A DNA stretch of 64,000 nucleotides from Anthoceros angustus (taxonomy: Eukaryota > Plantae > Anthocerotophyta). Below the pieces are notes generated by a model. It was not told where the DNA came from. It did no database searches and worked only from the letters and a program-made list of their open reading frames with translations. How positions within the stretch are numbered: position 1 is the stretch's first letter; every line of letters begins with the position of its first letter. Shown here piece after piece: positions 1 through 64,000 of the stretch. Position numbers and translations under genes: made by a program. The stretch lies in assembly GCA_010909165.1 (NCBI GenBank), contig VJWM01000044.1, forward strand, positions 806,001 through 870,000. The letters are read 5' to 3'.

Positions 1-118
1 CTCTCCATCCACACCTCGAGCGTAGAGCTCCCGGGTCAGGCCATCTGAAGTTGACGAGCACACAGACAGAGCCGTTGCGACTGCGACGGTAACCCGACGA
101 GTTTAGCAGGGGAATTGT

Positions 119-198
119 GAAATCCAGAAATCCTGAAATCCAGAAATCCAGAAATCCAGAAATCCAGAAATCCTGAAATCCTGAAATCCAGAAATCCA
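119..198. repeat. 8-bp tandem repeat (GAAATCCA/GAAATCCT)n, about 10 units
   Basis: Directly visible: gaaatccagaaatcctgaaatccagaaatcca... Confidence 0.9.
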
Positions 199-721
199 CA
201 ACACGGGGCTCAATTCCAGACCCCCGGCCGGCCCATTTGTGGTGCCTTTAAGTAGCCCGGATCGTCCCGGCGCTCGTCATTGCGGTTGGGGGTTGGGAAT
301 CATCTATGTGCCCAAAACTACGAGATCGAGCGAATCGTTCATTTTACATGGTGTATGAAATATGTGGTGCCTGTCCTGTTTTAAACTGCGATTTTATGTT
401 TGGGATTATTTTCTTAGGAAACGCCTCCGAAGAGTTCATAGAAGGCGCAAGATTTGTTGCAAGCTTTGAGCCTTACATCGGGAGCTATCTCGAAGGAAGT
501 GAAGTTATCATAGCAACTGGCCCAGTCGATCCAAGAAATTTGGCCCTACATATACTATTCTTGCTACAGATACTATTCTTGGAACTCTAGTTTAACATCA
601 AATCTGTTTTGGAGTATGACTCCATAAGGGTTTAGGGGTTTATTTACTATGCACCTCGGAATTATGCACCACTAGTGTATTTGCATGAAAGCTTAGAAAG
701 AACTAGCATCCCAACAAGCCA

Positions 722-901
722 GTTTCCTAAAGAGCACGCTTGTTTCCCAAGAGCGAGTCAAAGTTTCTCAAGAGGAGGCTGCTTTCCCAAAGAGCGCTTT
801 AGTTGAGCGAGACCCAAAAGCGCAAGACCTTTGTTAAGTTATATTAAGTTAAGTTTCCAAAGAGCGTACTCGTTTCCCAAAGAGTGTACTAATTTCCCAA
901 G
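722..901. repeat. Clustered short repeats of a TTTCCCAAAGAG-like motif
   Basis: At least 6 degenerate copies (gtttcctaaagagc, gtttcccaagagc, ctttcccaaagagc, gtttccaaagagc, gtttcccaaagagt). Confidence 0.6.
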
Positions 902-1110
902 GAGGTAATGGTGTGGCAAACAGGGTGTTGATTTGATTTGCTAGAGAACATGATGATTTCCGAAGAACGCGCTCTTGCAAAGGATGTGCTCATTCCGTGC
1001 ACAGCGCGCTGATAGGACATGTAAATAGTAAGATTATTTGTTTTATTTATAGTTGAGGAGACTCGCGTGCTTCTAAACTCACCCAAGGGAGTATTGCATC
1101 CAAATACTGG

Positions 1111-1950
1111 CACTACAAGAGAAAGACCCCTTTTTACAACACAATTTGCAACGTATTTTACAACTATTTTTCAATGAGGTGTTATAAAATCCTTTGCACT
1201 TAAACCACTTCATGGCGTTGTAAAATGCTGACATGGCGGATGACATGGCACTTAACCATTACCCGGCTAATCGGCTGCCAGGTCATGTACCCGACGGGTA
1301 CGGAATTTACAATGGCCTTTACAACCTTCGAGGTTTCCTATAGTTATTTCTCAATGATTTGCAACGGATTGTACGACGACTAGTACAACAAAATTTCCAA
1401 CACTTAAAGATGTCTTAGTGATTTACAATAGTCTTTGCAGTGTGAGTTACAACACGGCTTAGTGATTTACAACGTTCGTTTATAATATGATTTACTACGA
1501 TTTTACAACAGCTTGAACAACACAAACTACAACCTTAATTGAAAAACGTATTTACAACACAACTTACAACATGCATCAAAATTAGTGCAATGCCTATTAC
1601 AACACGTATTGCAACATAAGTTACAACATGAATTCCAATTCGTGCAATGTAAATTACAACACTTATTACAACAGGTTGAGACGTCTCAAACATTTACAAA
1701 AACTAATGCAACGTAAATTACAACACATATTACAATTTATGTTTTAAAATTGTATCTAGAATATATAAACAACGTTGTATTTTGTAATTTGCAATCCTAT
1801 TGTAACTTACATAGGTGGGGGATTTTATTGAGGTGAACAAACGATCCTATTGTAACTTACATTGCACTCTTATTGTAGTTTACGTTGCAATTTTAAAACA
1901 TAAGTTGTAATACCTATTGTAATTTACGTTGCACTCCTATTGTAGTCGGT
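1111..1950 (+). mobile_element. CACTA/EnSpm-like DNA transposon terminus with subterminal repeats (partner end not found)
   Basis: Starts CACTACAAGAGAAA at 1111. Followed by many TTACAAC(AC) repeats, then inverted TTGTAA/GTTGCAA repeats at 1750-1950. Confidence 0.6.
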
Positions 1951-2261
1951 AAGGCGGGGAGGGGAGGGGAGGGGGCAAGTGTTATTCGAAATGACAAGAC
2001 TCGAATAAGAAGCCCTGGGTAACTTCGTGCCTACAATAATGTTCATGTAACACTCGTGGCTAATTCCAACGAATAGTGATGCTGAATTTGACACACAAGA
2101 CCGCCTTCCCCGATGTGGCTCTTATGTATGGATCACATAACTGCACAAATAGACTGCACAACTCATGTAAAACGAAAGGTATACTAATTGATTCAAATTG
2201 CAGGTAAGAGGAGGCCGACAATAGGGTGTAGAGCCAAAAGAAGCACTTGAAAGATCCTCTC

Positions 2262-2520
2262 TGAAGGATCGTGGGGCAGCCATGCTGGTGGAAGGAGGAG
2301 AGGAGAGGAGGAGGCAAGAGTAGCTCTCTCTCTTTGAGATGAGGCTTGGAGGGTATTTATACCCTCCAATAGGGCTCCCTAGGAAGCTCCACAAGTAGCT
2401 CCTAGGAAGGAGCACAAGAAGCTTCCTAGTGATTAGCTTACAAAACTAATGATACTTAATCGACACCTAACTTAGACTAAGTGTATTAGTCTAAGTACAT
2501 TGGGCTTTAATACCCTTACA
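2262..2520 (-). repeat. Copia 3' LTR
   Basis: tgaaggatcgtgg...tacccttaca, near-identical to 8529-8783. Adjacent PPT (rc AGTGGGAGGT) at 2521-2530. Confidence 0.93.
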
Positions 2521-2562
2521 ACCTCCCACTTAAAGGCCAATTTACCTTCAGAGGAGAATGGA

Positions 2563-5500
2563 CTATCTCATGCCCATCGCCCATCGGAGCTTGTGCAAAT
2601 TGTCGTAGAGAGTCCCTTGGTAAGAATATCCGCAGGGGTTCTCGTGTGAACCTTGACAAGTTGTACCTCTTGTCGTCCAACACCTCTCGAATGAAGTGAT
2701 ACTCACATCCACATGTTTAGTCTTCGCATGAAACATCGGATTCTTTGCCAATTGATAGCACTGCTATCACAATGCAACACCGGCTCAACCTTGATCCCCA
2801 AGTCTCCCACTAAACGAGCAAGCCATATGGCTTCCTTGCAAGCCTCGATTCTTTGCAACATACTCGGCCTCGTGGTAGATAGCGAATGCACGATCGCAAA
2901 CGAGATCGCCATGAGATCGCCTCCAAAGGCACGTGAAGACATAACTCGATGTGGACCTCCTTTGTCCATATCCTCGTGATAATCAGATCTGTACCCAACC
3001 ACATGCATCTTCACTACCAAAACATATGCACAAAGCTTTTGTACCATTCATACCTCATAACTCCTTTTATCGCCTCCCAATGCTTCTTGCCGTGGTTTGA
3101 CATAAACTCGCTAACCACTCCCACCGCAAAGGCAATGTCGACGTAGCAATCATTGCATACATCAAACTCCCTACAAATGATGAGTATGGGACCTTCTCCA
3201 TTTCACTTTGTCCTCCTCGTAGCTTGGGCAATCCGCGCTTGAAAGTTTCACATATGGAGGCAATGGAGTACCCAATGGCTTCCCTTCTCCATGTTGAAAC
3301 GTTGAAGCACCTGTTAATGTATTCCGTCGAGACAAATAAAGCGACGCTTATGTCTGCTCCGATAATACGCATGCCAAGTATATGGCTCGCCTCCCAAGTC
3401 CGCTATTTCAAAGTGAGCATTCAACTTTGACTTCAACAAATCTCATCAAGACTGCTCCCAAAGAATTAGCATATCATCCACATAGAGGATCAAAATGAGC
3501 AAGCTTTGATCCTTAGCTTGCTTCAGATAGAGGCAATGATCCTCATCGCCACGCTTGTAGCCTTGAGAAAGCATAAATGAGTGGAACTTGTGATACCACT
3601 CGGTGCCTTTCAAACCATAAAGGCTCTTCCTCAACCCGCACACCGATGCTCTTTGCCCTTCTCAACAAAACCTTCCGTCGCATGTAGACGCCCTTGAAGG
3701 TCACCATGCAAGAATGCCGCCTTGACATCCATCCGCATAAGTTCCATATCATCCTCGCAACCAAAGCAAGAACACATCGCAAAGTTGTCATTTTGACTAT
3801 CGTGAGAAAATCTCATCAAAGTCAATGCCTGGTTGTTGCTTGAAACCCTTAGCAACCAATGGCCTTGTACTTTGGTTTGCCATCAAGCGGTATGACCTTC
3901 ATCTTGTACACCATTTGCAGTAGTGCCTTCTTATCCTTAGGCAACCAACCAACTCCCAAGTTTGGTTCTTATGCATAATTCATTTCGATCGCATGGCCTT
4001 CTCCCACTTGTCTTTGTTACTCGCTGACAGAGCCTCTTTGTAAGAAGAGGGTTCCCACAACTGTCAAAGATAACATAATCCGAGATGGATCATACCGCCG
4101 TGAGGTCGTGTAATCCCGCCTCGACCCAGCATGTGCACCTCTATAGGAGCTTGTTCGACTCTTGGTTCATCTATCGGTGGAGGAATGTGCTCACACATTA
4201 CCACGGTTTCAACCCGCCCATGATGATCATGTCCATCTTCTTGGAAGATCACCCTTCGCACCTCCACGCTTGGAGTAGGCTTCCGTGCATCTTGTTCTCA
4301 TTGAAGAACACGCCGTTAGTACGAACAACCTTTCTAGCCTCGATCCCACAAACGGTATCCCATCTCACCAGTAATCACCATAGCCAAGAAAAATACATTT
4401 CTTGGACTTAGGTGCCAACTTGTCCCAAACTCTTTTGGAACATGGCAAGATGCCTCACACCAAACACTCGCAGATGCTTGTAGGATGGTTTCTTTCCACT
4501 ATAGCTCCTCCGAACTCGCCATCAACAAATTTTATTAGGAGATCTGTTAATAAGATGAACTGCAGAGACACCGCTCGCCCAAAACCCATTAGGCAATCCG
4601 TAGTTTGACAACAACCACGATCCTCTCCTCGAATGGTTCTGCTCATCCGCCACCACACCATTTTGTGGAGGAGATACGCACACTCTTTTGATTCCCTTGG
4701 AATCACGTAATGACCGAAAGCTAAACATACTTCCACCATTATCTCGCCCTTAGACACTTCAATCGGCGATCGATTCTCTACAAGGGTGACAAATTTCAAA
4801 CACCGTGTAACTTCATCCTTTTTCCTCAAAGGATAAAACCCACACCTTGCGTGAGAAAATCATCTATGAAAGTGACAAAATAAGAGGCACCGCCTAATGA
4901 TGAGAGGCATAGGTCCACATACATCGTGAACCAACTCAAGAGGTTTACTTACTTTTACCTCGTGTTCGATGTGATGATTTTGTCTGCTTCCCATATAAAC
5001 AAAGGCTCACACATCGAGAGATCGAGAAGTTAAGAACAGGATATAACCGTAATCTAGATAAAACCTTCATTCCCTTCTCGAGACATATGTCCTAACCGCA
5101 ATGCCACAAGGAAACATTTGGCTCGTCACCACGATCACATGATCTTTGGATGTTTACAAGTGAGTACAAAGTGCCACACTTCGATCCACGAGCTAACACA
5201 AGAGAACCTTTGAGATCTTCCAAGAGTGATCCCCAAACCAAGAAGGTAACCAAAGATCATCCAACCGTCTCGCGCTAATCATGCTCTTTGTCAACTTCGA
5301 ACATGCCTAACGCCCTTCAAAGATGAATGAAGATCCGTTGTCAAACTTGAGTTGCACATCACCCACGCCCGCGATCCGCATGCATAGTTATTTCCAAGCC
5401 TAACGATCCTTTCCTTGTAGCATCATACGTGTTAAACCACTCTATGCGAGTAACATGGAAAGATGCACCAGTCAATTATCCAATTGCGTAATAAATGACT

Positions 5501-7500
5501 ATCCACGGTAATTGTGCAAGATTCAAGTAAGAAGAGATAAGGACATCTCCGTCCTCAACAGTAGTTTAACTCTTCCAACTCGATGCAAGTCGCCTTCTTG
5601 TCCCGAAACTCTTTTGGAACATGGCAAGATGCCTCACACCAAACACTGATGCTTGTAGGATGGTTTCTTTCCGCACTATAGCTCGAACTCGCCATCAACA
5701 AATTTTATTAGGAGATCATTAATAAGATGAACTGCAGAGACACCGCTCGCCCAAAACCCATTAGGCAATCCGAGTTTGACAACAAACTACGATCCTCTCC
5801 TCGAATGGTTCTGCTCATCCGCCACCACACCATTTTGTGGAGGAGTATCTGGTGATCAATTCTCTTTTGATTCCTTGGAATCACGTAATGACCGAAAGCT
5901 AAACATACTCGCCACCATTATCCGCCCTTAGACACTTCAATCGGCGCCGATGATTCTCTAAGGGTGACAAATTTCAAACACCGAACTTCATCCTTTTTCC
6001 TCAAAGGATAAAACCCACACCTTGCGTGAGAAATCATCTATGAAAGTGACAAAATAAGAGGCACCGCCTAATGATGTAAGAGCATAGGTCCACATACATC
6101 ACGTGAACCAACTCAAGAGGTTTACTTCTACTTTTACTTTCGATGTGATGATTTTGTCTGCTTCCCATATAAACAAAGGCTCACACATCGAGAGATCGAG
6201 AAGTTAAGGATATAACCGTAACGAGATAAAACCTTCATTCCCTTCTCGAGACATATGTCCTAACCGCAATGCCACAAGGAAACATTTGGTCGCCTGTCAC
6301 ATGATCACATGATCTTTGGATGTTTACAAGTGAGTACAAAGTGCCACACTCGATCCACGAGCTAACACAAGAGAACCTTTGGAGATCTTCCAAGAGTGAT
6401 CCCCAAACCAAGAAGTGGTAACCATCATCCAACCGTCTCGCGCTAATCATGCTCTTTGTCAACTTGAACATGCCTAACGCCCTTCAAAGATGAATGAAGA
6501 TCCGTTGTCAAACTTGAGTTGCACATCACCCACGCCCGCGATCCGCATGCATAGTTATTTCCAAGCCTAACGATCCTTTCCTTGTAGCATCATACGTTAA
6601 ACCACTCTATGCGGAGTAACATGGAAAGATGCACCGAGTCAATTATCCAATTGCGTAATAAATGACTATCCACTACAGCATGCAAGATTCAAGTAAGAAG
6701 AGATAAGGACATCTCCGTCCTCAACGTAGTTTAACTCTTCCAACTCGATGATTTAAGTCGCTTCTTGTCGTCCGCTTCTTTTCCTTGGTCCTTTTGAACT
6801 TCTCGCACTCTTTTGAAGTGACCCTTTGTGACAATAGTGACACTCCACATTCTTGTTACGACTACGAGATTTGCTACGAGAGAAGCTTGTCCGGTTGCTT
6901 CCCTTCGCAGCGGACCTCCCTCTCACTATGAGGGCACCGGAACCTTTGAAGGTTCCATGTTTTTCCTGCTCACCTCCTCGCCAATGTGCTACCTTCTACA
7001 TTTACAATGGTAAGACCACTAGCAGTGCGTAATTACTCAGCATTTAAAGGTGTCCCAACTCTCCGTAATGTGACCAATGTAAACATAGCTCTCACTAACT
7101 GGGAACGTGATACCTTGAGATGAGAGTCGGTCTGAAAATGGTATTGAAATCATTCGGATGATCGGACATCCTCGTCCCTTCCTTCATCTTCAAGTCCACC
7201 ACCGTTTCAACCAATACACCGAGAAGCCGCACTTTGCTTCTCATACAGTCACACACCTTCCGCCACATCAGAACTCGTGGTCTTATCTTTCACATTGAAG
7301 TACACTGCTTTTGACAATGTTAGCATGATAGTAGATCTAGCAAGCTCATCCAGTCCCGCCACTCATCCCGTCATACTATCCGGTTTGACGCCTAACAACT
7401 TTATGGGCTTGATCCGCTTTTTCGCACTAGAACATTATACACTTGTTCTTTCCGTAACGGAAGTTAGTACCATCTAACTTCTCGATATTGAACATGACGC
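2563..7500 (-). pseudogene. Copia gag-pol, fragmented (gag, protease, GAG-pre-integrase, integrase, RT, RNase H)
   Basis: ORF fragments 4522-4728 (PPQNGVV, integrase), 3631-3855 and 3446-3643 (RT), 2563-3047 (RNase H). Protease-like IIDSGASFH at about 6620-6650. Confidence 0.88.
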
Positions 7501-8514
7501 TCGACGATGAAGACATCATGACTCAAAAATCGATACAGATTAAACACTCAACTCGCCTTGTTAGAAAAGTCAAAGAAGAAAAATACCACCGCGGCTCGTG
7601 TATTTTGCCGCTGAGTATTCCACCGAGTATTCCGAATATCATTGTCGACTGCCTTCTTTCGACCGGAACTGCCGCCGCCGCGCCGCCGCCGCGCTGGCGC
7701 CGCGGCCGCCAGCGGCCGCCGCGCCGCCGCCCGCGCGGCCGCACGCCGCGCGCCCGCCCGCGCCCGCCCGCGCCGCGGCCGGCCGCGCTGCGCCGCGGCT
7801 CGGCTGCGCCGCGGCCGCGCTGGCGCCGCGCCGCGGCTGCGCGCCGCTGCCGCGCCGCGCGCTGCTGCCGCGCTCGCGCGCGGCTGCTGCGGCGCTGCCG
7901 CGGCGCTGCCGCGCGCGCCAGCGCCGCGGCTCGCCGCGCTGGCGCCGCGCTGCGCCGCGGCTGGCGCCGCGCCACAAGGCTGCGCTCGCGGCGCCCGCGC
8001 CGCGGCCGCGCTGCGCCGCGGCTGCCGCGGCGCGCGCTGGCCGCGCGCCGCGGCCGCGCCGCGGCTCGCCGCGCCGGCGGCCGCGCGCGGCCTCGCCGCG
8101 CTCGCCGCCCGCGCTGGTCACGCTGCGCTGCCCGCCCGCCGCGCCGCCGCGCGCCGCCGCGCGCTCGCCGCGATCCGGATCACCGCACAGGCCGCCAGCC
8201 GCCCGGCCCGCCGGCGGCTCGCGCCTGCGCGCTCGCGCGCCAGCGCTGCGCGCCAGCGCGCCGCGGCGCGCGCGCCCGTGGCTCCGGCGCTGGCGCGCGC
8301 GGCCCGCCCGCGGCCGCGCTGCGCGCCAGCGGCCGCCGCGCGCGCCGCGGCCTCGCCGCCCGCGCCGGCCGCGCCGGTCACGGCCTTGCCTCGCTCACGG
8401 CCTCGTCCCGCTCGCGGCCTGCTGCGGCGTTCGCAGCCCTCGCCGCGATCTGGATCACCTGCAATTCCACAGCTGCCCTAGAAAATTCTAGCATCACAAC
8501 ACAACCAAACCAAG

Positions 8515-8526
8515 GCTCTGATACCA
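8515..8526 (-). other. Primer-binding site (tRNA-iMet)
   Basis: rc = TGGTATCAGAGC, 2 nt from the LTR. Confidence 0.92.
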
Positions 8527-8528
8527 GT

Positions 8529-8783
8529 TGAAGGATCGTGGGCACGGCGTCGGTGGAAGGAGGAGAGGAGAGGAGGAGGCAAGAGTAGCTCTCTCTCTTG
8601 AGATGAGGCTTGGAGGGTATTTATACCTCCAATAGGCTCCTAGGAAGCTCCACAAGAAGCTCCTAGGAAGGAGCACAAGAAGCTTCCTAGTGATTAGCTT
8701 TTGCTAAACTAATGATACTTAACTGACACCTAACTTAGACTAAGTGTATTAGTCTAAGTACATTGGGCTTTAATACCCTTACA
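8529..8783 (-). repeat. Copia 5' LTR
   Basis: Same LTR sequence, followed by TSD CTCTC. Confidence 0.93.
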
Positions 8784-9199
8784 CTCTCCACAAACAGGTC
8801 ACTTAGAACCACTCTACCCAGAGGAGTCATTCAGTAGCCGCACTCCAGCAAGACCTCAATCCTGCAGACACCCCAGCATCCATAGCAGCACCTGCTTCTG
8901 CGCCGTAAAATGAGCTGACTTTGTCTTTGTCCCCGCCACTTCCTCGCCTCCGATCATTTTCGCCACCACCTCGCCTACGAACACACCTGCTAGTGTGCGG
9001 GGAGCACAACTCCAACAGCCGAGACGCCAACTTCACCGACACGGACGGCGCCAACTTCTTCTTTGCTTCTCCTCCCCTCGTCCTCTCTTCGCCCCTCTTG
9101 AATTACTCTCTCCTCTCCTTTCGTCCTCTCTCTTAGCCTAGTTTTCTTTTCTTTTCTTATATCGCTTTCACTAGCTTTTACCAGGACATTTCCTAAATC

Positions 9200-10200
9200 A
9201 CCCTAGGAAAAGCCCAATATAGACTGGGTCTGTCCCCACCGCTAGGGGCGCATCGGTTTCCCCATGTATGAGACCATGAGACGCGAGACCTTCCTTCCTT
9301 CCCCTTAATGCTTGGTCCCGTGGAGAAGAATATGCCATCAATACACACGTAGACCATACACTCAAGCCCCCATGTTTGTCTTTCGGAAAGTTATGGCAGC
9401 TTTTAGCAAAGCAGGCAAATGCCCATTGCAATAGGGAGGTGGTACGTGCCCATTGTCCAATAACTAGTCAAGGGCAGCACCAATTTTCACCATCACGTCC
9501 TTAGATGGAACTGAAGCGGGATGACCTGCACAATCCCGATCTTAAGTAGCAGCTCTGAACTCATTTAGACAAATAAGCATATCATCTGGATTAGGGAACA
9601 CATCAATTCCCAACATGCAGCCAATATCGAAATGAGATGCTACTTTTCTCAAACACGCTTTCACATCCTCCATGACAACCTGGCCCTGATTGGGTTTTGG
9701 AGCCTGCTCCGTTTGCTAGTTGGAGTACCCAACGAAATGCATAGATCTGTCCTTTTTTTTATGTGAAGGCTCGAAATACAATGCTCCAACTTCATCAAAA
9801 GGCACAATATTCATAACCGCCTTGGCTTGCTTGTCATAAGCATCAAGCAGTACCTTGCATGTGTCATGTGCCCCGAGAATTAGACTTGTCCCCAGCACTA
9901 TGTTGTTCCAAGTCACAAGAGCCTCGGTTATAGCCCGGTTACCAGAAATATCATTTTGATTGTTAGTGATCTACAACCGATTCTCATTAATCTGCTTTTT
10001 CATGCTTCTACAACCTCGCAAGGAGGGTCTAAATATGTTCATTTGCAAGCTGTTGCTTGCTTCCCATAGCAGCAACCTTACTTTCGGAAGAATAAATTTG
10101 TTCGGAGCTCCTGCACCTCATATTTCAGGACGCTTCAGCCAACTTCGCCTTCTCTTCCACCTGGATCTTTATTATTAAAGAAAACCATATGACACCTTCC
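9200..10200 (-). pseudogene. Degenerate ORF of unknown family, probably TE-derived
   Basis: Long protein-like minus-strand frame broken by a few stops (ORFs 9198-9431 and 9716-9916). No recognisable motif. Confidence 0.25.
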
Positions 10201-10950
10201 AGGGGAAGCAACCTCTTCCAATCGTTTCCTCTTCATAGAGTAAGGAGAAGAAAAAACAGGGTTTTCGCCCAACAGGCGGATTCCTGGAAGCCCGTCCGGT
10301 GCCATACACTTCATAAATGGGAAAAACCCCTAGCATCTTCTAATAATGTAATCTAAAGAATTTAGTACATGAAACTTTTCCACAAATTTTCTTCTATAAC
10401 AACATCATGATGGATTATGTAATATTGAGATGATTCCAACACATAATTATGGGTAATAAGTGTAAACTTTAGTTGTGTAACTAAAGTTAGGTACTAGGTT
10501 AAGAAGCCACAATGGGTCATCTTTGTACATGTACTTGATTATAGCCACAAGGTGCTACTTAGAAATAGCCAAATATTTAGCTTAATACTCAGCAAGCAAA
10601 CACTATTGAAGTTTTATCAAATCTGACATAAATAGGTGGCTAGAATATATTTCCTTGAAGTTATTTTGCGTCAGGATGGCCACCTAGGTATTTTGATGCA
10701 TTGGGAATCATTATATTAGGATTTTTGTGACTTATATTTGTTTTCATCATAGAGGATAAATGGGTCAAACGTAGGATGCATTAATGACCTCTACAAAAGT
10801 GCAGTGCTTATGAAAGACTACAATTATATTTGTGACCAAGTGATTCAAATATGGCAACTAGACTAAGGTGATTTTCACAATTTTCACTGTAATTAATGAA
10901 GTCAATAAGATGGATTAGCTTTTGATAAGTGTTCACAAATTTGAGTGCAG

Positions 10951-13900
10951 AGACATGATCCATTCCATTCGTGCATGCAAAACTGCTTCTGAAGAGAGGG
11001 CTTGTGTGGCTAAGGAATGTGCATTGCTAAGAACTGCATTTAAATCAAGCGATGACGAATACAAACATACCAATTTAGCCAAGTTGATGTTCATACACAT
11101 TCTAGGTTATCCTACTCATTTTGGGCAGATGGAATGTGTGAAGTTGATAGCAACTACTGGTTTTCCACAAAAACGAATAGGATATCTTGGTTTGATGGTG
11201 CTTCTTGATGAGAGACAAGAAGTTTTAATGCTAGTCACAAATTCTGTTAAAAAGTATCCTTTTCTTAGGGTTGAGATCTTACCAAGTTTACAATGATAAC
11301 TTGCAATTTGAGAAGCTATCTTAACCAATGAATAGCGACTTGCAACATTCAAATCAATATATTGTTGGACTAGCATTGTGTGCACTTGGTAATATTTGTA
11401 CAGCAGAGATGGCTCGTGATTTAGCTCCCGAAGTAGAAAAGCTATTCCATCATTCTTATTCATATATTAAAAAAAAGGTGAGATTTTATGCCCTATTTTT
11501 TTCCATTTGTTGAGCATTTTCTACTAGAGAAGCTTGTTCCTATAATTGAGACTTTTGTTATTATAAAAATTTCTTGCTATAATTTGGATATTATTTGGAT
11601 TGCAGGCTGCCATATGCTCAATTCGAATTATTCGAAAAGTACCAGACCTCATTGAATATTTTATAACTCCAGTTGTATCTTTGTTGGCAGACAAACACCA
11701 TGGGGTTCTTATTTCTGGTGTTCGGCTAATGATTGAACTATGTCAATCAAATCCTCCGGCCCTTGAACATTTTAGGAAGGTATTTACAAGAATATGTTTA
11801 GGATTCAAGTTGGCTTGATTATTGAGCATTAGTTCATTACACTTTGGTTTACTACTAATAATTTGTATTTTTTTACTCCTTATTTTGTATTTTGTTGTGT
11901 CTTTTTATTGCTTATGAAGGGCGCAAAGTAGGTCCAACATCTTATATTTGGAAGAAATTTAGATGGAAGTGAGAATGCTATTGCAAGCACATATATTGAG
12001 GTATTGTTATGCCTTCCAGCAAACTTCTACTGTCGTTCGCATCCTCAAGAATTTGGTGATAAGTGGATATGCTCCAGAGTACGATGTAGGTGGTATTACC
12101 GATCCATTCTTACAGATCAGGATTTTGAGATTGCTTCGTCTTTTAGGAAAAGGAGATGCAGATTCAAGTGATGACATGAGTGACATTTTAGCTCAGGTAC
12201 ACAAAATTATATTAACGGTATATTAAAATTTCTATTTAGTTGACAAGCAGAATCATGTTCTCTTAGTAACATCTCCTTTCCATTCTGACGTTAGGTGGCC
12301 ACCAATACAAACTCGAGTAAAAATGCTGGCAATGCAATACTTTATGAGTGTGTCCAAACAATCATGGGCATAGAAGCTATTGCTGGTTTAAGAGTCCTTG
12401 CTATTAATATAATGGGAAAATTTCTATCAAGTCAAGATAATAATATAAGGTAAAAGGAAACATATTATTCTAAAATAAATTATTTGAAATAATTTTATAT
12501 TTATTTTGAAATATTTATAAAATTCTTCTCAAGTCTATGCTAAAAGCTCATTAGTATGCAACATTTATCGATAACAGATTTGTAGCACTTAAGACTCTAA
12601 TAGCAGTAGTAACTGTGGATACTCAAGCAGTCCAGCGACATCGGAATATAGTAATTGAATGCGTAAAGGTAGTTCTATCTTTGTTGTAACGATTCTACTT
12701 AATCAGTTTTTATTGTGCAAATCTTAGCACACTTGATTGTTGGTGCTCATGCAGGATTCTGATATCTCCATCCGAAAAAGAGCACTAGAATTGGTGTATT
12801 CTCTCGTTAACGAGAGCAATATCATGATACTGACGGAAGAACTTCTAAATTATCTTGAAGTTAGCGACATGGAATTTAAAGCTGATTTGACTAGCAAGAT
12901 TTCTTCACTTATTCAAAAGTATTACATTCATTATAAAAATATTACCATCCATAAATATTTTTTATTGAAAAATAAGAATTACATTAGATATTAATGCCTA
13001 GATGAACTTTATGAACATTGAAGATGACAATTCCTTCTTTTTTTTTATGTTGCAGATTCGCTCCGACTAAACTATGGCATGTTGATCACATGATAAAATT
13101 ATTAATTCAAGTATGCAATTTGATCAGTGGATTCGTAAATGGTGAATTATTTTTCTTAGTCGTATATTTAATAATTAATTAAAACTTTCCGTCCAGGCTG
13201 GTAAGTATCTAGGCGATGAAGTTGTTAGATCATTAATTGTTTTAATAAGTAATGCACCCGATCTGCAAGGATATACAGTTCGAACCTTCTATTGCGCCTT
13301 ACAGCATTGGGATGGGCAGGTGCTCGATATGTTTCTTTGATTCCAATACAATGCTCTAACTGAATTTTGATTTAAAGTGTTTAACTTTCCTGTAAATGTC
13401 TAGGATTTGGTATCATTGTTCTTTACTTATATATTTCTTCTTAATCAGGAAACTCTTGCAAATATAGCATTGTGGTGTATTGGGGAAAATGGTGAGATGC
13501 TTATTGATCAATCCAACAAGTTACCCAATGAAGACCCAATTACAGTTACTTAATTCTATTATAAAATAAAAAACTTTTTAGTGATGTTTTTACTCATTTC
13601 TTGCATAGGAAAAGCATTAAAGGTTTTAAGATCAATGACATGACTATATGATTGATGTAAGTCCTATAATAACTAGGAATGATGGTCTAAAGTTTTTATG
13701 TAAAGGTAACTGAAGCTGAAGTTTTGAACACAATAGAAGCTATTATCAAAGACGTTCGAGCTACTTCCATTGTATCTGCTTATGGAATAGTAGCACTTTT
13801 GAAACTATCATCACGTTTTTCATCAAATCCCAAGTTTTGTTCTTGACCGATTCTTAATTAGCCAAAAAGCTATTACTTTATTTTTATTTTTTAAATAAAA

Positions 13901-15044
13901 AAGTTCACTGGGTATGTTTATTGTAGCCAAATACATGACTTAATTATGCACTATAAAGAAAGTGAAGTTGTGGAGTTACAACAACGATCCGTGGAATTTT
14001 GTAAAATTCTCAATAAATATGGCTCTATAAAGTATGCCTCAACTAAGCCTCACCTCTTTGGTAATGATTTTTCCAAATAGATGTCTCTTTGTTGCCTGAC
14101 CAAGTTTTTTGATCCACCTACATAGAGGTGTTTTGGTGGCCAAGATTCCAGCATTAGATGAAACAACATACATATCAAGAAAAGCGAATGTTGTTGATCT
14201 AGATGGAGATAATGAACAAGAACAATCTATTACTGAAATTATAAGACATCCTTCAAAAAGTGGTACTATGGATCTGACGGGTTCTACTACTAGTGGGCCT
14301 ACTACATCACAACAGAATAACCTATTAGACCTACTAGGATCCAACACTGATGTGACAAATAATGCAGCATCTTTACCTGGTGAGATCCAATAATAGAAAT
14401 CATACTTGATGCATCATTGAAATAGGTGTGGTAATATTGAAATATAATATCCTTATCAAAAATTAATATTCTTCTCAGGATATCCTCAGCTACTAGCTTA
14501 TGAAAGTTCTGCTTTAAAGATTATATTTGATTTTGAGAAGCGTAGCCAACATTCAAATGATACAAACATTCAAGCAACATATGTGAATTCTACAAAGGAC
14601 TCTTTTATAGACTTCACATTGCAAATCGCAGTTCCAAAGGTATGTTCATTATAGTTATGTCTTATATATAGAGGTGGAAACAAAAATAGTTTTAAGAACT
14701 GATAAGTTAAATAACTAATTATACAATCTTGTATTCTAGTTTGTACAGCTACAACTTCTTCCTGCCAGTGGGAGTGTACTTCCACCAAGTGGTACGGGGA
14801 ATATAATTCAAAACATATCAATAACTAATACTCTTCATGGCCAGGTTAGTTGAATATCCCCTCCCGTTGACATTGGAACTTCAAAGTTGTTATTGCTATG
14901 CTCTCAAGACTATAAAGATTAATGTGAATCATATTCAAACTTTTGTAGAAGCCTTTGATGATGAGATTAAAAATTACGTATAAAATTAATGGACAAGAAA
15001 TTTTAGAGCAAGGACAAATAAACAACTTTCCTCCCGGATTATAA
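10951..15044 (+). CDS. AP1G: AP-1 complex subunit gamma (gamma-adaptin), multi-exon; first exon/start codon not resolved
   Basis: [17 protein letters not shown]...[13 protein letters not shown]...[25 protein letters not shown]; [13 protein letters not shown]; [17 protein letters not shown]; [11 protein letters not shown]; ear domain ending [12 protein letters not shown] (TAA 15042-15044). GT-AG introns. Confidence 0.93.
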
Positions 15045-15159
15045 TAAAAAACGTACCGTAACATCCAACATCTTCTTCTGCAAAGAGTTCTCTACATTGA
15101 TTGATATCATAATTTTGAGGTTCGCACATTACATAAATATTCCAATGGTTTTGTTTGGT

Positions 15160-18100
15160 TCATTGTAGCAGATCAATATTTTGAAGTAACATGACGCGAC
15201 TTTTTGTCATGATTTCCATTCCACGTCGTAGATTTGCACGGCTTGAGTTTTCATCACCTAACTGTAGCCCATCATATCCATAAGAATAGTCGTTGACAAC
15301 AATATGAAAAATGTATTTGTGAACTCTTTATAATTTTTTTGATAAAACCATCTCTAAAGTCATTAACTTGTTTTGATATTCATTAAGTTTGGTTGAGTGC
15401 ACCTGAGAGTCTACTTCTATGGTAGGCACATCATTTATGATCATTGAACCCGCATGAAGATGCTCAAAGGCATAAAAAGCCTTATTAAGATCGCCGACAA
15501 AAATGCCAACCTGAATAGTTGATGAGATATGATAAGAACCAATAGATTATTAACATATAATGAATGTATATATATGAGATGGTAGATACTCTACTTGCAA
15601 ATCAAATTGTAGATCATTTATTGCATGAATTATCTCCCTAAAATTTGAGTATGAAGAGAGAAGTAAAATTGGGCCTGACACTTTTCCTATATCGATCTGC
15701 ACAAAAAGTTATAGAATGAGCATATTTATATAAATCAATTTTGATCACAAAATCTGATAAGATGCTATGAATTCAACCTTTATTTCCCGATTCATAACTT
15801 CTAATATTGTTGGATAACAAAAAATTCCTTTTTGTTTGCCTCCTGCTAGCAATCTGAATTTGAGATAATAAGAGGATGAACAACAATCACTCTTTTTATG
15901 ATTTGAAGAACTTTTGTTTTGGCTGAAGCTTTGCATGTACTCACTTGGCTCCATTTACTATAGCTTTGTTAATCCAAGATTCCATCCTTTTTGCTTCTGA
16001 TTTAGCAATCAAAGGACCAACATACGCCTCTTTTTCAATAGGGTCACCCTAAAAATAATAGACATGGAATTGTAAGTGTGAGGACTAGTTTTTTTAAATA
16101 CATAAATGTTTGATACAAAAAGGTCAAAGTATTACCACCTGAAGCTTTACAGCTAATTTGAGTAATATATTTTTCAGTGCAAGAAAGTGATCCTAGTTAT
16201 GAACACGTCAACTTCCAGAAGTTACATAAATTAAGGAATACCTTACAAACTTATGATTATTTTGTTAGCGATAAATAATATATAGCTTATGAGGATGGTT
16301 TAGCCTTGTTAAATATTAAATATACATATATAATGTGTATTCATACTTGAAAGAATAGAAGAGTCATAATAGTTGCATACCACATGGATATAGACATGCT
16401 TGACATTAATGTAAGATTGCCCGCTTTGGTGAAATGCTCCTCGTCCGATAATATTGGCTACGGTTTCTATATGAGGAACCAAATCCTGCAAAAAAATAAG
16501 CACCTAAGATTCCAACAAAACATTAAGAATGGTTATTTGGGGTCTCATTCCTCACCTCCACAACACATATTGCATGTACACCAAGTTCAAGAACCACCTT
16601 CTTCCTTCCAGCTTTTGCCTTCAGCTCCCATCCTACCTACAAAATCATGTCTGTTATTTAAGATCTCCTCATACATGTTTAGAGGTGAAGCTCGTCTTTC
16701 AGACCTTCGGCATAATCCAACGCCTCGGGAAGCTCTTGAGATATGTATGGGGTTGACACTGGTGACAAAGGTGCTGAACATTACTCTAGGGTCTTACTGC
16801 GATTTCCTCAAGCTCATATGTTATCGGTGGTCTATTGGTATAATTCTTGGTGCATGGATAGTTAATTGTACACGTATCCCTTTTAGACGCAACTAAGTAA
16901 AGACATCTTAGTAAACATCTATGAAGCTCATGATGTGGACTTGAGTTTCATCCCTAGCCTTGCCGTGATTAGCAGTTAATTCTATAGTTGTATCCTTTTT
17001 GGAAGCAACTAGGTAAAGTCATTTTCGTAGACATTTGTGTTTATGTAGCTCAAGACTTTATATCTTCCTACTCTTCTCCAAGGTTTAAGAAAAAATTATT
17101 CAAACCTAGACATGGATCCTTTAATTTTTTACTAGCAATTGTAAGAGAAAAAAAATTGATTCAAACCTTAGAACAGCCACTGAAATACAAGAGTTGAATT
17201 CTCTTGTCTGCTACCAGCATATCTACTCCAGCTTGAGCACATGGCAGAATGGAGAACGCTCCCTCTGGCAAGTTACAATGTGAAAGAATCTCACCCAGTA
17301 GCAAAGCTCCAACCGGTGTTCGACTACAATTGCAGAAGGAAAGATGGTGAGAAATAATTCAAGCACCGAGGTGTTGAACCACATACATACCAGGCATTTG
17401 AAGAGGCACCACATACGAGGCATAATCTAATCTAACCTACCTTGCTGGTTTGAGTATAAACGGGCATCCAACAGCCAGAGCTGGTCCGATTTTATGTGCG
17501 GTCTGTTAAATGAGTGATAGTTTTGTCATCGGAGAGCTCTGCCTGCTAATGGAGTTGTACACAAACTTTTGGTGGAGAATTCTTCCAGTTGAAGTACCAC
17601 ACTTACCTGATACAGCGAGGTGTTGAATGCAGTGATGATGCTGACGGGACCGACAGGGAACCTCCGAACCTGCTCAGTGAAGTATGTATGCTGAGGTTGT
17701 AAGATTGCAAACAGATTCTCGGAATACCTCCATGTAAAAATGCTGCTGTCATACCACTGACTGACACGCTTTCGCTTGCTTTGAAAGATCCACCGGTGGA
17801 GAGTCCTCATATCTGTGGTGGCCAGTGAGACATCATAAGGGTCTGTGAGAGCAGTCTAGGAAGAAACGTATCAACGCATGGCCGAGAATGTGCTGTTCAA
17901 AGTTGTCCAAAACCTACATGCGCGTGCATTCATCTGCTGCAATGGTGAGTGCGTCAATCAATCGCTGTACTTCACCCTGGGAGTCCCTGCAAGTTCGACA
18001 AGAGGCAACCCAACATCACAGACCCAGAAAAGTATACACGTCATTGAACGTACTTCGCTTTCGGCCCTCATGTTGCATTCAAAGAGCACTGAGATCTTGA

Positions 18101-21100
18101 CCAGCCAGACTTCAACCCACCTGATTGGCTTGCCAGTTTCCATACAAATCACGCTCGCCAACTTCTCTGAACACTGTTGCACCTCTCTCACTACTTTATC
18201 CAAAACTGCTTTTCTTTCATAGCTGGCCATGGCTGCCATAGCAGGTAGAGCTCGTTCTGCTGCAGAGATTGCAGTATCGATGTCACAAGCTTTTGCAAGT
18301 GGACAGCGAGCTTCCACTTTACCACTGTACTTGTTTGTCACGTCCAAATCCAAATTGGGAAGTGCAGGCTTGTTTGCAATGTAGAGCGGGTAGCTGGGCA
18401 CATCACTTCCCATAATTTTATGCTTATCCACATGCTCACGTGAGGAAGTCACTTTGGACACCTCTGCTGCGCATGCCCTTTGTTGTCCATCATCTCTTGA
18501 AAGGCTTGGAGCTGAAATTTTTTCTGCAGCAGCCGCAGCACGAACTGGAATGCCTGCACCATCTGCAGGTGTGGGATCACCAACTGTAGCTGGCACCCCT
18601 GCTGCTTGTGATAGTGCCCACGATATTCGCTGACAGAAACCATATTGCACATCACACACCACGTCGTGCATTTCCCAGTTCAGACAATCTCTGGACTCGA
18701 CTTTTACACTCACCGGTTTTCTTGTCTTCCCCTTTTGTTTCATAATCCCTGGAAGCTCATGGTCCAGTACTTGATTAGCTGAGGTGTAATCAATCGGCAC
18801 CTAATCACATTGGTTAAAACTGGCATCTGTTTCATGCATATTATTTTGCATATATATGCATATTAATTTACAGTATATAAAGTAGTTTGAGTAATGGTAA
18901 TGATAATGGTAAATATCTTACTTCGATCAGCTTTATTCCCGGCGGAGAACCAAAGACACACTGTTTAAGAAGACCTTTGAATTCCTCAGCACTTTGGACA
19001 GAATAACCTTTTCCCCCATAACTGCAGAATGAGAAAAGCTGGTCCAATAATGAACAAAATAAAAGTTAAAATTTTCTATTCAAATAGTATAAACTTCATA
19101 AATTCTAATAAGATCCTTAAGTTGTTTACACAAAACATCATAGTAGATATGGCATGTATACCTTCTGGCATATTCAACAAAATTTGGATTGCCCAAATCT
19201 AAGCCAAATCTGAAAATACCAATACGAACATGAATAAAAACTATGAACTAAACAAATAGGCATACTGGCTATTTCAACAAGTGAACATGAATAGAATCTT
19301 ACGTTTTGAATTGTGCAGCATTTTGCTTCCATTTGATCATTCCGTATGCATAATCGTTCAAAATGACAATAGTTATGTTAAGTCCCAATCGAACTGCAGT
19401 CTCCATTTCCTTCATATCCATGTCCAAAATAGTTAGAATTTCAAGTGCGGATGAAGTAACAAGAAGTTGAGATGATGGAACAAGATTGATATTTTTTTGA
19501 TAATTTTGATAATTTTTTTGTTTACCTGTGAGTTTATTAGAAAACCACCATCGCCACAGACAGCAACTACAATTTTACTTGGATGCAATAGAGCTACTGC
19601 AATTGCTGATGGCAATCCTGCTCCCATAGTTGCGAGAGCATTATCCAATAGTAGTGTATTGGGTTCAAATGTCTAAAGAGATTAAGATAATTTCCTAGTT
19701 AATATGAAGTATTTTTTCATTCCGATAAACTTAATAAAAAACTTTGAAGACAATAAAATATTTTCTAAAATAGCTAACCTTGTAGCAACGGGCAAACCAG
19801 ATCTTGTATAATCCTATCATAAAAATCTTTAAATTATATGTAAAATATTTTTCCTATCTTATTCAACATGATAATTCTATGAAGAAAGTGAAGTTATTGC
19901 TTCTATAGTTTTGATTTACAGAAGCTTACCATTATCAAGGCAGACAATAGCATCATTCGGCAATGCTTCCCTGTGCTCCCACAAAAGGAAAAGGAAATCA
20001 ATATCTTCCTTTAGTATAAAAATTTGTAGACATACTGAAATAATCAGCTACACATGAGCTACGCCAAACAAAAACATTATTAAGCACACATATTTTTGCT
20101 ACTAAGATGCTAAGTTGAACCTTATATCATAGACAACACGTTGGGGACTCATTGGAAAACTGGGATCATTAACACTTTTACCAAGATGCATCTCGAATTC
20201 ATGCTTAATCTGTTATAAAATAAGAATAAGTTTTTAACTATATTTTAATTATAATTAAAAATTTATTATAATTATAATTAAAGTTTTTAATCGTAAATTA
20301 TTAACATACATTAGGTATTTTTATCTCTTTTTATTTATAAATTGATATATATATTGCAAACCATCTTGAATACAACAAACCTGTAACATAAATGAATAGT
20401 TCCAATGAGTTTGTTTATGCATCCGCTCTTTAAGTCGCCAAACTGCATTTGCAATATCTCCTATCACCTCCAACTACAATCGTAATATTTTTCACCAATT
20501 TTATGATGATTATATGAAATATAATAGTGATAAAATATCATGCAACATTATGTTGCTCCATCATTGCATGATCTTAATATTTCATGAAAAAATCTAAACC
20601 AGAGTTCTTATAACTCCCAAGTTAGATGATATGCGATTGCAATCTAAAAACTTTGGACAAAATGATAACAACTAAACTCAAAGGTCATTATTGTTTTCAT
20701 ATGTACCTGAGGAAAATATATCTTGTCCACCTTTGCACTATAAAAGTTGAAGTGAATGACAAGTGGTGTTTTTCCATGCCTATAAGAATCACATGTTTCT
20801 ATGGTAGGTTGTACAAAAATAGAAAATACAACAATTGACAAGATCTTACTGCATGAAGAAGGGTGGTTTTTCTACGACATCGTGTCCCATATTGATGATA
20901 AGGTCTGCTTTTTCAATACAAATATGAACATAATCATTTGCCGACAAAGCGCAACAACCAAGATAAAGATCATGAGATTCTGCAATTCAGACACATTTTT
21001 AGAGTAGGATATCAAGATTTGAATTTAGTCATAACATCATGAAGAACAAGATTTTCAAATTGCATAATTAGAAACATGTGTTAGCTATAGCGCACCTGTT

Positions 21101-22408
21101 ATAACGCCCTTTCCCATCATGGTAGTGACAAATGGAATGCTTAGCTTGTCAACAAATTGCTTAAGCCTAATTGCGACCAATACGACATTCTTTTAAAAAC
21201 AGATATAAAGAAATGAAAACTAAAAATTGAAGAAAGTTTTGATGTAAAGAAGAGACACACATTTTTTGCGTATGTTTACGATTTGCTCCTGCACCAATCA
21301 AAAGCAATGGACTTGTAGCAGCCTCAATCATTTCAACCGCTTTTGTGATGGCTTTCTCATCGGCAATAGGTCGACGAACAGGATGAACTGGAAAAATTCG
21401 TGCCTCTGTGCTTGTGCTAGCTATGTCTTCAGGCAACTCTAAATGCACTGCTCCTGGCCTTTCTTCTTCTGCAACCCGAATTGCTTCCCTAACTAATGAT
21501 GGTATTAGATCACCATCAGCTATTTGTTTAGTAAACTGCAAGAAACCAAGAAAACACTTTGTAAAGTCTGAAACAACAAACTCTTAGGAACTTATACTTG
21601 AACTCGGTGTATAGTCCTCCAGTCTGTGTGTCCAGTCGGTGTATAGTCTAGGCAAAATGTGTTCAGTGTCTATCAAAATCGACTATGCGTATGGTGTATA
21701 ACTAAGGAATTGCAATCTTGCATGGAGATCACTGTATTGGAGTTTTTTTCAAAATACCTTGGTAATAGGGCTCATATTTTCAACAATATTCACTATTTGG
21801 AACGAGCCTTGCTTGCTCTTCCTGATAGGCTTTTGGCCTGTAATCATCACCTATGAGGCAACAGGAGGAAGAAAATTAGAAAAAACAATTTGGTTAGGAT
21901 AACAATCCTCACATAAGAAATGTCCAAAATACTTCATACATCTACATATTGAGCTTAACATTATGGATGTCGTCTAAGAGAACAAGAAACAGACCATTGG
22001 AAAACCCGCCAATTGAGCATAAGCAGCAGCAGTTGCAAGATTTGTTGCTCCAGGGCCTAATGTGGACATACAAACACCTGCTTTTCCTGTAAGTCTCCCG
22101 ATAGTAGCTGCCATAAATCCAGCTGCTTGTTCATGCCTTGTTAAAATAAATTTGATTTTTGAATTCTGTAATGAGTTCAACAAATCTAGATTTTCTTCGC
22201 CTGGTATACCAAATATATACCTGTGCTATTGTTGAATAAATCAATTGGTTTCTATATATATGTACATGTATATCATAAACACATTGTCATAAGTACTATT
22301 ATTAAACTTGAAACAAGAATCAAATAATGAGAAATACACATACTGAATATTTTCATTTTCTAATGCAAGTACGAAAATATCAGAAGCTTTGGAAGCTGTA
22401 CTATCCAT
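15160..22408 (-). CDS. Fusion protein: N-terminal ThDP-dependent enzyme (bacterial PRK08322-type acetolactate synthase-like / 2-oxoacid decarboxylase) + linker + C-terminal ALDH21-like domain; about 29 exons
   Basis: ATG at 22408: MDSTASKASDIFVLALENENIQYIFGIPGEENLDLL...TRHEQAAGFMAATIGRLTGKAGVCMSTLGPGATN...GQKPIRKSKQGSFQ...ERPGAVHLELPEDIA...LDNALATMGAGLPSA...GDGGFLINSQ EMETAVRL...ILNDYAYGMIKWKQ...VPIDYTSANQVLDHEL. The same frame continues (ORF 17958-18800) into YPLYIANKP...VTNKYSG...ETGKPI, then VRRFPVGPVS, AHKIGPALAVGCPFILKPA, VGWELKAKAGRKKVVLELG, INDVPT. TGA at 15160-15162. Confidence 0.88.
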
Positions 22409-22704
22409 CTCAACTAAAAAATGAAGATGAGCTAAGTGGTCAAGAAACTTAGCACTTTCCAAAAGTTTAGCATTTTCTTAAGTCAACCCAAAGTTATCAC
22501 TCCATAAAATAAGGATGAACAATAGTTTTCCTATTTACCTAACCAAAATATTTTACAAAAAGTAAAACTAGGTGATCATTTATTTGCCTACTAGGTACAT
22601 AGATAGGTAATTTATTAGGTCGTCGTATTATTTTTTATTTGTTTCTGTAATATATATAGGTCTATACATAGAAGGCAAAGATCATTATAGAGAATGCAAA
22701 GATC

Positions 22705-23059
22705 ATATTTTTGCGGAACACTGGTTCATCCGTGGTCAGTTCTATGTAGAACTTCCCCTTGGTGTACTTCCCCATCTCCGCAAGTGTGAAAGCAAATACA
22801 TGTCGCAATGCCTCCAATAACTCCTTTAGCTGACGCCGTTGATTGCTCTTCAACTCAACGCCTAATAACCACTCATGTGGCTGTGGCCCGGATGGCTTGC
22901 ACTCTTGCTAACCATGTTTAATTAACACTAATCAATACTTAATTAACATAACGCTTTAGATTAATTAACATAAACCCAAGTGTGAGATATTAGTGTCACG
23001 GCAGCGGATCCGAGTTTGAGCAAGGTGTGGAAAATATCACAAAGTTGCTATAAATCTCA
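22705..23059. repeat. ~355-bp segment present three times (22705-23059, ~24445-24790, ~31522-31881), containing a pol-like fragment
   Basis: atatttttgcggaacactggttcatcc...gctataaatctca repeated; encodes QLKELLE..RHVFAF...YIELTTDEPVFRK on the minus strand. Confidence 0.8.
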
Positions 23060-23908
23060 ATTTTGTCAATTCAAGGTGACAAATTGGGGAGTCATGGAAG
23101 TCATGAAGGATGGAAATCTTCAGCTCTTTCAAGTGCTGGTATCATGAGTCGCCTTTCTGGTATATACACGCATCCTTGAGAGTATATGTTTGAGTGAGAG
23201 CTGTCGGAACACCTGTGGCCGCATCAGCAAGTAATTGAGAATAGAGCTGTTGTAGAGCCGTGTCTGTAGGGATTGCTGACCGAACGAACTGGATAATTTC
23301 TGAATGGGTGGTGAGGATGGGACAGGCACGTCTGCTGAGGGCATCTGCCACCACATTGGAAGGGCCTGCCACATACTTGATCTCAACGTTAAAGTCTGCG
23401 AGGTACTCCGCCCACCTGCGCTGCCTGGCATTGAGATTCGTTGAGAAGAAATGTTGCGTGAATGATGGTCCGTAGCATATCAGGCCCGAGGAGGTAGTGT
23501 CTCCATACTTTCAGGGCATGTGTGATTGCTAACATTTCCTTGTCATGGACAGCGTAATTAAGCTGTGCCCCTTGTAGCTTTCTGGATTCATATGCAATAG
23601 CCCTGTTGTCCTGTGACAATACTGCCCCCATGGCATAGTCTGACGCATCTGTATGTATTGTGTACGGCTTGTGTGGATCTGCAACGGCGAGTACTGGTGC
23701 ACTGCTGAGGGCCTGTTTTAAGGTGTCGAAGGCTACCACCGCCTCCTGGCTGAGTTGTAAGGGTTGGCCGGCAGACTGGCGGAGCGCGTCCGTGAGAGGT
23801 ACTGCCACCTTGCTGAAGCCCTGGATGAAACGGCGGTAAAACCCGGCCATACCAAGGAAACCGCGCAGCTGGGTGAGATCTTGAGGTAATGGCCACTCCA
23901 AAATTGCC

Positions 23909-24170
23909 TTGATTTTGAATCAGAATGAGTTCAACAAATCTAGATTTTCTTCGCCTCGTATACCAAAATATATACAGTATTGTTGAATAAATCAATTGGT
24001 TTCTATATATATGTACATGTATATCATAAACACATTGTCATAAGTACTATTATTAAACTTGAAACAAGAATCAAATAATGAGAAATACACATCTTGAATA
24101 TTTTCATTTTCTAATGCACGAAAATATCGGAAGCTTTGGAAGTCAGCATTACTATCCATCTCAACTAAAA
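23909..24170 (-). pseudogene. Degenerate duplicate of exon 1, intron 1 and part of exon 2 of the ThDP-ALDH fusion gene
   Basis: 23909-24790 is a near copy of 22152-23059, with small indels. Confidence 0.85.
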
Positions 24171-27100
24171 ATGAAGATGAGCTAAGTGGTCAAGAAACTT
24201 AGCACTTTCCAAAAGTTTAGCATTTTCTTAAGTCAACCCAAAGTTATCACTCCATAAAATAAGGATGAACAATAGTTTTCCTATTTACCTAACCAAAATA
24301 TTTTACAAAAGTAAAACTAGGTGATCATTTATTTGCCTACTAGGTACATAGATAGGTAATTTATTAGGTCATTATTTTTATTTGTTTCGTAATATATATA
24401 GGTCTATACATAGAAGGCAAAGATCATTATAGAGAATGCAAAGATCATATTTTTTGGAACAACTGTTCATCCGTAGCCTCTATGTAGAACTTCCCTTGGT
24501 ACTTCCCCATCTCCGCATAAGTGTGAAAGCAAATACATGTCGCAATGCCTCCAATAACTCCTTTAGTGACGCTGATTGCTCTTCAACTCAACGCCTAATA
24601 ACCACTCATGTGTCAGGCGGATGGCTTGCACTGCTAACCATGTTTAATTAACACTAATCAATACTTAATTAACATAAACGCTTTAGATTAATTAACATAA
24701 ACCCAAGTGCAGATATTAGTGTCACACGGCATGACAGATCCGAGTTTGAGCAAGGTGTCAGAAAATATCACAAAGTTGCTATAAATCTCAATTTTGTCAA
24801 TTCCAAGGTGACCTGAAATTGGGGAGTCATGGAAGTCATGAAGGATGGAAATCTTCAGCTCTTTCAAGTGCGCTGGTATCATGAGTCGCCCTTTCTGGTA
24901 TATACACGCATCCTTGAGAGTATATGTTTGAGTGAGAGCTGAACACCCGTGCGCACCGCCAAGTAATTGAGAATAGAGAGAGAGCGGTCTCAGAGGGATT
25001 GAATCAACTAACTGGATAATTTCGAATGGGTGGTGAGGATGGGACAGCACGTCTGGCCGAGGGCATCTGCCACCACATTGGAAGGGCCTGCCACATACTT
25101 GATCTCGACGTTAAAGTCTGCGAGGTACTCCGCCCACCTGCGCTGCCTGGCATTGAGATTCGGTTGTGAGAAGAAATGTTGCCGTGAATGATGGTCTGTG
25201 TAGCATATCACCTGTTGCCCGAGGAGGTAGTGTCTCCATACTTTCAGGGCATGTGTGATTGCTAACATTTCGTCATGGATGTGACGTTTGTGCCCTTGCC
25301 GGATTCATACGCAATAGCCTGTTGTCCTGTGACAATACTGCACCCATGGCATAGTCTGACGCATCTGTATGTATTGTGTACGGCTTGTGGATCCGCACGG
25401 TATCACGAGGGCCTCGCTTTCAAGGTGTCGGCTACCACCGCCTCCCCGGCCGAGTTGTAAGGGTTGGCCAGATCAAGCGGCCGTCAGAGGTACCGCCACC
25501 TTGTCAAGCCTCGATGAAACGGCGGTAAAACCGCCATACCAAGGAAACCGCGCAGCTGGGTGAGATCTTGAGGTAATGGCCACTCCGAAATTGCCTTGAT
25601 TTTCCTGGGATCCACACTTAATGCCAGTTGCGCTGATGATGTGTCCGAGGTATTCACATTCGGACCTCATGAATACGCACTTGCTCCTCTTGGCTTTGAG
25701 TTGGTGGGTGCGCAACAGTTCCAGTATCCGTTTAACCAGCTGGTGGTGTGTACCAGGGTCTGGAGTGTAGATGAGAATGTCATCTAAGAAGACCTCGACG
25801 CCATGTCCTAACAGGGGTCTAAGAATCTCCTGCATAAGGCACTGGAAAGTGGCCGGGGCATTGGTGAGGCCGAACATCACCACCGAACTCAAAATGGCCA
25901 TGGCGAGTTCGGAATGCAGTCTTGTATTCATCCCCATCCTTGATGCGGATCTGGTGGAAACCAGACCGCAAGTCAATCTTGGTGAATAGCTAGGCCCCAT
26001 GGAGCAGATCCAGGATTTCGTCTATCCTGGGCATCTCGTAAACATTGCGGATGGTGGCCCTGTTAAGGGCCCTGTAATCGATACAGAGTCTCCATCCTCC
26101 ATCCGGTTTGGCCACAAGGAGAACTGGTGCCCCGAATGGAGACACAGAGGGTCGGACAAACCCCTTCTGCAGGAACTCGTCCACCTGCTTTTTGATTTCA
26201 TCATTTTCTGCTGATGAAGTGCGGTAGGGTTGGATGCTCACTAGTTTGTGTCCTGGTAGCAAGTCAATAGAGTGGTCCATTGTTCGGCGTGGAGGAAGTG
26301 CAGTAGGTTCAGCGAAGACATCAGCATATTCCTCCAAGAGGGCCTTAAAGGTGGAGGGTAGCCGGTCGTCATGTGCTTTGGCCTCTACGGCCCTGGACTC
26401 AGGGGTTCCCTCCAAGGGCAACACTCTCTTCAACTTTGCTACGTACACGAACCTGCCCATGGCAGTAGCTTTATTGAAAGCGCATACAAACAAAATGCTT
26501 ATCGTGTATCGCCTCCTTCATGATGTACTGCCTAGTTACAAGTGTCACTACGTTATTCCGCCAGTCCACCTCTAACGCAGCTGAGTGTTTGGCTAGCCAC
26601 GGCTTCCCAATGATAAGATCATGACACAAGGAGGGCATCACCATCAACTTGAGCACTTCCTTGTATCCGCTTGGAAAGGTAACTTCTGCCTCCGCCCACT
26701 GCTCCTTGCCAGTGTCTCTTCCACCCCCGTGATCGGAATGTCGACCGACTCGGACCGCTTCTCCGCTTTAGCCACGTAGTGATGACTAGCACCGGAGTCC
26801 AGCAGGCCAGTACCTCGAGTACCCTCCAGCCCGACCTCGAACTTGATAGGAACATGCTCCAGATGGCAGGAAGCCACACTCTGTTTACAACCGCCACACC
26901 CCTGGTACGTTATCGCGGCTGCCGATGTTGGCTCATTCACCTCTGTCAACGTGATTGAGTGGTTGGTTCTTGCAGGTGTCGCGGCAGGGGGGCTTCCTCG
27001 GGTTGTCTTGCCTCCTTCAACCATGTGATGAAGTCCCGTCGAAGGGACAAATGAGCCGTGATCCAAGCCTCAGTGAAGCACATTCTTTGCTTTTTATTCC

Positions 27101-30100
27101 ACCTTCTCCGCCTACCAAGATTTTGAAAGGTGTTTCTTTTCGGATGCGTTAGCTGACTTACCCCACTTTGGCTTGGAGGGGCCTCCTGCCGCCAAGTGCT
27201 TGTATTTGTTTGTGCCATAGTTGACAGCAGCGCGCATAGCCTCCCCCAGGGTGTTGGGGTTGGTCTGGTTGACATCAGCACGCATCTCAAACTTCAAGCC
27301 ATCGATAAATTTCTCGACCTTCTGCTCCTCGTCGAGTCTCGGCATATCAAGGGTGAGTTGGAGGAATTTGTCGCAGTATTCCTGCACAGTGCCCTGTTGG
27401 AAAATCTTCCGGAATTGATGGTACAGTTCTTTCCTGTGATTGACAGGCAAGAACTACTCCAGGAAGAGTTGTCGGAACACTGCCCACGAATATCAGGTGA
27501 TTCCATACCAAGATCAACCTGTTTCTCCCGCTGCCTCCACCAGCGATAGGCATACCCGTCTAACGACATCACACAAAACTGGATTTTCTGGAGGTCGTCC
27601 TTCTCGCCCGCAGCAAGGTACTTATCCATTTTGTCAAGCTAGTCGTGCACGCTCTGGGCGTCCTTGACTTGGCCGTCGAACGTGGATGTCTTGATTTTTC
27701 GCTGGAGCTCTCGGTCCAACTGGGGCTTGGGCTTGAACATCTGCTCTTCTCCTTCAAGTGAATCTCCACTCGCTTTACCTCTTTGCCGCTCCCAATGCTC
27801 GACGATCGCTTGTAGCCTTTTGACCATTGCCTTGATATCTTTGTTCTCCTTCTCCATGGGTGTCACCAATTGCGTAGTCGCTTCAACTCTTCTTCTTCGA
27901 CGCCACCACGCGGGAGGTATTGGTGAGGCTCTCCCACTCCTCTTGTCTCCCTGCTTTGAGCGCTGTCATGGGTGGTAGGTCCGAGAGTTGGGTACCTTCT
28001 AGCCGGATGGGTGGGTGGGAGGTAGGATCGCCCAAGGACCGGAGCACTCCGCCCGATTGCCTCTCCAAAGTAGCCTCCTCCCCACTTGCGCTTCAACCCG
28101 GCCAACGATTTATTCCACCTTTCCTACCGGGTCCTGCGATGTGGCGCCAACTCTTCAGTGCGTTCCACACTTGCGGTCCGGCTTCAACCTGGTGGAGTCC
28201 GCCTTTCGCCTACCGACCGACCCTCTTGCATGTTTGCGTCGTGATCCGGTGGGCGCCTGCTTCCTTGGTCCCTCTTCCGACCACGGCTCGCGTAGTCCGC
28301 CGCTCCGTGTCTCGCCTCCCGCACCTCACGGTGGCTGCAAGCTCGCTGCTCGCTCCCGCAGCCGCAACCCACCGGTAGTTCTTGGCGCCTTCCTCCTCGG
28401 CCTCACCCTCAGTGCTCCGCCCGCAGATGGGTGTGCGAGGATGCGCCATATCGCCGCTTGTCTCGGCATATCAAGGGTGAGTTGGAGGAATTTGTCGCAG
28501 ATATTCAGTGCCCTGTTGGAAAATCTTCCGGAATTGATGGTACAGTTCTTTCCGTGATTGTGACACGCAAGAACCTCGGAAGAGTTGTCAACACGCCGCG
28601 AATATCTGGTGATTCCATACCAAGATCAACTGTTTCTCCGCCTCCCATAGGCATACCCGTCTAACGACATCACACAAAGCTGGATTTTACGGAGGTCGTC
28701 CTTCTCGACAAGTACTTATCCATTTTGTCAAGCTCGTGACGCCTCGGGCGTCCTTGACTTGGCCGTCGAACGTGGATGTCTTGATTTTTCGCTGGAGCTC
28801 TCGGTCCAACTGGGGCTTGGGCTTGAACATCTGCTCTTCTCCTTCAAGTGAATCTCCATTCGCTTTACCTCTTTGCCGTTCCCAATGCTTGTATCGCATC
28901 AGTTGTAGCCTTTTGACCATTGCCTTGATATCTTTGTTCTCCTTCTCCATGGGTGTCAGTTCAATTGCGAGTCGTTTCAACTCTTCTTCTTCGACGCTCA
29001 GCTCACGGTCTGCTGGGAGGTATTGGTGAGGCTCTCCCCACTCCTCTTGTCTCCCTGCTTTGAGCGTTGCCTGCGACAGGTGGTAGGTCCGAGAGTTGGG
29101 TACCTTCTAGCTGGGGAGCCGGTGGGCTGGGTGTGGGAGGTAGGGACTGCTCCAAGGACTGGAGCACTCCGCCCAGTTGCCTCTCCAGGCGAGCCTGTCC
29201 CTCCCCCACTTGCGTTTCAACCCGGGCCAACGACGATTCCACCTTTCCCAGCTGCTGGTCCTGTCGCGACAGGGCGTTGCGCAACTCTTCACAGGTGCGT
29301 TCCACACTTGCGGTCCGGCTTTCAATTGCGGGAGTTCCCTGCAACCGCCTGTCACGCCCGCGACCCCTCTTGCATGTTTGCGTCGTGATCCGATGTGGGC
29401 GCCTCGTTTCCTTGGTCGTCCCTCTTAGGACCACGGGCTCGTGGCGTAGTCACGCTCCGTGTCTGCTGCCGTCCTCATCGGTGGCGGGCAAGCCTGCGCC
29501 TGCTCCCGATCAACCACCGGTAGTTCTTGGCGCCTTCCCTCTGTGTCCTCAACAGAGCTCCGTCCCGGAGATGGGTGTGCGGGATGCGCTCATCGCTGCC
29601 TTGTCCTCGGCGCGATCGGCCGTGTTCTGCACGGCGCGCAATCCTCTTCACTACCGCTGGAAATGGTGCGCAAGATACCCCGGGACGGCAGGTAATCGCT
29701 CATGGTTCACGATTTCTCCGATTTTCCTTGGCAGATTCGTTGATTGTGGCTCCCGGAGACCGTCTCACACCTTCCCGTACTGATTCGCCGTGTCACCGGT
29801 GTCAGGAAGCTGGAGATGAATCCCTGGGCAGCCTGGTCCTCAAAGCCGTGGAGAAATTGTTGGGAGAGTTCACCAATCCAAAGGGTAAGAGCCCCGATTT
29901 TGTGATTGCTCCTTGACTTGGCCGAACGTGGATGTCTTGATTTTTCATTGGAGCTCTCGGTCCAACGGGCTTGGGCTTGAACATCCGCTTCTCCTTCAAG
30001 TGAATCTCCACCGCTTTACCTCTTTGCCGCTCCCAATGCTCGTATCGCATCGCTTGTAGCCTTTTGACCATTGCCTTGATATCTTTGTTCTCCTTCTCCA

Positions 30101-31126
30101 TGGGTGTCCTCAATTGCGTAGTCGCTTCAACTCTTCTTCTTCGACGCCACACGGCCGCCGGGAGGTATTGGTGAGGCTCTCCCACTCCTCTTGTCTCCCC
30201 GCTTTGAGCGCTGCGACTGTGGTAGGTCCGGCGAGAGTTGGGTACCTTCTAGCCGGGAGCCGGTGGGTGGGTGGGAGGTAGGATCGCCCAAGGACCGAGC
30301 ACTCCGCCCAGCCTCTCCAGCGAGCTCTCCCTCCCCACTTTTCAACCCGCCAACGACGATTCCACCTTTCCTACCGCCGTCCTGCTGGCTGTGGCGCTAT
30401 GCAACTCTTCACGCGTTCCACACTTGCGGTCCGGCTTTCAACTGCTGGAGTTGTCCGCCACGCCGTTCGCCTACCGACCGACTCTTGCATGTTTGCGTCG
30501 TGATCCGGTGGGCGCCTGCTTTTGGTCGCCCTCTTCCGACCACGGCTCGCCGGGCGTAGTCCGCCGCTCCGTGTCTCGCCTCGCACGCCCTCATCGGTGG
30601 CTGTGCAAGCTCGCTGCTCGCCGCACAACCCACCGGTAGTTCTTGGCGCCTTCCTCCGGGTCGCGCCTCAACAGTTCGCTCAGATGGGTGCGGATGCGCC
30701 ATATCGCCGCTTGTCCTCGGCGCACGTCTGCAGCCCGCCGCGCAATCCTCTTCACTACCGGAAATGGTGCGCAAGATACGGGTGTAATCGCTCATGGTTC
30801 ACGATTTCTCCGATTTTCCTTGGCGATTCGTTGATTGTGGCTCCGAGACCGCCTCACACCTTCCCATCGATTCGCCGTGTCACCGCCGTCGAAGCCGGAG
30901 ATGAAAGGCAGCCGGTCCTCAAAGCCGTGGAGAAATTGAGAGTTCACCAATCCAAAGGGTAAGAGCCCGATTTTGTGATTGCTCCTGACTTCTCCTTTGG
31001 CTTGCCTGATGTCCCCTTTCCTTCACTGCGTATGATTGGTGCACCAACATGTCGGGTGGATCTTAGCCGATCTACACGCTCGATCCCCGATCCAAGAATC
31101 GAGATTTCTTGGCTCGATACCAAAGA

Positions 31127-31421
31127 TGCAAAGAATACGGATGTTAGTCATGCATCAGTATCGCGAGTTCCTCGCATAGGACGGTATTATGTAGGTGGGT
31201 ACATATAGGAGCGGGCATCCTCCGTCAAGAAAGGTGCCCGCGCCAAGATTATTCTGCTTGGCACACTAGATTAGTCTAACCTATGGTTTAAGGTGGTTAG
31301 TTCCGGGTTAGGATTGAAATATTACTACTATCCTAGTTTACCTATTTATCGCCTAATTACCTGGTTAATTTACCCGTAAATCGGATATGGATAAGGTATT
31401 TCTATGTGCACATATGTCTCA
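31127..31421 (-). repeat. Gypsy 5' LTR (right boundary approximate)
   Basis: Next to the PBS, TG...CA ends, homologous to 63711-64000. Confidence 0.65.
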
Positions 31422-32093
31422 ATTGCCTCGTGGGGTTTCCGCGCCATGCTTGCGGTGGCTAGCTTCACAACCATGTGTCTTCAGGCCGATGGACGTGAGG
31501 GCCGGCTGCCTCTCTGTCTCAATATTTTTGCGGAACACTGGTTCATCCGTGGTCAGTTCTATGTAGAACTTCCCCTTGGTGTACTTCCCCATCTCCACAA
31601 GTGTGAAAGCAAATACATGTCGCAATCCCTCCAATAACTCCTTTAGCTGACGCCGTTGATTGCTCTTCAACTCAACGCCTAATAACCATTCATGTGGCTG
31701 TGGCCCGGATGGCTTGCACTCTTGCTAACCATGTTTAATTAACACTAATCAATACTTAATTAACATAAACGCTTTAGATTAATTAACATAAACCCAAGTG
31801 CAGATATTAGTGTTACACGGCATGACAGATCCGAGTTTGAGCAAGGTGTCAGAAAATATCACAAAGTTGCTATAAATCTCACCGACTCTGAAGGAAATGT
31901 GAAGACTTTATAAAAAGAACGAGATGGGAAATCCCATCTACCCCGAGACGAAAGGGGACAACCCACGATGGGGCACCGGGCCAGGGGGGCGTGCCCCCGC
32001 ACTAATCTACCCTATAACCCCCAACCACCCCTGAGATGTCGCCGTTCGAGATAGGGAAGGGCTTACTTACCACTGGTGCTGCCGATGCCACGT

Positions 32094-32480
32094 CTAGCAC
32101 TCATAATCCTCTAAAGATGGCGCTGGCCAACGCCCTTTGGAGGGTGATGGAAACTCGTTGCCTGAAATAAGCCACGACATTGGAAAGGGGAGGCCAACCC
32201 CGCCCCTGTCTTTGTGGTAGGCCCTTGCGCACTCATTGATGAAACGAGAAAAAACCTTACCTAAGGCCCCATGGGTTTCAATGATAAGGGGGATGAAAAT
32301 GTGACCTTGCTGCATGGGCCTGTACTTGTAAAATTTCTTAGTTGCGCTCCCTTCTGCCGCCCAACCTAGAGGGTTAATGATGATATGGTCGCTAACAGAA
32401 TCTCTGATTCGGTTAGTGACAATCACGTCCGCAACTGAGACCCCGTCCCCCCGCGTCCAGAAAAGGTCAGCTCTGATAGA
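32094..32480 (-). mobile_element. Non-LTR retrotransposon 3' fragment, restriction-like endonuclease (CRE/R2-type)
   Basis: IRADLFW...VADVIVTN...AAEGSATKKFYKY...FIPLIIETHGALG matches the RLE pattern R(P)D...D...K..KY...F.P...ET.G. Confidence 0.65.
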
Positions 32481-33142
32481 GACGCCATTGAGCAGAGTAA
32501 ACTACCGCTCCTTGAAAGGGGAGAAACTGCTCTCCTCGGCCATCGAGAACATGATGTCGTTTGATGCTCTCCTCGGCCATCGAGAACATGACGTCTCGAA
32601 CGGCATTGTATGTAACAAAACGACGCCATTGAGCAGAGTAAACTACCGCTCCTTGAAAGGGGAGAAACTGCTCTCCTCGGCCATCGAGAACATGACGTCT
32701 CGAACGACATCGTATGTAACAAGACGATGTCCCCCCATTGGACAACGCACTAAGTAGGTCCAGAGTCATCGATGAAGGCCCCACAGCAGCATGCCAGAAG
32801 AGAACAAGCTAGTGGTTGGACCAGACCCGGGCAGAAACCTGCCCATGGCGGGGCACCGGGACAAGGGGAGCGTGCCCCGCACTAATCTACTCTATAACCC
32901 AAGCGACAATGCTGAAAGGAAACCCAAGCTTTCCTATGAAGGAAAGCCACAATGCATAAAGGAACCTTGAAGAAGGGGGGTCAAGGACGGGTCCCGACTA
33001 GTGTTTTCAATCAAACGTGTGGTTGAGAGAATTCAATATTGTTCCGACTGCGGTATTCTGCGCACTCGAGTGTCATCACCACCATGGCCACCGCGGCCAG
33101 GCATTTGCAGCACTTGCAGCGTTTGCAGCTGCAAGGGCAACC

Positions 33143-35232
33143 ATGGACCCGGACGAGGCCAAAGCGACAAGCACCTTCAATCCAGTGGGCTGGGAGAGCC
33201 TGCAAGATGGCATGGTTGGCTCCAATGACGACAAAACCATGACCGCAGACGGATCCATCGACCTCCGAGGCCGCCCCATAAGCAAGCTCAAGACCGGCGG
33301 ATGGAAGGCCTGCTTCTACATTTTCGGTACCCCACGGCAGGCACAGTTTTATGCAATCTGTGATTGATTGCATGTAAGATTAGAATTGCTTCCTTCCTTG
33401 CCAGTTTCCGCAAGCAATGCAACATGATTCCTGCTTGCCAACGCTCGCCTTCCATTCCCAATCGCGCTGCACGCAGGGCAGGAGACAGCGGAAAGGATTG
33501 CGTACTACGGCATCAGCTCCAACCTGGTGACGTATCTCACGACTGAGCTGCGGGAGGGACTGGCTACCGCGGCCAAGAACGTGAACAACTGGAATGGAAG
33601 CGTCTTCTTGTTCCCGATCCTGGGAGCGGTTGTGGCCGACTCGTTCCTCGGCCGCTACTGGACCATCGTCATCTTCTCCCTCGTCTACGCGCTGGTAAGC
33701 TCAAGCCCTTCCTGCTCCACCTGAGATGCCATTCGCAGCAGCTAGGGCATAACATGAACGACATCCATGGCTGAGCTCGAGCTTGTCCGACCTCTTTGTA
33801 GGCCGCCTTGATGCTCACGGCAGCCGTGTCGCTGCGGAGCCTGAGGCCCCCGCCATGCACCGCAAGCTCTTGCAAGGCGGCATCGCGGGGGCAGGTGGCC
33901 GCCTTCTACTTCGCGCTCTACCTGATGGCGGTCGGCAACGGGGGAATGAAGCCGTGCCTGTCGGCCCTTGGAGCAGACCAGTTCGACGAGGAGGACGAGC
34001 GGGAGCGGAAACAGAAGCTCTCCTTCTTCAACTTCTGGTACGTAGCCATAGCCATAGGCATCCTCTTCGCCGTCACCGTGGTGGTGTACATTCAGGACAA
34101 CGTCGGGTGGGGATGGGGTTACGGGATCCCTACGATGGCTTTGGCTCTAGGCGCGCTCGTCTTCCTCCTCGGCACGCCGTGCTACAGGCACAAGCGGCCG
34201 CTTGGGACGCCGCTGTTGCAGTTTTTCCATGTCTTTGTCGCCGCAGCTCGTTCCCGGCCGCGGCCATCCGCAGACCTCTACGAGCACCCGCCGCAGCACT
34301 ACCACAAGACGGGCAGGAGGCAAGTCTTGCATACCGACACTCTCCGCTTCCTGGACAGAGCGGCGGCCCGGAGCAGCCCTTGGGAAGAAGGCTCGGAGAA
34401 GAATCCATGGCGGCTGTGCACGGTGACGCAGGTGGAGGAGGTGAAGGTGTTCCTGCGCGTGGTGCCGATCTGGTGCACCAGCCTCATGTTCTCGGTGGTG
34501 TACGCCCAGGGCTCCACCCTCTTCGTGAAGCAGGCGGCCACAATGGACGCGCGGCTGGGGCCGGGGTTCACCATCCCCCCGGCCTCCTTCGCGATCTTCT
34601 CGGTGCTGCCCTACCTGGTCGTCACGGTGGCGTATGACAGGCTTATGGTGCCGATTCTAAGGAGGTGGACGGGGCATCCGCGTGGAGTTCCGATCGTGGT
34701 GAAGATGGGGGTCGGGATGGCGTTCTCCATCCTGGCCATGGTGGCTGCTGCGGTCACGGAGGAGAAGCGACTGCGGGTGGCCAGGAGCACCGAGCCCGGG
34801 CGGGAGCTCCCTTTCGTCCCCATGTCCGTCTTCTGGCTGCTGCCGCAGTACGTGATCATGAGCTTCGCGGACTCCTTTGCCATCATCGGGCAGATGGAGT
34901 TCTTCTACCAGGAGGCCCCGGACCACATGAAGAGCGTGGGCACCGCGCTGACGTTGGCCTTGACGGGACTGGGGAGCTTCCTGAGCAGCGCGCTCGTCTC
35001 CATCACCAACAGCGTGTCAGGCCGGCACGGCAGGCCGTGGATTGGCGATACCATTGACAATTCCAGGGTGGACCGCTTCTACTGGACCCTCGCCGTGCTC
35101 AGTGGGATCAACCTAGCTGCCTACGCCTACTTCGCCGCCACCTACACTTCCAGAACCACGCAAAGCGCTGCTCCTGCTCATGAACCTGAACCCGCTACAG
35201 CCGTCTTGGAACTGGCAGTGGCCACACCATGA
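33143..35232 (+). CDS. NRT1/PTR family (NPF) nitrate/peptide transporter; exons 33143-33326, 33477-33694, 33802-35232
   Basis: KTGGWKACFYIF; ETAERIAYYG (ExxER motif); GAVVADSFLGRYWTI; GNGGMKPCLSALGADQFDE; WRLCTVTQVEEVK; WLLPQY; EFFYQEAPDHMKS; DRFYW. Confidence 0.95.
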
Positions 35233-36349
35233 CGATCCCACTAGCCCTCGGGTGCCTGCCCGCCTAGGGTTCGAAGCTGTCTATGCCAGTTGATCTACAT
35301 GGGCTGGGGTGGGTCTTCCCCGTAACTCTAGCCCACCGTAGCATGCACGACCTGAAGAAATGGAGCCTTCCAAGGTCCTCGCATTCGAGCGTACTGTCCC
35401 GATGGATGCACGGCCTTCCCGAAATGTAGCTCGTGCTCTTGTGCATGGTCCCAACCCGGTGACAAGACCAGAGCGAAGGCGCTGAAACGAGGCGAAGGTC
35501 GAATTCATGGTGAGCTTACTAGCCATTCAGGAACACGACCCACGCTCCAGTTTGTGGTGAATGATTTTGGGCCAGCTGGTGTCCCGTACGCGTGATGTCA
35601 CAGTGGTTACAGCGGCCGGTGATACTAAACGGGAATTCCAACGTATATAGACTAGTTAGGCTAACGGATAATCCTACATAGCCTGAAGGACTCGAAAGAG
35701 GCAAGAACGTTGGGGCCCGATCACATTTTGGCCACCCATTCTCCAATTCGGAGAGCACAAGAATTCCCCGTTTTCAGCTCGAAAGTACTTTGTTAGTTGG
35801 CACCTACAAGAGGCACCAGGGCCATTTGCTGCCTTGTTGAGACATGAACAGAAGTATTCAAAAGATAACTTTACTCGCTGGCCAGAAGAAGATTAAGAAG
35901 ATCTATCTTTTGAATCTAATAATAGATTCAAAAGATAACTTTGAATCTATTATTAAAGGACGCGGGTGCTTCTCTGGCATATCGGGATGCAATTGATGGC
36001 TAGGGAGTGGGGTTTACATGCTTTTGGGAAATGGGTTCCATTACATTGTCTGAACATGATTTTTGTGAGTGTTTACATATTGTTGACCCCTTGAGTGTGA
36101 TAATATGGCCTCTTCCTTTTAGGCCTTTTATAAAGCTCAGTAGAGAAAATTGCGCTTTGCACAGGCCTTCTTTTACCGTTCTTTTAGCTCATGAAAGAAA
36201 TTTGCTCTCCAAACATGAAAATATAAAAGTAGTTTAATTATTTCAGTGAACCCGCGTATGGGGAGAAAATTAAGCTTTGAACATGCCTTCCCTTACCGTC
36301 CTTTTAGCTCACAAGAGAAATTTGTATTCCAAACATGAAAATATTAAAG

Positions 36350-37180
36350 TAGTTCAATTATTTTCGTGAACCTTCGTCTAGGCAGGTCTCCGAATCGTCC
36401 ATAAAGTAAAACTAGAACTACAAATTTATTCTCCTTGCCAAGAATTGAATCCGAATCTAGGCCAGTCTCCAACTCTAGGCTAGTCTTCGGGTCGCGAACG
36501 TCCACAAAGTAACAGTAGAATTTCCAAATTATTCTCGTTTCCAGGAATCGAATCCGAGTCTAGACCAGTTAGTCTCCAGCTCTAGGCTGCTCTCCGGGTT
36601 AGGATGATTCTCGTTAAGGAATCGAATCCGGGTCTAAGCCGGTTAGTCTCCAGCTCTACGCTGCTCTCCTGGTCTGGATGATCCTCGTTGCCGGGAATCG
36701 AATCCGGGTCTAGGCCGGTTAGTCTTTAGCTCTAGGCTGCTCTCCGGGTCGTGATCATCCAGAAAGTAATCGTAGAACTTCAAAAAAATTATTTTTGTAG
36801 CCAGGAATCGAACCAGGGTCTAGGTTGGACAGTCTCGAGCTCTAGGCAGGTCTCTAGGTTGTGATCGTCCACAAATTAACACGAGAACTTTAAAATTATT
36901 CTCATTGCCGGGAATCCAACTCGAGTCTAGGTCGAACTTCGGGTCGTGATCGTCCATAAAGTAACAGTAGAACTTCAACTTCAATATTTTTCGTCACGGG
37001 AATCGAATACGGGTCTAGGCACAGTCCCGAGCTTTAGGCTGGTCTCCGAGTCATGATGTCCATAAAGTAATAGTAAAACTTCAAAATTATTCTCGTCGCC
37101 GAGAATCGAACCCCGGTCTAGGCCGGACTCCGGGTTGTGGATGATCCGAACCTACGTACTTAAACCACCATACTACAACA
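36350..37180 (-). repeat. Tandem array of degenerate tRNA-like units (left block)
   Basis: Repeated ttattctcgttgccgggaatcgaa(t/c)ccgggtctagg (rc contains the B box GGTTCGATTCC). Nearly complete unit at 37092-37180. Confidence 0.8.
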
Positions 37181-37183
37181 AAA

Positions 37184-40100
37184 AACACGATAATTTTTGA
37201 AGGGGGTGAATAATCTCGAAGAGGGTTTTCTGCAAATAATCTCTGAAGGGGGTTTTTGATGGGCTAAAACAGTTGAGAAGGCATTGAAAAAGCGGCTCGA
37301 AAAAAGGGTGTCACGCGATGTTACTACTTTCCATCCAACAATGTTTGTGGGGAATGGTGGTCGTGGCTTCGAACCTAGGGAATAATGCAAAGTAGGAGCG
37401 GTGAGGGCGGGCGGCCGTTCTGCCGGGAAAAAGACGGTAGCTTCGATTTTGGGAGAAAAATGTGGTTTAGGAAGGACACAACAAAAGCCCACGTGTTCCC
37501 ACGTACATTAACGTAAGAACAGGACTTACAAAATTAACTGGGACCCGGTAAAAAATGAAATTTCATTTTCACTCATCCCCAGAGTTCAATCCTTCGTCAT
37601 CACCGGGTCCGACTTCTCACATTGTCATCACTATCTTAATGCTGACTCTTGCGGGTTATATGAAGCCACGCAACTCATGAGCTTATCCCTTATCGCTTTT
37701 GTCCACCGCATATAGATGTTTCCGTCGTTCAACACAAACCCATAGTATGTGATGACGTTTTCATTCACAAATACCTCCCGTATGTTTTCGGTAATGGACC
37801 TTATTCCTTTTTCCTCTCATTGGACCGGATGGTTACCACCACAGCGGACTATGTATTCTGCACATATCTCCCTTCATACGCATCCGTGTGGTCGGTCCGA
37901 TACCATGGAGAAGAAAGTGAGGTCGTGGCGCTTTTAGCTTCACGTCAATGACCTCCCATTCCGAGCGGCGGTGCGTCGTAGCCGACAGGCGCGCCGGACA
38001 CATCCCCTCGGCCCGTTATGGCCGGCGGCGCCACCATCCACGCTGCGGAGCGGGTGGGCGGGCGGCCGGCCGGCACCCTCGCCAGCGCACCACCGAGGAG
38101 GCCCAACGGTGGCGCGTGGAGGGCGGGCGCCGGCCGGCCGCCCGCCGCCGCACATGTCGGGCGCCGCCGGCGGCCGTCTACCACCCGCCGGGATACCGAC
38201 GGTGCCGCGTGGGGAGAGCGCCGGCGGTGTCGGGCGGGCGCCGCCGGGCGTCGCCTCTGCGCACCACCCGTCGGGATACCGACGGGTGCCTGCGTGGGGA
38301 GAGCGCCGGCGGCCGCGCCACGCCACCCCTAGGGTGGCGGCCCGCTGGCAGTGTATGCCCTCTGCGCACCACCCGCCGGGCCACCGACGGTGCCGCGTGG
38401 GCGCCGGCGCCGCCGCCCCTCCGTCGCCATCCGTCGGGGCCCGGCGGGTGGCGCGCGGCCGGCGCCATCATGGTGGTGCCGCCCGGCGGCCGTCCGACGC
38501 CCTACCTCGCGCGCCACCCGTAGGGCCTCTCGAGTCGGCGTGGAGGGAGGCGCCGCCGGCCGGCGCCTCCACGGCACCACCATGATGGCCACATACGGGT
38601 AGTCGCGGCGCCGGTGGCGCCCGGCCCGCTCAGTGATACACTCGGGAGCCACAAGCGGGTGGCACGCAGAGGGAGGCGCCGCCGCCGGGCGCCGCGCCAC
38701 CCGTTTTAATGAGAATGCGCGAGGGATGACGGCGTTGTTGCAATAGCTGTTCCTTTCGTGGAAAAGTATAGGATATTCTTCGCTGACCATTCGGATTGCA
38801 TGCAGCAATTGAAGGATGTGGAGGTCTTGTCGAAACTTCCCGAGGAGTTTCGCCATTTCATATTTGAGATCAATAATTGGAAGGGCTTGGAGAATGAGCA
38901 GCGGGCTTTAGCAGACAAGGACTTGCAAGAGGGACTCCACGTTTTCAACGTTCCATCGACTGAAAAGCAGGTCCAGTACCAGATCGAAGGACGTAATGTT
39001 CTTGACATGCGTGGTTATCTGCGGGGAAGGAGATACACTTTGCTTGTCATGGACGTCCCCCGTGGCTTTGACATCGGTCCTATGGACAAGCGCATGGATT
39101 TGGCCATGTTGGGAACAGTTTTTCAGAGTTTTGAAGAGAAGACCACCAGCGAGGAGTTCAGGCTTATCGTCTTGCATGGAGTTGAAGAAGCCCACACAGT
39201 CAGGGAGTCTATGCGGAAATTGTGTGGGAAGGGAGGCATGGTGTCCTTCATCTGGGACAAGACAAACATGAATAATGACAGAGGCGGATTTGAGACTATC
39301 GAGTACGTGACAGTGGGATGGTGTCTAAAAGCAGGTTGTGCGAGAGACTGGGTTCCTATGATGCCTAACGCCATGCATGGGACTTTCAACAATGGAAGGA
39401 CAGTTATTGGGCACCATGCGTCAAGTCGGGTCCACCTATCGCACGACAAGCTGGTGGTATGCCCTTACCAACGCCCGCTAGGCCTTATGACAAAACTTGT
39501 CAAAACATTCTCCAGGGAAGGATATTGGGTTGTGGATGCTTGTGCAGGGAGCGGCACGACAACATTGGCAGTACTGTTATGTGGCCGGAACTGCATTGCG
39601 ATTGAAGCCGATTTGAGGTGCGCGGGGTACATTGAACAACGCATACATGGTGTACAAGTCCTACCCGGAGGAAGAGCTAACGTTCGAGCCGCATCGCAGG
39701 GTCCATCGATTACGGGCAAAGGAGGTTTGCATAAGTGAGAAGGATTGCCTTACGGCCAAGTGGTTGCATTGAGTGCCAGAAGGTTGAAGACCACGAGTGG
39801 CGACCTTTTGGATGAGGGTCAGCAAACCCTAGATGCTGTGTGGCAGTCCACACCGTCAGACAATGGGCCCAGGAATGATACTATCGAAGACGAGCAAGCA
39901 ATGGAGGAGAACGATAACTTTGAGGCGGAAGATATGGACCGCCTCCGGAATATGGCGGTGGTTCTTGACTCAGTGTCGGTGCAAGGCATGGATGAGTCCC
40001 CAGGCCGCACTCTTCAATGAGTATTGTCGATGCCGATGACCACTCCCTCCTTTAGTAGATGTTTGTTGCAATGTTGTTACGACGATTAAAATGGGACTCC

Positions 40101-40413
40101 CTCTAGTACAGGATTGTTTTTATTGTGTTCCACCACTTCAAAGTAAAAGTTTTCGGTTGTACTAAACATATGAAAATGGCAGCCCTCTAAACATTCTACA
40201 AAAATGCAGACGGGCCCGCACCCTACTGTGCTCCATTTCTAGGGTGTTCACTTGAAAGTGTGGCATTTATCACTGGTATGACCTCAGAAAGGGTGTGTGC
40301 ATTATCAAAGTAGGGCTAATACGCTGTTTTAGGTAAGGTGTTCTTCGTGACAAGGGGGTGCTGTGTCGACCGAAGGGGGTTAGTATATTCCCCCCTTCAA
40401 AAATTATCGTGTT
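37184..40413. mobile_element. ~3.2-kb TIR DNA element carrying a DNA methyltransferase ORF; no transposase recognised
   Basis: Left end AACACGATAATTTTTGAAGGGGGTGAATA; right end TATTCCCCCCTTCAAAAATTATCGTGTT (inverted match). AAGGGGGT subterminal motifs. Flanks are A-rich, so the TSD is ambiguous. Confidence 0.78.
38758..39738 (+). CDS. Beta-class N4-cytosine/N6-adenine DNA methyltransferase-like ORF (N6_N4_Mtase); 5' end unresolved, possibly decayed
   Basis: Motif IV-like LLVMDVPRG (DVPR at 39052-39063) precedes CPYQRPLGLMTKLVKTFSREGYWVVDACAGSGTTTLAVLLCGRNCIAIE (motifs X, I, II). Intronless. The same frame resumes after the TGA (39745-40020). Confidence 0.8.
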   Translation: MEKYRIFFADHSDCMQQLKDVEVLSKLPEEFRHFIFEINNWKGLENEQRALADKDLQEGLHVFNVPSTEKQVQYQIEGRNVLDMRGYLRGRRYTLLVMDVPRGFDIGPMDKRMDLAMLGTVFQSFEEKTTSEEFRLIVLHGVEEAHTVRESMRKLCGKGGMVSFIWDKTNMNNDRGGFETIEYVTVGWCLKAGCARDWVPMMPNAMHGTFNNGRTVIGHHASSRVHLSHDKLVVCPYQRPLGLMTKLVKTFSREGYWVVDACAGSGTTTLAVLLCGRNCIAIEADLRCAGYIEQRIHGVQVLPGGRANVRAASQGPSITGKGGLHK

Positions 40414-41553
40414 AAAAACAACAACTTTATTTATGTCCACGGAGGATGGAAGGACCATCATGGGGCAACAAGTTTGGTGTTTGATATAGATGTTCACAAC
40501 ACACTTATAAATTCATTCAAGTTAGGGTTAGGGTACCGCAATTTTGATCATTATATCATTGGTTTGAACTTAAACCACTATCCTACAACGAGTTTGGTGT
40601 TTGACATAGATGTTCACAACATACTTATAAATTCATTCAAGTTAGGGTTAGGGTACCGCAATTTTGATCATTACCGCGTTTTTTTGATCATTATAGCCTT
40701 TCCACAACATGAGAGACAATCTCACTCCCAAAGTGAAAAAGACATGAAAAGAAAAATTATTCTCGAATCTGGGTCTATGCCAAGAAAATGCCAAGAGTAC
40801 CACAATGTTGATCATTACCGCGTTTCTTTCATCATTACTTGTACCATGGTATGTCCCAATGGCATACGCCAAATGGACACACATTTATACATAGATGTTC
40901 ACAACGTTCATTCAAGTTTGGGTTAGGGTACCACAATGTTGATCATTACCGCTTTTCTTTGATCATTACTTGTACCATGGTGTGTACAAATGGCATAGGC
41001 CAAATGGACACACATTTATAACGTCGCAGGATTAAGCATCGTGCGCTTAGATCGGTACTTAGATGGGGTGCTTGAAGGGAGTGGATGCCCTTGGTGCAAG
41101 TCAGTGGTACCATTCGTCCTTAGTGGACTTAAATAAAATTCTTCTTCTTCTTCTTTCCGCATCATGAGAGACAATCGCATTCCCAACGTGAAAAAAACAT
41201 GAAAAGAAAAAATTAGAGACAATCACAATTCCAACGTGAAAAAAACATGAAAAGAAAAAATTAGAGACAATCACAATTCCAACGTGAAAAAAACATGAAA
41301 AGAAAAATTATTCTCGTTTGCCTGGAATCGAACCCGGGTCTAGGCCGGTCTCCAGGACAATCGCATTCCCAACGTGAAAAAAAACATGAAAATAAAAATT
41401 ATTCTCGTTGCCTGGAATCGAACCCGGGACTAGGCCGGTCTCCAGGACAATCGCATTCCCAACGTGAAAAAACATGAAAAGAAAAATTAGAGACAATCAC
41501 AATCCCAACGTGAAAAAAACATGAAAAGAAAAATTATTCTCATTGCCGGGAAT

Positions 41554-41644
41554 CTCGTTGCCGGGAATCGAACCCGGGTCTAGGCCGGTCTCCGGGTCGT
41601 GGACGATCCCGACCTACGTACTCAAACCACTATACTACAACGAG
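41554..41644 (-). ncRNA. tRNA-Asp-derived 91-nt tRNA-like gene, copy A
   Basis: CTCGTTG TA GTATAGTGGTTTGAGTAC G TAGGTCGG GATCGTCCACGACCCGGAGA CCGGCCTA GAC CCGGG TTCGATT CCCGG CAACGAG. Perfect acceptor and T stems, A and B boxes. Confidence 0.7.
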
Positions 41645-41762
41645 TTTGGTGTTCAACATAGATGTTCATAACATACTTATAAATTCATTCAACTTAGGGT
41701 TAGGGAATCATAATTTTGATCATTACAACATTTGATTGGTCATTATAGTCTGTAAAATTATT

Positions 41763-41853
41763 CTCGTTGCCGGGAATCGAACCCGGGTCTAGGCCGGTCT
41801 CCGTGTCGTGGACGATCCGGACCTACGTACTCAAACCACTATACTACAACGAG
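41763..41853 (-). ncRNA. tRNA-Asp-derived 91-nt tRNA-like gene, copy B
   Basis: Same fold as copy A; followed by AATAATTTT (TTTT at 41754-41757, Pol III terminator-like). Confidence 0.7.
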
Positions 41854-43536
41854 TTTGGTACTCAAACCACTTTACTAGAACGAGTTTGGTGTTCAACATA
41901 GAGGTTCATAACATACTTATAAATTCATTCAACTTAGGGTCAGAGTATCATAATTTTGATCATTACAACATTTGATTGGTCATTATAGTCTTTTAGCATC
42001 ATGAGACAAAATTGTACGCCCAAAATGAAACAAAAAATTATTCTCGTTATCAGGGATCAAACTTGTCCAAGCTGGGCACATTTCAATCCTTTTAGCCACA
42101 TGAGAGACAATACATCCCTTTTAACCTTGTGAAAGAAATTCAACAACAATTATTATAACTTTATTTATGTCCGCTAAGGGTGGAAGCACTACCATGGGTC
42201 AAAAATGGTACAACGTAAAAGAGGTGGAAGAAACTAGTACGTCTAAACTAGAGAGAAAGAAGTAGCAACTAAGAAAGTGTTGTAACATAAGAAAAATTTG
42301 GAAAAAGAATTGCATTACAACCCTTTAGCCTCATCAGAGAAAATAGCGCTATGACCTTGAAAACAAGGTTATTCTCATTACTGAGAATCAAACCTGAACT
42401 CAGAATCAAACCAGGGTCTGGGTCGTGGATGACCCGACCTCCGTACTTAAACCACTATATTACAACAACAACAACTTTATTTAGATTCATTAACAACGAC
42501 TTTGGTGTACCATGTAGATGCTCATAACGTACTTATAAGTTATACAAGTTTGAGTTTAATTTTTTGCCTCACTTAAGAACTTTGCCCTCCCAAGATAACA
42601 TGAAAAGCAAATATGAGACTATAAAATTATTTTCGTGGAATCGACTCCGGGTCTAGCCGGTCTTCGACTCATGGACGATCCGACCTACGTACTTACTGAG
42701 CACATATACAGCAACGAATTTGGTGTTCTATGTACATGTTAATGACATACTTGTTTCTTGAAGTTCATGCACGTTCATTTAAGTTAGATTAGGGTATTTC
42801 ATGTTTGATTTAATTCACAATTAATGTAGATGTTCATGACATACTTGTTCTTGAAGTTGATGCAAGTTTATTTAAGTTAGATTAGGGTATTCCATATTCA
42901 ATAATTGATGAAGATGTTCAAGACAGACAAGTTCATTCAAATTAAGTGTGCACTACAAATTAAGTTAGAGTTAGGGCATTGCTTGTTTAAATTTGATCAT
43001 GATTGTTGAAAATTTACGAGATACATAACGTCATGTGGTAAAGTATGATGAGTCAGTTTACCAATTAAGCGAAGTATGAGAACATGTTTCATGTTGTGAG
43101 TAAAGTGATAGGACTTTCTCCACAATATGATCATGCTTGAAGGAGCAAAAGTGAAACAATATAATTTAGTTTCGTTGCTAGGAATCAAACCCTGGTATGT
43201 CTCCAGGTGCTGGAAGATCCGGTCTCTGTACTTGAACCATTCGCACTAAGAGTTTGATATTCTTGGTAGAGAGATAAAATATATGTTCATGGCATACTTA
43301 AAAATCTAAGTTAGGTGAAGGTGCAAGTTTGAGTACTATCACAATAGTCCTTTTAGTATGTGGGTCATGGATGATGTTGCCTATGTACTTAACCACCCAC
43401 CATACTAGAAGAATTTTGATATTTTTTGTGGATGTTTACAGCACACTGAATTCTATTATTTAAATTAGGGTTAGGATATATCACATTTGAAATTTATGGA
43501 GATTGCTGCGGAAGTTCACGATATAATTTTTCACGG

Positions 43537-43590
43537 CATACTTTTTGGTGATTACATACTTTTTGGTGATTACATACTTTTTGGTGATTA
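43537..43590. repeat. 18-bp tandem repeat x3 (CATACTTTTTGGTGATTA)
   Basis: Directly visible. Confidence 0.85.
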
Positions 43591-43872
43591 TAAACCTTCG
43601 CGACATACTTATAACTTTGTTGAAGTTGGTTGCTAAGATAACATGATGTAGGCGTAGGTATAATGTACATGTGTCAGTGACGAAAAGTACCGTGTTGGAA
43701 AACTTTGTCCAGCTTTCAATACACCGGCTAAGTAGACGTGCTCTGAGAATTTTGTCGAGACAAACGAGCTTAGGTAGTGAGTAAAGATATACATCAAAGA
43801 ATTTGAGTCGGCACTGGCATCCGTTTCACCGAAGGCTCAGCTCAATACAGCACAGGAGTGTCTGTTACGAAT

Positions 43873-46800
43873 TCAGGTAGACGAGCTGCTTCTCCTCTTC
43901 CTCCTGAGATTTCGCACCGCTTTTATGCCTGGATCTGTCACGGGTTCGTTGTCCCAGTCTTGGAAAGCAGCAGAACTGAGTTCTGAAGTCCGTATGGGAT
44001 CACTTGCTATATCCTCGACAGAAAGGATTGCAGCATTCCCAGCGTCCCTCTCCACGGGTTGGTCCATGGCTGAGTTCGCAGCGTCCTGATCCACAGGCTG
44101 GTCAAAGCCTGAGTTCGCAGCTTCCTGGTCCATGGCAGACTTCATGGCTGAGTTCGCAGCTTCCTGGTCCATGGCAGACTTCATGGCTGAGTTCGCAGCT
44201 TCTTGGTCCATGGCAGACTTCATGGCTGAGTTCGCAGCTTCCTCATCCACAGGCTGGTCCATGGCTGAGTTCGCAGCTTCCTCCTCCACAGGCTGGTCCA
44301 CAAGGACAGCGGCTGACTCACGGGGGATGGCATCGCTGGTAGGCCTCTGCCCTCTTCGACTAGAACGCAGCACACGGTCGCTACCAGCTGCTGGATCCTG
44401 TTCCAGCTCCTTCTGCGGTGCTGTTTTAACCTTCTTGGGAGCCTTGGGTATAGTTGCTTTCCTCGCCTTCCGCTTTTTCCCTGGCGAGGTCTGACTAGAG
44501 GGAAGATCTACCATCTCGTCTGAGAGTTTCCCCGTGATAGCACGGACAGCCTTCTGGATGCGGGTGCTCCGGATCTTGGCGAACCGCTGATTGAAAGAGT
44601 AGAAGGCATCGAGGCGGAGTTGTGTCTGATTTCAAGGAGCAGCAATAACAACAGATGTGAGACGGATTTCCCAGCAAAGTGATGGCATGGAATGTCAAGT
44701 CAGATTAGCCACACTCGTCAATTACCTCACGGCGGTCGTACTCTTTGAGGACTGGCAGCAACAGCTCATCCGATTTCGCTTTGTTCCACGAGAAGCGTTC
44801 AGCACACATCCTGCGAACCCCCAAGGGACTACAGCGTAAGTCCTGAAATTCCCTGCGTGCTTCTGGCTACACTGATTCAGCAACTGAAGTACCCACTTCC
44901 GGAGAGCATCAAGATCTGGTCGTCCCCAGCTGAACGATTCTTGAGAATGGTCAACTTGCGGTTCTATGTATGCTGCCACAACAGCTTCACTCGGAAATGA
45001 TTCTGAAACAGTCCAGTTTTTGCTAACCGCTCGCTGCACAGCATTGAACGTTGTTTCCAGGCACGAAGGTGAACAAAAGCATGCATCCAGGACTCTCAAA
45101 CTTGCCGCAACATGTTGTGCAAGAGAAACAAGACGGTCCCAGTCTAAGAAATCCTTACGTGCTTTGACATAAACTGCTGTTGAAGTGCGCTTAGGCTGCT
45201 TTCCGCCTGGCCCAAGCCTGCGTCATCGCCTTCAACAGGCGTGCATCCTGCGTCAGCCTGCCCTTTCCTGCGCCTCTTATATTTCTGGGGCATCTGCTTT
45301 AGCAAAGATAAATCAGGCGAGTCAAGCCACTCCTTGAAAAGTTGGAGACCACTTTCCCCAGGGAAGGCATTCACCACTTCTATAGCATTAACAATGCCAA
45401 TCCCACTGCCCAAACCACATTAAGGAAATCTCAGAATCTGAACACTTAGTAAGACACAAACAGGAAGAAAGTGACCAGATTCAAAAGCGCTCAATGCTCA
45501 ATCATTGCTGACCTTATGCCCTCTGTATAGTCACTGCCAAGCAGCAAAGCCATTTGTATAAGCTTGTCTCTGCTTAATCCAAGTTCTGATTCAACGTCCT
45601 GTAGAAGCAAATCACTTGTCCAGCAAACGCTAAATCAAACGCAAAAGAGGCTCAAGAACCGAAAGCCTAATAAGCTCAACTGATCACCCACCTTCATGTG
45701 ATAAGTCTCCACGTACTTTCTATCATCAAAGATGTTCTTGTACACGTTCCTTCCACCGAAGAGGAACACATCACTGTCGTCTGTAACCACACCATCAACT
45801 AACCCAGAAGTATCCATGAATGCACACTGCGCCTCTGCTTCCATTGGCGCTATGATATACGGCAACCCGAACATCTGCAGTAGTTCCTGTCATCCACCAC
45901 CACAATTGTAATTCGAGCAGCAGACGTGCTCCTTAACCCGTTTCATTAACTAAATTCACAAAACTGATGCTCGTGACACAAAAATGACGAACTTGTGAAA
46001 AACTATAAACTCACTCACGCACTATGCATCTCTACCAACCCTCATGTCAGATGTCAAGGTGGCACATGACATACCTGACACTCAGCAAACATCTCTCCCG
46101 TTACATTGTCTGCATTGCGCTCATTTGTCTGCTGGGAGAACAATAACTCTGACTCCTCCCTCATGAGTGTCTCCCTCTCCATTTCCAAATTTAGTTTCTC
46201 TCTTTCCTGCTTGGCAACATCATTCGCATACATCTCGTCTGAGTACGTCATGACCTGTTTTCCTTTTTCCCGGTTACTTCTGTCCCTTGTACTGCAAGTG
46301 TTAAGTGAATCAAAGGCCTGAAAGTGAATAGTGTCCCTTTGAGAAACTTCGACCACCTCTAACTGTCCATCCATTCTCTGTGAACTGGGGGCCTCCGACA
46401 TCGGACTTGCTCTGTCATGGGACCCTAGTTGTGAAGGAGCCTTTGTCACTGGTACGTTGTCACCGGCAGTTGTTTCTGGCTTTCCAGGAATGCCCCCTCT
46501 TGAATCACCCGTGCCCCTCATGCTTGATGGCAGAAGCGGTACATCAGCAACATTCGTCTTACCATCAGAGAATCTAAGCAAGTCATCTTTCACATTGCCA
46601 TTGGCTTGCTCGAGACCTTTGTGACCTGCCCCTGCGACCTCATTTTCCAGCAAACTCATACCTACCGTGGGTTGTACATCTACATGACCTTCACAAGGAA
46701 CAGAAGGACCTCCAGCCTTTGGTTCCTCCTCCTCATCTTCCCACACTATGTCATGGTCAGTCCCATCTGCTATCCCCGATTCTGGGACTTTCAGGTTCAT

Positions 46801-49800
46801 ATCTACTACAGAAGCAGTATCAGCACTTCCCATCCCACGGGGTGAAACCTGTTCTTCACCTGGACCTTTGTGACCTGCACCCGCAACCTCATTTTCCTGC
46901 AAACTCATATCGACCATGGGTTGTATGTCATCTACATGATCTTGACAAGCAACAGAAGAACCTCCAGCCTTTGGTTTCTCCTCGTCATCTTCCCACTCTA
47001 CGTCATGGTCAGTCCCATCTGCTAGCCCCGCTTCTGGGACTTTCAGATTCATATCTACTACAGAAGCAGTATTAGCACTTCCCTTCCCACGGAGTGAAAC
47101 CTGTTCTTCAAATGGAACATGAAGAAAAGAGGTGGTCGCCGCCGTATCTACTCCAGGTACCAATACATGTCCCATGTGGTTCATGGGGGGAAATAAACCT
47201 ACCTCCTTCCTCGGCAGCTCACTGCTATTATCAGTGTTGTGGTCCCCATCACTTCGGTGCTGATGACATGGAGACGAGGAGCTGGCCTTCGCATGTGGAG
47301 ACTCATCCGAATCTTCCCACTCCAATTCACTATCATCTGCAGCTTCTGCAACATGAATTTGGGAGATTTCGTTGTAACCTGTAACCGTGTCTTGTGGAAG
47401 CTTACCCTGACTGTTGACAGGATTCACTGCTGATACTAGTTCCTTAAATAGATCATCTGCTTCATCTGGTCCTGCACCGTTATCATCCAGAAATGAAATC
47501 TGAAGACTCCCAAGCCCTGATGGTGGATTGACAGACCCAGCCCTGGCATCATCCTCACTAGATTTTATCTCTAGTCCTTGACCCTTTACAGAATTCATAA
47601 AGTCACTCTCTGTAGAGAAAAGTTCAGTGAACAGCTCATCTCCTTCATCTAATCCTGCCGCCTCATCATTGACGAATGATACCTGCAGTCCTCTGGCTCC
47701 AGCTGATGTGGGTTCAGCCCCACTCCCCAAATCGCCTTGTCCAGAACGGTTGGGTGAGTTGTCCCGCCCTACAAGGCGATTAAAAGTAGAAGCTCCAGCC
47801 AGGGAGACCCTGACTGGCCCCAATCTCCTGACATTGCGGCCTCTGAGATTCGCTGCATCAGAACTGGTAGTTTCACTCTCCTTCAGACTGGGTGCTCTCA
47901 AAGGATCTGCGCCTGAGGTTGATGCCAAACTTATGTTTTGGGAACTAGACACTCTCGGAGGTGCTGTCTGCACTGTGGGAGCTGATCCTTGGCTCAAGTC
48001 CAGCTCACTGCATCAAATATTGAGCACAATGTAAACACTTCCTGATAGCAGATATAGCACACTGGAACATAAACCCACACACACACCATGTGGCAACATC
48101 ACAGCACAAAAACATAGGAACAAAAGCACGAGAATTACGTCTGAGGGGCAAAATGAAACATACTCTTTTTGGCCAGAAAATGCAGACGAGAAAATATATT
48201 CTCGTGCAGTTTCAGAGGCGATTCGGGTGCTTGGAACACCACCAACACCTACACCAGCAGCAGCTTGTTGAACTTCATTAATTTCACGTCGAAAAGCCAC
48301 TGTCTTTAAATAAGCCTCGATTTGTAGCTCGGAGAAAGAAGATGGTGCCTGCAATGTAGACTCCAGGAGTGAACGAGAGCAGACACAGATTTGTTAAGGC
48401 AACATCGATAATAGGAGCAATTGGCGTACCTTTGCCACACTTTGGAATCTCTGTCTATTTTCGGCCACAAGCTGTTCTCTCATCTGCAGGAATGTTGGCA
48501 CCAAGATCAGTACCTAGCTTTAAGCTGTATAATCTGGCCTGAAACTCTCTAAACCCCTTTAACTAACCTGAACCAGGAGATCCAGTTGCATGGAGGGGGG
48601 TAGAGAAGCCAACACAGCAGGATCAAGTCGCCCATGTGCAGCTGGCTGACAAGGGTGACTCCATGTTAGTCCTGAGCACACTTGGTATCACATCCATCAC
48701 AACCATGAAGGTTCAACCAGAGACTAGTGGAGACCAGCATCAGAAGCTCCTCTGTCTCATCCTCATCTTCGTTTGAGTCAGCATTAAGCTCCACCACACC
48801 ATCGTCAGTTTCCTCTGGCCCCAATGATAAGGATGCAGCAAGTCTGTTGGTCATCAGGAATAGAAATTGAAGCTACTCTTACAATGGTCATCGCATGCAT
48901 GCTCAGCAAGGCAGACAAACCCTGGTCTCCTAGCAGAGTCACAGATCCAGACCAAAGAGAGGATCGAGCACTTGTTTTGTCCATGTGCAGACGGGCATAA
49001 CAAGTATGCAACATCCAGGCACAAGTGGGACAATGAAAAATAATTTTCGAAACATTCTTAAGACGGGCCAAACTTCTGAACACAAGAACCTTACATCTCA
49101 TCCATTTGCTCTTGAGATGCAGGAGCTCGAGAAGTAGCAGGGCCTGCATTCTCCCATTCTTCCTCAGTCTGGGCCGGCGGCAGTACATGAACTTCTTCAG
49201 TATCTTGACGAGCAAGCTCTTCATCTCTCTCGTCGCCTCCACCTCCACCAAATGCTTTACCCCTTGCCAGAGCTTCTCCCGAGCCAAGCTGCTCCTCCAA
49301 TTGTCTCATTCGCAGCTGTCTCGACAGCACAAGACTGTTTCAGACCCCGAGCATGCAGGATAGAAGGCCCAAAAATTCCAACACACATGCCCTCACACAT
49401 ACACGATTAAGCAGCAACTTCTCAGCAGTCTTGCGGATCTTGGATTGGGCCTTCTCCCGTTGCCTCCTCCTAGCAAGCACCGTTCTCCGCTTGAGGGCAG
49501 GTGTTGCCCCGTCGAAGACAAACACCGGTTTCACCCGCAGAAACAGCAACTTGCAGATTCGTCGGAAAAAGCCAAGCAGGTGGGCGTTTCTGATCATGTC
49601 ACCCCGGTCATCCCGCATGGCCTTCATGAACTGGATAATCCAGATGCTAGCATCTACTCGACAGGGTCGGTTCAGACAAGACCCAGTAAGTTCCAGGGCA
49701 CTCTGGATTGGCAAACGCAGCTGGGCAGCAACTGCAATTTCATCACGGAGTCCAGCAGACATGCATGAATCGTGGAGGGGGCAGCAAGGGGAAGAGCAGG

Positions 49801-49891
49801 TACCGATTGCCAGCTTCTTGCTCCCCAAAGCCTCCACAGAGACGCGACGACCCACAGGAGCCAGCAGCTCCCACAACCCATGAACTCCCAT
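43873..49891 (-). CDS. UVH3: DNA repair endonuclease UVH3 (XPG/RAD2 family), multi-exon
   Basis: XPG-N: [23 protein letters not shown]...[15 protein letters not shown]...[21 protein letters not shown]: [18 protein letters not shown]...[36 protein letters not shown]. Basic C-terminus. Confidence 0.95.
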
Positions 49892-50414
49892 GATTTGGAC
49901 AGCGCTTGGCGACTTGGAGACGTGACGCCTCTGATGAAGATGGTTGAGCCTGGCGGTACCAAGCAATCCCGAATGATGGTGCAGCTAGGCAAGGGCAGCG
50001 GAGCCTGGGCTGGAACGGGATCCGTGGGGGGGAATTCCCACGGGCTCAGTGGACGCTAATTCATGACACAAGACGGAAATGCCAATCTAGGACACCGTTA
50101 ACGGGTTTCCTGACCTGACCTTCCCCTGCAGGCTGTGAGGCGGGGCTTGCTGAGTGCTGGGAGCTCAAAAGCCATGGCCATGGCCGCTCTCCGCCAGCCG
50201 CAGTCGCAGCGATACGTGGGTGTATGCCGTGGAAGCGCTCCTGCCCCTGCCTGGTCTGCTGGAGTCTGTGACTCGCGGCCTCTCTCGCCCCGTCCGGCGC
50301 CATCCCTGCGGGGGGTCGGCCGCGCCGGGTGCTGGACACGCCGAAAGCGAGGCCGGGATGCCGCCAGCAGCCGCGCCCGGGCTCTGCCTCTGCCTCTGAC
50401 ACAGCGCCGCTGCT

Positions 50415-53400
50415 ATGGCGCAACAGCAGCAGACTTCGCGCCTTCATCGCCTCCTCACTCTGCTGGAGTGTATCCGCTCCGCTGCCTTTCTCTGTCTCTG
50501 TTGGGTCTTTCGTCTTCTCCTGTGGATTGTGAGTGTCTCCTGTGCTGAAGCCTCAGGCTTCAGACTCTGTGGGACTTCTTTCCTTCACTCTTGGCTACAG
50601 CTGGATCCACGCCCGCCATCAGGAAAACTGCGGCACGCCAGATTGGGGACATTGCCAAGCTGCATTCTGGGGAGCTCCATCCTATTCTCAAGAAGGTTGG
50701 GCCTGTTGGTGAATTCGTCGGGGATTCAGCTGGGCTGGAGACAGGCCTTGCAGGAATTTCGCTTGGGCCTATGTGCATGTCTCCGCCTGCCCTTGCAGGT
50801 TGGGATTCATTTTGTGCTTTGAATTGAATCCGTGGCTACAGGTACGCAAGTTCCTTCGGAGCCATGAGTGGGAGACGCGGGTTGCTGCTGCACAGGCAGT
50901 TGGAGCTATTGCTGAGAATGTCAAGCATGTCACGGTTAAGGAGCTCTTGGCGATGGCCGAGGATGAGTTGGCAAAGGCCGGCTATCCTGGTGTTTGCCGA
51001 GAGACGCCGGAAACTGGCCTGGCCAAGACGAAATCATCAGCCTCTCTTGACTTCAGCAGGTATTCGGGTTTCCGGCAGGGGCGTTTCTTTCTCTTTGGGT
51101 TCTGCTGAGTGAGGGTGGAAGACTCATTGGTATGTGCTACTGCTTTCCAGTTTCGATATCCAGAAGGTTTTGGAATCTGGAGCATCCTTGCTCGCCTCCG
51201 GTGGTCAGGTATGTTACAATACAAGTTCGCCGGCCGCTGAAGAATGACAGACTTTCGTATGCATGTGTCAGCACTGGCTATGCCTAGGTGTTGTGCGAGT
51301 TCGTGGCTGAAAAAGCTGCCGCGCGAGCTCTGTTCTGAGGGCAAATCTTTCGGTCTCAGGAATATGATGTGGTAGTCGACAACAGCAAAACTCCTTCAGA
51401 AAGGCTAGCCTTGCAGAAGAAGAGTCTAAACAAGAGGCTGGGTATACTGCCTTTCACAACACTCTCTGAATAGATTCTCGAGTTCAGCTTCTGTACCATG
51501 TCCACTCGGATGAAGGCTTGCCAGGCATTACATTCTCATGCCACAAGGGTGCTGTGCAGGGCTGGATGTATGTGAGCGGTTCATGGATATTGATGATATC
51601 ATCGTTGATGAAGACCTTGCTGTACACAAAGGTGCCTCTACCGGCAATGGTGACGTTCATTCTGGAACGCGGGTCAAGCAGGAAGTGCAGTCGTTGGTTG
51701 CCAACGTGGTTCCTACCAATCTGTCCCGAACCATGAGTGCTAGAGAGAGAAACCAATTGAAGCGCAAGGCTAAGGAGGTAGTGAGAGATGGCCCAAATGA
51801 ATGGGAGGAGGGGCATGAATCACACGAACAACAGTCAAAGCGTGCTAAGTCTGTGCTGACTGACCAAGCGCAAGGAGATAAGGTTTGACTTTCAGAACCA
51901 GGCCAGGAGTCCTGGAAAAGTGTTTCAGGTTGCCGTAGGGTTGTAGGAGGGAGTAGAGTGGATTGAGATGATGTACTGGTGGGTTCGTCGACTCTTTTCG
52001 TCTGAATGATTGCTGAAGGACTTTAGCATTAATAATCGCTTGCGGCTACTGTTTGTGCAGGTTGTGGTTGAATCTGTCTTGGATGATGGCCCCGCCGATT
52101 CGGATGGTGGTGGACATTGGCCATTCGAGTATTTTGTTGAGCTTTTAATACATGACATGTTTGATCCTAGTGAGTGATATGCTTTTCTGCCTTTGGTGGT
52201 ACTCATTAGCTGTTGAATACTGATGTTAGAATATGTTTTGATCAGTTTGGGAGGTGCGCCATGGGAGCATGATGGCACTTAGAGAAGTTTTAAGTGCCCA
52301 GGCAGGATCGGCAGCTGTTACAGCACCTCAAGTTAATACAAGAGTTGGGGTCTCAGCTTCCCAGACTGAGGAGAAGGACCTGCCAAGCACTGTGAACAGA
52401 ATGAACATAGATTTGAATGTACATCTTTTAGCAGATGATGAACTGGCGGATGTTAAGGATGCTAAGCAAGAGGAGATCAAATCTAAGACGTCTGAAGTAG
52501 AGCACAGTGGAAGTTCTGTAAATCTCTTGGTTATACCAAAGCTGGAGGTGAAAGAGGAGGAGAAGTGTTGTTGTACAATTCGATCGTCTCAGTTCTCACT
52601 GAACGGCCAGGAGGTGAAGCCTGAACTGGATCTTAACTTAGAAGTGAAGTATGAAGCAGCTTTGAAAAAGCAGGAAAGCATCACCAAGGATGAGGAAACA
52701 TGGAGTCTGGTTGACAGAGTTCTTCTGGATCAGATTCCCCGAGATTGCAGGGCTCTGGCAGTGGTTACTGCAGCCGAGCAAGCCTGGGCCTCAAACCTGG
52801 AGTTTCTCCAAGACTGTTCAATTCGCTTGCTATGTATCTTTGCCCTTGATCGGTAAGTATATAACTAGTTCTGTAAGCTTCTGTTACCCTTTTCACTTTC
52901 AAGCTTGCTAATAAGAATGTGTCTGCTGGATTGGGTAGCTTTGGAGATTTCGTGTCAGATCAGGTGGTAGCTCCAATAAGGGAAACATGTGCTCAAGCTC
53001 TGGGAACAGTTCTGAAGCAAATGCCGCGCATGTTGGTCCACGACACACTCAGTGTCTTGTTGAAAATGCAGGTGTGTGAATTTCATCTCCTTTGATTCGC
53101 TGCAGGTCTCTGCCTTCAATGTCTCTGACCCATGCTATGCAATGTGGCTTGCAGGGACGCTCTGAGTGGGAAGTGAGGCATGGGAGCTTACTTGGCATAA
53201 AGTATCTAGTGGCTGTCCGGCAGGTAGGGTGCATGATTGTAAAGAGTTTGCCTCCTCTCTAAGCACTCTACAGATGGTGCAGCAGGCTGTCCTGGTCACC
53301 AGGTGTTGGCTGTTCTGGCCGCCAGGTGTTGAAAGTTCATTGCCTGTTTTCAGGAGATGGTAGCTCAGTTACTCCCTCGAGTTCTACCAGCATGTATGGC

Positions 53401-56400
53401 TGGTCTTCAAGACCGTGATGATGATGTTCGAGCTGTAGCTGCTGAAGCATTGACTCCTGCAGCAGGAGCAATTGTGTCATCGGCTTGCAATTTGGTCTCT
53501 ACCATTTTGTTTTCGCTTTGGGACATTCTTTTGGAGCTTGATGATCTCAGTCCATCAACCAGCAGGTAAGTTGTCGTCAGCATTGGGTTTCTGCTGTCAT
53601 CTTATCTCATGGGCCTGACTGAATGGTAATTTGGTCCACAGTGCAATGCACTTGCTGGCTGAGCTCTACTCCCAGCCAGACGTTTTGCAAAAGGCAGTGC
53701 CTGAAGCAAGGCCAGTTTTGGACTTGAATGACGATGTTCAGCTGGAAGATTCGTTCATTGAGGCACGGCAGGAAGTGTCTCCCAGGAATCCTAACCTTCT
53801 GGCAACCCTTGTGCCAAGATTGTGGTCCTTTATGCGACACAATATATCATCAGTTCGCCATGCAGCAATTCGCACACTGGTAAGCTGTGCATTCTCTCAA
53901 GTCCCTAGACCATGATGCACTAGGTGTGAAGAATATCTTGCTTGATGAAAGTCCAGCATCATGAAGTGTCCAATTGTTCCAAAATGTGTGCCCTGATGTA
54001 ACATGCTGATGTCTAGTTCCATTACAGTTTGCACTCCTCTGCCTGACAGTACATGATGAATATGCAGGAAAGGCTGTTAGCAGCTGAGGGTAAGGGAGAC
54101 TTAGTGGAGTCCCAAGATAGATGTGCATGGGCTGTTCCAATCTTGGGTGATGCACTTCGGCTTGTGTTTCAAAACCTGTTGCTGGAAACAGATCAGGAGA
54201 TATTGCAGTGTTCTGAACGAGTGTGGCGATTGTTGCTGAAGGTACAGGGCACTTTGACACTTCAAGACTTTCAGTCTTGTGTTTGATGAACCTGTCTGTT
54301 GGGTCATGTTTATTCCAAGTTTGTTCACTCGCTTGGTCGGACAGTGTCCAGAACAGGAGCTCTCTGTAGCAGGTACCTCATATTTTACATCATGGCTGAA
54401 ACTGGCAAGCACACCAATGAACGCACCTCTGGATATATCTCACATGTTTTTCCCGAAGAATGCAATCCAAAAGCCCCGTGTGAAGATTGTGGGAAGATCT
54501 AAAGGTTCCAAGGTTGGTCAGGGCGGATTCAATGATGCCATGTCAAAAGTGATTCTTGGTACAGAAGGTGAAAGGCATGTGACACATATGAGATTGGCTA
54601 CGTCTTCAGCTTTAGGGGTCCTTGCAGCGAGCTTACCTCAGGCAGTGCTTGGAACAATAGTGGATGCCGTCTCAGAGCTTTTGGCTTCAAACTCAAGCGT
54701 TCAGCGGCAGGTACACGGAAATCTTTTGCACGTCTTGGACATTGGAGTGACTGTATTTTGTTCCAACATTATCTTCTATGTCCTGTAGGTGGCTTCCATG
54801 GTGCTTGTGTCATGGTTTAAGGAGCTGAAAAGGATGAAAGGCGAGGAGAGCCTGTCTGGTGTTGAAGGATCTCAGAAATTGAGGGCTAGGATTTTAGAGC
54901 TCTTATCTTGTGGGGATGCAGCAAAACCCACACCAGGCTCCACTCTCCCATATTCAGAGCTATCCAGGACTTACGAGAAAATGAAGAATGAGGCCGGGGC
55001 TCTTCTGAAGCATATTGAAGGCTTGGGGACCTTCAATAGATCCTTGATTGATAGCCTACCGGCTGTAGATACATTGACTGCTGAAGCGGCTATTGACATG
55101 GTTCTGAAGGTAGAGAGTCCACGTATGGAAAGCCTCCCAGAAGGGAAGTCAACCTCTAGTGCCGACATTTTGGGCTTTAGTCAGCAAAGGCTCCTTTCTA
55201 CGGCTGGCTACTTGAAGTGCTTGCAGGTTATTTACTCCCATTCCGTTCTAGAATTCACTTTGTTTTGCTTTGGGCCAAAATTTTCTTTTGGTGATTCTAA
55301 TGTATTTTCTGGTTGCTGCAGAGTAACATGCATGTAAGCGTTCTTGCGTCATTAGCAGGGGCTATTGTTTGGATGGGTGTTCTACCTGTGAAGCTCAATC
55401 CTGTTATACATCCACTGATGGCTGCAGTGAAACGAGAGCAGGTCAATTTCTTACAGTAGTTCTGCTCAGAAAGTATGATGTTCTTTGATGTAAGAGCTTG
55501 TATGGTCCACGGAGCTTACTATGCGATGCTATCTGCAGGCTGAACTGTTGCAACAGCCTGCCTGCATCGCCTTGGCGGAGGTTATTTTTCAGTGTGTAGG
55601 ACGGAAGCCTAGTCCAAACGAGAAGCTCATAAAAAACCTCTGTGCACTTGCCTGTGCTGACACAATGGAGACACCTCAAGCCTCCCAAGCTAATGCTGAT
55701 AGCTTGCTGTATGAAAATGGAGCTAACCAGCTGGGGAAGAGTTCTAATGATGCGAGGTCGAAGATTCAGACATCAAGTGCTGCCCATGAAGGTGCGAAGT
55801 TGGAGGGCGCGATAACAAGGCATGGTGCTGAGCTGGCCTTGCAAGCTCTTTCTATAAAATTTGGAGAAACACTTTTTGATAAACTTCCTAAGCTGTGGGG
55901 TTGCATAACTGAAGAGCTGGGGCATGGAGATCCAAATGCTATCAAGGGAGAGTCAAGTAGTGAACAATACTCTCAGCTAACCCTTAAGGCAGAGCCCCAG
56001 GCGTTGGTTAACAATCTCCAGGTATAACACCCTGAACGTGATGTATCTGCAGATGTTGTCTGCCTTTGGTTTGGTCTGGTTGCTTCTTGATGTGTTGTTA
56101 CATGACTCGGTCATATGTTCCGGGTGCAGGTCGTCAGATCAGTTTGTCCAGCACTGGAACAGTCATTGCAAGTGCGGTTACTGAGTCTCCTTCCAGCCAT
56201 TTTCAGTTGCGTGCACCATCACCATGCTGCCGTCCGTCTAATGGCTGCCCGATGTCTCACTGCCATGGCTAGAACCATGACAGAGTCAGTGATGGCTGCT
56301 GTCTTGCTGGAGGCTGTCCCAATGTTAAGGGATACATTTTCTGTTCATGCAAGACAAGGGGCAGGCATGCTTGTGACAGCCCTGGTCGAAGGCTTGGGGC

Positions 56401-59393
56401 CAGAGTTGGTACCATACGCTCCATATTTAATTGTGCCTTTACTTGGCTGTATGAGTGACTCTAATGAGTATGTACGCCAGAGTGTGACTCGCAGCTTTGC
56501 AGCACTCGTGCCTCTGCTGCCTTTGGCCCGTGGGTTGCCTGCTCCCAAGGGTCTCAACGATTCTCACAGGCGGGAAGAGGATAATAGGTTTCTAGAGCAG
56601 CTATTAGACAACAGCCAAGTTGATGACTATAAATTGAGCATTCCTCTGAATGTTACACTGCGAAGGTAGATTTCATGTCGTGCTGTTTATTTTTTTGTAG
56701 GTGTGAAATTTGGGGAGTTGATTTCTTCCTCCAAGATTTGGTATTGAAGTTGCAGTGAATGTTATGGGCCTCTGCAGGTACCAGCAAGAGGGTATCAACT
56801 GGCTTGCTTTTCTGAAGCGATTCAAGCTGCATGGTATCTTGTGTGATGATATGGGTCTTGGCAAGACTCTGCAAGCAACAGCAATAGTTGCTTCTGATAC
56901 TGCGGAGCAGGTTGCAGCTCTTGCTGCTTCAAAGAAAGTAGGTGGTATTGTCACACCATCCCTGGTAGTCTGCCCATCTACCTTGGTGGGTCACTGGGCA
57001 TTTGAGATCGACAAGTTTGTTGGGAAGAGCTTTCTCAATCCGCTTCAATATTGTGGCTCACCACAAGTGCGACAGCAGCTGCGTGGCCAGTTTCGCCAAC
57101 ATAACGTCATTATAACTTCCTACGACGTGCTGAGAAAAGATGTAGATCATCTGAGTCAACAGGTCTGGAATTACCTCATCCTGGATGAAGGTCATATAAT
57201 CAAGAGCTCAAAGTCAAAGATCACACTTGCCGTAAAGAAAATACAGGCTGACCATCGTCTGATTCTCAGCGGGACACCTATTCAGGTATGAAGCAGCCGG
57301 TAACAGAAGACTGTTAGTTATTCTGAGATAGATTCGTATCCCCTGAAAGAGGGTTTTGTCCAGGATAACATTGTTTTTAGGTTACACTCTTACATTTTCC
57401 TTGGTATTGCTTACAGAACAATGTGTTGGAGCTGTGGTCATTATTTGATTTTCTTATGCCAGGGTTTCTGGGCAGCGAGCGACAGGTATCGAAGTGCTGA
57501 GTTAAGTGTACTTGGACCATGATCTGGTTGTTAACAGCACCTGACGTTAAAGCTGATGTATGTTCACAGTTTTATGCAACATACGGGAAACCGTTGTCAG
57601 CTGCTAAGGATGCCAAAGCGGCAGGAACAGATTCAGAGGCAGGAATCCTCGCCATGGAAGCATTGCACAAACAGGTTGGGTCATAGTATGTTGAGTTAGA
57701 TAGCCTCAATTACTTTTCCTTGCAACCTTCTCAACGTTTTATGTTATGATGGAAAGGTTATGCCGTTCCTCCTCCGCCGCACCAAGAATGAAGTCTTGGC
57801 AGATCTCCCTCCAAAGATCATTCAAGATCGCTACTGTGACATGAGTCCCCTTCAGCTTCGGCTCTATGAAGACTTTTCTAACTCGCAATCTAAAAAAGAA
57901 GCGGGATCTGAAGCCGATGCTTACTTACATGATGCTTCTGGTGGACCAACTTTAGCAACCAATCAGCCAACACACGTCTTCCAGGTATGAAGGTATCCGT
58001 GTGTGTCTCTCATAATTGGTTTGTCCTACTTGATGTTGACTTGTTGTCCGTGATGATCTCAGGCTTTACAGTATCTGAAGAAGCTATGTAGTCACCCTCT
58101 TATGGTCCTCAATGAAAGCCCCTCCGATTATGTTGCATCTCTTCAGTGTGCGAAGGATCCTCATGACAGGTCATCATTACATGAGTTACATCATGCACCA
58201 AAGCTTTTAGCCCTGAAGGAAATCTTGGAAGAGTGTGGAATCGGTTTGCCGTCGGCTGTAGAAGAATCTCCACTTGTTGCTGAGGGAGGTCAACACAGGG
58301 TTCTGATATTTGCACAACTGAAGGTAGGGTCCGATGTCCGTGTTCGTCTAGGAGTAAAATAGTTGTCTGCAAAATTGCATCTAATATTTTGTCTCCCTTA
58401 TTGCAGGCCTTCTTGGACATAATTGAGCAGGATCTGTTTCAGGCACATATGAAGGGGTACGTAGTAGTGTTTTGCAGGCATGTTCTCTTTTTTCCAACGT
58501 GAATGACTGAAAGTTGTCTCTTCCTTCCTTTGTACAGAGTGACATACCTGCGGCTAGATGGCTCAGTTGAGGCAGAGAAGCGGTTTGACATAGTCAAGAC
58601 CTTCAATTCTGATCCGACGATCGACGTGCTTCTGCTGACGACACATGGTAGGTTGTACCGAGGATGTCGGTGTAAACAACAAGCCAAAACCAGTATAGGA
58701 AGGGATCTTGCCTGTTATGTGAGTGACATCTGCTTCTCCCGTTTTCAGTTGGTGGACTGGGCCTGAACTTGACAGCGGCTGACACGGTCGTTTTTATGGA
58801 GCATGACTGGAACCCAATGCGTGATCTTCAGGTCAGTGTATAATGTGCTCTGCACAACTTTGGGATGGCTGATTTTCATATGGGCGAGCTGACCCTGGAG
58901 GTCATCTTGTTCCCGGTGCAGGCTATGGATAGGGCTCATCGCCTTGGCCAGCGGAATGTGGTGAACGTACACCGACTCATCATGCGGGGAACCCTTGAAG
59001 AGAAAGTGATGAGTCTACAGCAGTTCAAATTGTCAATCTTCAACAACGTCATCACCGCTGAGAACGTTAGCCTGAGCAAGATGGACACGACAAGGCTGCT
59101 CGATCTCTTCACTGTGTCGGCTGATTCTGGAAAGGTGAGCCATCAGTCTTTTCATGAGCCACCGTCACAAAATGCAAAGCAGATTTACAGGCTGTCACTG
59201 AATGTGGTCTTCAACCTTGTAGGTCAAGCCGGCAGGGAGGTCAGCAGAGGCGGAGACAGGAGAAGTGCCAAGTGCTGCAGGCGGCGGTAAGGGTCTGAAA
59301 GCGCTTCTGAACGGACTGGACGATCTCTGGGACCAGTCACAATACACGGAGGAATACGATTTGAGTCAATTCCTCTCACGGCTGAATAGCTAG
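50415..59393 (+). CDS. BTAF1: TATA-binding protein-associated factor BTAF1/MOT1 (SNF2-family ATPase), multi-exon
   Basis: [23 protein letters not shown]; WETRVAAA; DDDVRAVAA; [10 protein letters not shown]...[12 protein letters not shown]; LDEGHIIK; LSGTPIQ; PFLLRRTK; HRVLIFAQ; [11 protein letters not shown]; EEYDLSQFL..* (TAG 59391-59393). Confidence 0.96.
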
Positions 59394-59819
59394 CTAGGGG
59401 TGCAGCATGGTTCTTAGTAGATGTCACGCTCATTTTTTATAGGGACGGTCCACCGGGAACCGTTCCTCATGTGAATAAAACTGCCATACGGCAGTCTGCC
59501 GTTGTACATTAATTTTGTTTTATCTTTTTGATCCACACGAGGCGGTCAATAGCCGGAGGAAAGGCTCATCTACGAGCGTGTCGTATGTGGAAGGAGTACC
59601 TAGTGTGTCGGTTAGTCTATCCAGCGGATTCCAGCCATAAGAGGGAGGTCGCTTGTAGGAGATAAAGGATTCTGATGGGAAAATTAATAAATGGCTCCTC
59701 TACAGCCAGAATATCCACTCTTAGCTCGAGCGATGAAGTAAGAGATTTTGAAAACAAAAAATTTGCACCATGCGTGGCAACTTCACATCATCATGGTACT
59801 TCAAGATTACTTGATCTTT

Positions 59820-60560
59820 GTGAATGTCTAATATAATCTCTGTTAAATGTTTGCAGGAAAAACCATAATACGTCGAAGTATGGTTCATTATTCTCAAGGA
59901 TGGAAAGTGGTGCCTACTTGGATGATGAATGTGCACCTGCCGAGGAAGATCACAAAAGGGATAGAAATCGAACACATTTTCGACAATGACGAAGATTTGG
60001 AAGTAAGCATTTGTGATCTAGTTGGCCAAGCTGGATTTCGCATTCTCCATGATTATCTCTTTCCTAATATTCACCAAGCTTGTCTATTTTCGTTTGTGTT
60101 TAGTCCCTTTGACCATGAGTTAGGAGATATTATGCCTAACGAAAGTATCAACACAAGGTTTAAGGATGAATTGGAATACTGGCTCACATTTATTGCATCT
60201 AATGTGAAGCAGGGAAGTGTAGTGAAACCAAAATTATTGGTTATAATTATGCACTTAGATAAATTTTGAAAAAACGAAACAACTTATTGAACCACTATTA
60301 GACATAAAAATCCAACATCTAAAAGAAAAGTTTTCAGATTTAATAGATATAATTTCAAAAATAAAAATTATCAACGCTTATTCAATGAAATACATAAAGA
60401 ATGTATCACGTGAAGTATTTAAAAGCTTAAAAACTTTATGTGAGGACTCAAAAAAGGTTCCTAATATATGTGAAAATTTGGATAGAGTCTTGATAAAGTG
60501 GGTTTCAAAGAATCCTTCTCAACCTTAGATGCAACCAAATGAATTTGAAAGCTATTGTGT
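59820..60560 (+). pseudogene. ROCO (Roc GTPase, TORNADO1-like) fragment
   Basis: AGKT...TKGIEIE...ICDLVGQAGFRILHDYLFP...LEYWLTFIASN...IIMHLD; stops and frameshifts downstream. Confidence 0.7.
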
Positions 60561-60609
60561 GCAACAGCTTGAGGAATTGAATTTCTCCACTGCAGAGAAA
60601 GACTAGCAG

Positions 60610-60850
60610 GTGGCTCAATAGGGCCATGAAGCTGGAGAATGGATAGCACCCCATCCAAGTTATTGGGCCATGGAGCTGAGGAATAAATGGCACCCTATTC
60701 GAGTTATTGGGCCATGGAGCAGAGGAATGGATGGCACCCCATCTGAATATTGAACCGCACTCCATAGCAGCATGAACCTAGGTAGCCCTATAGGCCATGA
60801 AGCTGGGGAATGGATAGCACCCATCCGAGTATTGAACCGTCCCATGCGCT
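60610..60850. repeat. Degenerate ~45-60-bp tandem repeats (GGGCCATGGAGC...GAATGGAT(A/G)GCACCCCATC)
   Basis: About 4 visible units. Confidence 0.7.
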
Positions 60851-63114
60851 TCATTGGGGAGGTTGAATGAACTCATGTTTAGAGGTCACTCCTTGAAGGG
60901 AGAATAATGATTGAATTTCAATTATACCCCTTGAATTCTCGTATATGTTACGTCCTTCTCATAGATAAATGGACATTACCCTTCCACCATTATTTTTTTA
61001 TATTTTAAAATATGCCTATATAGTATTGATCATTTTCTTAGTTGCAAGTTCAGAGTGATTATTCATTCTATTAAGCGATAATTAAAAGAAGAATTAGAAA
61101 CACATGACCATGACATAAGAATGGGATATGGATTTAAGAATCCTTATTATATCTTGCAAGCACGAGTGGAATTGAATAGACATGTCCGTACTCATGAATC
61201 CAAATTTGTAATAATTCTAACCTAAACATACGAACCACATACTTCCATAATCCTAGGGTTTCATACCGTATTTCTTTAAGTTGTGGAGATATAAAATGGG
61301 TGCCAATTTTGATATGTGGTCCAACAGGAATTGCGCCACATACTCTACACCATAATTGGTAAACTAGATGTGAAGAAGGGTGACAAATCTTTTCTAAGTA
61401 CCGTAGAAGCCGCCGATTTTTGACAACCTAATGTGCAATAATTGTTTTTTTGAAAAACAATTTGAGCTTGTATGAGTTTATATTTTAGTTTTCAAAAGAT
61501 ATATAATAATTTTATATTTTGATAGTTTATTAAATACATAGGATAATGTACCTTTCTATATGATTTTACACTACCTACAGCAACTGCTGTGTGTGTTGCG
61601 AATCTCTGCGCTCCGACAACATGGATCCCTCGGAGGATTGTTGGTGTGCAGCTGGGAGATTGGATCGCCGAGGAGGTGTGTGCTCCCAAGGCTCGAGGGA
61701 TGTTGTTGCTACTATTTCATCTTATGGCACCTACCCCACTCTAGCAGCCCTTTCTACAGCGAAGCCTGCAAATCTTTGCAGCAACAACAGCCGCTGTTGC
61801 GGCAGTGATTGCAGAGCAGCGCATTGGCTGCAGCAGTGCCTGCATAATAGAGCATTGGCCGCAACAGTGCCTACATAGTAGAGCATTGGTTGCAACAACA
61901 GGCCACGCCGAGCAAAGCATTGGCTGCAATCACTGGCCCTAAACCCTAAACCTACAGGAATCTTTAGTGTGTATCTTTGCTTTGGTTGCAGAGCATTGGC
62001 AACATTGGTTGCAGCAGCCCATGCTTTGCATCCACCGCCGCGGAAGCCAATGCTCTGCAAGTTGCCAAGAAGATTTTGGTCAAAGCTTAGGAAAGGCAAA
62101 CGTTTGCTGACATGTGCAAGAAAGGGCAGAGTTTCAAGTACGTGAGTGTAGGTGAAATTGAATGCTTTATAGCACAGCTGCTGCTGCTAGACCATTGGCA
62201 ATAGCTCCTTGTGCGCTGCAAATTTCTATGCAACGCTGCAGCTGCACAGTGATGGGACCCTTGAATCCAATGTCGGTGTGTGACCGAGAGATTGGATCCC
62301 GGCGGAGGTGTGCCTTCTCCCCCTCCTCGCGCCGAGGTGTGCACTCTCCAGCTCCTCGCGACCGAGGAGTGTGCAGACCAGCATATTTTCATAACTTACC
62401 CTTTTGCATTTTTTAGTTTTTGGCGACTCATTTTAATATTTTTTTAAAATTTTAGTAATTACTATAATTAATTAACTTTTATCAAAAACCTTGGCTCCTA
62501 CGATATTGTTGAAGACTCCTAAACATGAAGAAGAAGAACAAAATGTTCTAAGGTCCACTTAAAAAACAGATAACAGTCATAGGACCAAAATATGACTACA
62601 AAATTGTGAATAGAATGTCTGCAATAGTCTTAAACTAAAACTCAAACAAGAGAAAAAATCAACTAATTAATTAATACTTTCAAGGAAATATCATAAACGG
62701 GGAGTAAACTCCATCAATTGATCTCCACTAAAAAAAACCATTGCTATTTTTTTAATGATAGGTTGTCTTGCGGAGTTGGAATAGTATTCTGCTTCCTCTT
62801 TATCATAGAGAATATCAATTTCAACTTGGGAGCTACTATTTTTCAAGTTGATTTCAATCTAACACTTCAATGTTCAACATGGAAATTATGTGCATTGCTT
62901 TGTTACCTGTCATCTGAAAAGGTGTAAACCCTGTAGAGGTATGTACCAAATTAGTCCAACTGACTTAAATTATCGTGGAACTATATCCGAAATTAGTATA
63001 ACTGACTTAAGTCTATGTACAAAATTAGTATAACTGACTTAACTTATCTTCTTATTGACATCTCCAATATCGCTGGTCCATTTGTGCATATCATAGTTGA
63101 TATATCCATTTGAC

Positions 63115-63140
63115 AATAATAATAATAATAATAATAATAA
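63115..63140. repeat. (AAT)n microsatellite
   Basis: Directly visible. Confidence 0.9.
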
Positions 63141-63558
63141 ATTTTATGTAAAAATAGGAATATTATCTCGATCCATACCAAAAGTCTCAAAAATTATATA
63201 ATTAAAAATTACGAGTGTAATTACATATTAAAAAAATTAATTCAAAATTAATCTTATTTTACCCAAAAACTTGCAAAAATAAATCTAGTAGGCAATGAGT
63301 TGCCTAGTAGTTATTTCAACTAGGGGGTGTCTTCGAATTTGTTCATCCTTTCTATTGATCCACCGATGTCAAGGTGATATGTGGTGCTCAAACACAATTG
63401 CACTCCTAAGCTTCTCTAACATGCCAAACTTTTGTAGGGAACTTGTGGACTTGTGTCTCTCAATTTGCTTTGGCAGTCCATGAACACCTAAGATGTAGCA
63501 TACGCCATGCGGTACCATCTCCTGTTGAAGGATAACACCATCATTCGTTACTTGATCA

Positions 63559-63710
63559 ACACATAAAGGTGCTTCTATTGGCAATGGACGTTCATTTTGC
63601 AACGCGGCAAGCAGGCAGTGCAGTCTTTGGTTGCCGACATGGTTCCTCTCGATCATTCGCGATTCTGGGTGCAGAGAAGAGAAACCAATTGAACGCAATG
63701 CACATGAAGT
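63559..63710 (+). pseudogene. Degenerate duplicate of a BTAF1 exon segment (homologous to ~51623-51780)
   Basis: aaaggtgcttctattggcaatggacgttcat...aagcaggcagtgcagtctttggttgccgacatggttcct...gagaaaccaattgaacgcaa versus BTAF1 aaaggtgcctctaccggcaatggtgacgttcat...aagcaggaagtgcagtcgttggttgccaacgtggttcct...gagaaaccaattgaagcgcaa. Confidence 0.85.
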
Positions 63711-64000
63711 TGCTGCAATACGGACACTAGTCACAGGCCGTATCACGTGCAAGCTCCTCAGGCATAGGACGTCTATTACAGTTCGTATGTGGGTACATAT
63801 AGGAGCGGGCATCCTCGGTCAAGAAAGGTGCCCGCGGCCAAGATTATTCTGTTTCTTGGCACGCTAGATTAGTCTAACCTATGGTCTAAGGTGGTTAGTA
63901 CGCTAGATTAGTCTAGCCTATGGTCTAAGGTGGTTAGTTCCGGGGTTAGGGTTGGAATATTACTATTATCCCAGTTTACTTATTTATCGTCTTAATTACC
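63711..64000 (-). mobile_element. LTR of the same Gypsy family as 31127-31421 (runs off the window)
   Basis: Shares gggtacatataggagcgggcatcctc...aagaaaggtgcccgc...ctagattagtctaacctatgg...taattacc with 31127-31360. Confidence 0.8.

Follow-up and report, generated by a model that had tools for sequence, protein, structure and literature searches.

A fused ThDP decarboxylase-ALDH21 gene of Anthoceros angustus, ancestral in streptophytes, with a dehydrogenase half predicted to be catalytically dead

Does the intron-rich gene at positions 15160-22408 of the window (the whole stretch analysed, 64,000 nucleotides of contig VJWM01000044.1 of Anthoceros angustus) encode a working 2-oxoglutarate decarboxylase joined to a succinic-semialdehyde dehydrogenase (SSADH), as the first-pass annotation proposed? 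The structure of the gene was as follows.

15160-22408, minus strand: whole gene, based on reading frame and GT-AG borders, with 28 of its 29 introns identical in position and phase to those of the Riccia fluitans orthologue
22408-22344, 22220-21995, 21850-21758, 21535-21261, 21166-21096, 20979-20850, minus strand: exons 1-6
20779-20707, 20473-20381, 20209-20121, 19970-19930, 19813-19779, 19672-19526, minus strand: exons 7-12
19409-19303, 19209-19162, 19021-18922, 18800-18714, 18629-18121, 17986-17918, minus strand: exons 13-18
17812-17755, 17669-17607, 17502-17441, 17323-17167, 16636-16556, 16485-16381, minus strand: exons 19-24
16192-16136, 16048-15945, 15853-15778, 15696-15595, 15510-15403, 15261-15160, minus strand: exons 25-30
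15261-15273, minus strand: last acceptor, displaced by 12 nt in the downstream direction relative to Riccia, with loss of a four-residue PYGG motif
18408-18749, minus strand: linker (aa about 549-634), a short conserved helix followed by an Ala-rich stretch
18630-18713, minus strand: 84-nt in-frame linker intron

The model runs from an ATG at 22408 to a TGA at 15162-15160 and gives 3,333 nt and 1,110 amino acids without internal stops, so that the single in-frame fusion read earlier from about 29 exons was borne out, with 30 exons and GT-AG borders for all introns. The open reading frame 17958-18800 was present and spanned the last ThDP motif, the linker and the ALDH N-terminus; the possible 84-nt intron that had been marked within it is very likely real, since an intron of Riccia coincides with it in alignment position and phase. 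Translations of the exons matched the domain profiles TPP_enzyme_N/M/C and Aldedh, as a check proposed for this locus had anticipated. The joined spliced protein was compared only with sequences already retrieved, a fern orthologue serving as stand-in query in database and fold searches. The protein had no plastid transit peptide, in line with the earlier reading: homology began at residue 7, and the fern mRNA contained an in-frame stop 5' of its short N-terminus. An acceptor-like AG occurs immediately 5' of the ATG of the Anthoceros gene and leaves some room for an additional upstream exon. Retroelement pieces, including Ty3/gypsy pieces, occurred upstream of the ATG at a distance of no more than about 350 bp, and the 5' end of the gene was present directly upstream as an indel-rich tandem duplication of 1.75 kb. 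The GC content was higher mid-gene. Given this flanking duplication, where local assembly quality may be low, and the GC rise, two neighbouring genes or a sequencing error might be suspected of creating the appearance of a fusion with one dead half. This is hardly credible, as the stop-free junction, together with a linker intron and a linker helix that are common to the orthologues, rules out two separate genes, and as the 79 substitutions in the ALDH half, with no frameshift at all, are the opposite of long-read error.

18750-22408, minus strand: intact ThDP-dependent enzyme half of the PRK08322 family (aa 1 to about 548, exons 1-16)
22130-22132, minus strand: Glu52, the ThDP-activating glutamate (Glu50 of Microcystis KGD), kept (PMC10418658)
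19550-19552, minus strand: Asp438 of the GDG diphosphate/Mg motif (Asp435 of Microcystis KGD), kept (PMC10418658)

The assignment of the N-terminal half to the PRK08322 type stood. Indeed, PRK08322 (NF006187) was the top NCBIfam family for each of six ThDP exons, searched one by one, and a 78%-identical fern orthologue scored 841 against a cut-off of 509. The GDG...N diphosphate motif was present (Gly437-Asp438-Gly439 and Asn464-Asp465), identity to streptophyte orthologues amounted to 70-78%, and only 3 of 130 near-invariant sites were changed, on a somewhat long branch (0.24). The half is neither a plant acetohydroxyacid synthase (AHAS) nor a pyruvate decarboxylase, as had been argued before; the former identity was ruled out by a far lower score, another NCBIfam family and the missing transit peptide.

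For the family as a whole, a 2-oxoglutarate bypass, consisting of a 2-oxoglutarate decarboxylase and an SSADH, is the favoured function by a modest degree, because nearly all bacterial partners retain the residues that bind succinic semialdehyde. A same-strand ALDH gene was located just downstream in 65 of 80 bacterial loci picked solely by exon-2 similarity, in agreement with the adjacent gene pair envisaged earlier. These partners formed three lineages, two of which were closest to the PRK09406 NADP-SSADH, and the ThDP family is linked to SSADH-like genes, judged by residues or HMM. Equivalents of Arg121, Tyr296 and Arg457 of ALDH21 were kept in 38, 38 and 35 of 38 ALDH21-like bacterial neighbours, in 21, 21 and 20 of 23 distant neighbours, in 16, 16 and 16 bacterial fusions, and in 35, 33 and 34 of 35 eukaryote-type fusions, respectively. 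Motif-based mapping onto the pocket of Microcystis KGD (PMC10418658) indicated that the equivalents of Lys386, Lys471, Ala408, Met410, Asp462, Tyr465 and Tyr531 were kept; Val382/Ala384/His385 were replaced by Asn/Leu/Tyr and Leu467 by Met, which agrees with the earlier remark that the motifs are unlike those of the assayed cyanobacterial enzyme. In the latter, two lysines were assigned to 2-oxoglutarate by docking only (PMC10418658). No record of an assay was found for this ThDP subclade, and the only assayed PRK08322-type members found, annotated as acetolactate synthase, are strict 2-oxoglutarate decarboxylases (PMC10418658, PMC4224347). Alternatively, the same anatomy with its dead half may belong to a family that uses 2-oxoadipate (yielding glutarate semialdehyde) or another acidic 2-oxo acid, or that acts as a carboligase or acetolactate synthase with the ALDH clearing a side product. 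Both the NCBIfam name of PRK08322 and the names of the closest solved structures read acetolactate synthase, the pocket differs from that of Microcystis KGD, and most bacterial carriers are non-cyanobacterial and presumably have no need of a bypass. Such a function is nevertheless unlikely, as three unrelated partner lineages retain the SSADH carboxylate-binding residues or match PRK09406, as the assayed enzymes are strict in their substrate, and as a carboligase needs no aldehyde dehydrogenase. With the 2-oxoglutarate bypass, the N-terminal half of intact orthologues would most likely decarboxylate 2-oxoglutarate, or a dicarboxylic 2-oxo acid closely related to it, to succinic semialdehyde, and the C-terminal half, on a flexible linker (the corresponding part of the fern linker was predicted to be disordered), would oxidize the latter to succinate with formation of NADPH in the cytosol, similar to the cyanobacterial TCA bypass. 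The cytosolic location, also put forward by the first-pass annotation, is likely.

15160-18407, minus strand: ALDH21-family half, in frame, predicted to be catalytically dead (aa about 635-1110, exons 17-30)
16429-16431, minus strand: His912, replacing substrate-binding Tyr296 (numbering of bioRxiv 10.64898/2026.01.13.699213)
16411-16413, minus strand: Tyr918 (codon TAC) at the position of the catalytic Cys (Cys302 of PpALDH21), by residue comparison
15415-15417, minus strand: Glu1073, replacing substrate-binding Arg457, by residue comparison
17233-17235, minus strand: Gln844, replacing Arg228, by residue comparison
17962-17964, minus strand: Arg738, the equivalent of substrate-binding Arg121, kept, by residue comparison

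Descent of the C-terminal half from the ALDH21 family, as suggested earlier, was supported by the moss ALDH21 structure as top PDB match and by placement in the tree; the half was 53-56% identical to intact fused halves of streptophytes. The catalytic Cys was present in all 35 other eukaryote-type fusions. In addition to substrate-binding Tyr296 and Arg457, the cofactor-binding motifs FTGS, ELGGN and EE.FGP and Arg228, which binds the 2'-phosphate of NADP, were altered without exception, and the general-base Glu883 and the oxyanion Asn788 were kept. With its catalytic Cys and most of its ligand-binding residues lost, this half is predicted to be catalytically dead, and the present copy would therefore not be a working two-enzyme unit. 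The proposed role of 2-oxoglutarate decarboxylase plus SSADH, formulated with these losses unnoticed, thus persists as the best guess for the family and fails for this copy. That RNA editing restores the Cys codon was rejected, as 78 further invariant sites were changed as well, and as editing of this sort is not known from plant nuclear mRNAs.

The branch of the ALDH half was 1.16 long, compared with 0.04-0.21 in land-plant relatives, and 35% of its near-invariant sites were changed, versus 0.6% for comparison. The changes across conservation classes (37 seen versus 38.8 +/- 3.8 simulated) matched neutral drift. In the ALDH half, whose nucleotide change amounts to about 17%, no stop codon was encountered versus about 10-12 expected, no frameshift occurred, and the splice dinucleotides were intact (P about 5e-4). 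The substitutions were milder than neutral (mean BLOSUM +0.10 versus -0.66 +/- 0.17), indicating that some constraint beyond the reading frame remains in the dead half; polar replacements were found at only 3 of 60 large hydrophobic sites, and the N-terminal part was changed for 25% versus 51% for the C-terminal part. Metagenomes searched with one exon contained no close relatives with the same ALDH decay. The mild substitutions, the spared hydrophobic sites, the less changed N-terminal part, and the frame and 13 introns kept without any frameshift might point to a maintained pseudoenzyme, serving as oligomerisation scaffold or as ligand-sensing regulator of the decarboxylase. This is rather improbable, as deeply invariant sites were changed no less often than others, the cofactor- and substrate-binding residues are gone together, mosses dropped the whole ALDH half, and nonsense-mediated decay or folding alone accounts for the kept frame. 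A recently silenced or redundant copy, with an intact fusion elsewhere in the genome, has little to commend it: the ThDP invariant sites are nearly unchanged compared with the nucleotide change in the ALDH half, which requires long selection on one half only, and no second gene copy occurs within the 64-kb window, even if the Ty3/gypsy pieces and the tandem duplication directly upstream, the somewhat long ThDP branch, and the precedent of Calypogeia, which carries one intact and one truncated copy, would fit. The explanation preferred, with a rough probability of 55%, is an old ThDP-ALDH21 fusion for the conversion of 2-oxoglutarate into succinate, of which the dehydrogenase is dead and the decarboxylase is retained in this copy. 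The gene is the Anthoceros orthologue of an old eukaryotic gene in which an ALDH21-family NADP-dependent dehydrogenase has been joined to a PRK08322-type ThDP decarboxylase. In this copy, which is presumably expressed, only the decarboxylase would still be under enzyme-level selection, and the dehydrogenase half would have drifted to a dead domain whose splicing and reading frame persist. The frame is probably kept because any stop or frameshift, with up to 13 introns still to follow, would cause nonsense-mediated decay or destabilise the protein, whereby the decarboxylase would be lost too. The aldehyde formed may be handled by a stand-alone ALDH21 or by ALDH5, as must hold in mosses.

The fusion is not peculiar to this plant: it is ancestral in streptophytes and occurs in chlorophytes, a red alga and stramenopiles too. 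Full-length fusions were retrieved from liverworts, ferns, green algae, a red alga and a labyrinthulid, some of the orthologues being single transcript contigs (one of 3.8 kb), and a lineage-specific fusion was ruled out by the orthologues in other land plants, algae and stramenopiles. Separate trees of each half, as the first-pass annotation had advised, placed both halves in streptophyte clades. These trees contain no photosynthetic-cyanobacterial sequence, and genome, protein and plasmid searches returned no photosynthetic-cyanobacterial relatives. A clade with a Sphagnum paralogue, with a value of 96 in a quick tree, was not resolved in the careful tree and was abandoned. The ALDH half was lost in parallel in mosses and in one Calypogeia paralogue. 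The Anthoceros gene clearly exemplifies a fusion of which one half dies while the reading frame persists; other bryophytes show earlier or later stages of this loss.

Both chemistries are known, but a PRK08322-type decarboxylase or the fusion is apparently undescribed in eukaryotes. Literature searches yielded no publication that describes the fusion or a plant decarboxylase of this kind, as had been supposed, although doi 10.1111/tpj.13648 may mention either. The fusion orthologues are already deposited in databases. If 2-oxoglutarate is the substrate, the mitochondrial dehydrogenase and the GABA shunt would not be the sole routes from 2-oxoglutarate to succinate in seed-free plants and many algae; the fusion would be a third. 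The shunt as described makes the semialdehyde in mitochondria, yet a drop in succinate, of about 20%, is seen only in the moss aldh21A1 knockout (bioRxiv 10.64898/2026.01.13.699213); the fusion decarboxylase would offer a substrate source for cytosolic ALDH21. Tentatively, and at slightly less than even odds, the fusion may represent an unrecognised cytosolic NADPH-producing bypass on one polypeptide that predates land plants and from which bryophytes repeatedly shed the dehydrogenase, the present gene being a fission intermediate. If so, the bypass would be common to algae, seed-free plants, red algae and some protists, the dehydrogenase step would be left to stand-alone ALDH21, and the decarboxylase would supply the succinic semialdehyde for which a cytosolic source has been missing.

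Among known systems, the fusion orthologues in databases (Riccia R1flu_021002, Ceratopteris KP509_04G012500, and those of Calypogeia, Ostreobium, Bryopsis, Coccomyxa, Rhodosorus and Hondaea), automatically annotated as hypothetical, NADP-GAPDH or lactaldehyde dehydrogenase, have the same domain order and about 1,100 aa, with introns at the same positions in Riccia, but all keep the catalytic Cys that this copy lacks. Bacterial PRK08322-ALDH pairs and fusions (Burkholderia pairs and a cluster including Obscuribacterales) have the same order, with the ThDP gene first, and their PRK08322 members are 55-64% identical to the N-terminal half. The bacterial fusions look like an independent fusion event, as they contain another ALDH lineage (about 30% identity) and fall outside the eukaryotic ThDP clade. 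The cyanobacterial bypass (SYNPCC7002_A2770, sll1981, MAE_06010; PMC10418658, PMC4224347) similarly pairs a ThDP enzyme of about 550 aa, annotated as acetolactate synthase, with an NADP-dependent SSADH, and the Anthoceros enzyme has counterparts of its catalytic Glu, GDG Asp, Met410, Asp462, Tyr465 and both docked lysines. However, it is encoded by separate genes instead of one eukaryotic, intron-rich gene for a single polypeptide, its partner is of the PRK09406 type instead of an ALDH21-family domain, dead in this copy, and the pocket motif type differs. Physcomitrium ALDH21A1 (PDB 5MZ5; PMC7823795), a cytosolic NADP-SSADH, was the top PDB and fold match of the C-terminal half, and intact fusions retain its Arg121, Tyr296, Cys302 and Arg457. 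Yet, the two should not be equated, for ALDH21A1 is a stand-alone gene that matched its Marchantia orthologue with 841 bits versus 643 for the fern fused half, and this orthologue coexists with the fusion and shares none of seven intron positions; against the expected separation, a union of moss-type ALDH21 with the fused halves was not rejected (AU p 0.69). Finally, plant AHAS and pyruvate decarboxylase share the ThDP decarboxylase-family fold, but chloroplast AHAS, which belongs to another NCBIfam family than the N-terminal half, reached about 200 bits versus 497 for the nearest bacterial structure.

The fusion gene of Anthoceros angustus, in which a ThDP enzyme precedes an ALDH21-family dehydrogenase, is confirmed as real, since its introns agree with those of the Riccia fluitans orthologue beyond chance. 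Its exon boundaries were picked by eye and then verified by script, and all 29 introns (70-530 nt) were GT-AG. The Riccia gene, by exact spliced alignment against its own locus, also has 29 introns, 28 of which occupy the same aligned column and phase. These include the 84-nt linker intron, which the first-pass annotation had listed as possible; its reading of an intron-rich, in-frame gene is borne out by the stop-free 30-exon model. Exon-by-exon searches retrieved all four expected domains, namely TPP_enzyme_N, M and C in exons 1-16 and Aldedh in later exons. PRK08322 was the top NCBIfam family for every ThDP exon tested, in line with the original assignment, and the top PDB match for the ALDH part was moss ALDH21. 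Between 16500 and 18800, both exons and introns have a GC content of 41-56%; elsewhere in the gene it is lower (introns 14-38%).

Features of the locus (window coordinates)
15160-22408, minus strand: fusion gene, 30 exons, CDS 3,333 nt, 1,110 aa, one terminal stop
16413-16411, minus strand: catalytic Cys position of the ALDH half, Tyr (codon TAC)
~11960-14400, plus strand: convergent neighbor, AP-1 gamma adaptin-like, weak Adaptin_N match
22170-23920 and 23924-25600: tandem duplication (~1.75 kb) at the 5' end of the fusion gene
22660-27500, minus strand: Ty3/gypsy gag-pol remnant with frameshifts and an RT_RNaseH match, directly upstream of the fusion gene
27387-29970: more direct repeats, ~1.1-kb spacing

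The duplicated unit comprises the first exon, part of the second, about 1.7 kb of upstream DNA and Ty3/gypsy RNase H pieces. Its copies differ at many indels of 1-3 nt and meet at a short common stretch. The duplication may be real or a long-read assembly artefact, and the position of the promoter is uncertain as a result. The 64-kb window holds no further copy of the fusion gene.

By its residues, the ALDH half is catalytically dead in this copy; it descends from ALDH21 but no longer qualifies catalytically as a member. Hence, the two-enzyme unit proposed initially is not supported here, as the catalytic Cys, present in all 35 other eukaryote-type fusions, is Tyr, and most substrate and cofactor residues are lost. 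Indeed, the equivalents of Tyr296, Arg457 and Arg228 (moss ALDH21 numbering) are His, Glu and Gln, respectively, and the FTGS, ELGGN, EE.FGP and PYGG motifs are each altered, PYGG being removed by a final acceptor 12 nt further on than in Riccia. The Arg121 equivalent, the oxyanion Asn and the general-base Glu are retained. The ALDH-half branch measures 1.16 versus 0.04-0.21 in land-plant relatives, and the ThDP-half branch 0.24; of the near-invariant sites, 41 of 118 were changed in ALDH against 3 of 130 in ThDP. Across 241 streptophyte-invariant sites, ALDH-half changes were distributed over conservation classes as under neutral drift; 64 of 79 changes were single-base, with G to A most frequent. 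Drift was simulated under a simple mutation model from a fern CDS that stood in for the ancestor; by comparison, the observed changes were milder than neutral (mean BLOSUM +0.10 versus -0.66 +/- 0.17) and included no nonsense change (~10-12 expected). No frameshift was found in the ALDH half, and splice dinucleotides were near-completely retained (P ~5e-4 under drift). The ALDH half thus appears free of enzyme-level selection, with splicing and frame still selected and folding perhaps selected weakly. Frame and splicing could be kept without any new function by nonsense-mediated decay of the common mRNA; less probably, the mild replacements and intact frame might reflect a scaffold or regulatory role.

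The eukaryotic fusion is old and widespread, and apparently new to the literature. The junction ORF as query retrieved a 1,019-aa fusion, which was used with a fern orthologue for further searches. Full fusions occur in Riccia (two species), Calypogeia, Ceratopteris, Ostreobium, Bryopsis, Coccomyxa (two), Elliptochloris, the red alga Rhodosorus and the labyrinthulid Hondaea, and partial ones in Marchantia and Adiantum. Further entries, with organisms read from their ids, were from Spirogloea and Mesotaenium. One fern-type fusion forms a single transcript contig of 3,825 nt, and the same exon series, catalytic Cys intact, lies on two more genomic contigs. Among the 8,000 candidates scored, none of the named fusions came from a seed plant, Selaginella or a hornwort, which does not imply absence. 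Perkinsus, Balamuthia, Nuclearia and another protist (P0257, P0208, P0220, P0340, P0378) have separate relatives of each half; therefore, the two may be a very ancient eukaryotic pair or may have spread between eukaryotes.

The ALDH part was lost in parallel in other bryophytes. In Physcomitrium and Sphagnum, the orthologue consists of the ThDP enzyme followed by what is left of the linker; 15 of its intron positions agree with the Anthoceros gene, and no ALDH exons lie within 10 kb downstream. Similarly, in Calypogeia one fusion is intact, and the ALDH part of another copy (C. fissa, L112 14108-14522) is a broken remnant behind the linker. The equation of the ALDH half with moss ALDH21 is not supported, as ALDH21A1 is a distinct gene, whose Marchantia orthologue occurs alongside the fusion and has none of seven introns in common with it; descent of ALDH21A1 from the fused ALDH half was not rejected.

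In trees of each half, whose roots rest on long branches and which were built without cyanobacterial sequences, both halves of the Anthoceros gene fell in streptophyte clades, the ThDP half separate from the fern, liverwort and main moss lineages, as fits a hornwort. Eukaryote-type ThDP halves formed a single clade (SH-aLRT 95) among bacterial sequences. Bacterial fusions (~1,020-1,050 aa) probably arose independently, because their ALDH is of another lineage and they lie outside this clade. These proteins (P0185-P0200), one cluster of which includes Obscuribacterales, carry His beside the general-base Glu, and in most of them Arg228 is replaced by Asn; their ALDH lineage is unstudied.

The predicted fold of the fern orthologue (pTM 0.56) consists of two well-folded modules, resembling ALDH21 and catabolic ALS, and a disordered linker (pLDDT <50 at 582-631), which would act as a tether rather than a fixed interface. 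The suspected bacterial adjacency of decarboxylase and ALDH was recovered, with a same-strand ALDH directly downstream in 65 of 80 loci chosen only by exon-2 likeness. Sixty-one were of sufficient length for classification, 38 being ALDH21-like and 23 distant; two distant ones were nearest the PRK09406 NADP-SSADH, but below its cut-off. In moss ALDH21, the carboxylate of succinic semialdehyde is bound by Arg121, Tyr296 and Arg457 (bioRxiv 10.64898/2026.01.13.699213). Equivalents are near-universal in eukaryote-type fusions, both bacterial neighbor kinds and bacterial fusions, indicating that the ALDH partner handles a carboxylate-bearing aldehyde, as a ThDP decarboxylase would produce from a dicarboxylic 2-oxo acid. 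More distant PRK08322-like genes adjoin a glutamate synthase family gene on a Streptomyces plasmid (L085 2962-6316) and an SSADH gene on a Haloarcula plasmid (L086 1601-4584), neighbors that again indicate 2-oxoglutarate metabolism.

The cyanobacterial relatives that have been assayed carry an acetolactate synthase annotation and strictly decarboxylate 2-oxoglutarate (PMC10418658, PMC4224347). Compared with these, the ThDP half keeps the catalytic residues and both substrate-docked lysines, whereas four pocket positions differ; 2-oxoglutarate is the inferred substrate of the family with a probability of about 60%. The eukaryotic fusion most likely works like the cyanobacterial 2-oxoglutarate decarboxylase/SSADH bypass.

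Follow-up and report, generated by a model that had tools for sequence, protein, structure and literature searches.

A probable decaying tandem cluster of tRNA-Asp-derived pseudogenes with a rebuilt anticodon arm in Anthoceros angustus

Introduction

The closest described counterparts of the locus reported here are the tandem nuclear tRNA clusters of plants, exemplified by the tRNA-Pro and Ser-Tyr-Tyr clusters of Arabidopsis chromosome 1. Plant clusters arise by duplication at the DNA level and are largely surplus, and those of Arabidopsis are epigenetically silenced (PMC11700998; PMC13578239). The array described below shares with them the head-to-tail order of tDNA, TATA and CAA elements, T-run and spacer. 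Whereas the Arabidopsis clusters encode canonical, chargeable tRNAs, the founder of this array had a rebuilt anticodon arm, its genes are non-decoding and most of its units are fragments. The clusters listed in PMC11700998 and PMC13578239 include neither the Asp isotype nor a seed-free plant lineage.

Two classes of tRNA-related sequence invite further comparison. tRNA pseudogenes and tRNA-like sequences inflate eukaryotic tRNA counts, for example in cow, and curated plant sets (PlantRNA) exclude them (PMC13437025; PMC11700998). The genes of the array resemble tRNA pseudogenes in their covariance-model tRNA score, their lack of a usable anticodon loop and their apparently neutral evolution. 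Most tRNA pseudogenes, however, are SINE-derived and dispersed, whereas these genes are tandem, carry their own terminators and have no hallmarks of retroposition. With tRNA-derived SINEs they share a tRNA-related head, internal A and B boxes and multiplication in the genome, but they have no body, tail or target-site duplications and are arrayed rather than dispersed.

A viral system offers a third comparison. The tRNA-like units of murid gammaherpesvirus 68 reportedly produce Pol III RNAs with miRNA hairpins that are processed by tRNA enzymes and are not used in translation. The two intact genes of our array would resemble these RNAs if expressed; the viral units, by contrast, have demonstrated products and conserved partners, whereas the hairpin here is short (~8 bp) and unstable in length.

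The locus matters for annotation, since its intact genes pass tRNA covariance thresholds and receive shifting isotypes, and would therefore inflate this genome's set of tRNA genes or introduce errors into it. It also displays a Pol III gene cluster behaving as a satellite, in which fragments, transposon-bearing units and whole units are amplified alike. Were it to encode an expressed tRNA mimic, or to draw tRNA-targeting retroposons, it would represent an unusual plant Pol III RNA. Literature on hornworts, tRNA clusters and tRNA-like pseudogenes, and searches with the exact 18-mer of the family, yielded no description of it.

Results

Two intact tRNA-Asp-like genes with a Pol III layout

The analysis covers a 64-kb stretch of DNA (hereinafter the window). 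Its two intact genes, designated copies A and B, and their flanking elements are the following.

41553..41644, minus strand: copy A, an intact 92-nt tRNA-Asp-like gene with an expanded anticodon arm (ARAGORN, Rfam tRNA, cloverleaf fold)
41762..41853, minus strand: copy B, an intact 92-nt gene (ARAGORN, Rfam tRNA, cloverleaf fold)
41645..41761, minus strand: B-A spacer of 117 bp (sequence read directly), which recurs in other units
41754-41757, minus strand: TTTT terminator of copy B, in the B-A spacer, at +5..+8 from B
41694-41705, minus strand: telo-box-like CCCTAACCCTAA upstream of A, at -61..-50
41677-41683, minus strand: TTTATAA upstream of A, at -39..-33
41646-41648, minus strand: CAA upstream of A, at -4..-2
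41529..41552, minus strand: 3' trailer of copy A, a 15-nt duplicate of the gene 3' end followed by TTTTT (41529-41533)
41858..41884, minus strand: 27-nt partial duplicate of the gene 5' end, directly upstream of B (tandem repeat of period 31)

An earlier sequence-only reading of this DNA had described tandem 91-nt genes derived from tRNA-Asp; the derivation stands, and the length becomes 92 nt when the discriminator A is counted. The start-to-start period of 209 bp between A and B given there is confirmed. Both copies have a 7-bp acceptor stem (CTCGTTG/CAACGAG), a D arm with the A box TAGTATAGTGG, and a T arm (CCGGG-TTCGATT-CCCGG) with a 5-bp stem and the B box GGTTCGATTCC inside it, each at the place where it had been read before. 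The acceptor, D and T stems are perfect and both promoter boxes are intact in the two copies, which differ at 2 nt (G35C and C50A), both within the expanded arm.

A tRNA finder and a covariance model, which were among the checks proposed with the earlier reading, both detect the two genes: ARAGORN calls them, and the Rfam tRNA model (RF00005) scores A at 42.6 bits and B at 42.9 bits against a gathering score of 29. Besides the acceptor, D and T arms, the Rfam alignment includes an anticodon stem of 5 bp, with 25-26 nt standing in place of the 7-nt anticodon loop; the approximately 19 extra nt ascribed to the anticodon arm are thus placed by Rfam in the anticodon loop. Both copies exceed the threshold in a 9-kb run; when all 64 kb are run at the gathering thresholds no match results, an effect of the speed filter. 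Even at E up to 10, Rfam tRNA reports no family copy besides A and B, and Rfam finds no snoRNA or other RNA in the spacer.

Copy A has the complete set of expected elements, namely a TATA-like box and CAA upstream, internal A and B boxes and a T-run downstream. The CAA, TTTATAA and more distal upstream elements lie at or within a nucleotide or so of where the sequence-only reading had put them (about -3, about -33 to -39 and further upstream), and the TTTT that it noted just downstream of B is present. The T-run of A sits 20 nt downstream because 15 nt of the gene 3' end have been duplicated, giving a period-15 tandem repeat at 41538-41569. In copy B, a partial duplication of the gene 5' end (31 nt) shifts the TATA-like box by the same length, to about -64..-70. 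The full Pol III layout claimed for the family is therefore complete in A; in B the box set is present, but the TATA-like box is displaced. As judged from these predicted elements, the youngest units, A and B, keep all cis elements of a plant Pol III tRNA gene.

The telo-box-like CCCTAACCCTAA lies approximately 50-60 nt upstream of the gene in most units, on the minus strand (41694-41705, 40644-40655 and 40524-40535, with degenerate copies at 42800-43480), and persists in units whose gene is lost. In the founder it may have served as a promoter-proximal element, or it may simply belong to the repeated spacer.

Descent from tRNA-Asp

Both ends of the gene had been reported to match plant tRNA-Asp(GTC) closely, and this holds. 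The first 18 nt agree at 17 of 18 positions with the plant tRNA-Asp_1F forward primer (PMC6521008), the mismatch being at nt 1. The 3' end closely resembles one that small-RNA studies report, with CCA attached, for a plant tRNA. We take this plant sequence to be the 3' end of tRNA-Asp(GTC), and descent from plant tRNA-Asp is well founded on these resemblances. The 64-kb window contains no canonical tRNA-Asp gene.

Copies that retain both ends have the C1:G72 pair, which would therefore represent at most one event, in the founder. Its earlier interpretation as a compensatory change betraying a selected structure is undercut by this count of at most one founder event and by the lack of covariation in the window. 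On both strands, the founder departs from angiosperm tRNA-Asp at the C1:G72 and U2:A71 pairs, a hint of structural constraint during some past period.

An array of mostly broken units

An nhmmer profile built from copies A, B and C (the last designated below) detects 20 remnants on the minus strand between 36368 and 43239, consistent with the decayed copies that had been placed over 36350-43460. Besides A and B there are about 18 remnants, all in the same orientation, of which the main ones are listed here.

36368..37055, minus strand: sub-array of about nine 3'-half units without an A box (periods 74, 110 and 195)
37091..37182, minus strand: copy C, full length and decaying (nhmmer; below Rfam tRNA reporting at E up to 10)
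40466..40699, minus strand: two units with upstream spacer and only the first 7-27 nt of the gene (nhmmer, spacer alignment)
within 41164..41448, minus strand: two 3'-half units (41403-41448 and 41313-41359) in a 90-bp repeat (tandem repeats)
42373..42468, minus strand: copy E, with an 8-nt arm segment and a duplicated T arm (nhmmer)
42637..42717, minus strand: copy D, degenerate, 3' acceptor strand lost (nhmmer)
43172..43239, minus strand: copy F, the oldest recognisable unit, with a 14-nt arm segment and 15 substitutions (nhmmer)

Only A and B are whole. Copy C is full length but decaying: it carries 10 substitutions, nt 1 and 3 are T and one pair of the T stem is broken. It abuts an element with terminal inverted repeats (TIRs) that cuts off any promoter region. 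Copies D, E and F retain both halves yet are disrupted, two further remnants are 5' fragments, and about 12 are 3' halves that lack the A box.

The repeat unit of approximately 210 bp consists of the upstream TATA/CAA region, the 92-nt gene, the T-run and a spacer. Units follow one another head to tail in one orientation with a shared spacer, as the proposed tandem amplification implies. The 3'-half units and bare pieces of spacer build tandem sub-arrays of their own, with TRF periods of 47-48, 74, 90, 110 and 195. In the sub-array at 36368..37055 several units have an 18-nt arm motif doubled, and within 41164..41448 the two 3'-half units are followed by 47-48-bp repeats of downstream spacer alone.

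Tests for constraint

The sequence-only reading had inferred for the family a selected structure and a tRNA mimic or novel Pol III RNA. Selection of the structure, or maintenance of such an RNA, finds no support: the gene is not better conserved than its spacer, the identity of homologous pieces to unit A being 85% for the upstream spacer, 88% for the gene and 90% for the downstream part; the anticodon arm drifts between 8 and 42 nt; and broken units were amplified as readily as whole ones. Between A and B, 2 of 92 gene positions (2.2%) and 8 of 117 spacer positions (6.8%) differ (Fisher p = 0.19).

The covariation that a maintained structure was expected to leave across copies is not seen within the window. 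Among 11 copies, with a cloverleaf model that includes an 8-bp arm stem, 79.0% of cells are paired compared with 78.4% in column shuffles, of which 152 out of 500 equal or exceed the real alignment; the comparison has low power, drawing on few full-length copies from one locus of one genome. Both sides of a pair have changed in only two cells of the alignment.

Relative to A, and on the assumption that A is close to the ancestor, which sets the direction of change, 47 of 79 substitutions are transitions; 43 of these run from GC to AT, 19 of them at CpG. Such an excess would be expected of methylated-cytosine deamination in silent repeats, or neutral decay. Four units have the change G72A, whose site is the second G of the B box, a conserved position, and other B-box changes occur.

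The arm itself was compared between the anchors CCACGACC and GGTTCGATTCC. The intervening segment measures 8 nt in E, 14 nt in F, 20 nt in A, B, C and one 3' half, and 42 nt in two units near 36700-36860, where an 18-nt motif beginning GGAGAC occurs twice. Judging from these sequences, gain and loss of the 18-nt motif accounts for the variation in arm length from 8 to 42 nt.

The longer outer arm stem described earlier can form, as 8 bp, in copy A; in copy B it forms only by a register shift after G35C. The inner hairpin proposed within it (TCGT-CC-ACGA) is not supported: it would leave a 2-nt loop, and the inner pairing predicted by ViennaRNA is different and weak. Nor is the whole fold unusually stable, with z-scores of -1.2 for A and -1.3 for B, and with 25 and 21 of 200 shuffles, respectively, folding at least as well.

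We consider it likely that the locus is a decaying tandem pseudogene cluster that descends from a single tRNA-Asp gene already endowed with a rebuilt anticodon arm. Of about 20 remnants only 2 are whole, and the majority are 3' halves that lack the A box; fragments and spacer pieces are tandemly amplified, and units broken by a retroposon tail (see below) were duplicated. The arm is unstable in length, covariation is absent, gene identity is similar to that of the spacers and 43 of the 79 substitutions are GC-to-AT. Excision yields no canonical loop, and the ARAGORN call is unstable (see below). Two observations pull the other way: the stems and boxes of A and B are perfect, their sole two differences falling in the arm, where the outer stem can still form in B, and the pairs at the end of the founder acceptor stem carry the hint of past constraint noted above. 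The absence of selection refers to the 64-kb window and its few informative copies.

The repeats would be products of unequal crossing-over and slippage in the DNA, irrespective of whether the gene in a unit was whole, and A and B would simply be the youngest units of the array. From their cis elements, these two are probably transcribed by Pol III, with RNase P and RNase Z trimming the transcript and CCA being added to it; the product would be an L-shaped RNA of approximately 95 nt with a long, irregular anticodon arm. Such an RNA, if made, would have no maintained function, and the array would be eroding through methylation-type GC-to-AT transitions, deletions, internal duplications and transposon insertions.

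The same tests bear on the alternative that A and B are working master genes of a lineage-specific, functional Pol III tRNA-like RNA and that the debris around them reflects birth-and-death turnover. The product would then be an L-shaped, non-decoding tRNA mimic that might, for example, act as an enzyme decoy, give rise to small RNAs or prime a retroelement. A and B do look as such genes would, with a complete Pol III layout and no mismatch in the acceptor, D or T stem, and they diverge less in the gene than in the spacer, but this difference is not significant, covariation is absent, the fold is no more stable than shuffles, and the arm, the sole novel part, is the part that changes in length. 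As for a primer, the window has no primer-binding site for the 3' end plus CCA, the genes themselves excepted: the complement occurs only at or near family copies and as chance matches, and a canonical tRNA-Asp primer-binding site is likewise absent from the 64 kb. We therefore regard a functional RNA as unlikely, and the particular version in which an expressed, selected tRNA-like RNA of this plant lineage is kept by a few master copies per array, as a tRNA mimic or a retroposon landing mark, as improbable too. Metagenome contigs, in which plant DNA is unlikely, contained no match to a 27-mer over the junction of the arm and T arm or to a gapped pattern from D arm to T arm, and the 42-aa ORF that runs through copy A has no words in common with any called protein.

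Insertions in the array

Two kinds of mobile element interrupt the array.

37184..40413, no strand assigned: DNA transposon, not a family member, with perfect 23-nt TIRs at 37184-37206 and 40391-40413
40423-40473, minus strand: retroposon tail (tail probe)
41125-41140, plus strand: retroposon tail (tail probe)
42157-42330, minus strand: retroposon tail (tail probe)
42473-42490, minus strand: retroposon tail (tail probe)

The transposon contains an ORF with an N4/N6 DNA methylase domain (N6_N4_Mtase). It is inserted into the array, which it splits, beside copy C, and its flanks have only AAAA in common. The 3' tail of the retroposon ends with GGACATAAATAAA, followed by GTTGTTG. A 16-nt probe consisting of the tail end and the next three bases has four matches in the 64-kb window compared with 0.77 expected, and all four lie inside the array.

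Two of the tails directly follow nt 7 of the gene and split the upstream promoter region from the rest. One (42473-42490) interrupts copy E and the other (40423-40473) interrupts one of the two units at 40466..40699, the 5' part of the present copy C, which is further parted from the remainder of its gene by the transposon. From their sequences, these two tails appear to be one insertion spread by duplication of the unit. Since the junction at nt 7 is common to C and E, the unit was duplicated after the gene had been broken, and since broken units were duplicated, the array grew irrespective of gene integrity.

The concentration of tails raises the question of a role at the DNA level, in which clustered B boxes bind TFIIIC and act as a chromatin boundary, or provide a landing pad for LINEs or SINEs that seek tRNA genes; as a landing pad, the array would keep retroposon insertions away from working tRNA genes. 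The confinement of all four probe matches to the array, and an insertion located after nt 7 of a unit, fit this idea. Yet at least two tails were copied from a single insertion by unit duplication, which leaves few independent events, and the B box is not specially kept, given G72A in four units and the further changes. Such a role seems to us decidedly improbable.

Relation to SINEs and other mobile elements

Heads of a tRNA-derived SINE, or cargo of a mobile element, with the arrays as by-products of transposition, would also be tRNA-related and carry A and B boxes. The units nevertheless lie head to tail in one orientation with a common spacer, and they have no tRNA-unrelated body, no A-rich or LINE-like tail and no flanking target duplications. 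In nearly all of them a T-run terminator follows 5-20 nt past the acceptor stem, in keeping with the earlier view that this is not a typical SINE, and the only nearby inverted repeats belong to the separate transposon inserted in the array. An origin of this kind has very little probability.

Decoding capacity of copies A and B

Copies A and B cannot decode: they have no 7-nt loop, no U33 and no GUC in the anticodon position, and the GTC that occurs in the arm lies outside any loop context. All possible blocks were excised in turn from the loop region in copies A, B and C, with variable loops of 3-5 nt and two stem registers; no product had U33 and a purine at 37, which bears out the claim of non-decoding genes without a canonical U33 loop. 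An intron-containing tRNA was rejected, as no excision leaves a canonical anticodon stem-loop in these three copies. A class II tRNA of the Ser/Leu type was also rejected; parsed by hand, it would require G33 and an anticodon stem containing two G-U pairs and one A-C mismatch.

ARAGORN calls both genes Ser-GGA when introns are disallowed. With introns allowed, A becomes Trp-CCA, a call that takes a mismatched stem and a 7-nt 'intron' at 34/35, and neighbouring fragments are joined into a chimeric 'Asp' whose intron measures 317 nt. The identity set of yeast AspRS comprises G73, G10-U25 and GUC at positions 34-36. In A and B the discriminator is A73 and the D-stem pair is G10-C25; because these replace AspRS identity elements, charging of an A or B product with aspartate would, by analogy with yeast, be unlikely.

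In land plants, introns are reported only at 37/38, essentially in tRNA-Tyr and elongator tRNA-Met (PMC13578239), and a survey of 69 angiosperm genomes found no intron-bearing tRNA-Asp (PMC11700998). A working decoding tRNA, whether an intron-containing tRNA-Asp or the Ser-GGA or Trp-CCA of ARAGORN, is thus barely credible: the Rfam score above the gathering threshold is reached with 19 surplus nt assigned to the anticodon loop, and the isotypes that ARAGORN does call change with its settings and require mismatched stems.

Neighbourhood of the array

A transporter exon neighbours the array.

33808-35232: one large exon encoding an NPF/PTR transporter of the POT family (Pfam PF00854, E 6e-100), at a distance of 1.1 kb

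Its best relatives in the protein collection are 42-52% identical, none exceeding 52%, and named bryophyte, lycophyte and seed-plant matches reach at most 48%. Exact look-up of two flanking ORFs returned no record.

Downstream of the transporter gene, a 13-bp perfect AT-rich hairpin at 35905-35945 has sub-threshold Rfam matches, on both strands, to plastid ccsA-ndhD 3'UTR models (25 bits compared with 51), and is probably just a palindrome. At 43537-43590, just past the upstream end of the array, an 18-bp sequence (CATACTTTTTGGTGATTA) is perfectly repeated three times in tandem. Further on, a minus-strand ORF of 213 aa (43873-44514) without a Pfam match contains a 39-bp tandem repeat at 44051-44300 (6.4 copies, 85% matches), and may be a repetitive coding exon.
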